A DNA stretch of 63,420 bases, filler included, from Rhabdomonas costata (taxonomy: Eukaryota), in assembly GCA_019059605.1 (NCBI GenBank). It is 52 parts of 52 records of this genome, joined end to end, with 100 filler letters (N's around TTAATTAATTAA, not from the genome) between each part and the next. Parts side by side here need not be neighbours in the genome. Positions count along the whole stretch, not along the records: positions 20,769 to 21,890 come from JAHMHO010027503.1; 51 more parts are not named here. One strand, written 5' to 3'. The position numbers and the translations under genes were made by a program. The notes under the pieces are model-generated. The model was not told the origin of the DNA. It was given only the letters and a program-made list of their open reading frames with translations, and searched no databases. This document shows positions 1 to 63,420 of this stretch, in pieces (position 1 is the stretch's first letter; each line of letters begins with the position of its first letter).

Positions 1-104
1 GGGTTTTGGGTGATGTCCGCGGTCAACCCAACGATTGGCACGGTCACCCCCAATGCCCGGATCCTCCGCGTGGCCTCAATGCCATTCATCACAGGCATTG
101 ACAC
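1..104 (-). CDS. Exon of a response-regulator receiver (REC) domain, probably from a hybrid histidine kinase
   Basis: After a CAG acceptor (105-107) it reads VSMPVMNGIEATRRIRALGVTVPIVGLTADITQN, with the REC motifs MPxMxGxEA and PIxxLTA. Not in the ORF track. Confidence 0.9.
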   Translation of the reverse strand, partial: MSMPVMNGIEATRRIRALGVTVPIVGLTADITQN

Positions 105-1122
105 CTGTGAACGAAAGAAGAACTCTTGGTCTTCCGTCCGAACTGTGTTGTCATCTGCATCTGGGCATCCTCCCTTCCAATAAATAGCCCTGCCTGACCA
201 CGCGCGACTCACGCCTGTTCTGTATTGTTCGTGCTGGCACTGTACGAGGGTGTGGTGTCAAGCCCCAACCGAGTACTTTTAATTTCTATTCCGGAGGAAC
301 GCGCCAAGCATGCATGCACGTAATCGGTGCGCATCCTTTTGGTGGAAATTCTTTCTCAAGCGACTTAGTGCGGTCACCCATCAATTCCACACAAGTGTGG
401 TTGCGAAAGCATTAAGATATTGAGACCATTGGAGAAAAGAACACGGTGCCTGCGTTTTTTTTGCACATGCCCATGCCTACCCAAACCGTAGAGCAGCGCT
501 GAATCAGTGGCCTGGATATCCCATGAGTTTTGTGCGTGGGGATGAGGTTGGGGGCAATTTCAAAGACACTCTGGGAGCAATTAATGTCCTGGAAGATGAG
601 TCATGAGGTCAAATGAGGACAAGGTTGACTCCCAGGAAAACGGCTTGCGCACCCGCCTCTGATGTGGGAAGGTGCACCCTCGATGGCACCCTCGGTGGCG
701 CCGCAATGGTTTGAAGCAGGATTGGGTTTTTGGACAGTGTAATAATCATGCTGCACCCACGACAGTGCGACTCCAATTTGTTTCTCTTCATTCTTTTCCT
801 CCTTTTTGAGGGACGCTGCTAAGATACAGGGGTCGTGCTTCTTTAGCAATCAATTCAGACGAATAAATTCGCACTAACAACGCGCTGCGCGGCAAACCGC
901 TTCAGCGGTGGAGGAGGCTTGCGCCTTAACAATGTTGTTCCAATCAACCCAAAAAGTCCAAACGTTTAGCACAGTTTAACGCCCACCCCACTCCAACTAC
1001 GATTGTTCTGAAAGATTCACTGCCGTCTCGGACCATGCATACCGTGCCGTGATAATGCTGACTCCGCTGAACGGGACCATTGGGATGATACAAGTCGCTG
1101 GTCAACATCAGGACGACAAAAC

Positions 1123-1222
1123 NNNNNNNNNNNNNNNNNNNNNNNNNNNNNNNNNNNNNNNNNNNNTTAATTAATTAANNNNNNNNNNNNNNNNNNNNNN
1201 NNNNNNNNNNNNNNNNNNNNNN
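1123..1222. other. Artificial contig spacer (first of 51): 44 N + TTAATTAATTAA + 44 N
   Basis: The same 100-nt block recurs about every 1222 nt. TTAATTAATTAA gives stops in all six frames, which explains the '...XXXLIN' ORF ends. Confidence 0.99.
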
Positions 1223-1501
1223 TTTGCGGTTACGCGCTTCCTACGTCAATTACAATATTTACACTTTTTTACTGTCCGAAGTGGTCGGTTTTCCTAAATT
1301 CGAAGTCAACCCTTAAGTACCAAAATTCCGACCATAAAAACATAAATTTTGTCTGGCATGTGGTTCTGGGACATTAAACTGAAAGGTGTCACCACTCCCA
1401 ACACAGGCGTAACGGCCCCCGTCCGATGAGTGCAGGCAACACCACAGGGTAAGGGTAAGGGAGGAGTTGAGAGGAGAGGAGCCAGGTAGAGGGGACTGGC
1501 C

Positions 1502-1660
1502 TCCTGTGGACGTCTGCACCGAGGTTCAGCAGCAGCTCCACCACAGGGAGCGCGCCATGAACCACAGCGAGCATGAGCGCGGTGACCCCGCCCTTGTTCG
1601 CGTAGTTCAGGTCCAGCGCCGGCGCTCGCACCGTCCCGGTGACAGCACCCCCACACTCCG
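1502..1660 (-). CDS. Ankyrin-repeat exon (boundaries approximate)
   Basis: DLNYANKGGVTALMLAVVHGALPVVELLLNLGADVH fits the ankyrin consensus (TALxxA..G...VVELLL..GADV). Confidence 0.85.
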
Positions 1661-2482
1661 CTAATGCGTCACCCCACTCACCTCCCGACCCTTCAGAGAC
1701 CGGAATTGCAGGAGTGGTGGTTCTGTGTGTTGCAGAAGGGGAGAAGAGAGTGATCCCCCTTCGAAGTGACCCGGAGAATTCGGTAAACGGGAAGGTGGAG
1801 AAACTTGGCTCCCCCCCTCCTGCTCCATAGTTCTAGCTACGATCGGGCTCCTCTACGCAAATACAACAAGGAAACAAGGTAGGTTTTTGGGTGAAAGGCC
1901 GGCTACTTACGCTATACAGCATAAATCAGCATAAATCACGACCCTGTTGGAGCAGGGGCAAATCCATTTAATGGGGACGGGAGCATTAAAACCTTGGCAG
2001 TGCGGAACGTTTGGCGGTTGGCGGTTGAATTTTCAGAGCATTCTTTTCGATTAAACGGTTACCCTATTTTGCTAAAATAAATGCAGCAGTCGCAGTCCAC
2101 CTAACCCTACTACCCAAAAATAACGCCGCAAAAAAATTGGTCTGATCATTTAGCACAGCTTAACCATTACACGTGCGAAACGAAGCATTGCCCAATTCAT
2201 GGAACGTCCATTCGGGCCGCACTGCAGGCTGGTCTGCGGTCCGCTGCTGCACCCGGAAACAAGATTCTAATTATACAACCAAAAAGCGCTTGGCGCCCCG
2301 CCCCCACCCCAACACAATTGTTTCCCGGGGGAAGTATCACCCCANNNNNNNNNNNNNNNNNNNNNNNNNNNNNNNNNNNNNNNNNNNNTTAATTAATTAA
2401 NNNNNNNNNNNNNNNNNNNNNNNNNNNNNNNNNNNNNNNNNNNNGGGGGTTTTGGAACAGAATGGTAAAGGGCGGTGGGCAC

Positions 2483-2698
2483 CTGGAAATTGGGGTTTGC
2501 GCCCACGGATAGGAGCATCTCCAGAGTCTCTCCGGTAGCCATGGCGACGGCCAGGTGGGCCCACGTCGAGCCCGCCTGCGCGTCCACCACGGCGCTGGGC
2601 CACACCACTCCAGTGGCCAGGCTGCGCACCAGCAGAATCACCGCGACCTTGTCGTTGCCCTGCCGCAAGGCCACCGCGAAGGGCAGCCGGTCCAAGTC
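2483..2698 (-). CDS. Ankyrin-repeat exon, splices in frame to the MIB/HERC2 exon
   Basis: 216 nt between AG and GT, reading DLDRLPFAVALRQGNDKVAVILL...GSTWAHLAVAMATGETLEMLLSVGANPNFQ. Intron 2699-3351. Confidence 0.8.
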
Positions 2699-3351
2699 CT
2701 GGGGTGATGGGGCGTGCAAGGCAAAGGCTAAGTCGAATGATGTGCACGGCGATGTGAAGCTTCTTCCAAAAAAGAGCCAACGGAGAAGCAAGCAACCCCT
2801 ACGCAACAAAATGCACCGGTCTTCCACTAGAAACTCACGTAAAGGAGAGATCGACGCTCGGCAACCACTTCAGGGGTACACAGATGGTGCAGCGAGGGTA
2901 CAGTGGTTGCGTGGATCGATCTTAACGTGCGTGTACCGAAAATTGTGCAAAGCGAGCACAACTGCAGTAACATAAAGGTTTTGCTGGCTCTCATAACTCT
3001 GAACGGTCGAGCACCTGGACCAAATCCTCTTACAGAACTTAAAAGACCTTTCTCTACCACTGTTCAGGTAACACGGGAATCTACGGAGCAGTGTGCAAAA
3101 CGTGCAGCGCAACGCATACTGAAATATATTCTTTGCATTATCCGTAGAATCCGCCCACAGGGCTTCCGGACTCTTCATCGCCTAAGATCTTGGAAGCCCC
3201 TCCCGCCTCTCAAACTCGCAAGCACGTATAGCTAAAGGCCTGACCCAACAGAGACGATGACAGAGTTTACTTTATACCGTGGTTGTTGAAGAAACTACGG
3301 TTGTTGAGATTAATTTGGTGGATAATGACATCAGCAAAAAACTGCAACCAC

Positions 3352-3566
3352 CTGGGCGGCGTCCACCACGAGAAGGTCGACACACGACTCGCCGTCCGGA
3401 GCACAGTGGCAGCGATAGCCCCACTCCTCACCAGCTTCCCACTTAACCACGTGAGCCCAACGGTTATCATCAGTTATCTTGGAAACCCGACCTCGCCGGC
3501 CCGCACCCCCGTCCTGGTTCCCAAAATTCCAGTCAGGCCCACGGGTCACCCCATCGCCAACCCACA
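3352..3566 (-). CDS. MIB/HERC2-domain exon
   Basis: GDGVTRGPDWNFGNQDGGAGRRGRV matches the MIB/HERC2 signature RGPDWxWGxQDGG. It ends at a CAG|GT donor in phase 0. Confidence 0.85.
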
Positions 3567-3666
3567 NNNNNNNNNNNNNNNNNNNNNNNNNNNNNNNNNN
3601 NNNNNNNNNNTTAATTAATTAANNNNNNNNNNNNNNNNNNNNNNNNNNNNNNNNNNNNNNNNNNNN

Positions 3667-3725
3667 GTTTGTGGTGCATGTCGACGAGGAACTCGGTGTG
3701 GGGGTCGGGCTGGAGGTGGAGGTAC
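3667..3725 (-). CDS. Ser/Thr/Pro-rich linker exon following the PSI exon
   Basis: A phase-1 splice from 4246 gives CAGTSTSSPTPTPSSSSTCTT. Runs off the contig. Confidence 0.6.
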
Positions 3726-4245
3726 CTGTTGGACATTGACATAAGAAAAAGAGAATCGGAGCATGAAGATGCACGCCAACACACCTTCACTGATCTACAT
3801 ACTTGAGAAACCAAAAGATGCCCAAGCAGGGAAATGTTTGCACGTGTTGGCTGCGGTCAGGCGATGTGCGGCTCTTTGCAGAGAAAAGCACATAGCCACA
3901 GATGCGGAGACACGCAGTGTCAAAACGGAAAAACAAATAACCTGTAGCAGTGGCGGTACTTGTCGGCGTGGAGGTGGACCCTCCCCCTAGAAAAGGAAGC
4001 GAAGCAGATGTTTTCCCTTCAACTCCACTCTGTGGGACAACCCTCTGCGCACTGCCTCATTTCAAAAGGCAAAGGAAACACAATTTCCGAACCCCGTCTT
4101 AAACCGCAGATGTGTCACTCAAGAACAAGTGCTTCCGAGTATATGGATAAGCTGAGAAGTCACCACTACAGTCGCGGAAACAAAGACCCACCTCAGCCGC
4201 AAGAGCAGACCGCAACGGCTCTCAGACACAGCAGCGAGGACGCAC

Positions 4246-4389
4246 CAGCGCAAGTCGACGACGCCGTGCATGATATCGTGTAGACACCGGTAATGCGTTG
4301 CCCATAAATGCAGCTCGAGCAGCTTTCGCACCACTTGCACGAGGAGTGGGCCACACAGGTGCCGCAAGTGGTGTAGCTGGAGCAGGACG
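4246..4389 (-). CDS. PSI-like (plexin-semaphorin-integrin) cysteine-rich domain exon
   Basis: SCSSYTTCGTCVAHSSCKWCESCSSCI has PSI cysteine spacing with WC. 144 nt, phase 1-1, CAG acceptor and G|GTGCGT donor. Confidence 0.75.
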
Positions 4390-6434
4390 CTGAGTATCGA
4401 AAAACCCGAACGAATATTAATAACACGGGGCACTGGCTTTCAGGGGTCGTGCCGTCAGCGAAAAAAACAATGGACAAAAGAGAGTGAAAGGACCCCCTAG
4501 AAAACAAAGCAAAACGTTCGGTTTTTCGGGAAATAAATGCTCACTGCCATGCCACGAACAATCTCAGGCGCCGAGTCAGCAAGGGTTCCTGCCCCCGCTG
4601 GCACCGGGACGCCTGTGTTTGCCAATTTTCGTGCAATTAAGCCGACAAAGCTAGATTCGAAAAAGCCCTGCCACACAGAAAAAATGGCTACTAATTCCTG
4701 CTCCTGCGACGCCAAGTCTCCCACTGCCAACGCTCATACGAGTTTTACCCCTAAGTAAAATTTTCCTACCATCCCCACCCCACTCACGNNNNNNNNNNNN
4801 NNNNNNNNNNNNNNNNNNNNNNNNNNNNNNNNTTAATTAATTAANNNNNNNNNNNNNNNNNNNNNNNNNNNNNNNNNNNNNNNNNNNNGTGTCCAAAGCC
4901 AAGACTACCACCATGCCGACACGCAAAGAGCCTGTTTTCCAATGCCGAATCCGAAAGTGTACAGACGAACCCCACATCCCGAATTCAGAGCCCATGATAC
5001 CCACCACTACCCACACCCCGCAATTCAGCCTCCAACCCGAACCAGAGACGCGAAACGGAGGCCTCCGAGGCCGACACTCACACCAACCACCACTATGCAC
5101 ACCTCCCTACGCACCACCACCACTCCTGACTCCCACCATCATGCACACACCAACCCCCCGATGCCCACCATCCCGCGCAGCCTAACACACCCAGACACCC
5201 CACTATACGCGCATCCTACCACCACTGCATGACCTCGAACCATCCGCCAAAAGACCCACCCCGAAATGCACCTGGGGGAACCCAAGATGGGTGCAGGTAC
5301 CCTCAGGATGATGCCGATCACACTCCCCATTGCTACCAGAGGACTTCCGGTGTGGTGGTCTCTGCTAACGCGGGTGCCCTCTGACTCCAATATGTAAGGG
5401 CCTGAAGTGGAAGCCTACGAAGCCGACATTCTCCATACCACCCCTACCCCGCATTCCGGAGTGAGAAGAGAGAAATGCGGCCGATGGATGAATCTACAGC
5501 AGGTGCAGCTCCTACTCTTGGCATGCATTGTAACATCGACAAGCCATCGTGGGAATCCAGAGATGCAGGAAGATGGAATGACAATGGACCAAATGCCCAG
5601 ATACCCCACTCCCGCTGGTAGTGGCTCAAGATGCCTAGTCGCATGACTCGCTAAGCTCGACATGCACCCTAAATGTACCACCTATCCTCTACTACGTGGT
5701 GATTTTGCTATGCTCGGCCACCACTAAGCACCACGGTGTGAGGGGGTGTCCACATACGTAGGATTATGACCGTTGTGAATTTTGGCCCGGATGTCACTGT
5801 TCCACAATTCAATTACCACACCTCTGGCGCAAGTACCGTTTTTTTGCCCCCACTCTCGTAAAATAGTTGCCCATTTGGTCATCGTCCGTTCACAGCCACC
5901 ACCACCACCCCCGGGTAAATTCCTGCTGGGGCTGAACCACAGAGGCGGGACACGAAGCAGACCAAGACCAGCCATCCACCCCACACCGGCGCACCACCTT
6001 AAAGCGGCCNNNNNNNNNNNNNNNNNNNNNNNNNNNNNNNNNNNNNNNNNNNNTTAATTAATTAANNNNNNNNNNNNNNNNNNNNNNNNNNNNNNNNNNN
6101 NNNNNNNNNGGGAAAACCAGGTTCACAGTGGAGAAATCAAAGCAGAAGCACAACAGCTGACCTTCCTGCTTGCCTCAAAAAAAAAGTAATCAGTCTGCAC
6201 TCACGCAGCGGAACTGTGCAAACACGGGTTTGTTCTATCCGTTACATCTAGCGAACGCCATGGTGCTGGCAGATCTCGAGCTCCATCTGTAAATGCTCCT
6301 CCTGCTGCTGAATCGGCAAATTGTGCTTGTCGTTGCCCAGACGGGTGGGTTGGAATCCATATGATGGAAGTCTTGGAATGTTAGTAATTTTGCCCGGGCA
6401 CTACAAAAAAAAGCATACGCAGGCTGGGATTTGC

Positions 6435-6647
6435 CCTTCGTCGTTTTCGGGGACAAATCACTGCTCCTGCTGTTCGGAGTGGCGCTTCGGCTGCGGCTGT
6501 TGGACTTTCTGCTTCCACTCCGGCTGCGACTTCGACTGCGGCTTCGGCTTCCACTACCGCTCCGGCTGGAAGGTGGGCTGCGAGCCTCCTTCCCGCCCTC
6601 CTTCATTGATGCTTCTGGCTCATAGTCTTCCGCATAGTCATCATCAT
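6435..6647 (-). CDS. Acidic and RS-rich low-complexity exon
   Basis: CAG acceptor, then DDDYAEDYEPE...SRSRSRSRSRSGSRKS. The 3' boundary is uncertain. Confidence 0.55.
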
Positions 6648-7331
6648 CTGTGAGTAGAGACAACTTCAAGGAGAAGAAAAAAATGCTTCAACCTCCCCCA
6701 CGAACCTACAAACAAAGGCACACCGCCGGAATGGGACGAACGCGAGCTGCTCATTTTGGCACGACAAAAGAAAAGTCTCACACAACAGACAAACAAGAAA
6801 AAAAGGCAGTTTGTTTTGCTGAAACAGCAAACCGAGAATGGAAACAGTTTAGGACCAGCACAAAGGGGAATACAACATCTCTCTGTCCCAAGTCAAAAAC
6901 AAGAGAAGGATTTTCATTGCCAACTCTCGGCTGATTGTTTTGCGAGTTTTTTTTTTTTTTACGTTTCTTTCACAGCACAAGACACCACGTTTCAGCGAAA
7001 GGTTCACGTGCAAACAGCAATCCGAAAACAGCATGCACGGAACGCGGAATTCTGTGCTGTGAATTTCAACTTAAACCACAAGACCTGGGCAGTGCTGTCC
7101 TTTCGGCCATGGTCTGCCCCCCCCCCCCCCCCCACACCATGGAGATAGCGAGGTCAAAAGATAATGGTTACTTCGCCCTTTAAAAGCCATGGTATTTATA
7201 GTCACGTTTTCATTTTTATGTCGCCCCGTCGNNNNNNNNNNNNNNNNNNNNNNNNNNNNNNNNNNNNNNNNNNNNTTAATTAATTAANNNNNNNNNNNNN
7301 NNNNNNNNNNNNNNNNNNNNNNNNNNNNNNN

Positions 7332-7710
7332 GTTTTGTGGTGGCAATCCACGTGACGAAACGGAGCTCTGTGGCCGTACCGAAACGTTGATATTTGTATT
7401 TTCTGGAGACATCGTGGTGGCGGCGGAATCAAGCACGCCACCCGTGGCGCTCTCTGACTTCACGACCGAGGTATCCTGGTTGTAGCTGAACTCCTTGCAC
7501 GCACACAGGAGCCGGACAAGTTCTTCTCGTGGTGGAAGGGCCGCGTAGCTTGGACGAGTAATGTGCGACGGGAGGTATGGGTAGGTATTTATGAGCTCGT
7601 CAAGCTTCAGCTCCCGCTTCCCAGCGAACTCGAAGCACTCGCGGATGGCTTCCATGAGAATGCTGCGATTTTCAACGGGTTCAGCGAATGGGTGTTGTCG
7701 GATATGTTGT
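7332..7710 (-). CDS. Hypothetical protein exon
   Basis: Open frame ILMEAIRECFEFAGKRELKLDELINTYPYLP... to the contig end with protein-like composition. Acceptor not resolved. Confidence 0.5.
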
Positions 7711-9143
7711 GGGAATGGAAAGAAACAGGATATTCTGCAAACGAAATTTAAAAATATGCACACGAAAACAAGCAGACGAGAAGGGAACTGGCCTGCCACT
7801 GTTTCGTTGTTGCCACTTGCGTACCTTCAGTTTACTGTACCCATAGCATGCGTGTTGTCGTTCATCTCCTCCCATACGATCGTCCACTTCATCCAGAAGA
7901 ATTCCGCTGACACCTGCTCGTGCTGAGCGATACCTGCGATGGAGCCCATTGCCATCGTGCCATTCGATAATTTCGTTTGTCTCCCCGCCTTCTCGTTCTT
8001 TCCAGTGTACCTTTGTGCCGATACCTCCCCCTCTTTTCTCGATGTGTTTATCGTTCTCGGAGACTGAACATCTGACATTCCTGCTGTAGAACAAAATGTT
8101 TAACGTCGTGCCATTCCATAGTGGGTGTATCTGCCTTCAACCAATGTTGCTATCCCTGAAAATGGACGATATTATACAACCCTCACAAAAAGAAAGAAAA
8201 CCGAAATGTAGTATAGAGTTTGACAACCCCATAACTATGCAGGCCAGACCCTTCGCCGAGGACGCACCGCGCCCTGCATTGGCACACCGCGGACATTGTC
8301 CAAAGCTCGATAAGGAAGGGATGATCCCAGACGATGAACCTCATGACAGCCATTGCTGTTCGAGATTATAACATTGCGAACCGGAGTGCTTCTTAGATAC
8401 CGGATGAGACCGCCCTTTACGCAATTTCCTAAGCCCCGTGAAGAAAAAAACCCNNNNNNNNNNNNNNNNNNNNNNNNNNNNNNNNNNNNNNNNNNNNTTA
8501 ATTAATTAANNNNNNNNNNNNNNNNNNNNNNNNNNNNNNNNNNNNNNNNNNNNGTTTTTTTGTCTATTTTTTTTTTGGTATTTCATGTTCGTTTTAAGTT
8601 AGAACTTGACTCTTTTGGGGGTCTCCTGGAGACTTCACAAGCGAACAAGGTCATGTTGCAAGGCATTTCAGGAGGAGGGCTGTGGATCATAAAGAGCCCT
8701 CGGGCAAGGAGTGCCAGCATGTTTCGTATTTGTTATTTTTGGTATTTTGAAAAGAATTGATGTTTTGAGGCTCTGCAACCATAGGGACGTCATATACCTG
8801 AACTAAACGAGCAAAGGCTCTCGAGATCCCTGGACCACCGCCTACTTAGCCACTGCACTGGAGACTTCCACCAGTTCTTGGCAGACGTCTCCGCGCGAGG
8901 CTCACCTTTCTAGATGTGGTTTACGCAGACCTAAGTAAGCTCCCAGATGCAACAGATGAAATCAGATCGGATCGATGCCATACCGTCTTTCTTGCATTGT
9001 CAGCAGAATGTGAATTGCGGGTGCTTCGATGACGATCTTATGTGCGCTTCCACCGCTTCCCATGCGGACACTTCTTATTGCTTTTGTACGATTTCTGCGT
9101 GTTGTTCCTTTTTTTTGGTTCCTATTATTTGGTTTCGATTCAG

Positions 9144-9347
9144 GACGAGGGCACTTGTGTGTGCCTGTTCAGCGAGCAGGAGGTGGGGCTCCGGGACGGG
9201 TTCGCCATCTCGGGGTTCTACGTGGGCTCGACGTGCGACCAGTGCGACCTGCGGTATTGGGGCGACCACTGCCACCTGCCCTGCGGGTGCAATAACAACG
9301 GGAAGTGCTCGAAGGCCGATGGCTCGTGCGAGTGCTATGCCAACTCG
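9144..9347 (+). CDS. Laminin-type/EGF-like repeat exon 1
   Basis: GTCVC...GFYVGSTCDQCDLRYWGDHCHLPCGCNNNGKCSKADGSCEC, bounded by AG/GT, 204 nt. Confidence 0.85.
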
Positions 9348-9505
9348 GTGCTGTCCGGCTCCCTTCTTGCGCCCTCTCGTTTCTTGGCACCCTTCCTTTT
9401 TTCGGGTTTCTGTGTTGATCCCCTGACCTCTGAAGAAGCAGCCCAGCAAAAGGTTTCTCACGTTTCACCCACTTCCCCTCCCCTTTCTCGCTGAATCTGT
9501 TGCAG

Positions 9506-9625
9506 GTTAGCGGGTACTGGAGTGGCCTGAGCTGCGAGCGGTGCGCCACCGAGTACCTCGAGCCCCTGTGCCGCGAGAAGACCAGCTTAATCACCGTCAG
9601 CACCAACGGCTCGCTGTCCCGCGAG
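9506..9625 (+). CDS. Laminin-type/EGF-like repeat exon 2
   Basis: VSGYWSGLSCERCATEYLEPLC, in frame after the GT-AG intron 9348-9505. Confidence 0.8.
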
Positions 9626-10573
9626 GTACGACGGACTGCGTTCTCGCCTCCTCCCCCAGCACGCTTTTCCAAACANNNNNNNNNNNNNNNNNNNNNNNNN
9701 NNNNNNNNNNNNNNNNNNNTTAATTAATTAANNNNNNNNNNNNNNNNNNNNNNNNNNNNNNNNNNNNNNNNNNNNGCTCCGTGCTGGGCTTTGAGCGACC
9801 GCGGTTTCACCCTCTCCCCGGTGAGGTCAAGGTTCTGGAGCTCTTCGGGGCGCAGACCCAGGGTGCAGGGGGGCCCAACGGCAGCCTGATCATCACTAAC
9901 TTTCAGGTAGGGCACAGCTTTTGGAGGGATGTGGGGAAGTCGCCATGGACTGCGTGATCCGCGTCTGACCAGAAAAGACACGTACTCGCACACTAGCTGA
10001 ACAAAGGCATAGTTAAGGTGGAGGTCTTGCCTTCTTTCAGCAGGGGTTCCCACTTCTCTTCCGCTGCCTGGCTGGTTCTTGGAGTGCGGGCCCCAAATGA
10101 CACATTACAATTAAACCGCGGTTTCAGGAAGCAAATTTTCGGTTAAATTCTTCTCATGGCGGGCTTCAGATCGATTCTCCCACCTCCGCGGCCGCTGCTA
10201 CGGGCTACCACTCTTCTTCTTGTGGGCAGAGGTACTTAGGAAACATTACTGGTGCATAAGAAACGCGGTTTGATTGACTGCCAATCTTCTACGCCATGCA
10301 CTACGCGAACGAGGCAATGCCGTTGGGGAGGTCGTTCTGCCTCCAGCGGGTGGCCATGCATCTCCATGCCAAGATGAACTCTGACGACTGGTGCCCCTTC
10401 ACCTCAAAGTCCCAAAAGGTAAAAAGCTAAGCCACAAGGCGAAGCGTTCCGGCCAATTCCTGGGCCCTCACGAAGCAGTTCCGGAGGGGGGGGGGTTTCT
10501 TAGGTGTTATGCACGCCTAGGAGCGAAAGAAAACGCCAGAAGAATGGTTCGATGATACAGACCAGAGGCATAC

Positions 10574-10716
10574 CACCCACATCTTCTTATCCTCTTGGTT
10601 TTTTGCCCGGAGGATGTACTTCTGCTTTGGGCTGATCACCGCGAACTGCGTCGCGCTGTAGGGCAGGGAGTCCAAGGTAGCCGAGCCCTTGAAGTCCATC
10701 ACATCCCGAGGGTTCT
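10574..10716 (-). CDS. Pleckstrin-homology (PH) domain exon, C-terminal half
   Basis: FAVISPKQKYILRAKNQEDKKMWV fits the final PH strands and the terminal helix with its conserved Trp. AG/GT bounded. Confidence 0.75.
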
Positions 10717-12712
10717 CTGCAAACAGGGCAGAACGACAAAGGGCTCTTTTTCCTTCCGAATGGAATGCACGCAGGGACACTTCGTGCACAAGTAGGTAAG
10801 GTGACTGCAGCATTATTCGTTGCTCACCTCCGGTTCTACGATCGTGAGGAAGGTGGGAGGATGTCTGGTTTCACTTCTGGAACACTAAGTGGTNNNNNNN
10901 NNNNNNNNNNNNNNNNNNNNNNNNNNNNNNNNNNNNNTTAATTAATTAANNNNNNNNNNNNNNNNNNNNNNNNNNNNNNNNNNNNNNNNNNNNTGTGTTG
11001 GGGGAGTTTGGGGTGGTGGGGACATTGCTGGGTTCTGTGGCCTGATTCGGCGAAACCGTGCTAATGGATGCTCAGCAGCCTCTTCAGCTCTGTTCCCACC
11101 TCCCATCGTCATGTGGCCCCCACTCGCGCTCTTTCTCTCCCCTTGTTTTGAACAATCCACCAATGCCATTTTGTCACCCTCACATCCCTCTCCTGTTTCA
11201 GTCCTTGTATTTCCAAGTATTTTGTGTTTTATAGTCTTTGTTTCTTTTTGTGTTTAGTTTCCCCTGCAGATATCTCTCGCGTTCCTTCTTGTAAATTGTT
11301 TGTTTGTGTTGCACCCGGACTCTTCCCGAATTCCTGTGCCTGTGCAGGGCATGCTCCGTGATTTTGTATCTTGTATCTTATATCTTATTTTCTTAACTGT
11401 GTGTATCTTTCAGCCTATAATTATCTTATCTGATCTTATATTAATTGCTGTAATAGGTCCTCTCCCGGACGGTAGTTTTTGATTGATGTGCACCTCTCGG
11501 AGTTCTGCGACTCCGCTCCCCGGATTGTCGACGTGTCTGTGGTACATCCCCTGAATCGCAGCCCTTTTGTTTGAGGTTTGTGGTTGCCGTTTGTTCTGCG
11601 TTCTCCGTTTGGCTTTGCCGCCCACGTCTTTTGTCCTGATTATTGCGTACAGCTTAAGAGACCGTTCTGCGCCGCGCGAGTTCTCTGCCCTTCACCACAT
11701 GGTTATTTGGCGTTTCCTGTTTAGACAAACTAGACACAATCGTAAATATTTTTTCGTGAGGATTGCGGGGTGCGCCAACCCGGCCGCGCTCTTGGCATGC
11801 CCTGTGCAAAGTTCTGTGAGTTGTTTCTAGTTACAAAGAGAGGTTGTAATATAAATTAAATTGGGCCAGACAAGAATCGCGTAAAGAGCAAAGTACCGGG
11901 CAAGTGCGACACCAATCACCACGTAACCCAGGGGGCAAGACAGTTTGGATTGCGTCAAGGGGCACCCGACAGAAACGGCTCTGAGGCACACACACACACA
12001 CACACCATTCTGCAAGTCTTCGTGGAAAGGCAAAAGATGGAACCAAAATATTGACCCCCCCCAAAAAAAAAACGACGGCCCAGAACCCCGAGGCATGGGT
12101 TTACCACCCACCACNNNNNNNNNNNNNNNNNNNNNNNNNNNNNNNNNNNNNNNNNNNNTTAATTAATTAANNNNNNNNNNNNNNNNNNNNNNNNNNNNNN
12201 NNNNNNNNNNNNNNGTTGGGTTTTCACGTAATCCCGACATCCATGGCCCATTGCTCCGCCTTTTTGTTAAACTGTAAAAATAAACCATTAAAATACATAC
12301 ATTCCACGTTCGATTTTTTATTTCCACTGGCCATTGTTTGAAAACAAGAAGCTTGTGGGCCAGTTTCGGTCTTCGCTCACAGCCATTTCACGTTCTCGCT
12401 CTCTCTCTCTCTCTCGTGTGTGTGGCTGGCGGCGACACGCACACCCGAATTTAAAACTTCTATCAACCGGGAATGTTTGAGATAAGTTGAGGAGACCTGT
12501 GCCAACTGAGTCTCGCATGCTTTGCTGTCGTTCTACGTGTGTACTCCTTCGGCTGACCTCCGTGGTTCTCGTTGTTTGTTTTTGCGCAGAGAAGTGCAGA
12601 TGTTTAAGAATGACCAGCAGAAGCTCTACCGCTCTGTTGCAGGGTTGATGGGCAAAGTATGCGGATGCTGCAATGCGGCTTCCTTTGCGCCTGGAAATCT
12701 CTGTACTGTCAC

Positions 12713-12714
12713 TA

Positions 12715-12757
<43 letters not shown>

Positions 12758-12758
12758 G
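12713..12758. repeat. (TATGTG)n microsatellite
   Basis: Read directly. The reverse-complement hexamer (CACATA)n occurs at about 40146-40193. Confidence 0.95.
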
Positions 12759-14659
12759 AAACATTGTAGCATCAAGAAACACGTCCCAAAATGGCAAACA
12801 AGGGCATCTGTTCACATCTCTTATACCATTGTTGGGTTGCTTGAAGAAGCGCGATGTTTGAAGCTCTTGACATCGGTGCGTTTATCTTCCGTGCATGGGC
12901 GGTGTCCCTTTAGTTCTTTCTGTGGATGCGGACCTTCATGAAGCAGCAGCAGCGCGGAAAAACTGGTGCCGCTGCCGCGGCCGTGGCCGCCACTCAACGG
13001 TACTATTCTGTCTCTTGAATCCGAGAGAATCGTCCTCCTGCCTTCTTGTTTGCCTTGCCTATTTTGCATTCTTGAGCAGAAACCGCCGCGGCGATTCTGT
13101 GCGTTCTCCTCATCTCTCTCTCTCTCTTATTGCATGTTCTCGCTATGGAATGTTTTCACACAGGAGAACCGTTGCTCAGGACCATCAGCTTGAATGGCAC
13201 ACACACACATGCTCTTTTCAGTATCCTTTCTTCCTACGGCTCTCTCTTTGGCTCTCTCTCTCTCTCTTCGGCTTTGCATTTGCGTTTCCATCACACCACA
13301 CCACACCACACCGCGTCGGATTATGTCACCACCCCCCNNNNNNNNNNNNNNNNNNNNNNNNNNNNNNNNNNNNNNNNNNNNTTAATTAATTAANNNNNNN
13401 NNNNNNNNNNNNNNNNNNNNNNNNNNNNNNNNNNNNNTGTTTACACCGCATACCTATATTTTAGAAAATGGTAAAGAATGTAAATACTATGAACTACAAC
13501 CTATCGATAAGTCCGAGAAATCGAATTACAACAACAGCAACCAACAGTAGATGCTATGGTAAGTGCTAGAACCCAACAACGACAGTTTAAAAAGAGTGGA
13601 TTGAATCGTGATGACATCAAGGAAGCGAAACGACAACCAAAAATCAAGGAATGGGCGCGTTCTGCGTTAAATAAATAATAACAACACCTCCCAGTGGGGC
13701 GCGGTGGCGGGTTATATCGCTTGGTAAGTTGTGGGGAACGTTTGCGAGGCTGCAGGCCGAGTAAAAAGGGGACGGTGCCCACAACTTACTGTACTACTGT
13801 GCGGTGTGGGGTTTCAAGGGCGGTGGGTGCGGATTTTACCACCACTAGCAACAGCAAACGACAACAACTTGCCGTTATGAAACATCCAAAGTCGCACTCC
13901 AAAAATTGGAAAACAAACAACCGTTGTCAACCGTATCCTAATTGTAGTTTCTTTCAGAAAATTCGTTTCTCGGCCCACCCGGGAGAAGATCAGAAGCAAA
14001 CGTCCCGAGCCAAAAAGCGCGTACTCACCCCAGCATTGTTCACCAAAATGTCAATGTGACCAAAACAGTGTAAGGCCTCTTCAACCTTGAGGGGGAGTTC
14101 GTTCACTTCCTGTTCGATAAGAAAACAATCTTGGAGAATTCTTCAAACCGTACGACAAAAAAACAGAAGCAGGAGTGACACTGGCAGGCCAGGCTGGTCA
14201 AGGTTTGACAACTGTCACAGGGGACATTTTTTACCCAACTGTGACAAGAACTTTTGTCCCATTTGGAAGCACGCCAATGGGTTCGCTCTCAAAGGATTCG
14301 GAAAGGGCATAGGCAGAGCCAGTTGCCGTGCCGCTGAGGTAGCTGGCGCTAAATGGCGGGCCTGCGGTTGCAGCTCGAAGCCTGACTTAAAAATTATAAA
14401 AAATTTATAAAAACCTCCCCAGGTTCCAGTCCTGATCGTAGTTGAAACAGAAGGGACATACGCGCCCCGCCCCCCAATGCGACTCAGACCTCCAAGTCCA
14501 GAACTACAATTTTTGCCATGCCACATGGCAGACTCTGTTTCACTTTGTTCAAACCCCCANNNNNNNNNNNNNNNNNNNNNNNNNNNNNNNNNNNNNNNNN
14601 NNNTTAATTAATTAANNNNNNNNNNNNNNNNNNNNNNNNNNNNNNNNNNNNNNNNNNNN

Positions 14660-14849
14660 GGTGGTTGGTCCCATCGAGTGTCGTAAGGAGTCCCACAGGG
14701 TCTTCGGTCGCCGTGGAGTACACGTTGGTGAAATCATAGCCCCTCTCCGTGTCGTACGTGTCAAAGGTCAGGGTGATGGTGGTGCCAACGGGTCCAACAA
14801 TTTCCCATCCACAGGACAGATCGTTGTCATAGACAGTGTTGCCAGTGAC
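14660..14849 (-). CDS. CUB domain exon
   Basis: YDNDLSCGWEIVGPVGTTITLTFDTYDTERGYDFTNVY matches CUB (YxNxxxCxWxI...IxLxF..FdtE..yD). CAG acceptor at 14850-14852. Confidence 0.88.
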
Positions 14850-16241
14850 CTGGACGAAACGTGTCCCAAAGGGCACTGGCAATTCAAATCTAAAAACCGG
14901 AAACTCCTACACAGAACACGTAACCACTTCTCGTTTTTCTTTACTCCTTTTTTCAAAATTCAGGCTCCCAGTTTTCGGCCTTTCAGATCCCACGGGCCCC
15001 TTTTCAAGAATCGCCCTCGAACCGTCTGCGAGACACCAATTTGGGTAGGAACTTTTCTATCGCATTCGGCGACAAGGATGTAAGCCTGAGGCCTCCGGCC
15101 TCCCGCTTCCGTCCCCGGAACCCCTCCCCGGACGTGCGTTGCATCCACCTTCATCACTATCGCCCTCCGACCATTGTAAAAGTCTAGATCCTGACTCGGA
15201 GGTGCTACATCAGTCTAACCCCAGTTGCGAGGCGAAGAGACGCTTCTGCAGAAAAATATCTGTGCAATGCCAAATTGCACAATCTGTTTTCCGCAAGCCA
15301 GGAATGTTAGGCATGACCGTGGACACGGCAGGCCTGGAGACCTGGGAAGGGCAGCTGCCACCGAAAAAGGCAAAGGACATACCGGATAATGAAACTTGAA
15401 GGATAGCAGAATAAATGATGTGCACAGAAGAACTGCATCACGATCTGCTGATGCTGCGATTCTGAACCCACCGTCTACGCGAGCCACGCCACGCGCTGGA
15501 GAAATGGGCGTTTCAGAGAGATTAATACAGAAGGCCACGGATTCTGTCATCGGGTCCAGATCGGAATGCAATCGGTGAACGAGATGATGTGTGCATTCGT
15601 GATGATGATGTGTGGATTCGCTGAAAACCAGAAGAAACCATTGAGAGAGAGAATCATGGCGTATCAGGTGGCAGAGCCAGAAAGAAATCGCAGCGAAAGC
15701 CGCACTTGAGAAGCGATAGATAATGTTGAGCATTCCTTCTCTAAATGGTTTCTTCTGGTTTTCAGCGAATCCACACACAACNNNNNNNNNNNNNNNNNNN
15801 NNNNNNNNNNNNNNNNNNNNNNNNNTTAATTAATTAANNNNNNNNNNNNNNNNNNNNNNNNNNNNNNNNNNNNNNNNNNNNCTGGTCAATATATAGGCCA
15901 GCGAGGCGCAGGTCCCGATGGGACATTCTGCCATCAAGGTTTCGCACTCCATATTCACTGTATGGGGGGGGGGGACGGGAACGGGAGAGGTTTTGTATTG
16001 CGAGAACTCGAATTTTTGTCCATTTTTTCCACAGTGATGGCCCCTTTTTAAATCGAGTTTTGTCATGTACTTTGAATCGGGTTTTCTTGGGGTAGGGGTA
16101 TCGTCGCTGCACGACGAATGTTAGCCAGTAGTAGTGCGACGAGTAATTCCCACCAGAAACAACCAAGCTCTCTGGTGCACAGACTCGCCAAAACCGCTCG
16201 GCGAGGCGGGGTATGCCGGGGGGCGAGGGGGGAAGCCCGAC

Positions 16242-16487
16242 CTGGTGCTTCAGCAAGGAAACCGTTCCCTCCATCTTCCGGATAGCCTCCGCGCTGACAA
16301 GGATCTCCCTTCGGGCAGCGGCCACCCCGGAACGCCCCAGGAGTCCCCGCAGCAGGAGGTAGCCTTGCTGGGCCAGCCGGGCCCGCAGCACCGTAAACCT
16401 TGCGGCGGCGAGGTCCGGCGCGGAGTCCAGCATCTCCTCAGCCTGAACCATTCCATTTCCGCCCAGAACCTCTCGGCGCTGCCGCAT
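16242..16487 (-). CDS. Likely first coding exon of a phytanoyl-CoA dioxygenase (PhyH)-family 2OG-Fe(II) oxygenase
   Basis: LRARLAQQGYLLLRGLLGRSGVAAARREIL is a typical PhyH N-terminus (GYxxxRGxL). ATG lies 14 nt after an AG acceptor; ends at CAG|GT. Confidence 0.7.
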
Positions 16488-18071
16488 TGGCGGCACCACG
16501 GCTGTGAGAATAAATCCGGGGACGGGGAATGTAAACCCGGAAGACGGTGAGCAGCAGCAGCAGCAGCAACCGGAAACGAGGGAGGAGAAAAAGGGCAATG
16601 ACAGCTGGCTGTACCAAAGCGCAAAGGGCACAAACAAAAAGGAGGAGGGATCCCGACTTGGGACAGACCTAAGACAACCAGGAGGCTGGGGTCCCCCCCC
16701 CGAAATACACTTGTCCCCAGGTCCGAGTGTACCGGTAGTTATGGGGACAGTAGATCTTGTTGGTGTGGGTGTTCGGTTCGCTGTGGTTAATCCTTTGTTT
16801 GCGACTGAGAAATCGGAGTTGGGAGATTCGACAGAGGAAAGCCAAAAAAAAAAGGAAGGTAAACATAGGAAAGGCTTGAAGTTTCAGCAAGTGAGCCGTG
16901 GCTTGCTTCCGCGCTCCCATCATTGGAACAAAAACAATGCAAAAAGATAAAATAGGAAACAACCGCCCCTGGAACGTTTCAGTAGGACCACCGTTTGTGA
17001 AANNNNNNNNNNNNNNNNNNNNNNNNNNNNNNNNNNNNNNNNNNNNTTAATTAATTAANNNNNNNNNNNNNNNNNNNNNNNNNNNNNNNNNNNNNNNNNN
17101 NNTTTGTTTGTTGCCAGTATTGTAAGTATGGGAATATGTTGGTTTCGTGTGCAATGCCACAAGTCCGCAGTCTTAATGCCGGCTATATACGCTCTTCCCT
17201 TCTGCATATAGAGTGGCTCTCTTGTGGATTGTGGGAAGGTGTGCGCCCAACTTTTTGCTCGCGGCACCCACAGCATTGCAAAGCACGGGAATGGTGCCCC
17301 TCGAAGGCTACTTTTCTTCCTTTCAGTCGACGCTTTTCCTCCGCTTTGGGCTGTCCTTGTGATCTGTTGATAGTATGCTCACGTCACGTACCGGTTGTGT
17401 TTCAGCATTCGTGCTCTTCATTTTTTGATGCTCTCGATATCCAGGCACCGCACACGGCTTTTCCGTTTATCGTCGTGTCTCGTCTTGGCTGTCTTTCCGT
17501 TTCCGTATTTATTTGTTGTTTCTTGATGCATGCCTGCCCAGGATGTGTTCCACTTCAATTGTGATTTATATAAATTGAGGTTCTCGCGTCTGATAACATT
17601 GTTTCTTCATTTTGGTTTCATGAGAGTTGATGCCTTCCGGTTTATTGCTATGCATTACGCACCCGTGAGCCCCATCGAACTCAGTTTGGCACTGATGCTA
17701 ATCGCCTTTTTCCATTCCCTCCCTTTCTGACGCATCCCGAAAACTCACCCTCTGTGCCGTATAATTGACGGTTGATGTTTTGAATATGTTTGCATCAGCT
17801 TTTACCTCCTTGAGTCATATTGTTTACAGCACACACAAACTGGCAAAGAAGTACATGCCTGGTTTCCCTTAAAACGTTCAAGAACGATTCCACTTTTTTC
17901 GCGGATGAGGTGCAGTAGCGCTTCATTGTAGTTGTTATGCTGTTTGGAGAACATGGAGATATGTTTTGCCTAGATTTGAAACATCGCTTGCGCTTTTTGG
18001 TCACCGTGCCATGTCGCGGACCTTTCGCTCTCCGCTTGAGCTCTACTGTTCACGAATGTTTTCTGTTTTAG

Positions 18072-18170
18072 GTGCGGATATCGATCAAATTGCTGCAAAC
18101 GGATGTGCGCCGCTGTACATCGCAAGCCAGAAAGGCCACTCGAAGATTGTTGAGCTGCTGCTGCGACAGG
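18072..18170 (+). CDS. Single ankyrin repeat on a 99-nt exon
   Basis: GADIDQIAANGCAPLYIASQKGHSKIVELLLRQ, with TTTTAG acceptor and G|GTGTGG donor, exactly 33 codons. Confidence 0.88.
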
Positions 18171-20768
18171 GTGTGGATTTTATTTGTGCAGCATCTGGTG
18201 AGGACCGAATGCTGCACAAACACANNNNNNNNNNNNNNNNNNNNNNNNNNNNNNNNNNNNNNNNNNNNTTAATTAATTAANNNNNNNNNNNNNNNNNNNN
18301 NNNNNNNNNNNNNNNNNNNNNNNNGGTTTGGTGTGAGCTTATTATTATTCGCAAGGGATGTTCGCACGCGGAGCAAACTTCCCAGAGAAAGACAGCCCTT
18401 CGAGAACGTTTGTTAGGAGGCTGTTTTTTGTATGGACCTAGTTACACCCAGCCATGAGAGCTTGAGAGCTTCCTCGTTCCGTCTTTTTGGTCTGTATTTA
18501 TGTCGCTACTTTGGTAGCACACGAATGCGAAATATTGTAAACTTTCGATTTACGGTGTGGCCTGCTGTAGCTAGCATCCTCATCATGAGTGGCACAGTTA
18601 CTCCGAAGCATTTATGGCACGCCACTTTCGTTGGTGATCTCCTTTCACCTTGCTTTTTATTTTCGTGTTTCTATGCAACTAGGAATGCCCAGGGCAGGGC
18701 CCTTCGCCGATCGACTCCGTGGATGCCTCGCATCGCCCCGATCGTTGGTCCCATCACCGACCCTTCAGCTGAGTGCACGGTATTCCGGGGTTTGAGATAT
18801 AATATATAATGCCTGCCGTGTTAACGTTTCTTGGCCGCAGTGCTACACTTCCTATCACTCTTTCTCACAAGAACGTTGCTTACCCCCGGTACCTTTCTGG
18901 GATGTGGGTACAATCGAAGTTAGAATCCCCAAACGGCCCTTGGCTGTGATGGTGGGGGTTTGGGATGCGGCGCGGCTCATTCAATGGTGCTGGAGGGGCA
19001 AGTAGTAACCACCTTATGGATTTCTTTCGCGGTTCCATGTCTTATGCCATCGTTTACGCACATGCACATATGAATCGAAGTCGGAAGCGTAGTGCCTTGA
19101 TGTGGTGACGCGGCAGCGAGTATGCATGAGGGCGGTCTTTACGATGTGGGCAATTGCCCTGTGAGGGAGAAGTGGGATTCGAAAGCACTCTCTTAACGCT
19201 GATGGAGGTGTGGAATTCCGCCAAGTCTCGGCATGACCTTAACCCGCTTGACCTGCTTGCTGCCCCCCAATTACTGCCAATGAGACCTCTATGTTAGGAT
19301 GAGCAGCTCCTCGCATGCCTCAGCTCTTCATGCCTCCTCCGTTGCCGCTACCGCTGCCTGCGATGCCTGTGATGAGTTTGGAACTTTGACTGTGAATGCA
19401 CACAGGAGACTAGTTGCGTTTCAACGGCGTCCTTGCCAAACCCCCCNNNNNNNNNNNNNNNNNNNNNNNNNNNNNNNNNNNNNNNNNNNNTTAATTAATT
19501 AANNNNNNNNNNNNNNNNNNNNNNNNNNNNNNNNNNNNNNNNNNNNGGGTGTTGTGGTGGAGGGTCCGGTCTGTTGGGATCCAGTTACCTCCAAGGGGTA
19601 GGAATCGTCCGAAGAGGACGAACTTGATGGGAGGGTTCACGAGATACAGGAAGAATGAGCTTTAATTCAATAGATTGTGAAGGAGAGTGTTCATCGTAAT
19701 ATAGGAGTGGTGTCCATTGGAGATGGCGGCTCAGGCTCTACTCTGCGATCTGCGACGGATGTTATGGAACTAGGGATAATGGTTGCACACAATGTTGTGC
19801 TTAGTGAGCTTCTGAAATTTGTGGCAGTACAATGTTTGCTCGTGTTTTGGGTATCGGATGAGGTCTTTCCAGTGGTGACCCTCGCAATCAAATGTATCAT
19901 ATGGAAACAATGGTGAGCGCGGTTGTTGGTAGTTATCATAAGAGGAAAACTGTCCACGTTGATCGGCGGAACATTATATGGATCGTGGGCATAACAAAAA
20001 TAGTAGTTAGTTATAAAGGGTTTCAGGTCGTATGGTTCGAGGTTTGAATCTGCGAGTCGAGCGAGTGTGGCCTCGAGATGTGTATAAGGAAGTTTTGTAT
20101 GTGGGCTGAGATGAACTGACTTATGCTTCTTTATTCAGGTTGACTGCTTCCCACGCGCCGCAACTTTTGCACGTTTCGGAGTTATCAAGCCTGGAGTCCT
20201 GGTCCTGGTCCTGGTCCGTGGCATGGTGTTATTTCACTCGCCACATGTTTACCACGGAATGGACAGGATGAAGCAAGGAAAAGTGACGACACACACCAAG
20301 TAGCTGTTCAGTATAAACGGAAGAACTACGATATGAATGAGGTTGGATATCAGCACGTGCGTGACTCTGGAAAAATGAACAGAAAGTTCTTTGCAAAAAA
20401 AGCTCTATAAAGGAAGTTACAGCCAGATGTTAAAAACTCACCATCCTCGGTACTGCTGGGTTGCTCAAACAAATTGTTGCCTCGTTCTCAGGATGCGGTT
20501 TAAAGATTCAGCTTAAACTAGCACTTCTGCCGCACTGCTCTGTTCAACTATTTGATTTATGTAACACTCATCAGTAGATCAGTAAATCCACTGGATAGGG
20601 TGGATAAGTACAGCAGCAAATCATTCAGGTCATGCAGAATGGCATCGGCCAACAAAGGTTTGAGACAANNNNNNNNNNNNNNNNNNNNNNNNNNNNNNNN
20701 NNNNNNNNNNNNTTAATTAATTAANNNNNNNNNNNNNNNNNNNNNNNNNNNNNNNNNNNNNNNNNNNN

Positions 20769-21144
20769 ATTCAATAATATTTTTATTTCCTTGATATTTT
20801 GTATACATTTTATGAACAGAAATAAGCCATAATATAATCGTAGAAATATATAAAAATGCTGTATATTGTTTATAATTCTTTCTAAAATCATAAATTGGTT
20901 CAATACACATACATGTAAAACACACAAATTTATTATTTTTATTTAATTTTGATCGTAAATACTTCTCTAATAAAGTTAATGAACAATTATTATCATTTAG
21001 AACCCAATGTAATATAATAAATGGAATTATTACAATATGCATTAATAAAAAAAAGTTATCATTTGTAAATGGTGTTATAACAACAAATAAAACAAATAAA
21101 AGATGTAATAATGATATTAAATGTAAAATTACTTCATTCAACAT
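20769..21144 (-). CDS. Small multi-pass membrane protein, giant-virus (NCLDV)-like; 3' truncated
   Basis: Intronless and very AT-rich. The HLLFVLFVVITPF...LHWVLNDNNCSLTLLEKYLR...CFTCMCIEPIYDF pattern resembles hypothetical proteins I associate with Mimiviridae-type genomes. Not verified by search. Confidence 0.7.
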
Positions 21145-21153
21145 TTATATATT

Positions 21154-21186
21154 TATAAATCATAATTTTAAAAATTATAATTTATA
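21154..21186 (-). terminator. Intergenic AT-rich hairpin (candidate Mimiviridae-type polyadenylation hairpin)
   Basis: TATAAAT-C-ATAATTTT-A-AAAATTAT-A-ATTTATA gives 15 pairable positions with one mismatch, 4 nt after the stop of the upstream ORF in a 46-nt intergenic gap. Confidence 0.55.
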
Positions 21187-21190
21187 TTTT

Positions 21191-21890
21191 TTAATATTTA
21201 TTGTGTATTGCTTTCATAACGTCATCAAAAGTGTATTCTTTGTAATTCATATTCTTTTTATTATTAATTATATTATCTACTATATGATCTGTACTTGTAG
21301 CACTTAATTCAACATCTCTTAAATATTTATTTGTTGACTTTTGATGTTTAAATACATCTTTATTAAAATTATTTGATATATTTATATTATTATATGGAAT
21401 TTCTTTTTTTAAAAGTGGTTTTTTATGTTTAATTACTGTCGGAGCACCGCCTTTCATAATTTCTTGATCTGAACTAGTTGCACTATTTAAAAATTTTTCT
21501 TTATTTTTTGTATGTAATGTCGAAAATATCTTTGAATCATAGGAACTTGTTGAACTTGGATCTCCGCCTTTCATTACGTCTTGATCAGAACTTGTTGAAC
21601 TTAAAATATTTTGATTAATTTTCATAAATTCACTATTAGAACTTGTTGAAGATCCACCGCCTTTCATTACTTCTTGATCAGAACTTGTTGAACTTAACAT
21701 ATTCTGATTATTTTTCATATAATCACTATTAGAACTTGTAGAACTGAATCCTCCTGTTTGATTTTTAGATGTTGACATATTTATATTGCCGCCTTTCATT
21801 ACTTCTTGATCAGAACTTGTTGAACTTAAAATATTTTGATTTATTCTCATAAATTCACTATCAGAACTTGTAGAAGATCCACCACCCCCC
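21191..21890 (-). CDS. Ser/Asn/Lys-rich repeat protein with repeated SSTSSDQEVMKGG units, NCLDV-like; 5' truncated
   Basis: Frame open from the contig end to the TAA at 21191-21193. Four MKGG and one QTGG motif, with ~90-nt DNA repeats. Confidence 0.75.
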
Positions 21891-21990
21891 NNNNNNNNNN
21901 NNNNNNNNNNNNNNNNNNNNNNNNNNNNNNNNNNTTAATTAATTAANNNNNNNNNNNNNNNNNNNNNNNNNNNNNNNNNNNNNNNNNNNN

Positions 21991-22620
21991 TGTGGGGGTG
22001 CAGGAGTTGCAAAAAGACGGTTGATCTGATTTTTGAGGGCTACAGGATGAGTTTGGAGTTCATCATGCAGTACTTGCTTCTTTGGGCTCACAAGACTCCT
22101 TTCACTTCTATTGCTTCTTTGCTGGACGTGGACCATAAAACAGTGGAGGCGTTCAGGATGGTCCTTCGGTGAAAATGCAGCACATCACTGAGAAAATAAT
22201 CGGAGTTCCGGGTTTTGACGTCGAAGTCGACGATATTGAGTTTGGACGTAAGAAAAAGGTCCAATTTTGTAAGGCTGCCAATCCCAAACTGTTCATTTGT
22301 GGTTGTGTCTGCAGAACGACTGGGATCGTTGTCTTGCGTCCCTATCAAAAACTAGACCGCGATGGCTGCGAGAACAGATTTGGTCCTTCTTCCTTCTTCT
22401 GCCGCCGAGTTGCTGACCCTAATCTCCGAGCACGTCCGTAAAGGCTCAAGGTTTTTCTCCAATGGGCTCCAAGCTTACAGGGAGAACCTGATAGACTGAT
22501 GATACCATGCGTCGCAATTTGTCTGTCATAAAGATGTGAGTATGTTCGACGCTTTCCAGATGGTTCTTCGTGTCATACGAACATCATCGATGGCCTATGG
22601 GGTCTCGTCAAAACTCATCT
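21991..22620 (+). mobile_element. Merlin (IS1016/IS1595-related) DDE transposase, pseudogenised
   Basis: Motifs appear in the expected order across frameshifts and stops: WGCRSCKK zinc ribbon; IFEGYRMSLEFIMQYLLLWA..IASLLDVDHKTV; IIGVPGFDVEVDDIEFGRKKK; ICGCVCRTTG; TDGYHA; HTNIIDGLWGLVK (from 22574). Confidence 0.85.
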
Positions 22621-23449
22621 CATGTACCACCATTTCAGTACTCATGGCGCTGAGATGGCTATTTACGAGCTCGCTTGGTGCAAGAACAACATTTCTGTGA
22701 CTTCTGCTGACCCTTTCGACGCTTTCCTTGGCTGTGTGCATTTTAGAGTATGTCTTGCCTTTGTGTACGTATATTCCCACCTGGCCTGGTTTTTATAGCC
22801 GAAGAACAAAACCTACAACAACAATCAAAAATAAACAAAAAACAATCTTTATCGTTATCATATATATTCAAATTTATCCGTAGATCCACCTCCTGGTACA
22901 ACTACATACATCGGATAGTTTCAACTGCGTTTATTGCTTTAACGTCTCTTCGAACTTCGTCAGAAAAAAGTATCCAACTTGGGTCCATGTCTCAAATTCC
23001 ACGTTTCATTCAAATATACCCTTGCTTGCAACTACACATCTAACACTTATATCCTTTAGCAACTGGCACCACGTGGCATCCAGCCACGGTGGTGTAAACA
23101 AACACCAACACCNNNNNNNNNNNNNNNNNNNNNNNNNNNNNNNNNNNNNNNNNNNNTTAATTAATTAANNNNNNNNNNNNNNNNNNNNNNNNNNNNNNNN
23201 NNNNNNNNNNNNTTGTGTTTGTGAAACTTTGTGGACTCCAGCGCTGAAGCGACTGGTGTTCATATAAATCCGAGAAGCGTCTCCTGCGTGTCAGTTGTTC
23301 TGCCCTCTGTGATGTGCAGGCCGCCTCTTTCAGTCTGACGATTTTTCATCATCGTGTCATGGGCATATGTGCTGTCATCCGGGGGGTGGGCAGTGGACAG
23401 CCGAAAGGTTTTGTTGGCGTCTTGGTCACCTCTCTTTTCGCTCAAACAG

Positions 23450-23556
23450 GTGGAGGCGTCTCACAGAACCATGAGCATGGTCGTTTCTGCCGGGGAATTG
23501 ATGCCCATCATGGTGCTGGTGTTGCACGCCGTCCTCATTCCGTCGGCTGTGCTCAG
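23450..23556 (+). CDS. Hydrophobic exon A of a Nad5/NuoL-like membrane protein
   Basis: ACAG acceptor and AG|GTTTG donor. Reads VEASHRTMSMVVSAGELMPIMVLVLHAVLIPSAVL and splices in phase 2 to exon B. Confidence 0.55.
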
Positions 23557-23851
23557 GTTTGTTTTGGAGCAGGGAGCAGGGGGATGGCGGACGGCGAGCG
23601 ACCAGCGCGGTCATTGAAGGTTGCAAATTGACATATTTGCCATATTAGTGTACTTGATTGGCAAACCGAACTACCTTTCTTTCAATGTGACATTCCTGCG
23701 TTTTTACCCTGCAGGTTTGGTAACCTGACGAAGCTTTGCTATTGTTCTGCTTTTTCTTGGGTGGTGCGAAAGCCGTCTAAGAAAAGGAAACCCGTCTCTC
23801 AAATCCCATGAAGGAGATAAAGAGGAACACACCCCTCAATTTTAACACCAG

Positions 23852-24118
23852 GATTCCTACTCCGATTGGCATCCCCGACCTCATGGAGCTGACGATGGCG
23901 GACTCCATGCTGCCCATCGACCCCCTGGGGTTGATCTCAATCATCTGCTTCCTGACGCCCATCCTTGCCGTCCCGATGATCCGGGTCAGGAGGCCCAACT
24001 TGAACATCCCCTTCCTGCCGCTGCGCCACGCCATCATTACCCACTGGGCCAACCGCCTGTGGTTCGACCGCATCTACAATAGCTTCGCGGTGTACTTCCA
24101 CGCCTCCGTGCTGGGCAG
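23852..24118 (+). CDS. Exon B of a Nad5/NuoL-like protein (C-terminal region)
   Basis: CCAG acceptor, AG|GTGGG donor, strong GC3 bias. ELTMADSMLP, then a TM helix, then HWANRLWFDRIYNSF, resembling the Nad5 motif NxKWxFDxxYN. Confidence 0.6.
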
Positions 24119-27100
24119 GTGGGAGCCTCCCTCCCCTCCCCCCAACCCGTTGACCGTGTGTGAGCCTCCATCCTTGGTTTTCACGGCGGACCGAGCCCAA
24201 TACTAAGTACGTCTGTGCTTGGGCATGCATTTCCCGATTGAACTCTTTCTTTTTTTTTCAGCCGAACGCAAAATTGGATGGGAACACCGACAAGAAAAGT
24301 ATATGATACCCTCGCGGTGTTCCCCAATTCTTCGNNNNNNNNNNNNNNNNNNNNNNNNNNNNNNNNNNNNNNNNNNNNTTAATTAATTAANNNNNNNNNN
24401 NNNNNNNNNNNNNNNNNNNNNNNNNNNNNNNNNNGTGTTGGTGTGTTTGGGTTTTGTGTGATGTGTGTTGAAGAAGAGGGTGCAGCGGTGAACGGAACGA
24501 CGGGGAGGAAAGTAGGCCTTGACAGCGACTGCAGATGAAATAGGAAATTGGAAAGGGGGCGCAGGCCGCTGAGCAGAGGTTAAAGGGTAGTGAATAAAGA
24601 ATAGAGAACCGCAAACAGATTCGCCCAGAAGGAATGCGTATATGAGGTGGTGAGGTGCAAGAGGGAGCCCAACGAACGCCTCAGACCAAGGGCATTTCAG
24701 GGAGTCCAGCGCCACGGGCCATAGCACGAAAATCACTCTGGTGAGAATAGTGGGACTGCCTCAAAGCGTGCGAAGTGTGCAGATTTCTTCAGCAGTGACT
24801 GCTAAATAAGAGTTGGCATGACGGCTGCAGCCTTTCCTCTCGGTTGCAGTTCTATGCCTGATGTCCTCGCTACTGCGGTAGTTTTCAGAACTACCGTGGT
24901 AATTTGTAAATCTTAGAGAACCCCAACGTAGTTGCCGGGTGCCTTACCCTAGCTTGACGGACCTGCTTCGACCGTGATTTCTTTGACCGACCTTGAACAA
25001 GAAAGAAAAACAAAAGTTTCTATCACGACAAGAAACGTTGCCCGGAGTGTTCGCAGACATCAAAGTATGAAGAGTAGATGAGATGAGATGACAACTACCA
25101 AGACAGCTTAAGCCTTGCAGAAAGGGAGGATGTCAGAAGATCCCCTCTGGTTGTTCACCGCTCAATATCATAGCACGCAGCACGAGAACAGGAAGATTCA
25201 TGTATGGAGGATCCACTTTAATAACAATTGTACCAAGATATGATACTGGGCGCATCATTCAAAAAGGTTTTGAATACGAACAATGGGCGTGGAGCTAGAA
25301 AGCGATAGGCGATATAAATGACACATGAATGAGCACGGCAATCGCTCGACCACATCATGGTGCCATCGAATCATTGGAGGTGCATGGGAGCCCTCCAGGG
25401 AAGCGAAGCTTCAAAACCCTTCATGCCCGTGCGCAGACGCACGGGCAGCTCTTAGGGAACAGGTGCCGTTCATCGTGCAAACCCACTTCTTTCTCGCTTT
25501 CTCGAAACCCCCAGCGAATGGCGCGCTGTTGGATCCGAGTTCCTCACCCCCCAACANNNNNNNNNNNNNNNNNNNNNNNNNNNNNNNNNNNNNNNNNNNN
25601 TTAATTAATTAANNNNNNNNNNNNNNNNNNNNNNNNNNNNNNNNNNNNNNNNNNNNCGGCCCAAAAACTAAATGGGAACATTTGCACGAGGGTGCCCTAG
25701 GTGCCATCTTAAACGGCATTTGCTGGGGATACAAGGTGCTTTCGAGCATTTACAAAATGACTACGTGGCAGATGCAGTGGATCCGGTAATGATAATGCTT
25801 TCTCGGGTTTTTTGGATGAGGAAGACCACACAGTTAAGAGGCCTGGGGTCTTTTGTAAACACAGCAGGCTTGCCGGTACGCTGCGTCCTTGGCCGGTCCT
25901 TGGGTTCAGGGTTTCCTGATCTTTCCCTCTTGCTTCTCACGCATCAAACTTCTGGAATTTCAGTAGCACTGCCACAGTGTGGGAACTCCCCAAAATGCTG
26001 GGAAGCCAAAGCTGCGCTCTCGGCTTCCCACGATCGGCAGAAACCGGGTGAAGTTCTGCATGTAACAGTATTGCACAATTTTGGAATTCCTGTTGCCTCT
26101 TGAGGAAGTGCAGTTTTCTCAACCCCAGGCAGATCTCTTCTTCAGTTCTCGTTTAAGGTGGTGTTCTGTTCGAAGCGCGAAAGCACCTCCGGGCCGAGCC
26201 ATGCTAACGGGCAGCATAATAAAAAATACACAAACCCTTTCAGTCTGCATTTTCCTTGAGCTGGGATGCAGAGCGAAACGCAGACAAAGAAAGCAAACAG
26301 TACACATCCATTGTCCGCATCTCCGAAATATGCACGCATCTGTGATGTGGAACAAGCATGACAAGTATGTCCTCATGCACACGCAAACCATCTCGCGGAA
26401 CCGGGGGTACCGGCGATCCATGAAGCCCTCCGGGTTGGGATGGAACGGCCGGAAGAACTCCACCATCAGCCGACGTTCTTCCGCGCAGAAGTACAAACAA
26501 GCAAACAAACAAACAAACAGTGCTACGTCAAAACAACTCAGTCGCCAAGAGAAGCTCAGGGTACAAGGGTAAGTGCGTTGTGCCCGCTCTGAGCACGCGG
26601 CTAGAGAAATATACGATACTCTTCGACTCTGTATAAACCAAAACACACAGAAATAACTGCATTCTGAACAATGGAAACACACCTCCAAACGAAAGAGTAT
26701 GATAAGAAACCGCCTCCTCGTTTGGAGGTGTGTTTCCATTGTTCAGAATGCAGTTATTTCTGTGTGTTCTGGTTTACGNNNNNNNNNNNNNNNNNNNNNN
26801 NNNNNNNNNNNNNNNNNNNNNNTTAATTAATTAANNNNNNNNNNNNNNNNNNNNNNNNNNNNNNNNNNNNNNNNNNNNGTGTTGGGTGTGGTTGGTTGGG
26901 TGGGGAGGACATACTACCATCATGCTTTCCAATCCAACATTGACCACATGGGGGCAGGGGGGGAGTCGAATTTTTGGTCAAAAATGCTCGAAAATGGGGC
27001 GAAACGACGCAAAATGAGCCAAAAACAGCAAAACAAAACAAAACAAAACAAAACAAGCCAAACCAAAACGAGCCAAAAATATGGTACAGGCATCACTGTC

Positions 27101-27359
27101 GGTGGAAGTGGAATATTTTCGCAACTGTGAGTAGGTGACGGTACAGTTCCGCCATGAGTGTGTAGGAAACTACCCAGGAGCGTGGCAGGGGCAGTTGCTG
27201 ACCACCTATCGACACCCTACTCTCAAATTTCCCTTTAAGCACGTTAATTTTACCGAAATATTACAGAGCGTTAGGGGCGCAATGATGGAGCCCCGATCCA
27301 CTGACGATGTGCGCATGGATGCGCGTGGAGAAAGCTAGGGAGAGAGAGAAACATTTCTG

Positions 27360-27665
27360 GCATAGGCGTAGGCCGCGGAGGCCGCGAGGTCGGCGGCGCT
27401 GCAGTGGCCTTGGCCTGAGGTCAGCAGCAGGAGGTGCCCAGGAAGGGAGTCCGCTGGGGAAAGGCCCTCTCCACCCGAGGAGCGGAGCGCCGCCACCCCT
27501 GCTCGGGCCGCCACAATCTCGGCCTTCCCTTCCAGGCCCCCCTCAGGAGGAGCCCCAGCCCTGTCACCTGCGGCCGCAGCCCAGGCTTCCCCAAAAGCCG
27601 CGAGCACTGCGGCCTTGGCGAAGCTGTTCCACGCCTGCACAGCAAGTTCAAGAAAGACGCAGGCA
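27360..27665 (-). CDS. Ala-rich hypothetical protein exon (3' boundary uncertain)
   Basis: TTTCAG acceptor followed by a GC-rich open frame ACVFLELAVQAWNSFAKAAVLAAFGEAW... Confidence 0.45.
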
Positions 27666-29320
27666 CTGAAAGCGCTGATCAAAAGAAAGACAGAGCTCCG
27701 TTCAGACAGGGCTCCGTTCTGTTCGTCGGTTGACCATACCTGAGTTTCAGCAGACGGGTGACCAGGAAAACAGGTGTCCAGGGGAGGATGACCAATCATT
27801 TCGTGACCATATAGCAAGTGGTGCATATAAGAGTTATCAGTTATCACGGCTGGGCGCTAGCAAAACTTGATTGCCTTGCCAGTTTCAGCAGTATCAGTAG
27901 GATAAGCAGCCGTCACCACCATCAGTGGTGGTCAAGTCACCTCACAGTCAACCCAGTATACAGCTGCAATTAAATGAAAGCACAGCGGCACAACCCACNN
28001 NNNNNNNNNNNNNNNNNNNNNNNNNNNNNNNNNNNNNNNNNNTTAATTAATTAANNNNNNNNNNNNNNNNNNNNNNNNNNNNNNNNNNNNNNNNNNNNTG
28101 GGTTGGGTTAGCATGCACCTACCATCACAGTGCGTAACGTGTCACCTTTAGACTCCTCCTGATGCAGGGTACGGTCAGCACTGTGATGGTAGGTGCATGC
28201 TAACCCTCCACTCAACAGTGCATCCGTACGGTGGTTGTTCTACGCGTATGTCTTACCTTCCAACAACGTAACGATAGAGGTGTGTACCCTATGCGTGTAG
28301 TGTGGAGTGCATACAACAGTAGCCTTAGCCCACTGCGTACGGTCACCTTACACATGGCCGAATCCTTCACCTCGACCCATGCGAGCGCCAGACTATGAGA
28401 GGCTGACATCCAGTGCCCAGTGTGAACCAGGGTAGACAGTCAGCTCACCTCCCACGCCATGATCGGGTGCAGCGGTAGGGTTTGAGTGACGTTGCATCAC
28501 CGGTCACCTTACGCCTAACCTCATCATGGGGCTGGTGTACGCTATAGCCTAGCATCCATCACTAGGTCTTTCATCTGACGCCCAGATACGCCAGGTATCT
28601 CATTGCTGCTCCTACGCCTACGTATGGTCAGCCTAACACGTGGTACCAGCATCGCTGAGTTACATCGCGGATCGAGCGCCTTGGTTCAACTTCACCTCAT
28701 GCGTCCATGGGTCACTGACCTCGTGAGCATCGTCGTTGTTGTCATCGTGTATGAGTGTAATGTAGCTACAATGATCGTTTCGACCGTACGTGATCAAGCT
28801 TCGGACCACATCCTTATCGAGTCATCGTCGTCTCATTCGTCACCTTCACCGTATCCTGCACTTGGAGCTCTATCTCGTTCGTCATGCACGCTTTTCGCAC
28901 AAGACCGACCGTAATCCCTACTAGAGATCCCGAAGGACTTCCTTGAACCCGAAACCAAAGACCGAAGGCAGAAACCCGAAGGCAGAAACCCGACTCACCA
29001 ACATCCTCGACTTGCAGACACTAAAGGCAAACATCCAAACTCAGAACCCAAAAACCTGACCCTCGAATTCCAGACCCCCATACCCAGAATGCCAAGACCA
29101 CGTAAGATAGACCTAAGGGTACCCGGTACCCACATGCTCCCTACCCCTACCCTACCCACCTAGGGGCCCAGGATACGCAGATGCCAAGACCACGAACATC
29201 CCATCCCCAGATACACCCCCNNNNNNNNNNNNNNNNNNNNNNNNNNNNNNNNNNNNNNNNNNNNTTAATTAATTAANNNNNNNNNNNNNNNNNNNNNNNN
29301 NNNNNNNNNNNNNNNNNNNN

Positions 29321-29418
29321 GGGTGGGTGGTGCAGTAGCCCACCCTCAGCTTCGCTGGGCTGCGGTAGAGCTCCTCTTGCCACGGCACCGGGGGCACTGT
29401 TGGATCGGTTTGCCGCAC
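29321..29418 (-). CDS. Amidase-signature (FAAH-like) enzyme exon 2
   Basis: DPTVPPVPWQEELYRSPAKLRVGY resembles the FAAH segment DPTVPPxP...LRVGY. In frame with exon 1. Confidence 0.85.
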
Positions 29419-29841
29419 CTGAGCACATGGTGGGTGGGTGGGTGGTTTCCTAACATTCACACCTCACACTTCAACGACAAAATGTTTCGTTAATTTATTT
29501 TTCTGGTCGCTGTTTTCTGCCTTTCTACTTTCCTCATCACTCCGTTCCCCAAATCCATCAAAGCCTTGTGCGAATGCTTTTTCCCCTGTCATAATTATGG
29601 CATCGCTATCTTGAGCCTTCGGCGCACATCAGCGGAATAGGAGCATCCCCAAAATGGAGAGTAATCACTGAATACTCATGGTAACTACAAATAATTACTG
29701 AAAAGCTGAAAATTTAGCAAAAAAAAAATTTTCCAAATCTCGTGTAAGTGGGAAATATTTCCACCAACACCACCTTGGTGGTCTTGAGCGAAGAAATACA
29801 GAGAGTGAGTGAAAGAGGTAGAGAACGAGAGAGAGAGAGAC

Positions 29842-29963
29842 CTTCTCCTGGCACCACAGGGACATCACCAGGGCCAGGTCGTCCACGCACCGCGCCAAAG
29901 GCCCGGCGCAGGGGCGGATGGCCTCCTGCCCGGAAACCCCGTGGGGCCGCGGCACGGTGAGCC
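29842..29963 (-). CDS. Amidase-signature (FAAH-like) enzyme exon 1
   Basis: GQEAIRPCAGPLARCVDDLALVM carries the amidase GP(M/L)ARxVxDL motif. AG/GT bounded. Confidence 0.88.
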
Positions 29964-30542
29964 CTAAGGTAAGTGCGTGAACATGTTTCGAAGAGGGACG
30001 AGAGGTGCCACCATTTACCAATACCTGGGATGACGACATAGTCTGCATTTAGATGGCGATTCACTGTGGGGTTGCGGTAGTGCAAGAAAAACTACCCGCG
30101 GCAACTTAAACATTTGAGATGTACTCAACAGGAGGTGTTTTATCTTTTCTCCTGCAAGCGATAAAAGTAAAAAAAAAGTGCGGTGGAATTTCTGTCTCCT
30201 TTGGATATTATTGCGGTTTAGAAACATGGTTGTTGGCTCCAACTACCTTGGCAACGGCGCCCTGAAAAGTCGACGATATAATGACATGTTTTCTCTCGTT
30301 GCGCGGGAATTTATGGGGTATGCCACCATCCACCAGTACGTGGGATTGAGTCAGAGGGCAACTCCCCTCCAGTCAGAGGGCAGCTCCCCTCCAGTCAGAG
30401 GGCAACTCACGTACTGGTGGATGGTGGCATACCCCACAAACCNNNNNNNNNNNNNNNNNNNNNNNNNNNNNNNNNNNNNNNNNNNNTTAATTAATTAANN
30501 NNNNNNNNNNNNNNNNNNNNNNNNNNNNNNNNNNNNNNNNNN

Positions 30543-31300
30543 GTGGTTTTGGCACAGATGGTGTCCTTCTTCCAGCAGATGGAGCAACAGCAGCGTGCGA
30601 ATCATCAGCTGACGCAAGAGTTACTGCAGAGGGTGATTGGAGGATTGCCGAGGAGTTCCTCTGCACCAGCACCAGCTGCGGCAGCCGGACAGACAGACCA
30701 AATTGGAGGCGTGTTGCGGAAGCTTCAATAAAAAGACCCGGAGTTCCCAAAATACGACGGGAACGCAGCCAATTTCTTGCCTTGGTTGATTAGCGTCGAA
30801 GAGCTAAAAGATGTCCGGAGGTTGCCAGATCAAGTTGATATAGTTTACGCCACGGGAGTACTTGGCTCCTTTGCAAGAGGTATAGTGGCGCCAGGTCAGA
30901 CCTTTGTGGACTGGAAAGATTTTGTGGAAACGCTAAAGAAATGTCTGTGTCCTCAGACTTGGGATTACAACGTATTGTGGAGAATGGAACAGCTAAAGAT
31001 GACGGACGGGAAGTTCTACTACCAGCAGTTTGTGACGGTAATCAACCTGCTAAAGGGCACAATGTTTGACAACGAGCCGTTGCAGCACTATTTGTTAGTT
31101 CGAGGCCTGGAAGGAGATATACAAGCTAAAGTGATGTCCAAGCACCCGCGGACGCTGCACGAGGCCATAAAATTAGCGTTGGAGTATTTTCGGAAACCAA
31201 GACCCCCGCCTCAAGTTATATTGTCAGTTCCGGAAGCTCAGCTACACAGGACTGTCGCAGCGGGTGGCTCTTCTATGGATTTAGATGCTATACGCTACGG
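30543..31300 (+). mobile_element. gag: Ty3/Gypsy LTR-retrotransposon gag with a premature stop
   Basis: PEFPKYDG..FLPWL, WKDFVETLK, RMEQLKM, VRGLEGDIQ..V...PRTLHEAIKLA and MDLD. An in-frame TAA at 30729-30731 splits two same-frame ORFs. Confidence 0.85.
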
Positions 31301-31764
31301 ATATACCCCGTTTTCTGGAAGCACAGCGTTTCTTACTTCGGGAGATAAAGATGACTCGGTAAATGTGCCCCACCGACCTGTGTTCGTAGTGGGGTCAAGT
31401 TCAGAGACTGTGAGCCGGAGTGCTGGATTGTTTGCGGTGTCAGCCCCACCAACTTTGGCGGCCACAGTCCCAGCAAGAACGGTAATGTTTACCGCCCCAC
31501 TGAGATGCAGGTGAACGCAACTCGAACCACCTCGCCAGAGAGGAGACCGACGTTTGGTAGGGGGGAGGATCATTTCGTGGTGGAAGAGGATATATGGGGA
31601 GAGGTCGAGGATATAGGCCCCCTTCTCCAGCGAGAAGTGGAAGGCCGCGGATCCCAACCCACACNNNNNNNNNNNNNNNNNNNNNNNNNNNNNNNNNNNN
31701 NNNNNNNNTTAATTAATTAANNNNNNNNNNNNNNNNNNNNNNNNNNNNNNNNNNNNNNNNNNNN

Positions 31765-32216
31765 GGGTGGGTGGTGAAGCTGACTGGGGAGTACGACCGC
31801 CTCCAGAAGGCCAAGGAGGCGTTCAAGAAGAAGCCCTCGTCCAGCTCGAAGCCGAAAGTCCTCAAGACTGTTGTGTATGTGAAGCGGGGATCTGCAGCTG
31901 GGTCCTCTGCTTCGGGTGCGGCCGCATCCTCATCGGCCTCTGCACGGTCCCCTTCTCCTCCTCCGTGGGACGCCGCCCCGTGCGCCGCAGCAGAGAGCGT
32001 TGGGGGCACCGCCGGAGCGGTTGCGGCTTCTTCTGTTCCCTGCAATACGGCTGCGCCTACAGCGTGGGGTGGGTGTGACTCATCATCAGCCACCGTACCC
32101 GTGCCGGTGCCACCGTTTTCCGGTGTCTTTGCTGATGGGCGTGTGATTTCCTCTGGGCTGGCAGAGAGCGGGCAGCTCGCTGGGAGAAGGCCGACATCCC
32201 CGCGGTCATCTGGAAG
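31765..32216 (+). CDS. Low-complexity Ala/Ser-rich exon
   Basis: Open from the contig start to an AG|GTAG donor; phase-compatible with the RS exon at 32710. Confidence 0.55.
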
Positions 32217-32709
32217 GTAGTCCAGTGAAGGAATAGTTTTTTTTACATCTGGATTGGGCCAATGTTTTCAATGTGAGTGAAATGTCTTTGTGCTTTTTTA
32301 GCGTGAGTGAGAATGCCGAACACAAATCCTACAAATCCTTTCTTTGGGCAGCAGGAACAAGAGAAAAAAAGGGGGAAACAGGAGGAATAAACCTTCGAGG
32401 CTTTAGTGCACTGGTGGTATGCATGCTGGTGGAAATTGGGAGACTCCCCGGATGTGGCGATGGTCACCTCGGCCGGATGTGGCGATGGTCACTCTCCAGC
32501 TTGAATATTGAATCACTCTCCAGCTTGAATTCATTAAACCACAACCACATCTCATCGATCGTTGCGTCCTGTTGTGCGTCGCTGCGTTGAGATCCCTCAG
32601 TTGCTCACTAGATTGGGATTCTCATCTTCATATTGAGCCAGGGCATCACTGCGCTGCTCAAAACGACGACAGGCACGTTTTCGGAGAACTGTCCATGTGA
32701 CTGTCGTAG

Positions 32710-32886
32710 GGACCGCCGCTCCTCGCGGGACGGCTCACACTCGCAGTCCCGGAGGCGGTCTCGTTCCCGGTCTCGGTCCCGATCAAGATCGGGAGCCCAT
32801 CGGAAGTCCGCTCAAAGCCCACAGCGGGGCCACAAGCGGCAGCGCTCCGCACACTCCGCATCCCACACCCCCCAAACACACCCCAC
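32710..32886 (+). CDS. RS-rich exon
   Basis: TAG acceptor, then RDRRSSRDGSHSQSRRRSRSRSRSRS. Confidence 0.6.
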
Positions 32887-33881
32887 NNNNNNNNNNNNNN
32901 NNNNNNNNNNNNNNNNNNNNNNNNNNNNNNTTAATTAATTAANNNNNNNNNNNNNNNNNNNNNNNNNNNNNNNNNNNNNNNNNNNNGGTGGTGTGGTTAG
33001 CATCTCACAACCGAGAGCCAGCTCTATTTCGATTCATGAGACGCGGATTTTGCTTGCATGTTTGTTTCGAGGTAATTATGGCAGTTGTGATACGTTTGAC
33101 GTTTGGCGCGTCTCTTTCCCTTTTTGCGCTGCGAAGAAGCGGTTCTGGATCAGTACTCGCCCCTTACCCATGCCGAGTTACGAGTCCTTCGCCAGGAATG
33201 TATTGGCCCCAGGTGAGTCTGTGTGCTCTTGCGATTGTGCGTATTGGCATTGTTGTGATTCATTGGTTCTGTGTGGCTGGCATATTAGGAAACTTATGAA
33301 AGCACGAAAGTTTGAGCAGGATTTTTTTACGTGTTTTTGCGGTGCGGTGCATTTTTTGGGTGGGACAGCGTTACACGTTAAACAGTTAGGTAAGGAACCA
33401 GGAATGTTGAATGGCGGTGCCTCTCATTAATATTTCTGACGTTTCAGAGGACAGACTTTGGGAGGACTTCGGCGATTTTGCCCGGGAAGGGCGATGAACG
33501 GTTCCCAGGATACCGCAGTTTAATGTGGGAGTTGTTTTAGCGGTGAAGGGGTGGTCAGAGCGGGCGGCTGAGACCGGGACGTTGCGTAGGTGGCGTGGAG
33601 TGGTGGTTTCGTGGACTTGCGCACCAAAAGCTGTATTGTACCCAGGCAGCATGCTGTTAGTTAGTTATTATTTTTGTTACACACAAACAGTTCACTGACT
33701 TTCACTTCTTTTTGCGTGTTCTTTGCTTTACCCTGCGCATTCCCACACCTGAGCAACCAGTCACCTGCTTTTCTGACAACAGGACTGCGGAAAACCAGCC
33801 CTTAATGCTCTCCTTCAACCGATGCCTCCCAGCGCTCTCTGGGAACCCCACACCGATCTTCTCCCCTCTGCTGGTGCCCAG

Positions 33882-34108
33882 CCAGCTTGTCCACCTCGCC
33901 GTCTTTGTGCACCCTTCGGCCGCCCAGCCGCTGACCGAGATCCCTCCCTACCGGCTCCGCTCGAAGCACTTTTTTGATGCCTTCACCAACCTCTCCGCTG
34001 CGGGCAGCGGAGGCTTCGGTGGGGGCTTCGGGAGTGTCCTTCGGAAAACTTCCTACACCGGCTCGATGAAGGGCCTCCGCAACGACCAGACCCTGTTTGC
34101 GATGTTTC
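33882..34108 (+). CDS. Hypothetical protein exon
   Basis: Pyrimidine tract and CAG, then a GC3-rich frame QLVHLAVFVHP...LRNDQTLFAMF to the contig end. Confidence 0.5.
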
Positions 34109-34208
34109 NNNNNNNNNNNNNNNNNNNNNNNNNNNNNNNNNNNNNNNNNNNNTTAATTAATTAANNNNNNNNNNNNNNNNNNNNNNNNNNNNNNNNNNNN
34201 NNNNNNNN

Positions 34209-35330
34209 TCCAGCATCATTTACGACATGGACGCCAAGTTAACTAGCGCATTCTGGAAGGAGCTGTGCAACATGATGGATATCAAGCAGCGCATGACTTC
34301 CACATTCCATCCGCAGGCGAATGGTGCCGCGGAAATAACAAAACAGACAATGAAACAGGTTCTGCTGACGCCAAAGTGCAGGAAGTCAGGGATGGTAGTA
34401 TGCAGTTGTTGAAATAGCCATCAACAACGTCCATATCGGAGGCACAGATCTCAGCTAATACATTTTGATTTGCTTAAGTCGCTCCTTCTCCCAGCACCAT
34501 TTCTCATTCACCACAACATCAAGAAGCCCTTCCTCTTACAAACATACGCCACAATGTCGCAGTTGAATTTGGTATATTGGTACCTGGTAGCCTGCCGCTC
34601 GAGGAATCTAAACAAGGCGCTTATATACATGGCAAAACTAACACTGCAGCTGACGCGTTGTACCTCAGCCATCTGTTGCGTGACGAAGATTCCAGTTGTC
34701 CAGAGAACACCGCGCTGAGAACGACCGCTCCTTCTCATGAGTCTGTGGTTTCAGGTTGTGTTGTTCACATGAAGTAGATCAACCTACTTGGATCGTTAAC
34801 CGCTTCTGTACACACTGAACCACTGCTGGGTTTGGACACTCCGTCACATCAGTCGGAGTCGGCTGCTCCATCTCCAGTTTTGTCCTCAAAAATCAATTGC
34901 ACTGTATTACTGGTGAGGAGAAGGTACCTAATTGGACATCTACGGAGGCTCGTAAGCCGTAAATAGGCCAAGTCACAACATTATCTTTCACTATGCCACA
35001 TGGAACAATTGTAGATGACCATGAGGCAGTGGAAGTCCTTTTTCTTGGACTGGAATAACCTGCCATCGCACAGGAGCAGATACTTAATCATATTCTGACG
35101 GTCACGTACCGTGCTTCAAAGCATGTGATCTTGGGACACAGTCAAGGCAATCCAAGTGGCAGAGCGTTTTTTGAACAATGTGGTGGGCTACATGTGATTG
35201 CCCTCCAGCATCATTTACGACATGGACGCCAAGTTAACTAGCGCATTCTGGAAGGAGCTGTGCAACATGATGGATATCAAGCAGCGCATGACTTCCACAT
35301 TCCATCCGCAGGCGAATGGTGCCGCGGAAA
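34209..35330 (+). mobile_element. pol: Degenerate Ty3/Gypsy pol relic (RNase H remnants plus integrase core)
   Basis: LPSSIIYDMDAKLTSAFWKELC...TSTFHPQANGAAE is an rve core. KPFLLQT and YIHGKTNTAADAL are RNase H motifs. Many stops and frameshifts. Confidence 0.88.
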
Positions 35331-36049
35331 NNNNNNNNNNNNNNNNNNNNNNNNNNNNNNNNNNNNNNNNNNNNTTAATTAATTAANNNNNNNNNNNNNN
35401 NNNNNNNNNNNNNNNNNNNNNNNNNNNNNNGTGGGGGTTGTCACCGGCAGCCTGCGCTGCCATCCGGGTTGATGAAGGCCATGTGTGGTACCAGCAGGTG
35501 GATAGCTTCAGCTTTCAAATGTCTCCAGCTTTTTCGCGCGAGTCAAATGCTGAGCTTAATTTGCTCGTTCTTTTGCATCCTTGCGTGAGGTTTTCAGCTC
35601 CTTAGATTTTTACCATTACGTGTCTCAACGTATTTGAATTCTTCCCCTTTGATTGAACTGGGTGCCGAAACCTTGCGAATGTGTTTTCCCGGGTTCCTTT
35701 TGCAGCTTTAGGTCTTGTGTGCCCTGTCTTGCTTTGCGCTGCAACCCCTGCAACCCCTGAGCTCGCGCGCTCATTAGAGCCAAAGACTGGCCATGTCGGT
35801 CCGGTCTCCTTTTTTTTGAGGGGGGGGGGGAAGCGGTATAACTCCGTTGTATGGTGTCACGCCGTTATACTGTACAGTAAGGTATAGTCTCTTTGTTTTT
35901 TCAAAATGGCCAACCCATCATAGGGGTGCTTCTCCCTCTTTTTCATCTTTTGTTGTTGGTGGTGAGCTAAAGGGTGAGAGGGCCCTCGCCGAGCACACCC
36001 ATTCAATGCTCTCATTTGGACAGTTCTCACAAATGAAGTGAAGCGGACA

Positions 36050-36232
36050 ATATGACGCCGTTATGCGGTATAACACAGTTGTTCTGAACGCTGTTGTGTG
36101 GTATAGCGGCGTTATATGGAATATCACCGCTCTGTGGTATAACGCCGTTATACGGTTTGTTGCCGTTATGCGGTATAACGCCGCAATACGGTATAACGAG
36201 TGTTATACGGTACAACGGTGTTACACGGTCAT
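36050..36232. repeat. Degenerate ~18-nt minisatellite (consensus about GCCGTTATRCGGTATAAC)
   Basis: About 10 diverged units, plus a few related units at about 35835-35886. Confidence 0.8.
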
Positions 36233-39200
36233 GGGGCGGTAATTGAAAAGCCGTTTTTTTTCGCCCTTCCCTTGTCTTTCACTTTGGTCAGTATTGGTGA
36301 TAGGCACTCGTTCCTTGCTGAGCTTTGGTCACAAAAAGGGATTCGGTCTTTTTAAGGGCGGAAGCCAGCCCGCGGCGCGGCCGGAGCTGGCGGCTGAGGC
36401 CGGGACGTTGCCTGGGGGAATAATGGACAAAACTCGAAACAAAAAGGGGCTTAAAATGAACAATAATTCTGTATCTCGTTACCCCCTTCCCCCGCCGGTC
36501 AAGGTTGGTCCCGAAAAAGTTCAGGGCCGGGAGGGACATACTACCACCACAANNNNNNNNNNNNNNNNNNNNNNNNNNNNNNNNNNNNNNNNNNNNTTAA
36601 TTAATTAANNNNNNNNNNNNNNNNNNNNNNNNNNNNNNNNNNNNNNNNNNNNGTGTCGGGGGGGGGGGTGATGACGTGGCCCGTGCAACGTGAAAAGGTG
36701 AAAAGCAAAAAACTTCGGCTAAGGACACCCATACATCTGCAAAACGTATATCGGCTTATATCGGTATATCGGCATGTTCCCAAAAAAAATGATGTGAGCT
36801 TGGTAGCATAGCGACGGGAGCCATACCGACTGGGGAAACGTTGATCAGCACAAGATGAGGCGCCACGTTTGCCACTCGGTTGGTGATGTCCACCTGCAGA
36901 GATTACAATGCGATCACATCAACCACGAAAGGGCGCAAACACACAGTGATGCAGTGGACCACAATTGTCAGGGCTGTTCATCAAGCCTCTTTTGTTACAT
37001 GCGCCACTGCTTCTGAGCGGATGACTGTAATTCTCGGGAAAGGAAACTGAAAAAAAATGCCGTTTACCACGGTAAAAAGACGTGCTAAAGACTGAAGTAG
37101 TCAGTGTCCAGCGTCGAAAGCATACAGAAAAGCAGGACAAAGGCAAAACGAGAGAGAGAGCGAGAGAGAGAGTAAGTGAGAAAGAGAAAATGACAGGTAC
37201 CGGCGATATTGTTAGTACCGCTCGTGATTCCTCCCTGCGCGAAGCCCCGGAGGTGTTCTCGCGAAGCCACAGCAGCCTCTCTGGGAGCTTGGTGTGGTGG
37301 GAGCTAAAGCTGTGCCGGGAGAAGGGCCGCGATAGACGCCTGGAGGAGCTGACCTGGGTGTGCCGCTTCACGAGGCGCCCGGGGATCAGAACAAACACGA
37401 AGGAGAACGTGGAGTACCCCAGGACTCGAGCCTTCACGCCACCTGAGGCAGAACCAAATGCCGCAGCGATACGGACGGATAGCAAACTTGCGGTGCAGAA
37501 CCACACCAGTGCTCATCGTTTGGGTGAAATGGGTGACAGAAAGGCTACTACAGAGATGCCAGAGAAGAATGGAAAGGCAACATTGGCCAAATGAAAAAAA
37601 GAAAAGGTGAAAAGAGCAGTCGGCTGGACCAATTACAACTCAGCTATTGGCATGGAAAATTTGCCGATTTGCAAATAGCGCGAAGATACTCACAACACAT
37701 TCCAAAAGCACCACACGAATGCAAAAAAAAATACTCAGCGCGGTGCAAGTCCTTTTTTTTGCCGAGAAAAACAANNNNNNNNNNNNNNNNNNNNNNNNNN
37801 NNNNNNNNNNNNNNNNNNTTAATTAATTAANNNNNNNNNNNNNNNNNNNNNNNNNNNNNNNNNNNNNNNNNNNNAGGTTAACCCAACCTGAGACAAACAT
37901 CCGAAGTGGAGGTCGCCGAGACCGACCATGACAGATGTTGTTGGGTAACATGGCTGCTTGAGGCTGACTGTGATGCGTTGATGCAAGCAGTAGCATGACC
38001 AAGGTGACTCTGACGTGATGGCAACCACCACTCCGACAGAAGGGCACAGGGATGTCGTACGCTTACCTGCTGTTACACTGTCAATGCGATGCTGGGATGC
38101 TGCCACCGTTCCTGAGGGCCTTGGATCATGCGCTGTAGTTGACACTCACCATCCCTCAGCACCAGTACCACCCTACGCATGAACCCAACGATGGAGTGAG
38201 ACAGAACCCACTGAGACACACAGCCGATGGGATGATGCGTATTTTGGATGCTGGCATGACCAACCTCAGCCTCTACCCTCAACGTAAGCCAAACCCAAGG
38301 GGTGTATTCCTCTACGGCTACGCCAAGGACGGAACGAGCGTACCGATGTCAGTCGGGGAGCGAGTGAAGTGACGCGTAGGGTTAAGTGTTGATGGAGTGA
38401 CCGTAACCACCTTATGGTGGTGGAGGGAACGAGTGAGAGGGGTTGAGTGAGAGGAGGGGCTCGAGGAACCGAGAGACCCGACGATGAAGATACATTCTTA
38501 GTCGTCATGGCATCTCGGTACCTCGATGCCATTCCTCCCTCAATCCCCACTCATACTCGCGATGCTCGTATTCGTGGGGCCCCTAAGACCACCCGAAGGG
38601 TGACGCTCTCGCTACGCTCGTTACGCTACGCTCCGCTCGCTCCGCTCGTAATGTTGAACTCAAAGGGTTCTGTCGGTCGTCACTACGTTCCTCCCTCCTG
38701 TATACGTGACGGTCGCTACGCTCCCTGCTATCCTGTCGGCACCCTCGGGACCCCAAGATGCATGCCCAAGGTACACCCTACACTACCTCCCTGACCCACC
38801 TGATGCATGCCTGAACCCACACCCTCAGCCAAAACCCACATGCTCCCCGATGGCTTCTGCAGAGTCGTCCCGCAGGTGACTTGCAGTCTCTGCAGCAAAG
38901 CATAAGGGAGACACTTTGTCCCCTTGTGAAAGCTACTAAAGGATGAAAGGTGGTGAATATAGGTGCGCTACCAGTCTTTTTTATGCGTGACCAAAANNNN
39001 NNNNNNNNNNNNNNNNNNNNNNNNNNNNNNNNNNNNNNNNTTAATTAATTAANNNNNNNNNNNNNNNNNNNNNNNNNNNNNNNNNNNNNNNNNNNNGGGG
39101 GGTTTGTGTTGACACTTTTGAACACGTTATCGGCTTCCAAAACGAAGAGACGCAAGCGCTGAGAAAATCGACAGAAATTGTTGGGAAACGATAGGGCTGT

Positions 39201-39239
39201 TGCTTTTGCTGCTTAAGGCTGCGGAAAACGCGGGCGTAC

Positions 39240-39445
39240 TTGGCGTAGATCCCGAGGCGGATATTGGTGGCGAACTGGTCCCAGCTGTACATCAGGGCCA
39301 ACGTCTTGGCGTTGAGCTGCGGCAGGGCCTCCACGGTCATGATGTTCTGGCTGCCCTGCCACAGCTGGTAGTCCGGCACCCGCCACGCGTAGAACAGGAT
39401 CACCGTGATGATCGTGCAAAGCGAGGTGGACATCACGCACAGCAG
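39240..39445 (-). CDS. Hypothetical membrane protein exon
   Basis: CCCCAG acceptor, AA|GTACGC donor, high GC3. One TM segment (LCTIITVILFYAW). Confidence 0.6.
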
Positions 39446-40079
39446 CTGGGGAGAGGTGCGTGCGTGCGTTTCCGATCCGCAGGAATCCCCATCGTATTTC
39501 TTTTTTCGTGCCCAAACTTTGATCGCAAAAATAAGCCTCGAAAAATCGCAAAATTACCGTTTCCTTTCGGAAACGTTTATTTCGCATTAATAACGGATGC
39601 TATTCACGCAGATATATATTTGCTCAAACTGATTGGCTTTCTAAGATCGTATAAGCGCGATAAACCGACCAACATTTGAAATGGCAAACCATCGGTTAAA
39701 GGACAAGTGAAAGAAGATTTGTACCGTGAATGTTAGTGGGGATGGGCCAGACCCCCAGGCTACCGTTCAAACATTTACGATAAATTTCGTGACGGTAAGA
39801 ACCTGCTACGAGCACTGCGTTGCACACTTCGTGTACAGGGCATGGTTTTGGTGAACGTCTTCTATGCCTCCAGCGGCCTTTCAAATGCTCTCCCGCTGCC
39901 TGGCAACTTCTCGAGGTACGAATCACTCCATCTGCTGCTGGGCAGAGGTTCTTGGGAAATCACAATGGAGCTCCAAACCTCTCGCTCGCTCGCCCAGTCT
40001 GCTTGTCGCTAGGTGGTCACTCGTCAACTCTTCGTATGCCTGGAATCCTCATGTCATTTTTTCTTACCAAGGAGGACCC

Positions 40080-40149
40080 ACACGCCTACACGCCTACACG
40101 CCCACACGCCCACACGCCCACACGCCCACACGCCACACACGCCACACAC

Positions 40150-40192
<43 letters not shown>

Positions 40193-40193
40193 T
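40080..40193. repeat. Compound microsatellite, (CACGCCCA)n then (CACATA)n
   Basis: Read directly. Confidence 0.9.
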
Positions 40194-40332
40194 ATTTGCG
40201 CAACTCTACTCCAAANNNNNNNNNNNNNNNNNNNNNNNNNNNNNNNNNNNNNNNNNNNNTTAATTAATTAANNNNNNNNNNNNNNNNNNNNNNNNNNNNN
40301 NNNNNNNNNNNNNNNTCCTTGTGTTCGCACAG

Positions 40333-40473
40333 GTGAGCATCCTTTTCATGGACATCGCGGGGTTCAGTTCGCTTTGCGAGCGGGTGCTGCCCGAACACCT
40401 GATGCGTCTGTTGCAGGAGTACCTGCAAGCCATGTGTGAGGTCATTGTGACCTGCAGGGGCACCCTGGACAAG
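40333..40473 (+). CDS. Class III adenylyl cyclase catalytic domain, exon 1
   Basis: VSILFMDIAGFSSLCE...GTLDK contains the first metal-binding Asp and the substrate-specifying Lys. Confidence 0.95.
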
Positions 40474-40662
40474 GTGGCCCCACCCCCTCGAGACCTCTGG
40501 TGTTCGTTGTATGCGGCCAATTTCTGTTTCGGTGCTTGACTTTGCAAAATGTATCTCGAATACGCCGGGTCACTTTTTTTTTTGAATTTTGCTTTGCTTC
40601 TCGCTGTGTGCATCTTGCTGGCTCCGCTCCTTGATGCTTAACAGTGCGTTCGTCTTTCCCAG

Positions 40663-40811
40663 TTCATTGGGGACTGCGTGATGGCGCTGTGGAATGCCCC
40701 TCAGCCCCTCGAGCAACACGAGCGGGCCGCTGTGGGCGCGGCTATGGACATGCAGGGCCGGCTGGTGGAGCTGAATCAGGACTGGCTGTCGGAGGGGCTC
40801 CCTACACTGAA
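40663..40811 (+). CDS. Class III adenylyl cyclase catalytic domain, exon 2
   Basis: FIGDCVMALWNAP contains the second metal-binding Asp. GT-AG introns on both sides, phases consistent. Confidence 0.95.
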
Positions 40812-41241
40812 GTGTGTGCCCTCTCCCTCCTCTCTCTGCTCTTCTCTTCCCCCCTTTCACAGCTGCTTTGATATGCGGCTCTTTCTGTATTGTGTCTTCA
40901 CACTTTCCCTATTCTCGCTGCCCCCTGCTCACTCGGGGCGACCTCAGGGCTTTTTTTGTGTATTTATTTTTTATATAAACTTGTTTTTTTCACTGTTCCG
41001 TTTTTTTCCGTCCTTGTGCTCCGTTCTACACCATCCGGCGTGCTATTTTTATATTGTATATTGCACTTTTGTGACACCGCAGCCCCCCTTTTAAGCTACA
41101 TTGCTGTGAAAGTTGCTGTGGACGTGCATTTCGTTTCGGGGATGTTTCTCGGCCCATGTGTGGTCTTGCCTCTCCGCAGAATCCTCCGTGTGTGGTGTTG
41201 GCGTGTGAGTGTTCTGGTGTGCGAATGATTCTTTTATTCAG

Positions 41242-41365
41242 GTTTCGGATTGGAATCAACACGGACAGGGTTCTGGTGGGGAACTTTGGGTGCGAGTACC
41301 GCATCAACCACACCCTGCTTGGCGATGGGGTCAACCTGGCCAGCCGCCTGGAGGCTGCCAACAAG
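41242..41365 (+). CDS. Class III adenylyl cyclase catalytic domain, exon 3
   Basis: [41 protein letters not shown] contains the catalytic Asn and Arg. Confidence 0.95.
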
Positions 41366-42760
41366 GTGGGCTAGCTGGCTGGGGCGGTGGGGTGGGGTGG
41401 AGTGGCTCCGCTCTTCTCCCACGCATTTCCCCACACAANNNNNNNNNNNNNNNNNNNNNNNNNNNNNNNNNNNNNNNNNNNNTTAATTAATTAANNNNNN
41501 NNNNNNNNNNNNNNNNNNNNNNNNNNNNNNNNNNNNNNTGGGGTGGGTTAAGACCAGGGTCAAAATAAGGTTAAAGACTGAGCGCAAAAGTTTACGGTAC
41601 GGATTCGACGCATTTGAAGTGAAAACTCTTCCTTGGGAAGGTTGGCTCATGTGAAATCCTAACAGCACATCTACATGTAGTGCAACATGGTGTCCCCCAG
41701 TATTGGTATAGAGCGCCGCAGTTTAGGGAGTGGCACAACGGGGTTAGGGTGGAATGGTTTTTGAAAAGCCATGGCAAGAATATTACGACTACGTTGCAAT
41801 GTGTCCGACCTCTCAAGTATCTTCCTTGGCAGTGTTTTAGATGAACAAGATGGATGGCCATGCATATCAATCACTGATAAATGCATCGCGGTCAAGGATA
41901 GGTATCTCTGTATGAATCAGTGTCAAAGTGCAGGTATCGGATGGGACGCTCAGCGCAGCAGGTAGAACTGCACTACAAAAACTGTCTTGCTTCCAACGTA
42001 CCTAGTTGGTGGGGTGTCAATGGTCAGATGGTTACGATTGCTCACCTCATTGCTTTTGCCGCCACCACAGTGTACGTGCTCGCTGTGTTTGCGCTGCGCG
42101 ACGTGGGGCTGATCGTGTGGTACTTCTGCTACAAGGCCTACACGGCGCCTGGGTTTTGTAAATAATATTTCACTTTTTGAACATCATAAAATGTGTGAGG
42201 CCCATTGAAGGACCACTTCACCACTTCACCAAGGTGCGCATAAAGATTGATGCTGTACCGCGTTGGCTACATGGGCCTTTTTGAGTTTGAAGGGCTTACC
42301 TGAAGCTTATTGTTTCAAGTCAGTGGTGTTAATTTAGCAGTGTTAACATGGTTGTACAGTTTGGTCACGTTGTGATTATTGTAGCCCTAGTTGCACCACT
42401 GAACTGCGTTATAAGCCTGTGACGAACGAAGGCCTTTTTAGAGTGTTTTTATTCATTTATTGGGCCCTCATGATTTTACCATGAAAGTGCCAGGGTGCGA
42501 GGGCGAACTGTGCCGATTGTACTCATATGAAGGATTTGTAGTTCAATAGCCCGACCCTCCAATCGCCAAGCGAGATTCATTCGAAATATTAATACAGCAT
42601 AAGTGCATTTTATGCCCCCCACTCAACTCTCTGTAACCCGCACATTTATACCCACCAACCNNNNNNNNNNNNNNNNNNNNNNNNNNNNNNNNNNNNNNNN
42701 NNNNTTAATTAATTAANNNNNNNNNNNNNNNNNNNNNNNNNNNNNNNNNNNNNNNNNNNN

Positions 42761-43881
42761 CAGACTCCTCCCTGCTGGAGGACTGGGGCACGGCAATCGG
42801 AGTGAGCTCGGCCTTGGGCTTTGCCCAACCCCCGGTTATGCGGGGTTTTCCATCGTCCGCTACCTGCGTTCCTCCGCCCTCCTGGGAGGACAGTCTTCTG
42901 CCCTTGAAGCAGGCTGTGGTGGCTTTGACGGTGACCCGCCGCTCTTCTGATGCGCCTGCTCCCACGTTCTCCAAGGTGGGTACGTATCAGTCTTGGCAGG
43001 AGTTACAGGCGGTTGACAGGGCGGGTCTGGTTCGAATCGCCCTGGAGATTGACCTGGCACAGCGGCCGCGTACGGGGCGAGGTGAGGCTGGTGCCTTCTG
43101 CCGTCGTGCCCTTCGCGACCTTCTCAGCACGGGATCTTTCTCTCCTCTGCGCTAGTACCCCCAGTACAGGGATTAGTTCAGCGTGGGGACATGCTCTGTG
43201 GCTTCGTGGATCTCCCTTCGGCGGCTGAGGTTCATTTGCTGCGGGCTTCCGGTGCTGTCCGGGGCGTTTTTGCCCGCCCTTGGATCTCTACCGACGCTCG
43301 GTTCCCCTTACCTACTGGGTTCACCAGTTCATCACACCGTGTAATCTGGCTCCGGGTGGAACGCTTTAGTGATGTTGTGGCAGCTTCCCTTCGCTCCTCT
43401 GGAGTGGCCTTTGATGGCCTTGTCTGCCCTCGCAAGCTGGGGGAGGTGGGTGTGCGCATTCTTGCTTCTTCCGACCTAACCAAGCTTCAGGCTTGCGTGG
43501 ACGGCGAGCTTTCTGGCCGAGTGCGGTCTCGATTGCATGGCTCTCGGACTCGTCTTCGGGCTTCGGGCGTTCCCCTTGCACTTCTTGATCGCCTCCATCT
43601 CGTGGTGGCCAGGATTAATCCTGATCTTCGAGTTGTGGAGCAACGAGTTCTGCGGACCTCGTACGACTCGCTGGTGGCAGACATCTCTGTGGAAGGTGAC
43701 GTACCTCCAACTGCGGAGTGGACGCGGCATGGACTGGGCTGCCGTGCGTCGGCTTTCCTCCAACCGACCTGTGCCACAGCCAGTTCGCGTGCACCCTACC
43801 ACACCTACGCCTCCTCCCCGGCGCCCGCTCTCCGTTGCAGCACAGACGACCTGGGCTTCTGTGGTCGCGAGACCCCCCAAC
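42761..43881 (+). pseudogene. Disrupted intronless coding region, possibly a non-LTR retrotransposon ORF1-like sequence
   Basis: Two long GC-rich frames are broken near 43155-43190 with no obvious intron. The family guess rests only on overall character (LLRASG..GVF.RP; TTWASVVA). Confidence 0.3.
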
Positions 43882-43981
43882 NNNNNNNNNNNNNNNNNNN
43901 NNNNNNNNNNNNNNNNNNNNNNNNNTTAATTAATTAANNNNNNNNNNNNNNNNNNNNNNNNNNNNNNNNNNNNNNNNNNNN

Positions 43982-44249
43982 TTGTGGGGTTTGTGCGGCT
44001 GATGGTGAGCTGTGGGGAGCAGATCACGAACAACGTGGACTACGTGCTGGAGCTGGCGCGACTGGAGGAGAAGAAGGTTGTTCTGGAGGCGAAGCCGTTC
44101 TCTGTGTTGGAGATGTGCGAGGGGTGCGTGGAGATGGTGCGTCACCTGGCGCAGAAGAAGGGCCTTGCGCTTGTGGTGGACTGCGAGGGGTGCGAGCCGT
44201 GCGGGGAGCTGTGTGGGGATGCGAACCGGCTGAAGCAAGCGTTGATCAA
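43982..44249 (+). CDS. Histidine kinase exon (end of HisKA to start of HATPase_c)
   Basis: VDYVLELARLEEKKVVLEAKPFSV...AQKKGLAL...GDANRLKQALI. The donor AA|GT falls in the codon expected to encode the N-box Asn. Confidence 0.92.
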
Positions 44250-44841
44250 GTGTGTACTTTGATTTTTCGCTGGGGTTGGGATGTGGTTTTGTCGATTTCT
44301 TTCTGGTGTCATTAGCCCTTTTCCCTAGTTTTTGGCGCTTCATCGCGATAATGTGAATATGTCCTTGAGTTCGCACTACTGCTTCCTTGGCCATGGCGAA
44401 GATCAAGAACGACGGGGGTGGAAAACGGATGCGATCCGTGTAGGCTCGTCTGTCGAGTGCTATCGCCAACGGAATGCACGGAGGGATAGGGCGTTGACGA
44501 GGTTTATTGAAATCCCGAGACGGGCATCAACCCCCTTGAATCCATTGCAACAAAAGTTACCACTTCCAGTGGTAAACCATTTATCACACGCGGTACCCTG
44601 GAATCGACAACGATGCAAGGAGCAGGAGAGGCATTATTAACAGATGTCATCAAACTTGAGTGTTATATGCTGGGGATCAGAGCACAATGGTGATGTCCTG
44701 CTCAACTCTTTTAGCGGATGCTTACAGCCGCCGCTTTAGAAGTGGTCACGGTAACTCTTGCCTTACTTTTCCGAGTGGTGGTGCGTGTACATCGCGATGG
44801 AAACATAGTGACTCACCTCTTTTATTAAGAACGTCCATGAA

Positions 44842-44933
44842 CAAATGCAAATGCAAATGCAAATGCAAATGCAAATGCAAATGCAAATGCAAATGCAAAT
44901 GCAAATGCAAATGCAAATGCAAATGCAAATGCA
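44842..44933. repeat. (CAAATG)n microsatellite, about 15 units
   Basis: Read directly; it produces the KCKC, HLHL and CICI pseudo-ORFs. Confidence 0.97.
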
Positions 44934-46530
44934 TCTTCGGACTAAGTATGGTACACCCAGGTGGAAGAGTTGTAATTTTCTTTCGCACATAAAGGAACAA
45001 ACATTCTAAGGCTTGACGTTCGCAACTCTCGCTACAAAGAACGAAAGCACACGATCGGGCTCCCCACGCCACTTTAGCACGCGCATACTGGAACCACACC
45101 CCCNNNNNNNNNNNNNNNNNNNNNNNNNNNNNNNNNNNNNNNNNNNNTTAATTAATTAANNNNNNNNNNNNNNNNNNNNNNNNNNNNNNNNNNNNNNNNN
45201 NNNGGGTTTTTGGGATGGGATTGTTTTTTTCTTGCACGGGCTGCATCAGCAGACAGGGAGACGTGAGACCCTGCGGCAGAAGCCACGCCTGTTTAAGCCC
45301 GAGCGGCTAGCCCTGAGCCTGCTGTGAAAACCAGTGCAGATTGCATCCTTGAGGACTGCCTGGAGGCACAGCACACCTCTGCGCATAGCGCAGCCCGCCC
45401 GTTGTTGATGGCCTCCTTGATGCTGCTGCACACGTCGTCCAGCGAAGCCTCGGCCAGGTCTTCGCTGAGTCTTACGTTAGAAACCAGACCTGCACATAGA
45501 GAAAATCCCCCAAAACTGCTGAAGAGCCGCCCACAGCTTTGAGCCAAGCGGATGCCCACTGATCAATGCTGTATGCACCCCTGCAATTACCGCTGGGATC
45601 GTTCAACGGAACCACGGGGAGACAGTTGCCTCCCCCTGAGACTCAACCTTTTTCGGAGGTTAATGAATTTAATCATGCTTTTCTTCTCGGACTTGGTAGC
45701 AGGTGGTTAGACTTCCTTGGCACGGTGAACGCATCACCTATAACCTACCTATCACCGGACCAAATATTTGCGTCCGCTAACTTCCACATGCAGGGCGCCC
45801 GCAGAAAGGTCTGGAGCTTTCAGGGCGCCCACTGAGAGAGTCCATTGTCATGTCTTCGGAGCCATGTCCCTTCCTCGCGTTTCGCGAGAGGTGGTTTGCT
45901 GCTATTCAGTTGCTAAGTCTGGCACCTCGTCCGTTGTTCCTTCACTTCGTGGCACACCTCCTGGCGCGGCGAAATTGCCTCCTCCAGCGAAGCGGCAGTC
46001 TGCCCTTGAGCCACTTTCTTTCTTTTTCACAACGTATGCGTGCGTACGTCGGCAAAAATATCATCCGGACAGCCAGGACTTCCTCTTAGCGCGAAATGTA
46101 AAAAGTGCAGGTCATACCAACCCCCCAGTACTCCACCCCCACCTTGCCGTCGTTGGAGCTTCCTGTGAGACAACGGAGTTGATGGAGGAAAGAACGCAAG
46201 CCGCAAACGCAGAAGTGCATCTTTTCTGCGAAAACCTCCCAGCGTTAGGGGGCCAATACTGGCGCCATACATAGCCGCAAGCGCCAACAAGCCAAGACTC
46301 TAGAGGAAGGCCACACCCACCCCACNNNNNNNNNNNNNNNNNNNNNNNNNNNNNNNNNNNNNNNNNNNNTTAATTAATTAANNNNNNNNNNNNNNNNNNN
46401 NNNNNNNNNNNNNNNNNNNNNNNNNGTTGTTTTGGAAAGATCTCGAGAAAGCTGAAGTGTGCCTAATTTGCAATGAGAGCAGATGGAAGCCAACCGGGAA
46501 GAAAGTATCGTAATATCTTTTGTGATACAT

Positions 46531-47256
46531 TCTTCCCGGTTGGCTTCCATCTGCTCTCATTGCAAATTGGACAAACTTCTGCTTTCTCGAGATCTTTTCA
46601 AAATAACACACAATCATTGATGCAGGCGTCGATCATATCGTATCCCATGCCGAAACGCTTCAGCTTCGCCTTTGCCTCGTAGTGTTTTTCGGAATTCGAT
46701 TACCAATTGGATGAGACTTCCTCAAGAGCTGCAACAATTCTGTAAACGACTTGTTCGTCCAATGGTTCGTGACTTTGATGTGCATCAACGAAACCAAGAA
46801 CGACAAAGACGAAAACTCTTTGCATCCAGGGTACAATTCTGCTTCCAACTCGACGAACAAGTCTTCCACTTGCTCATCTGCACGCACTTCACTCGGAGTC
46901 GGATCCGTAAAATCGTTGAAGTCCTCGTGATCCATTATATCATGGAGAGAATCGTGCAATCCACCGACTCCTCTCTGGTTAGTCTCGCTGGCATGTTCTA
47001 CTTGGGTAAGCACATGACGTTCGCCGTGATGATACCATTCGGTGTATCCTGGGGTAAACCCCTTGTTCAAAAGGTGATTCTTTACGACCCCGATGTCCAG
47101 ACATCTCACGTTATTGCAAGACTTACAAAGACAACGATAAGGACCGTTTTCGTTCGGGAGTTTGCTTGCAACGCGGATAAACTCGTTAACCCCTGTTTTA
47201 TATTGCAAACTCAACCGATTGTTCTCGGTAATCCAGTCCCTACTTGGATTTGACAT
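46531..47256 (-). mobile_element. Plant-type CACTA/En-Spm transposase N-terminus (transposase-associated domain), pseudogenised
   Basis: RDW...YKTGVNEF..RCLCKSCNN..HLLNKGFTPGYTEWYHHGE and LYPGCKEFSSLSFLVSLMHIK. After a frameshift near 46685 it continues YEAKAKL..GMGYDMIDACINDCVLF*KD...CPICNESRWK. Confidence 0.93.
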
Positions 47257-49151
47257 TCTTCTGAATGAGACGGGAAATTGAGAGATAAATATGAATCGTT
47301 AGAATTCATTTTGTAAGAGTGAATTATTAGGAAATTGAGAGTGAATCGTTAATATTTGAAATTTAAAGTGAATTGTTATGAAATTGAGAGTGATGAATTG
47401 TTAGGAAATTGAGAGTGACTCGTTAACATTTGAAAGATTCGAGAGCGAATTTGTAAGAGTGAAAGAGTCACCCTCAATTTCCTAACAATTCATCACTCTC
47501 AATTTCATAACAATTCACTATAAATTTCAAATATTAACGATCCACCCNNNNNNNNNNNNNNNNNNNNNNNNNNNNNNNNNNNNNNNNNNNNTTAATTAAT
47601 TAANNNNNNNNNNNNNNNNNNNNNNNNNNNNNNNNNNNNNNNNNNNNGGGGGGTTGGCTGATTGTGGTGGAGAGTGGGCGATGCGCATATGAGGATTGTC
47701 GAGCTTCTGAGCTTCTGAGTTTCTGGTTTGTTGGTTGGGGCGCTGCTTTGCTCATAGTTTCGCTTCACATGGCTGATCCTCTCTTGGGCTGATGAGTGTT
47801 GGAGAGAGTTTCTCGGTGTCCTTTCTGACCGTTTTAAATCATGGTCAGCTTTTCGGCACGATCTTTTTACTTTACTTTTTGCTTTGTAGGGAGAGGATGT
47901 GGAAACCCTTCCTGAATTCATATGGGTGTGGTAATTGCGTGCAGGTACCCTGTCGTTCATCTGCGGAATGCTTTTCCATAGGCGCAAGAAAGAGATGGTT
48001 TGAGGGAGAGGGGAGAGCCCGACGATGTCGCGGAGAAGCAGCGGGTTGGGTGAGGGGGCGAAGCTGCCTACTAGCTTGCAGAGATGCACCTTGGGTTTCA
48101 GCTGCCTTCCAGGTGATCATGTGGTTGGATTGCCCGGTGCCCGATTTTACTGTGTGATAAGGGGGAGGTGCGCATTGATGGATTGTCTTTTGGTTGGTGC
48201 GCTGCTTTGCTTGTAGTTTTACTTGAGTTCCGTCACGTCGGGGCTCGCTGCAAAGTGGGTCTCCATTTGAACATGTTTGGATCCTGTCATGCGCACTGAG
48301 TATCGAATTCAATGTTTCCAGTTCCCTTTCCTTTCGTTGACTCTGTTAAACCGCGGTCAGCTTTTCGGCACGTTCTTTAACTTGCTGGGGAGAGGCTGGG
48401 GAAGCCCCTCCTGGATTCGTGTGTACATGCGTGTTGTTTGTGCGTGTGTGCAGCCTGTTGGTCATCTGCAGAATATTTTGCCGTAGAAGAGAGGGAGTGC
48501 GAGAGAGGAGCGAGTGACCGCGTCGCGGAGGAGTAGTGGGGTGGAGGTGGGTGCAGGTATCTGTGCTTGCATAGCTATTCCCCTCCTTCTCTCCGTCGTC
48601 TCTTCCGAGGACCCTTGCTGGGCTTTTTCGATGATGGATCCCTCCGCTCGGAAGCACACGCAGTTGTCCCTGAGTGGGTCTGACTGTCTGCTTTTGAGGA
48701 GAGGACCATGGCATTTTGTCGAGCTCCAAAGGGTGACCCTTATCTCTATTTCTTTGCGTTTTTTGTGGNNNNNNNNNNNNNNNNNNNNNNNNNNNNNNNN
48801 NNNNNNNNNNNNTTAATTAATTAANNNNNNNNNNNNNNNNNNNNNNNNNNNNNNNNNNNNNNNNNNNNAGGCCCAAGAACTTGGAATAGTCCGACCCCAA
48901 TCCACAAGAGCTTTTGGGCAAAACCCCAACGCAAAAACCATAATAATTGACCTCCGTGTCGATCTCCCATTCTCTCTGAGGTCTGTGAATGCTTTTCGAA
49001 TTTCCACACACGCGAGCGCGCACGAAGACAAGAAAACAAAGGGGGCCAAAAACACTCAGCAATGACTGCACTCATCTTCGGTGGTGAATGCATCAGACCT
49101 TTGTCCGTTGGAGAAACCACCCGCCCGCGCGTCCGCAAAAGAAAAACAAAC

Positions 49152-49307
49152 CTTGAGATCGGCGAGGCTTAGCGTGGGCACCGGGCGGTCCTGCGGCGGG
49201 GCGGTGGCGAAGCCGCTGAGCAGGTCCCAGTCCTCCCGCAGCCTCTGCTGCAGGCCCACCAGCGCGGCCACGGCATCACTACGGTGGCGGTATCTCGCGT
49301 GCACCAC
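49152..49307 (-). CDS. Hypothetical protein exon
   Basis: 156 nt, CAG acceptor and AAG|GT donor, GC-rich. Confidence 0.5.
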
Positions 49308-50089
49308 CTGTGCCCACACAACACTCTTGCCTAACGGCCGCTACCACAGCTTTGCCTGACCCGCTTGCACCAAAATCGACGACTCTGACACCGTTCATCA
49401 AGCACTGTTAATATAAGTTTTCTGTAACCACTGATAGCCGTTGCCGTCCACCTGACACGAGGGGTCACCCCAAAAAACGCACACACTGCACTGACTGCGC
49501 AAAGGCATACCCCGAAGGGCGTGGAGGTGCGCCGCAGCACGCACACGCACTCCCCAAAGTGCTCAAACAAGGCGGCCAGGTGGGGCGGCAGGACCCCACG
49601 GTTGGCTTTCCCAGGCAGCAACACGGGCCTTGCGTGAGTGGGGTGGGGGGTGGGGGTGGAGTGAGGCAAAACCGCTCGGGTTTGGCGCTGTTGATAAATG
49701 GAATTCACCACAGAACATCGGCGACCATTTTCGGCGGAAGCAAAGGGACCCATAGGACAGGAACTACGTGGAGAAACTCATGGACCACACTGTTTCGAGC
49801 CTTGACAAAAGCGAGCCGAACAAACATCCGACATGATCTCTCTCTCTACTAAGTCCGGGAGCCGATATGCACAAAAACATGAAGAAAGAATTAGACTATG
49901 TGTCACGGGTGGGAGATACCACAGTCAGTGATTCACCCCAGCCTCAAAGAAAAGGGACGCCGAACCCATTCCCCCAACACACCCAACAANNNNNNNNNNN
50001 NNNNNNNNNNNNNNNNNNNNNNNNNNNNNNNNNTTAATTAATTAANNNNNNNNNNNNNNNNNNNNNNNNNNNNNNNNNNNNNNNNNNNN

Positions 50090-51210
50090 GGGTGGGGGTT
50101 GAGGGCACTGGAAGTGAGGACTCCTTGGAAGCACTCGTCTCGGGAATCGACGAGGAGGGCTTCTGCCCTTTGGGCGCTTTTTCTGGACCCTCCTTTGCAG
50201 GGCTTGGGCACGCCTTACGCTTTGTGCTGGACCTTGCAGATGCCAGGGCACGAGTCTGCTTCGCGGTGAATGGGACCTTCACCGCGGAGTGGGTCTGGGA
50301 GTCGGTCTCCGGTGCCAAAGCTGCTTTCTTTGCATTCGCATGCTTGACATTCAGGCTCGGTGGCTGGGCATCTTCAGTGCAAGATGCTGCAGGGGAGCGG
50401 TCGCGTTTGCTCGCAGCCGACGCCCGGGCGCCTGGCATACGTTTGGGTTCGATGCACATCGTTCCCGATGATTCGCCGTGGGCTCGCTGAAGATTAGCGC
50501 TATCCGTGGGGTTCGCTTCAGAGGTGGGTTCCACCATCTGGACACCTTCACACTCGCTCAAATCGGCCGAAACTTGTCGAGAGGAGCCCAACAGCATTCC
50601 TAAGCCACTTGGCAATTTGTGCATCTCTACAGAGGAATCTGGGTAGGATCCCTCCACTGCGCACATATTCCTAGCGACCCCGAGAGGTTCGCCATGGCCA
50701 TGTGAAGCAAGCGCTTTTGAACCCTGGGTTTCGCAGAAAATGCGGCCACTGGACGATGGCAACTGGGAAACATCAATTGAACACATCGCATCTTGCTTCA
50801 AGGAGGCAAGAGAACAAGGTGCGGTGGGGGCAACACCTCCTTCGGCATCGGTTTTGTCTTCCAGCTCATGGGCTAGAGGTTCGAGCCCGTGACCGTTCGC
50901 AGGAATTGGGCACTGAGGCCTGTCATAAACATCAGGATCTGACTGACCAGCACCCACCTTCGTTATGGAAGGCAAAGAAAGGTTTGGCCCAACAACAATG
51001 TCTTTTTGTGGAACTGGGTTCTCCAAAGCCTCCAAAGCGGCAGAAGCGACGCAAGACTCCACGCGACAGGAAGGCGGATCAGGGCTGATCCTCCCTTCGG
51101 CAGTCCCAGCATCCTCCGCCTTGCCCTCCGCAATCAAGGATGGCGGAGCCCCTATTGGCTCGGCTTCTGGAGCGTCAAGATCTTCAGACTCGGCAAAGTA
51201 AACCAATGTT
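50090..51210 (-). CDS. Part of a large exon encoding a disordered Ala/Ser/Pro/Glu-rich protein
   Basis: One frame is open across the whole contig (about 370 codons). No recognisable domain. Confidence 0.75.
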
Positions 51211-54200
51211 NNNNNNNNNNNNNNNNNNNNNNNNNNNNNNNNNNNNNNNNNNNNTTAATTAATTAANNNNNNNNNNNNNNNNNNNNNNNNNNNNNNNNNN
51301 NNNNNNNNNNGTGGGGGGGGCGGCAGCTCCTTTGAAGCCCTCCTCCCTGTATGTGATCTCCCTCTTTCCCTTTGTCCCTCATTTGGATGTCTGCTTGTAT
51401 ATCATATGGAGGGTGGGTAAGCAGTTGCGATTGTAGGCGTATGTTTTTCAGCAACTGTCGACCAATGCGGAAATCTAGATTTGTTTTGGGTGCTGGGGAG
51501 TAGCTTAACTCTGGGCGAAGTCTGGCTTGTCCGTCTTCTTTGCCGCGGTGGCGAATAGGTTCAGTGGTGAAGGATCTTGGTGGTGGGCGGAGGAAAAGAG
51601 AAGGGTTGTAGTGGTGGGTTTCGACCAACCGCTCACAAGTATTAATGACGACGATCGTTAAATTTCGTGCAAATCTTGAGTAGTGGACGGGGTCGACCGG
51701 AAGGGGGGTGCAGCCTTTTGCCATCTTCGTCCGCCATGGTTTTTTGCGTGAAATTTTGATGTAGTCAATCAGGCTAACCCCCACCACTCCTTTGAGTAAA
51801 ATAATCCCGGTGCGCAAATCGCGGGAAGATAACAATGCAGGCGTTATGAAGGCATGCAGCTCTAGAGGGGGGGCTTGTACTCTCCCTTTTCTCTTACTCT
51901 CCCTGGCGTGAATGGGTAAGCTACATCGGGGAGGAGGAGAGAGGGGCGGGCGGTTGCAGGGTTAGCAGCACGGCCTGTGCGGTTTCTGTTGCGGGAAGTG
52001 TGGACCCGGCCTTCGCGGTGCTGCCTCCGCCCACGGTTCGGGCCACGGCGCCGCAGGTTGAGCGCGAGGTGAAGCGGCTGCGTTTCGAGCTGGGCCACCG
52101 CGATACCCAAGGAGTTCTGAAACAGCTGCACGGTCTGGCTCGGCTGCAGATCACTTTTGAGACCCTTTACCGTTTTTGGGTGAGGGGTACCCAGAAACAT
52201 TAACATACACGCATACTCGCACCCTGCAAGAACCTGAGGAGCGCAACAAGCGGTTCACTTTGTTGCCTACCGGAATGCAACCGTTGTGGATCGCTAGGAT
52301 GTTTTGGATCACTCGAAACCCAAGGCGTCCTTCCCGTCACTCAACCAGAGTGTGTGGTCATTTCAGCGCAAGCGCTGTGCTGAGTCCCACGGCGTGTCGA
52401 ACTGAATTATTCACATTTACAAAACCCCTCTNNNNNNNNNNNNNNNNNNNNNNNNNNNNNNNNNNNNNNNNNNNNTTAATTAATTAANNNNNNNNNNNNN
52501 NNNNNNNNNNNNNNNNNNNNNNNNNNNNNNNTCCGAAGCTCAGTGCCCTCATCTGCACTACCCTGCATGCTGCCAAATCGAACCAACCGTTTTGTTTCCC
52601 CTTCCCATCTTTTCGTTCCTCCTTGTAAACTGTTTGTTTGCTGCTCCTGTATATCGTGTTTCCAGTTAGAAGTCAGCAGGAATAGAAACGCAAAAACTGA
52701 CCAACCCTGGTGGATGAAGGCAGTGATGAGATGCAAACCGGCGTTCCCAAATGCGAAACACCCCCTAAGGCAGAGGTGCCAATCGTGGTGGTCCCTCCAG
52801 GAAAGGGCAGCACTCCAGGGTTTGCCCGCGGGGGGCCTGCCGTTGGAGGAGGGGACATCCCGCAGCCCGTGGACCCAGCACCTTTGGTTAATGGCACTCC
52901 AGAAAAAAAAACTGACCCAAGCACAGAGCACAGGAGATGAACACGACCAGGGTAAACCCAAACCGGTCCAAAGAGTAAGGGAGCAGAGCAGATGTAGCTC
53001 CCATGCCTGCCAGAGAGACTAGAAATGACATTGAACTTTGAATGTCGTCCATGCCTGCTTCGGCTTCGCCCTCTTGGGTTGCTCATAACTCAACTCGCTA
53101 CTTGCATTTCCAACAATTCCTCAGATTCTTGCATGACAATCCAGACTCATATGAAAAAAGTTTCTGAACAGCGCTTGCCCAATGCACTGTGGGAAGAGGC
53201 AGGCAAGGAAAGCACAGGCGTGGCGGCAGCGTGCAGCAGCCAATGCGCTCGGTCGCATCCACACTGTCCATACTTGGTAGGATTCTCAATTGAGTCTCCA
53301 GCGAGGTTTCCGCGTTTCTCGCGTTTCTCGGGTGTCTTCGAGAGAGAGGAGAATGCCGTTAGTATGTCACTGCCGGCTCAGGCGGACAGTACAGTGCACG
53401 CCAAAGGTACACCTGGCATATGGAGACTCATTTGGGTTTTGCAAATGTTTTTCTGTTCTTCACCGTGCCGCGCTTGCAAAATGTGTCCACTTGTCCAAAT
53501 ATTGGATGTGAGAAAAAGCGAGGTCCGCCAGGTTTTATGTTCTTTATTTCTGGTTTCGAGGAGTGTCTCTGATGTGATCCGACAAGCATGTCGACCACAA
53601 GGAATGACTTCCCTTCCCTCCCACTCCCACGGCACATTATCTCACACCCCCCNNNNNNNNNNNNNNNNNNNNNNNNNNNNNNNNNNNNNNNNNNNNTTAA
53701 TTAATTAANNNNNNNNNNNNNNNNNNNNNNNNNNNNNNNNNNNNNNNNNNNNTGTGTTGGGTGTGGGTGGGGGTTGGTGTAAGGCCGGAAACGTAAGAGA
53801 AGAAAGGATAGAGGTCTGCTGGGGAAAGTCGCTGCCTGAAAAGCATGCGGAGTTGTGTTTGTGAGTGTGTGCACGCTCGCGTGTATTTTGTGCGATCTGT
53901 GTGTTTGTTTGATTTTTGTTATTGGCGCCGCCCTAGCGCCTTGCTTCCTCCGCGTGCGGCCTCAGTCCTGGGGGGGGGGTACTCTCCACCCCGCTTCCCC
54001 TCTCTTTTCCTCCGGCAAGAGGTCTCAACAAACCTTCAAGCTGGGGTTGTGCAGGGAGGCTTCCGGAGGCCAGCGGAGCTTTGCAAGGGCTTCCGACTGG
54101 CCCCGCGACCTTTCCTTGTGGAAGAAGCGAAGCAAGACTCCATTCTAAATGGGAAGCGGGTGGGGGGTATGCGAGAGAAAATGCCCAGAGGACAAAGGTG

Positions 54201-56706
54201 TGCGTGGTGGAAGACTCTCTTATGTCATCTCTTTACTCTTTGGCTCATTCGCCAAACTGAGATGTGTTTTTTCTTCAAACTAGAGGCCCGCCGAGGTTTT
54301 GTCCACCTCGGCGTGTTCTCAGGACCTTTGTTTTTTGTTTTCTTTTTACCGTGGTTCGAATCATTGCGTGTCAAGCCTGCTGCGCTGTTGCTGAAACCCC
54401 CGGAAGCAAAAAGTTGAGGTGGTATATTTATTTTAGCACTCTGGCCCGCAAATGTCCGTTCTCCGGTGTCTCGACAAAGCTATGCTGCAGTCCTCGATAT
54501 GAAAAAAAATCTGGGCATAATTGGAGCTTGGTCACATCTTGGCATTGAGAGTGAGTCCAATGGCCAAAATGGCCTGTAACTGATTTAAAGGGGAACACAC
54601 CACACCATGCAAGTATCGCGCTAGACAGTTTTAATTGACTCATAAACTGATGATTGTTTAAAGAATTACCCCGATGACATGTCGACATTGGCGACTGCTC
54701 AGCTGAGTGAGAAGTTTTTGCTCTCGCATACTCACTGTGCCATGTCTTCCCCACCCTTGACGTCGACAGGTGGGGGTCGCGTGCAGTCTCTCCTTAAGCG
54801 ATTCCGAACTCTCTTCAGCGCAGACACACATCACATCTCACTTCGCTGCTCTCTGTCTCTGACCAACCTCCACNNNNNNNNNNNNNNNNNNNNNNNNNNN
54901 NNNNNNNNNNNNNNNNNTTAATTAATTAANNNNNNNNNNNNNNNNNNNNNNNNNNNNNNNNNNNNNNNNNNNNGTGTTGGGTGGTTTTTTGTTTTGTGCT
55001 GCGTGCTGTATTTTTATTGGTGGTGGTTCTTCGAAAGCGGCGATGAACTCTAACTTCGTTGCCCGTGGTTTCTCACTCTCTCCGTTGTGTATCATGATAT
55101 GAGTGCTTTTTGTCTGAAGAAAGGGGATACGAATATGATGGTCCCTCACCAAAGCAGCCGCCTCAAGGCTGAGGGGGGGCACCTGAAACAGGCGTACCCT
55201 CTTTTTTCTGTGGAAGCACTTTAGCTTGCGCGTTTGGTTGCTCCCGTTTGCGCGCTCTTGAATTCTGGCGTCGTATGGACATGCTGTTTGAACGATTGCG
55301 ATTCTTGGATGTGTTTCTATTCACTTCCCGATATAAAGCGCACGATAAAAATTCTTTATCGCCAAAGCCCTTTGACATTTTTTGAGGGTGCCAGAAATCC
55401 AACAAATTTTTTCGATGGGTTGAGCATGGACGAAGGGGGCGGGATTCCGCCCCCAACCTTGTCTGTCTACTTACGCGCTTCGAACCTCAGTTCAGTGATG
55501 CAGGAGTTCGCGGCCCCCGGTTCTTCAGACTCACGTGTTTGGGGATTGCCAGTGTGCTTGGTAGTCCGTCGCTATGGGTCTCTCACAATCCCGAGCCCGA
55601 AAAGAACTTGTGCCAGCGGGAAAAGGGTACTTCAGCCTAGAGGAATTGCTGCATTGGTCGCACACGCCTTCTTTTTGCAATCGAGGGGTGCTCGGACGGA
55701 CCAGCGAACGAAGTTCCCAGCGTACCTTGGCCTCGTGGCAGGTCATGCCGGTGGCCAGGAGGTCGACCTGGTGTCCAACCGGTGGGACATAGGATGGCTT
55801 TGCCTCGTTCTCAAGTAACCCTTTTGGCAGGTTGAACACTTTTTTGCCTTCCTTGTCCTTCCTTGTGTTCCCGCCGTGCCCGGGCGTGCCTCCGTTTTAC
55901 TTTCACGTCCGCGTTTTCTTCACATTTGGCCCATTTGACACCCCATGACTTTTCAAAACCCAAGACAGTATGGCACAAAATCTTGCGGTAACACTTATCC
56001 CCCGCAAACCGGCTAACAAAGCAAAACAAGCCCCGAACCGGCCGGAAAAAAGGGTTTTACAGCTGTTTACGACCTTTTTTCTGGCCCCAAACAANNNNNN
56101 NNNNNNNNNNNNNNNNNNNNNNNNNNNNNNNNNNNNNNTTAATTAATTAANNNNNNNNNNNNNNNNNNNNNNNNNNNNNNNNNNNNNNNNNNNNGTTTGT
56201 GGGGCGTGAGATATCGATTGTGTGTGTGGGCGTGTGTGTGTGTGTGTGTGCGTCGCTGGTTGTTGACGATTCTGTTGGTGTTTTGCCGGGTTTAGGAACA
56301 CAGGTTTAGGGAGTAGGTTAATACCCCCTTTGCTTTAATTCTTTCCCCTCCGTTGGCGCTGTTCTGCGTGTTCGGGTTCTGGACGGTGGCGGGGGATCAC
56401 CTGCGGCACATTTTGGCGGGGTACGTGGTGTATGTATGCACTGAGCCGTTTTTTATCCTTTGCCTCATCGCTGTTAGTTCCGGATCTCGCCTTCATTGTG
56501 GCGCAGGTTTGCGAGTGTGCATGGGGGCCAAATTCCCGACTTTTTAACCCCCCCCCCTTTTTTTCATCCAACGTCGTCCGCATCGGCAACGTTGTGGACC
56601 ATTACCTATTTCCAGCACTTCGAACTATGCGAGCAGAACTCAGCTGGACGTTTGACAAAACACATCAATGCCGTTTTTCGACATCTTTTGACGGCTATTT
56701 CTTCAG

Positions 56707-56857
56707 GGTGGCGGTGGCGGTAATCGTGGCCTCTGACCTCGGCGTGGTGTGGTTCCACCGCGCCTGTGTGAAGGCACGAACCCTCCCGCTGCGAGTGATG
56801 CACGCCAGGCGACTGGCCGAGTCCCTGGTCGCCGAGGAAATCGCCAGCCGTGTCTCG
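56707..56857 (+). CDS. Hypothetical membrane protein exon
   Basis: TTCAG acceptor, TCG|GTGCG donor, reads VAVAVIVASDLGVVWFH. A probable upstream hydrophobic exon lies near 56355-56429. Confidence 0.45.
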
Positions 56858-58089
56858 GTGCGCAATCCCCTGCCACATTCACTGCCTCTACTATCCCTTG
56901 TTCCCTTGCCCAGACGCCTGAACGTACACCAGGCTCACTCAGGGTGGGTTCCTCTTAACCCATAGTGAAATACCAATTTTCAAACCCCCTTTCAGTGTGT
57001 GACCCTCCCCGATGCAACGCTTTCGCTTTCCGTTTCCTTCGTTGAAGAAAAAAAGTCTTGGGGGATGCACCTGCCCCTCCCCTCCAGGTTTTCAAAGTCT
57101 TATTGGGTGAAGCACTTTCCTGCCGCATACCCGTGCCCTTCAGTTGCCGCGATGCTTCCGGTGGTTCGGGTCTGTGTAACAGCTGCTAAGTATGGGATGA
57201 AAAAAGCGACCGAAAAAGACCGTGTCCCTCCTTTGTCATTGTGAGAGTTTACAGTACCTTCAAGCCAGATTGCAGTTGCAACCCCCCACCCTCCAGGCTT
57301 TTTTCCACCACACACNNNNNNNNNNNNNNNNNNNNNNNNNNNNNNNNNNNNNNNNNNNNTTAATTAATTAANNNNNNNNNNNNNNNNNNNNNNNNNNNNN
57401 NNNNNNNNNNNNNNNGTGGGGGGGGAAGGGGGTTAAACGACTTTTAATAACCTAAAACGGATTTAGATGCATTACATTACTGTCATGTGCAGGTTTGTTT
57501 CACTGATGATGTTCCCTTTTGTTCTTTTTTCTCGCCTCGCGTGCACGTTTGAGTGAGACGAAAGAACAACCACCACAGAAAAAGACAGCGTGTTTCGCCC
57601 GAAAGTCAGAGCAGATGCCTTTTTCATCTCAATTACATGAGAGCGTTTGAAATCTGGAACAAGTCATATGCATGCGTACCAGTCTAGCGGCCTTTTATAG
57701 CGTTCCCATGACTACGAAACTCGTAGCATACTAAATTCTGAGTTTTGGGATGTAACTTAACTTGCCCGAAAATTTGATTGAAGTCAAGCCTGAACAACCT
57801 CGCTTTCAAAACAAAAATTACAAGCGGGCTGCTGTGATTTTTGCCTTTCAGTGGTTTCAGTCAAGGCAATTCAGAGTCTGGACGAGAGGAAACGTGTGCT
57901 ATTCATTGCTTTTAGGCACAAAAAAAGTGGCGGGGGATGGGGTGGTGGTGCTGAAACACTGCGATATCAAAGCTATGCAAGGCTCTCCCGTTTTTGAGTT
58001 TAATTTCCGCCATAACGGCTTAAAAGTGGCTTCCGAAGCGTGACAGAGGCTCAAGATCAAGTCAGACTGGTACCAGACTCCTACTCGTA

Positions 58090-58165
58090 GTGTACTATAT
58101 AGTATAGTATACTATAGTATAGTATAGTATAGTATAGTATTATATATAGTACTATATACACTATC
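58090..58165. repeat. (TATAG)n / (CTATA)n AT-rich microsatellite
   Basis: Read directly; both orientations are present. Confidence 0.9.
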
Positions 58166-59999
58166 GCATAGCGCGTACCACCGGAAACTAGGAACGCATG
58201 CGTTTCAGCCTCAGCAAGATAAGACCTTCCCCTAAAGGGAGATGAACGGTTCCCAGGGGACTGGAGGTCAATGGAACAGATTTAGTGTAGAGAATATGGC
58301 CAGCACCGGCGGCGTGGGCAGGTCCGCTGCGCGAGAGGTTGAGGGAGGGACGACAAACACACAGTATCTGGGGAGTGGCGGTGCCCTGTTTTCAGTCTCA
58401 ATCTAACGCACGTCATCGTTTAACCCCTCCCAACAGGTCCGGACCCCAAGGACAACATTGTACAGCTAAAGCTCGGCCACACTGCCCATCTTATTGCTCA
58501 GCACTGCCCCCCCCCCCACCACCACAAAAAACCCTCNNNNNNNNNNNNNNNNNNNNNNNNNNNNNNNNNNNNNNNNNNNNTTAATTAATTAANNNNNNNN
58601 NNNNNNNNNNNNNNNNNNNNNNNNNNNNNNNNNNNNGTGGGGTGGGGGTAGCAATGTGGTTAAGAGAGGTGGAGAGAGCGCAGAGCACATAAAACGCCCG
58701 GCTGATGTGTATTCACAACACGACGTGCCAGGTGTGGAGCGCGGAAGCATCCGAAGGCAGTGACAAATGAATGCCTTTTGAGTGTTTGCCAAGGGGGGGG
58801 GGGCTAAAAGAATGGCAGAAATCGGAAGCGGTTGTCCCCGCCACCATCCACTACATTCGCTCCACGCCAAAAACAAAAGAAGGAAAATGCATGGAGGACA
58901 GCAACAACTAGCAAAGCGCGGGATCGGGGGACTTTCACCATTGCCTGAAATGGCATTTGCAATGGACCATTAAAAGACTTTTGGCTCAAATTTAGCCACG
59001 TCACTCGAGTCTAGTTTCGAAGACCCGAAAACGCACAATTGAGTGGACACTTGAGTAGCAACTTTTCGAGGTGACGGCAATCGTCATCATCGGCATCGCG
59101 GTGGATACTACTTTGGCAAGCCGTGGAAGTCTATTTCATGTGGTTTTTCTGTTCAGCACATGTATGACCCCACATGGGTTTTTCCAGTTGAGTCCTTATC
59201 GTGCAATCACATGATGAAAGTCCTGCCTCCAAACAGATGCCGTGAAGAAGGCAGGAAAGACAGCAAGAAAGAAAGCAGAAGGGGTAGGGGGGGGGGCAGA
59301 ATGTGGAGGAGGCACATGCGTTCAAGAGTGGTGTGCGGTGATAAGCTCGGGTGAATTTACCATAGGTTCATCACCCTCAGGAGAAGCGCATTCGGTATGA
59401 AGCCCCCTTTGGCCATTTGCACACACAGCACAGTACAAGGCATCAGCCCGCGTCTCTAGAAGCGCCACCTTAGGCGCCAATAAGAAGAGCAAGCAATGCA
59501 ACTCAACCGAAATGGACAAGACTGTGTCATGTAGCGCCCAGATACCTCGGAATCGGCACCCCACCTTCCATCCCCACAACCTCAGCACACTTCAAGAAAA
59601 ACAACAACATCATGCATAAGGATAAAGCAAGGAGAAAAGGACACGAAAAGTAACGAACTTCATGACCCGATCGAGCTCACTGTGATTTGACGCGGGTTGT
59701 TGGCTTTAGGCGAATTCGGAATTGCACGAAGAGCATGGGAGTGGACCCCCCCAAACCNNNNNNNNNNNNNNNNNNNNNNNNNNNNNNNNNNNNNNNNNNN
59801 NTTAATTAATTAANNNNNNNNNNNNNNNNNNNNNNNNNNNNNNNNNNNNNNNNNNNNTTTCGAGAGAAATGGTATATCACCCTTTTCCTCACCGCGATTC
59901 TTTTAGTGCGTGCGATGCCGCTCTGGGCCCTATGGCTTTTTGAGGTGGTAATAAGGATCCGCTCACTTCTTCCTTGCGCAATCTCCTTGCGATCCCCAG

Positions 60000-60146
60000 G
60001 TCATCGTCACGGACTCCATCCCCCAGGTCGACCACCTCCAAGAGTGTGCGAAGCTCCACGTGCTCACCCTGGCCCCCCTCATTGCGGAAGCGATCCACCG
60101 CATCCACAGCGAGTACAGCCTCTCGGAGATCTTCAAAATCAGCTAA
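60000..60146 (+). CDS. PRPS: Ribose-phosphate pyrophosphokinase (PRPP synthetase), last exon
   Basis: After CCCCAG it reads VIVTDSIPQVDHLQECAKLHVLTLAPLIAEAIHRIHSEYSLSEIFKIS*, the conserved PRPS C-terminus. Not in the ORF track. Confidence 0.93.
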   Translation, partial: VIVTDSIPQVDHLQECAKLHVLTLAPLIAEAIHRIHSEYSLSEIFKIS

Positions 60147-61484
60147 CGGGGGACAACCCTGCCCCCCTCCTCCTCTCTCCCTGTTGCTCTCTCAGCTCAA
60201 AATTCACAAATGGGTTTGATCCTCTTTGGAAGTCTTCGATGACGTCGCTTGGGAAGGGATTAGCAAGCTGTACTTTTAGGGTGGGGCCCCCCTATAGCGC
60301 GGGCGGGAGAACGGATGGGGTGTCTCTGAGACTCGAGAGGGTGTGATGTTGGGTGGGAAGGGGAGCTGCGTTGTACGTGCTTTGCCACTGAACCCCATGG
60401 TGTGGGGTTGGCCTTTTGTGAGTTGCAAGAATGTCTTCATCCTTGGAAGGGACCAGGTTTAGCTTTTTGTATCGCTCTAAAATGTTTGGTTTTGCTATTG
60501 ATTGGTCCCCTCCGACCACTTCACCCAAGTGTCCCAACAATATTTTCGCACCTCCACAGTACAATTTCACAGCAGCGTGCGGGTGCGGGAAACCGCTGCC
60601 GTGACTGTGTACTCACCAACCTCGGGATCTTTCAGATTTATACGGGGCTAGTTATCAGGACATTGTGTGTGCGGGGGGGGGGTAGCTATCGGCTGGAGTC
60701 GGCTGAAAAATCCTGGATAGCAGGTGTACGGCTTCCCGTGTGGGTAGGCTCTTGTGGTCGTCAACGTTGAAAACGCGTTCGCAGTGTTAAAGGTCGAAAA
60801 GAATTGTGTTCTTTTTTTTGCCTCTCAGGACCGCAAAACCAGGATGCATTCTGGTGGAGGACAACCGCATGATGAATGAGAGTAGTTTGGAGTGAGAGTT
60901 CCGTGTAGCCAATGAGAAGCCAATGAGCCATTCAGAACTCGTTTTGAGCTCCCCACAAACCCAAAGACACGCAACACANNNNNNNNNNNNNNNNNNNNNN
61001 NNNNNNNNNNNNNNNNNNNNNNTTAATTAATTAANNNNNNNNNNNNNNNNNNNNNNNNNNNNNNNNNNNNNNNNNNNNTGGGTTTGGTAACTGCAAACGT
61101 TTCGTCACGCGAAGAAATTATTTGGCAGGGAAGCTGTTTTTTTGTGCCTGTTTTTTTTTCAACAAACAAAATGTTACCGCCTGTTCATTGCAGAAGCCAG
61201 GTTAATTTTGGCGAGTTAGGTGCCACCGCGTGCATTTGTCTTGGTGCCTGTATCCCACTGTGATGTGACAAGGGATCCCTTCCCTTGCCTTCAACCTTTT
61301 CTGCGTGTTGTGCATTCGTGCGTGAGGTTGTGCTGTATGTGCTTTGTTTGAGTGCCCCGTAGAATTTCGTGCCCCTTGCTTTGACACCGCGTTGTTTTTG
61401 TGCAAAAATAAACATAACCTTTGGGAGGGGATGTGGGCTTTCTCTCCGTCCTCTGTCCTGGTCCTGTGGTGTCAGCCATGAGGT

Positions 61485-61633
61485 ATGCTAGCTGAGGTGC
61501 CCTCCCACTGCGATGCTGCCGACCCGACAGCGGCGCGGGCGATGCAGACCCTGACTTATGGAGTCACTAAGCTTCAGGCGGCATTTCGAGGAGCCGCTGT
61601 CCGCCGGCAGCTTTCCAAAGAGCTGAAGCAAAG
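61485..61633 (+). CDS. IQ calmodulin-binding motif exon 1 (5' boundary uncertain)
   Basis: VTKLQAAFRGAAVRRQL fits IQxxxRGxxxR. AG|GT donor. Confidence 0.75.
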
Positions 61634-61922
61634 GTTTGGCTTGACTTTCGAGGCAAGACCTTTATTCCTTCGATCTTCGAATTTCTTTCATTGGTCTGTG
61701 GGCTTTGGGAGGTGATTAAACAGGGTTAAACAGGGTCGTACCCAGGGTTTCATTGCCCGGGGGGCAATGAAACCCTGGGTACGATCTTCTCATGGGTCAC
61801 ATTTTTCCAAGTTGAAATGTTTGTTAAAAAAAAAAGAACACTTAAGAAAACGGGAAACCCGCGTGAAAAAAAACGGACTCGTCACACATTCAGAACCTCG
61901 TAACTTCCGACCTTTCTCACAG

Positions 61923-62029
61923 GGAATGGAGCAAGGCCAAGTGCAAGTGTACTCCTGTGCTCGACCGTGAGCTAAACGTGGACCCTTCGTTCATTGCAGC
62001 TATCACTCGGCTTCAGGCTGCTGTGCGAG
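61923..62029 (+). CDS. IQ motif exon 2
   Basis: A phase-2 splice gives REWSKAK...FIAAITRLQAAVRG, a second IQ motif. Confidence 0.6.
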
Positions 62030-63327
62030 GTTGGTGTGGTTGACTCATCGCTCTTTTTGGGGGGCTCGTTCCTGCGAGAATCACCATTTTGGGATGTTGC
62101 GCATTGAAGCTCAAAGCCAAACGTTAGTCCTATGAGTCATCACATGGCCAGCACGTCATCAGTCACCCATGTCGTTGCTCCTTAGTCCCACCCCCCACCN
62201 NNNNNNNNNNNNNNNNNNNNNNNNNNNNNNNNNNNNNNNNNNNTTAATTAATTAANNNNNNNNNNNNNNNNNNNNNNNNNNNNNNNNNNNNNNNNNNNNC
62301 CCGTAAAGTGGAATGCCTTTGGAGAAGTGTGCGCTGGTGAACTGTTGCGCAGAGGGTAAGTACATTTCACGCCCATCACGGCGGAAACCGTTCCACATCG
62401 ATGGGATAAATCACCGGAAGAGAGTGAAGGAGCCACTTTACGGGGGAAGGGGTGAGGGATCACTTTTTCTTACAGCGGAAGGAGGGATCTGTCCACTGCA
62501 GCATCGGGGCCACGGCTCAGGCCCTCTATTCCCAGCGGGCACCCCCGCAGCCATCTCCTCCCCTTCGGCGTTGCGCCCCTCGGCGCAAGGCGGAGCTTTC
62601 ACTCTTCCTCATCTCGGCTGGCAAAGGATTTCTATGCCACCCTCGGGGTCTGCGCACCCATGTTGATGCGTGTCGTGTGAATGCGCTGTTGGCGTTTCCT
62701 AAGAACCTCCGCCCAGCAGCAGAGGGGGTGATCCGCTCCCCGAGAAGCAGTGATGCAGGGGGAGAGTAGTACGAAACCCCAATGGAGGAAGAAATACGCT
62801 CTTCAAAGCCATGTCTTGGGCACGTAGTGTGTGTGATTTGTAAGGAAGTCGGCGAGGGCGAGAGTGCCTTTTTGTGTGTCTGTGTGTGTACTCGCGCTAT
62901 GCTGGGGTTTACGTTGAGCTATTCGGTTTGGGCTGTGAGAGGTGTGGCCTTGAGAGGTCCATTCAGCGTCAGTGTGTGGCTTCTTTCGTTCATTTTGCAG
63001 TTTAGAAGGATGCGTCTTCAGTCAGACCAGAGCAGAAAGCAGACTGCCCCGGACCCCCGGAGCCCCGGAAACTGGAAACCTCCTTTCAAATTTTGTACTG
63101 GCTTTTTCCCCCATAGAGTGTCACATATGGGTCGGTTTTTGGGCTCTGCAGCAGTCAGAGTATGCATCAGGGGGCAGACTCCGACACCCCTAGACCAAAA
63201 CGGCTGGTTGGTTTCCCTCAAACGGGGCCTGCGTGCCTCACGGAGCTCCATGTGACAGTCTCCCATAAGCTTCCCGCGCAAGTTGCTGTTTTGGTGCAGG
63301 GGATGGGAGGGGGGAGGGGTATCACAG

Positions 63328-63420
63328 GTCCCCAAAACGGCCTCCACGGATGAGATAAAGAAGGCGTACTTCCTTAAGGCGAAGAAGTACCACCCCGACG
63401 TCAACAAGGACCCCACACAA
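63328..63420 (+). CDS. dnaJ: DnaJ/Hsp40 J-domain exon
   Basis: [29 protein letters not shown] with the HPD motif, after a CACAG acceptor. Not in the ORF track. Confidence 0.92.

Follow-up and report, generated by a model that had tools for sequence, protein, structure and literature searches.

An AT-rich contig almost certainly of Mimiviridae origin in a euglenid assembly, with evidence favoring integrated copies of a probably Klosneuvirinae-like virus

One contig of the Rhabdomonas costata assembly GCA_019059605.1, C27503, is almost certainly of Mimiviridae origin, and the virus from which it came was probably Klosneuvirinae-like. Taking the assembly as a whole, we lean to the reading that several copies of this undescribed virus are integrated in the nuclear genome of the euglenid and that C27503 derives from a little-damaged copy. 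This reading is carried by the viral nature of ORF2 on the contig, by the hallmark genes that other AT-rich contigs carry, by diverged or broken versions of genes that are normally single-copy, and by one exact insertion of a host transposon in viral-type DNA of which an uninterrupted homolog exists. It was built from contigs of 1–2 kb, the contigs examined ranging from 0.2 to 8 kb.

The window analyzed, a stretch of 63,420 nucleotides, consists of 52 contigs, each about 1122 bases long, with artificial N spacers between them. Positions 20769–21890 form one entire contig of 1122 bases, identical to G000:C27503 (G000 being the whole assembly), whose GC content of 22.7% (77.3% AT) was the lowest among the 52; the remaining 51 had 41–62% GC, with a mean of 51.7% and an SD of 3.7%. 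The original prediction had described this contig as far more AT-rich than any other, at roughly 80%, and as gene-dense with two co-oriented ORFs 46 nt apart. The AT content fell slightly below that estimate, and the layout agreed in full: 96% of the contig was coding, both ORFs lay on the minus strand with exactly 46 nt between them, and GC3 was 0.13 in ORF1 and 0.10 in ORF2 (Table 1). None of the 20 first-numbered contigs of the assembly, which are of the longest class, was AT-rich. Elsewhere in the window, the contig at 46426–47547 carries a tail of 29% GC (its bases 850–1122) behind DNA of 45% GC.

Table 1. Coordinates of the features of contig C27503 in the window.
Feature	Position	Strand	Remark
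Whole AT-rich contig C27503, almost certainly a fragment of a Mimiviridae-type genome	20769..21890		22.7% GC, 96% coding
ORF1, 3' part, 232 aa, 5' end open; orphan repeat protein rich in Ser/Thr/Asn, with Gly-Gly motifs	21191..21889	-	
ORF1 array of 31-39-residue repeat units, each closing in K/T-Gly-Gly	21564..21881	-	
Intergenic spacer, 46 nt	21145..21190	-	
Hairpin of 15 pairs immediately after the ORF1 stop, predicted to mark a transcript end (polyadenylation) as in Mimiviridae	21154..21186	-	
ORF2, DUF2784-like, predicted small helical membrane protein, 125 aa, 3' end open (last few residues missing)	20769..21144	-	
Probable whole-genome-amplification primer remnant, non-viral, contig end	21882..21890		G/T- and C/A-only loose ends

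Most contigs began in a string of only G/T and finished in one of only C/A; these strings recurred as loose ends in the sequencing runs, indicating that the DNA had been whole-genome amplified, presumably with primers of a type that leaves such ends. The three runs came from one sample and one study, with no long-read and no RNA run among them. Reads joining C27503 to host DNA, for which the original prediction had recommended a search, did not appear; its loose ends in the three runs were primer remnants or internal repeats, and the contig itself contained no host junction, stop or indel.

The viral assignment of the contig was obtained from ORF2. This protein, cut at its 3' end, matched Pfam DUF2784 (PF10861) with an E-value of 1.7e-6 and 28.5 bits against a cut-off of 29.7. 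Homologs were confirmed for 26 of 32 candidates at 48–59% identity, none exceeding 59%, and PF10861 was found on 24 of these 26. The DUF2784 family is known from bacteria too. Nevertheless, none of 17 pattern matches in GTDB genomes was confirmed as a relative, and GenBank phages contained none; the best matches to an AT-rich cellular genome that might have overturned a viral origin were absent. A search of viral contigs with the single protein confirmed 0 of 10 candidates, whereas a profile search of IMG/VR succeeded, with 83 of 207 candidates confirmed and 80 kept. In the tree calculated from 76 of these 80 relatives (four that were too short or cut were left out), ORF2 joined the full set of 22 AT-rich relatives (100/98), and its own branch was long (0.95). 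A second group, of 54 DUF2784-like genes whose viral contigs have at least 33% GC, made up a side of the tree by itself.

The predicted structure of ORF2 (pLDDT 82) comprised five helices. Its best named structural matches in BFVD were Hokovirus (47%, TM 0.89), Catovirus and Barrevirus, all of the subfamily Klosneuvirinae; matches to Moumouvirus and Megavirus were far weaker, and all the top matches belonged to Nucleocytoviricota. Chlorovirus M421L was seen as a weaker structural match as well. Against the PDB, the best Z of 6.0 was reached with generic helical bundles and gave no function. Of 18 GVMAG identifiers of relatives that were looked up, six were listed in supplement S1 of PMC8575486 (Aylward 2021), all six as IM_16 Mimiviridae. 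The Mimiviridae placement combines the single-gene ORF2 tree with the family labels of these 6 of 18 GVMAG relatives, and together with the hallmark genes described below it supports the Mimiviridae-type origin originally proposed. ORF2 had one match in the assembly, that is, a single copy. We propose that its product is a small membrane protein of several helices, encoded in the conserved core region and likely located in the virion inner membrane.

ORF1 was an orphan by every search. It contains five K/T-Gly-Gly motifs, each closing a Ser/Thr-rich unit, and a 93-base tandem repeat at 21564–21743; in the runs, a 93-base back-joint was found at 21789–21881, and the summed depth climbed across the array. 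No Pfam family scored above the cut-off. A match to Pox poly(A) polymerase (E 1.4e-4) lay below the cut-off and was rejected as low-complexity noise. Searches by tblastn in the relatives' loci examined gave no relative, 0 of 1172 candidates were confirmed among longer proteins, and the Atlas yielded no usable match; a single representative match was rejected as an unrelated protein repeated three times. In the relatives' loci, a Gly-Gly repeat protein of the same motif class adjoins the DUF2784 gene in 6 of the 22 AT-rich relatives.

Further parts of the ORF1 gene were located on C25062 and C75749 (both with more of its 5' portion), C99156, C90565 and C29582, representing at least three versions of the gene. 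The versions differed mainly at silent sites, with silent-to-replacement counts of 5:1, 7:2 and 3:1 (3:1 in the runs), and one piece was joined to a NifS fragment, indicating that the copies diverged under selection and that some were then scrambled.

African swine fever virus polyproteins are cut after Gly-Gly. An open, AT-rich gene for a Ulp1-type protease was present in the assembly, on C8921. By analogy with this asfarvirus biology, the ORF1 product may be a largely disordered precursor of the virion or the viral factory, whose processing after Gly-Gly would fall to a Ulp1-type cysteine protease encoded by the virus itself. In the available parts of the literature examined, Gly-Gly cleavage in Mimiviridae was neither supported nor refuted, and the literature on viral-factory scaffolds offered no test for ORF1.

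The original prediction regarded GG-terminated motifs and 3' hairpins as typical of AT-rich Mimiviridae, and both were recovered here. Read from 21186 to 21154, the hairpin in the spacer has a 15-pair stem and a 3-base loop (z = -2.69), and 3 of 200 shuffles folded as well; its strength is modest for DNA so AT-rich. By the hairpin rule as described for Bodo saltans virus (BsV), it may act as a transcript end, in which case the ORF1 transcript would end there. No AAAATTGA promoter was found on C27503. Because no early promoter precedes ORF2, we propose that this gene is probably carried on a late or read-through transcript.

Hallmark genes of giant viruses were found on other AT-rich contigs. 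NCLDV capsid genes (PF04451/PF16903 above the cut-off) occurred on five contigs of 23–40% GC, none of them C27503; they represent at least four paralogs at 36–47% identity, and the 3' part of the main capsid gene was single-copy. VLTF3 was present at 25% GC. An AT-rich RPB2 on C32684, one of 10 RPB2 matches, was interrupted at the GDKF site by an intein-like insert, and its reading frame changed within a stretch of (AT)n. The assembly also held Rpb5, NAD ligase, ribonucleotide reductase, metacaspase and PCIF1-like genes, and many of the core genes were open and intron-free; the viral genes examined showed no spliceosomal intron. The check by hallmark genes thus turned up the capsid and VLTF3, whereas viral PolB and A32 were not found: in this patchy, amplified assembly, the 13 PolB matches on 10 loci all had 46–55% GC, and the A32 packaging ATPase had no match.

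Composition suggests a link between the capsid contigs and C27503. The main capsid and ORF2 each had a close relative on one 404-kb IMG/VR contig and also in one GVMAG, consistent with the two genes coming from one lineage, and we infer that the AT-rich contigs all belong to one virus lineage. The motif AAAATTGA followed by 12 A/T (W12) occurred at 87 sites in the assembly compared with nine for the reversed control; scaled by the motif density of the relatives, the count would correspond to viral-type DNA of very roughly 0.7 Mb. The layout was constant: the AAAATTGA promoter, ~50 AT-rich bases, a GC-richer leader, and an ATG at about +85 to +115. Promoter-led stretches with GC of at least 0.38 made up 19 of 51 in the assembly versus 0 of 35 in the relatives' loci, all of which represent one core region. 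One of these GC-richer promoter-led genes, encoding a dual-specificity phosphatase, resembled Nucleocytoviricota clusters, indicating that such genes are not simply fresh host captures.

Broken and diverged copies were found for several of these genes. Rpb5 is normally single-copy. Here it was present on seven contigs, open in two and interrupted by frame-breaking indels or truncation in five. Its silent-to-replacement counts were, for example, 6:7, 9:12, 9:7 plus a stop, and 12:14, and the synonymous share was ~0.4–0.5 versus 0.22 expected under neutral change; judged by these counts, the substitution pattern appears to lie between selection and decay. A capsid paralog, RPB2 and a PCIF1 gene were also broken, and the divergence of the Rpb5, capsid and RPB2 copies was 3–14%. 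The PCIF1-like cap adenosine methyltransferase gene stands head-to-head with Rpb5 on C29871 and C57954 and is open in one copy and broken in the other. On contig C6302, pieces of NifS, capsid and Rpb5 are patched together, the capsid paralog bearing a deletion and an in-frame stop; at ~350–440 of this contig, a small viral-type ORF is disrupted by three hexamers of telomere type and a trinucleotide microsatellite. A pattern search for telomere repeats in AT-rich context gave 0 with a pattern that was too strict. Broken Rpb5 pieces often adjoin duplicated early-promoter genes, and C5701, which carries one broken Rpb5, ends in a high-copy repeat of ~100 bases (40 scored of 91 candidates) that also occurs in the window at 36453–36486. 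The broken copies displayed no CpG loss, with observed/expected ratios of 0.95–1.4 versus 0.44–0.91 for open copies and 0.77 for the host.

The identity of the host was examined from its own genes. Exon pieces of paraflagellar-rod genes were present on seven contigs, and one exon was 100% identical to the EukProt entry RCo002385 and 80–85% identical to named kinetoplastids and Diplonema. The host SSU rRNA (C1946, 852–2839; 59% GC) contained ~730 bases beyond the model over its first 1259 positions. These exon identities and the expanded SSU indicate that the host is a euglenid; comparison of uL3 and PFR exons with the PDB gave no name for it. The EukProt label RCo probably stands for Rhabdomonas, an osmotroph. 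Some foreign eukaryote DNA is present in the assembly; C25815 holds a second, unexpanded SSU rRNA that looks green-plant-like, and C60993 holds a Pol alpha (PolB) piece with a short intron of fungal appearance.

Joins between viral-type and host DNA were then considered on the promoter-bearing contigs. Of the 54 analyzed among 80, 23 were purely AT-rich, 27 were mosaic and four were host-like. Mosaic GC alone was rejected as evidence of a junction, since many of the 27 mosaics consisted only of a viral promoter and a GC-richer ORF; therefore, five junctions were tested by genome search. On C2099, a multi-copy host transposon of the ISXO2/Merlin type meets AT-rich DNA at the natural end of the transposon. 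In five other contigs, this end borders on four different flanks, one of which lies within a host Arf gene (the insertion in the Arf GTPase gene lies at C677, 2645–3602), and the transposon appears to carry an intron. The C2099 join falls in the middle of an AT-rich kinase-like ORF, and C57246 holds an unbroken homolog of this kinase with 85% identity, behind which AAAATTGA stands. By a rough estimate, a random chimera would hit a natural transposon end with a chance of ~2% over the five tested joins. The kinase at the junction had no Pfam hit and a related AT-rich kinase had no IMG/VR relative, so its viral nature is argued from composition and promoter context.

Only this one of the five tested junctions lay at a natural transposon end; the other four were not decisive, one being inside a retroelement (C20137), one lacking a repeat, and two involving repeats with no testable end. 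C20137 had been a candidate for a second exact transposon end and was rejected because four other copies run on alike, which makes the join internal. A pattern search for more Merlin ends returned two matches, none new in AT-rich DNA. Fold-backs end many AT-rich contigs. Since the library was amplified and fold-backs are frequent, a single join, or a slip within an (AT)n or poly-A run, may be an artefact. In the window, the host contig next to C27503 (21991–23112) gave no Pfam hit and no tblastx match to the C2099 element; by its motifs, it reads like a decayed ISXO2/Merlin-like transposase.

We propose that the virus infected the euglenid lineage and would have entered its chromosomes more than once, or been duplicated there, leaving integrated copies of different age that would then have decayed by indels, rearrangement and transposon insertion. 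The main competitor, which we regard as rather doubtful, is a free Mimiviridae virus of at least two close strains, infecting the amplified cells actively or persistently. The broken copies would then be products of gene-accordion duplication and chimeras, the transposon would have jumped into the virus, and the link to the euglenid would hold. An infecting virus would fit the many open, intron-free core genes, the ORF1 versions that differ chiefly at silent sites, the single-copy state of ORF2 and the 3' part of the main capsid, the common fold-back artefacts and the lack of CpG loss in the broken copies. BsV, too, has a duplicated periphery and degrading genes according to the available part of its description, and gene-accordion duplication could also place broken Rpb5 beside duplicated early-promoter genes. 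However, five broken Rpb5 copies, along with broken capsid and RPB2 at their level of divergence, exceed polymerase error and would be odd for viable genomes. The transposon is a nuclear host element that appears to bear an intron. Moreover, the viral contigs are not among the longest, and their unique parts have a low word depth of 4–15 (for which there is no host yardstick), both of which are unlike a lytic infection.

Quite improbable, in our judgment, is a virus from another organism or the medium, whether co-sampled, adsorbed or contaminant, with all host joins being amplification chimeras. The foreign eukaryote DNA, the amplified and chimeric library, the origin of the three runs from one sample and the lack of a host join on C27503 would all suit such a source, but the C2099 join lies at an exact transposon end and has an empty-site homolog, which is what the low chance estimate above refers to, and viral-type DNA in diverged, decayed versions at a rough 0.7 Mb is unlike one stray particle. 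A non-viral origin of C27503 from an AT-rich bacterium, organelle or eukaryote is hardly credible and already largely refuted. DUF2784 in bacteria, an ORF1 with no relative and a contig with no hallmark gene might recommend it; against this stand the lack of any confirmed relative of the ORF2 profile in GTDB genomes and phages, its top structural matches confined to Nucleocytoviricota, and the Gly-Gly repeat protein of like kind beside the relatives' gene. Among the infecting, ingested and endogenised states that the original prediction left side by side, the evidence therefore favors the endogenised one, and the ingested one is the weakest. We consider it unlikely that the most elaborate form of the integration reading holds in every part, namely an osmotrophic euglenid that does not swallow particles, layered integrated Klosneuvirinae-like copies of which a near-intact one is in use, and a two-part viral genome with a core of 20–25% GC and early-promoter genes of 43–59% GC.

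Taken by itself, C27503, with one orphan and one DUF, is ordinary. An integrated virus of the mimivirus family here would add a new host group for the family, and the euglenids are probably such a new group; with a host transposon inside viral DNA, the connection between an undescribed Mimiviridae lineage and a euglenid is firmer than mere co-occurrence could make it. If the host is the osmotroph of the database label, phagocytosis as the family's sole entry route is questioned. Should the layered-integration reading be true, this would be the first Mimiviridae–euglenid pair, with a latent cycle in Klosneuvirinae and entry without phagocytosis.

Most Klosneuvirinae-like genomes are metagenomic, with no host assigned. 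The same applies to the closest relatives here, for which no known host or integrated form appears in the literature examined: the named Hokovirus HKV1 (A0A1V0SH89), Catovirus CTV1 (A0A1V0SAZ7) and Barrevirus (A0A3G4ZPV2), and GVMAGs of the IM_16 genera g236, g240, g243 and g244. They share with the present virus a DUF2784-like ORF2 at 42–53% identity (TM up to 0.89), 19–29% GC, several capsid paralogs, the AAAATTGA promoter and a hairpin behind genes. In contrast, ORF1 lies upstream of ORF2 and co-oriented with it here, whereas the relatives' repeat protein is downstream and convergent and has a conserved C-terminal motif that ORF1 lacks.

As far as the available parts of the sources go, viruses of euglenids were unverified in a 2021 review (PMC8061765), BsV was named as the only Discoba virus (PMC12455990), and the giant viruses described from Discoba are the BsV isolate and the Asfuvirales GEVEs of Euglena (PMC8061765, PMC12455990). 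In the open literature consulted in part, including PMC12344493 and PMC13524828 (the latter with four supplements), neither a virus nor a GEVE of the Mimiviridae was reported from a euglenid; subscription papers and bioRxiv supplements may bear on this. The new virus–host link anticipated at the outset is supported, but it is not wholly new. A 2026 preprint (bioRxiv 10.64898/2026.05.21.726589) notes, in its available part, that two heterotrophic euglenids, Peranema trichophorum and Rhabdomonas costata, have transcripts of giant-virus-like DAM methyltransferases, consistent with integration; that part deals with one gene family and names neither a virus family nor a set of hallmark genes, nor does it give a copy structure or junction.

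BsV (IM_16 g237) is the only isolated euglenozoan giant virus in the available text of PMC5871332 and PMC8061765. According to the accessible part of PMC5871332, it resembles the virus here in having a euglenozoan host of ~50% GC, a viral genome of ~25% GC, hairpin termination, an early promoter (AAAAATTGA), four capsid genes and duplicated gene families. However, BsV is lytic in a phagotrophic kinetoplastid, with no integration described in that part (PMC5871332), whereas the host here is a euglenid; decayed copies of core genes also occur here, and 19 of the 51 stretches led by a promoter resemble the host in GC, unlike in BsV. The GEVEs of Euglena gracilis, as presented in the available part of PMC12455990, were mapped on chromosomes by long reads, in contrast to the 1–2 kb contigs used here. 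They have in common with the present case a euglenid host, several related copies, and erosion by transposons and duplication, but they belong to Asfuvirales, whereas the virus here is placed in Imitervirales/Mimiviridae.
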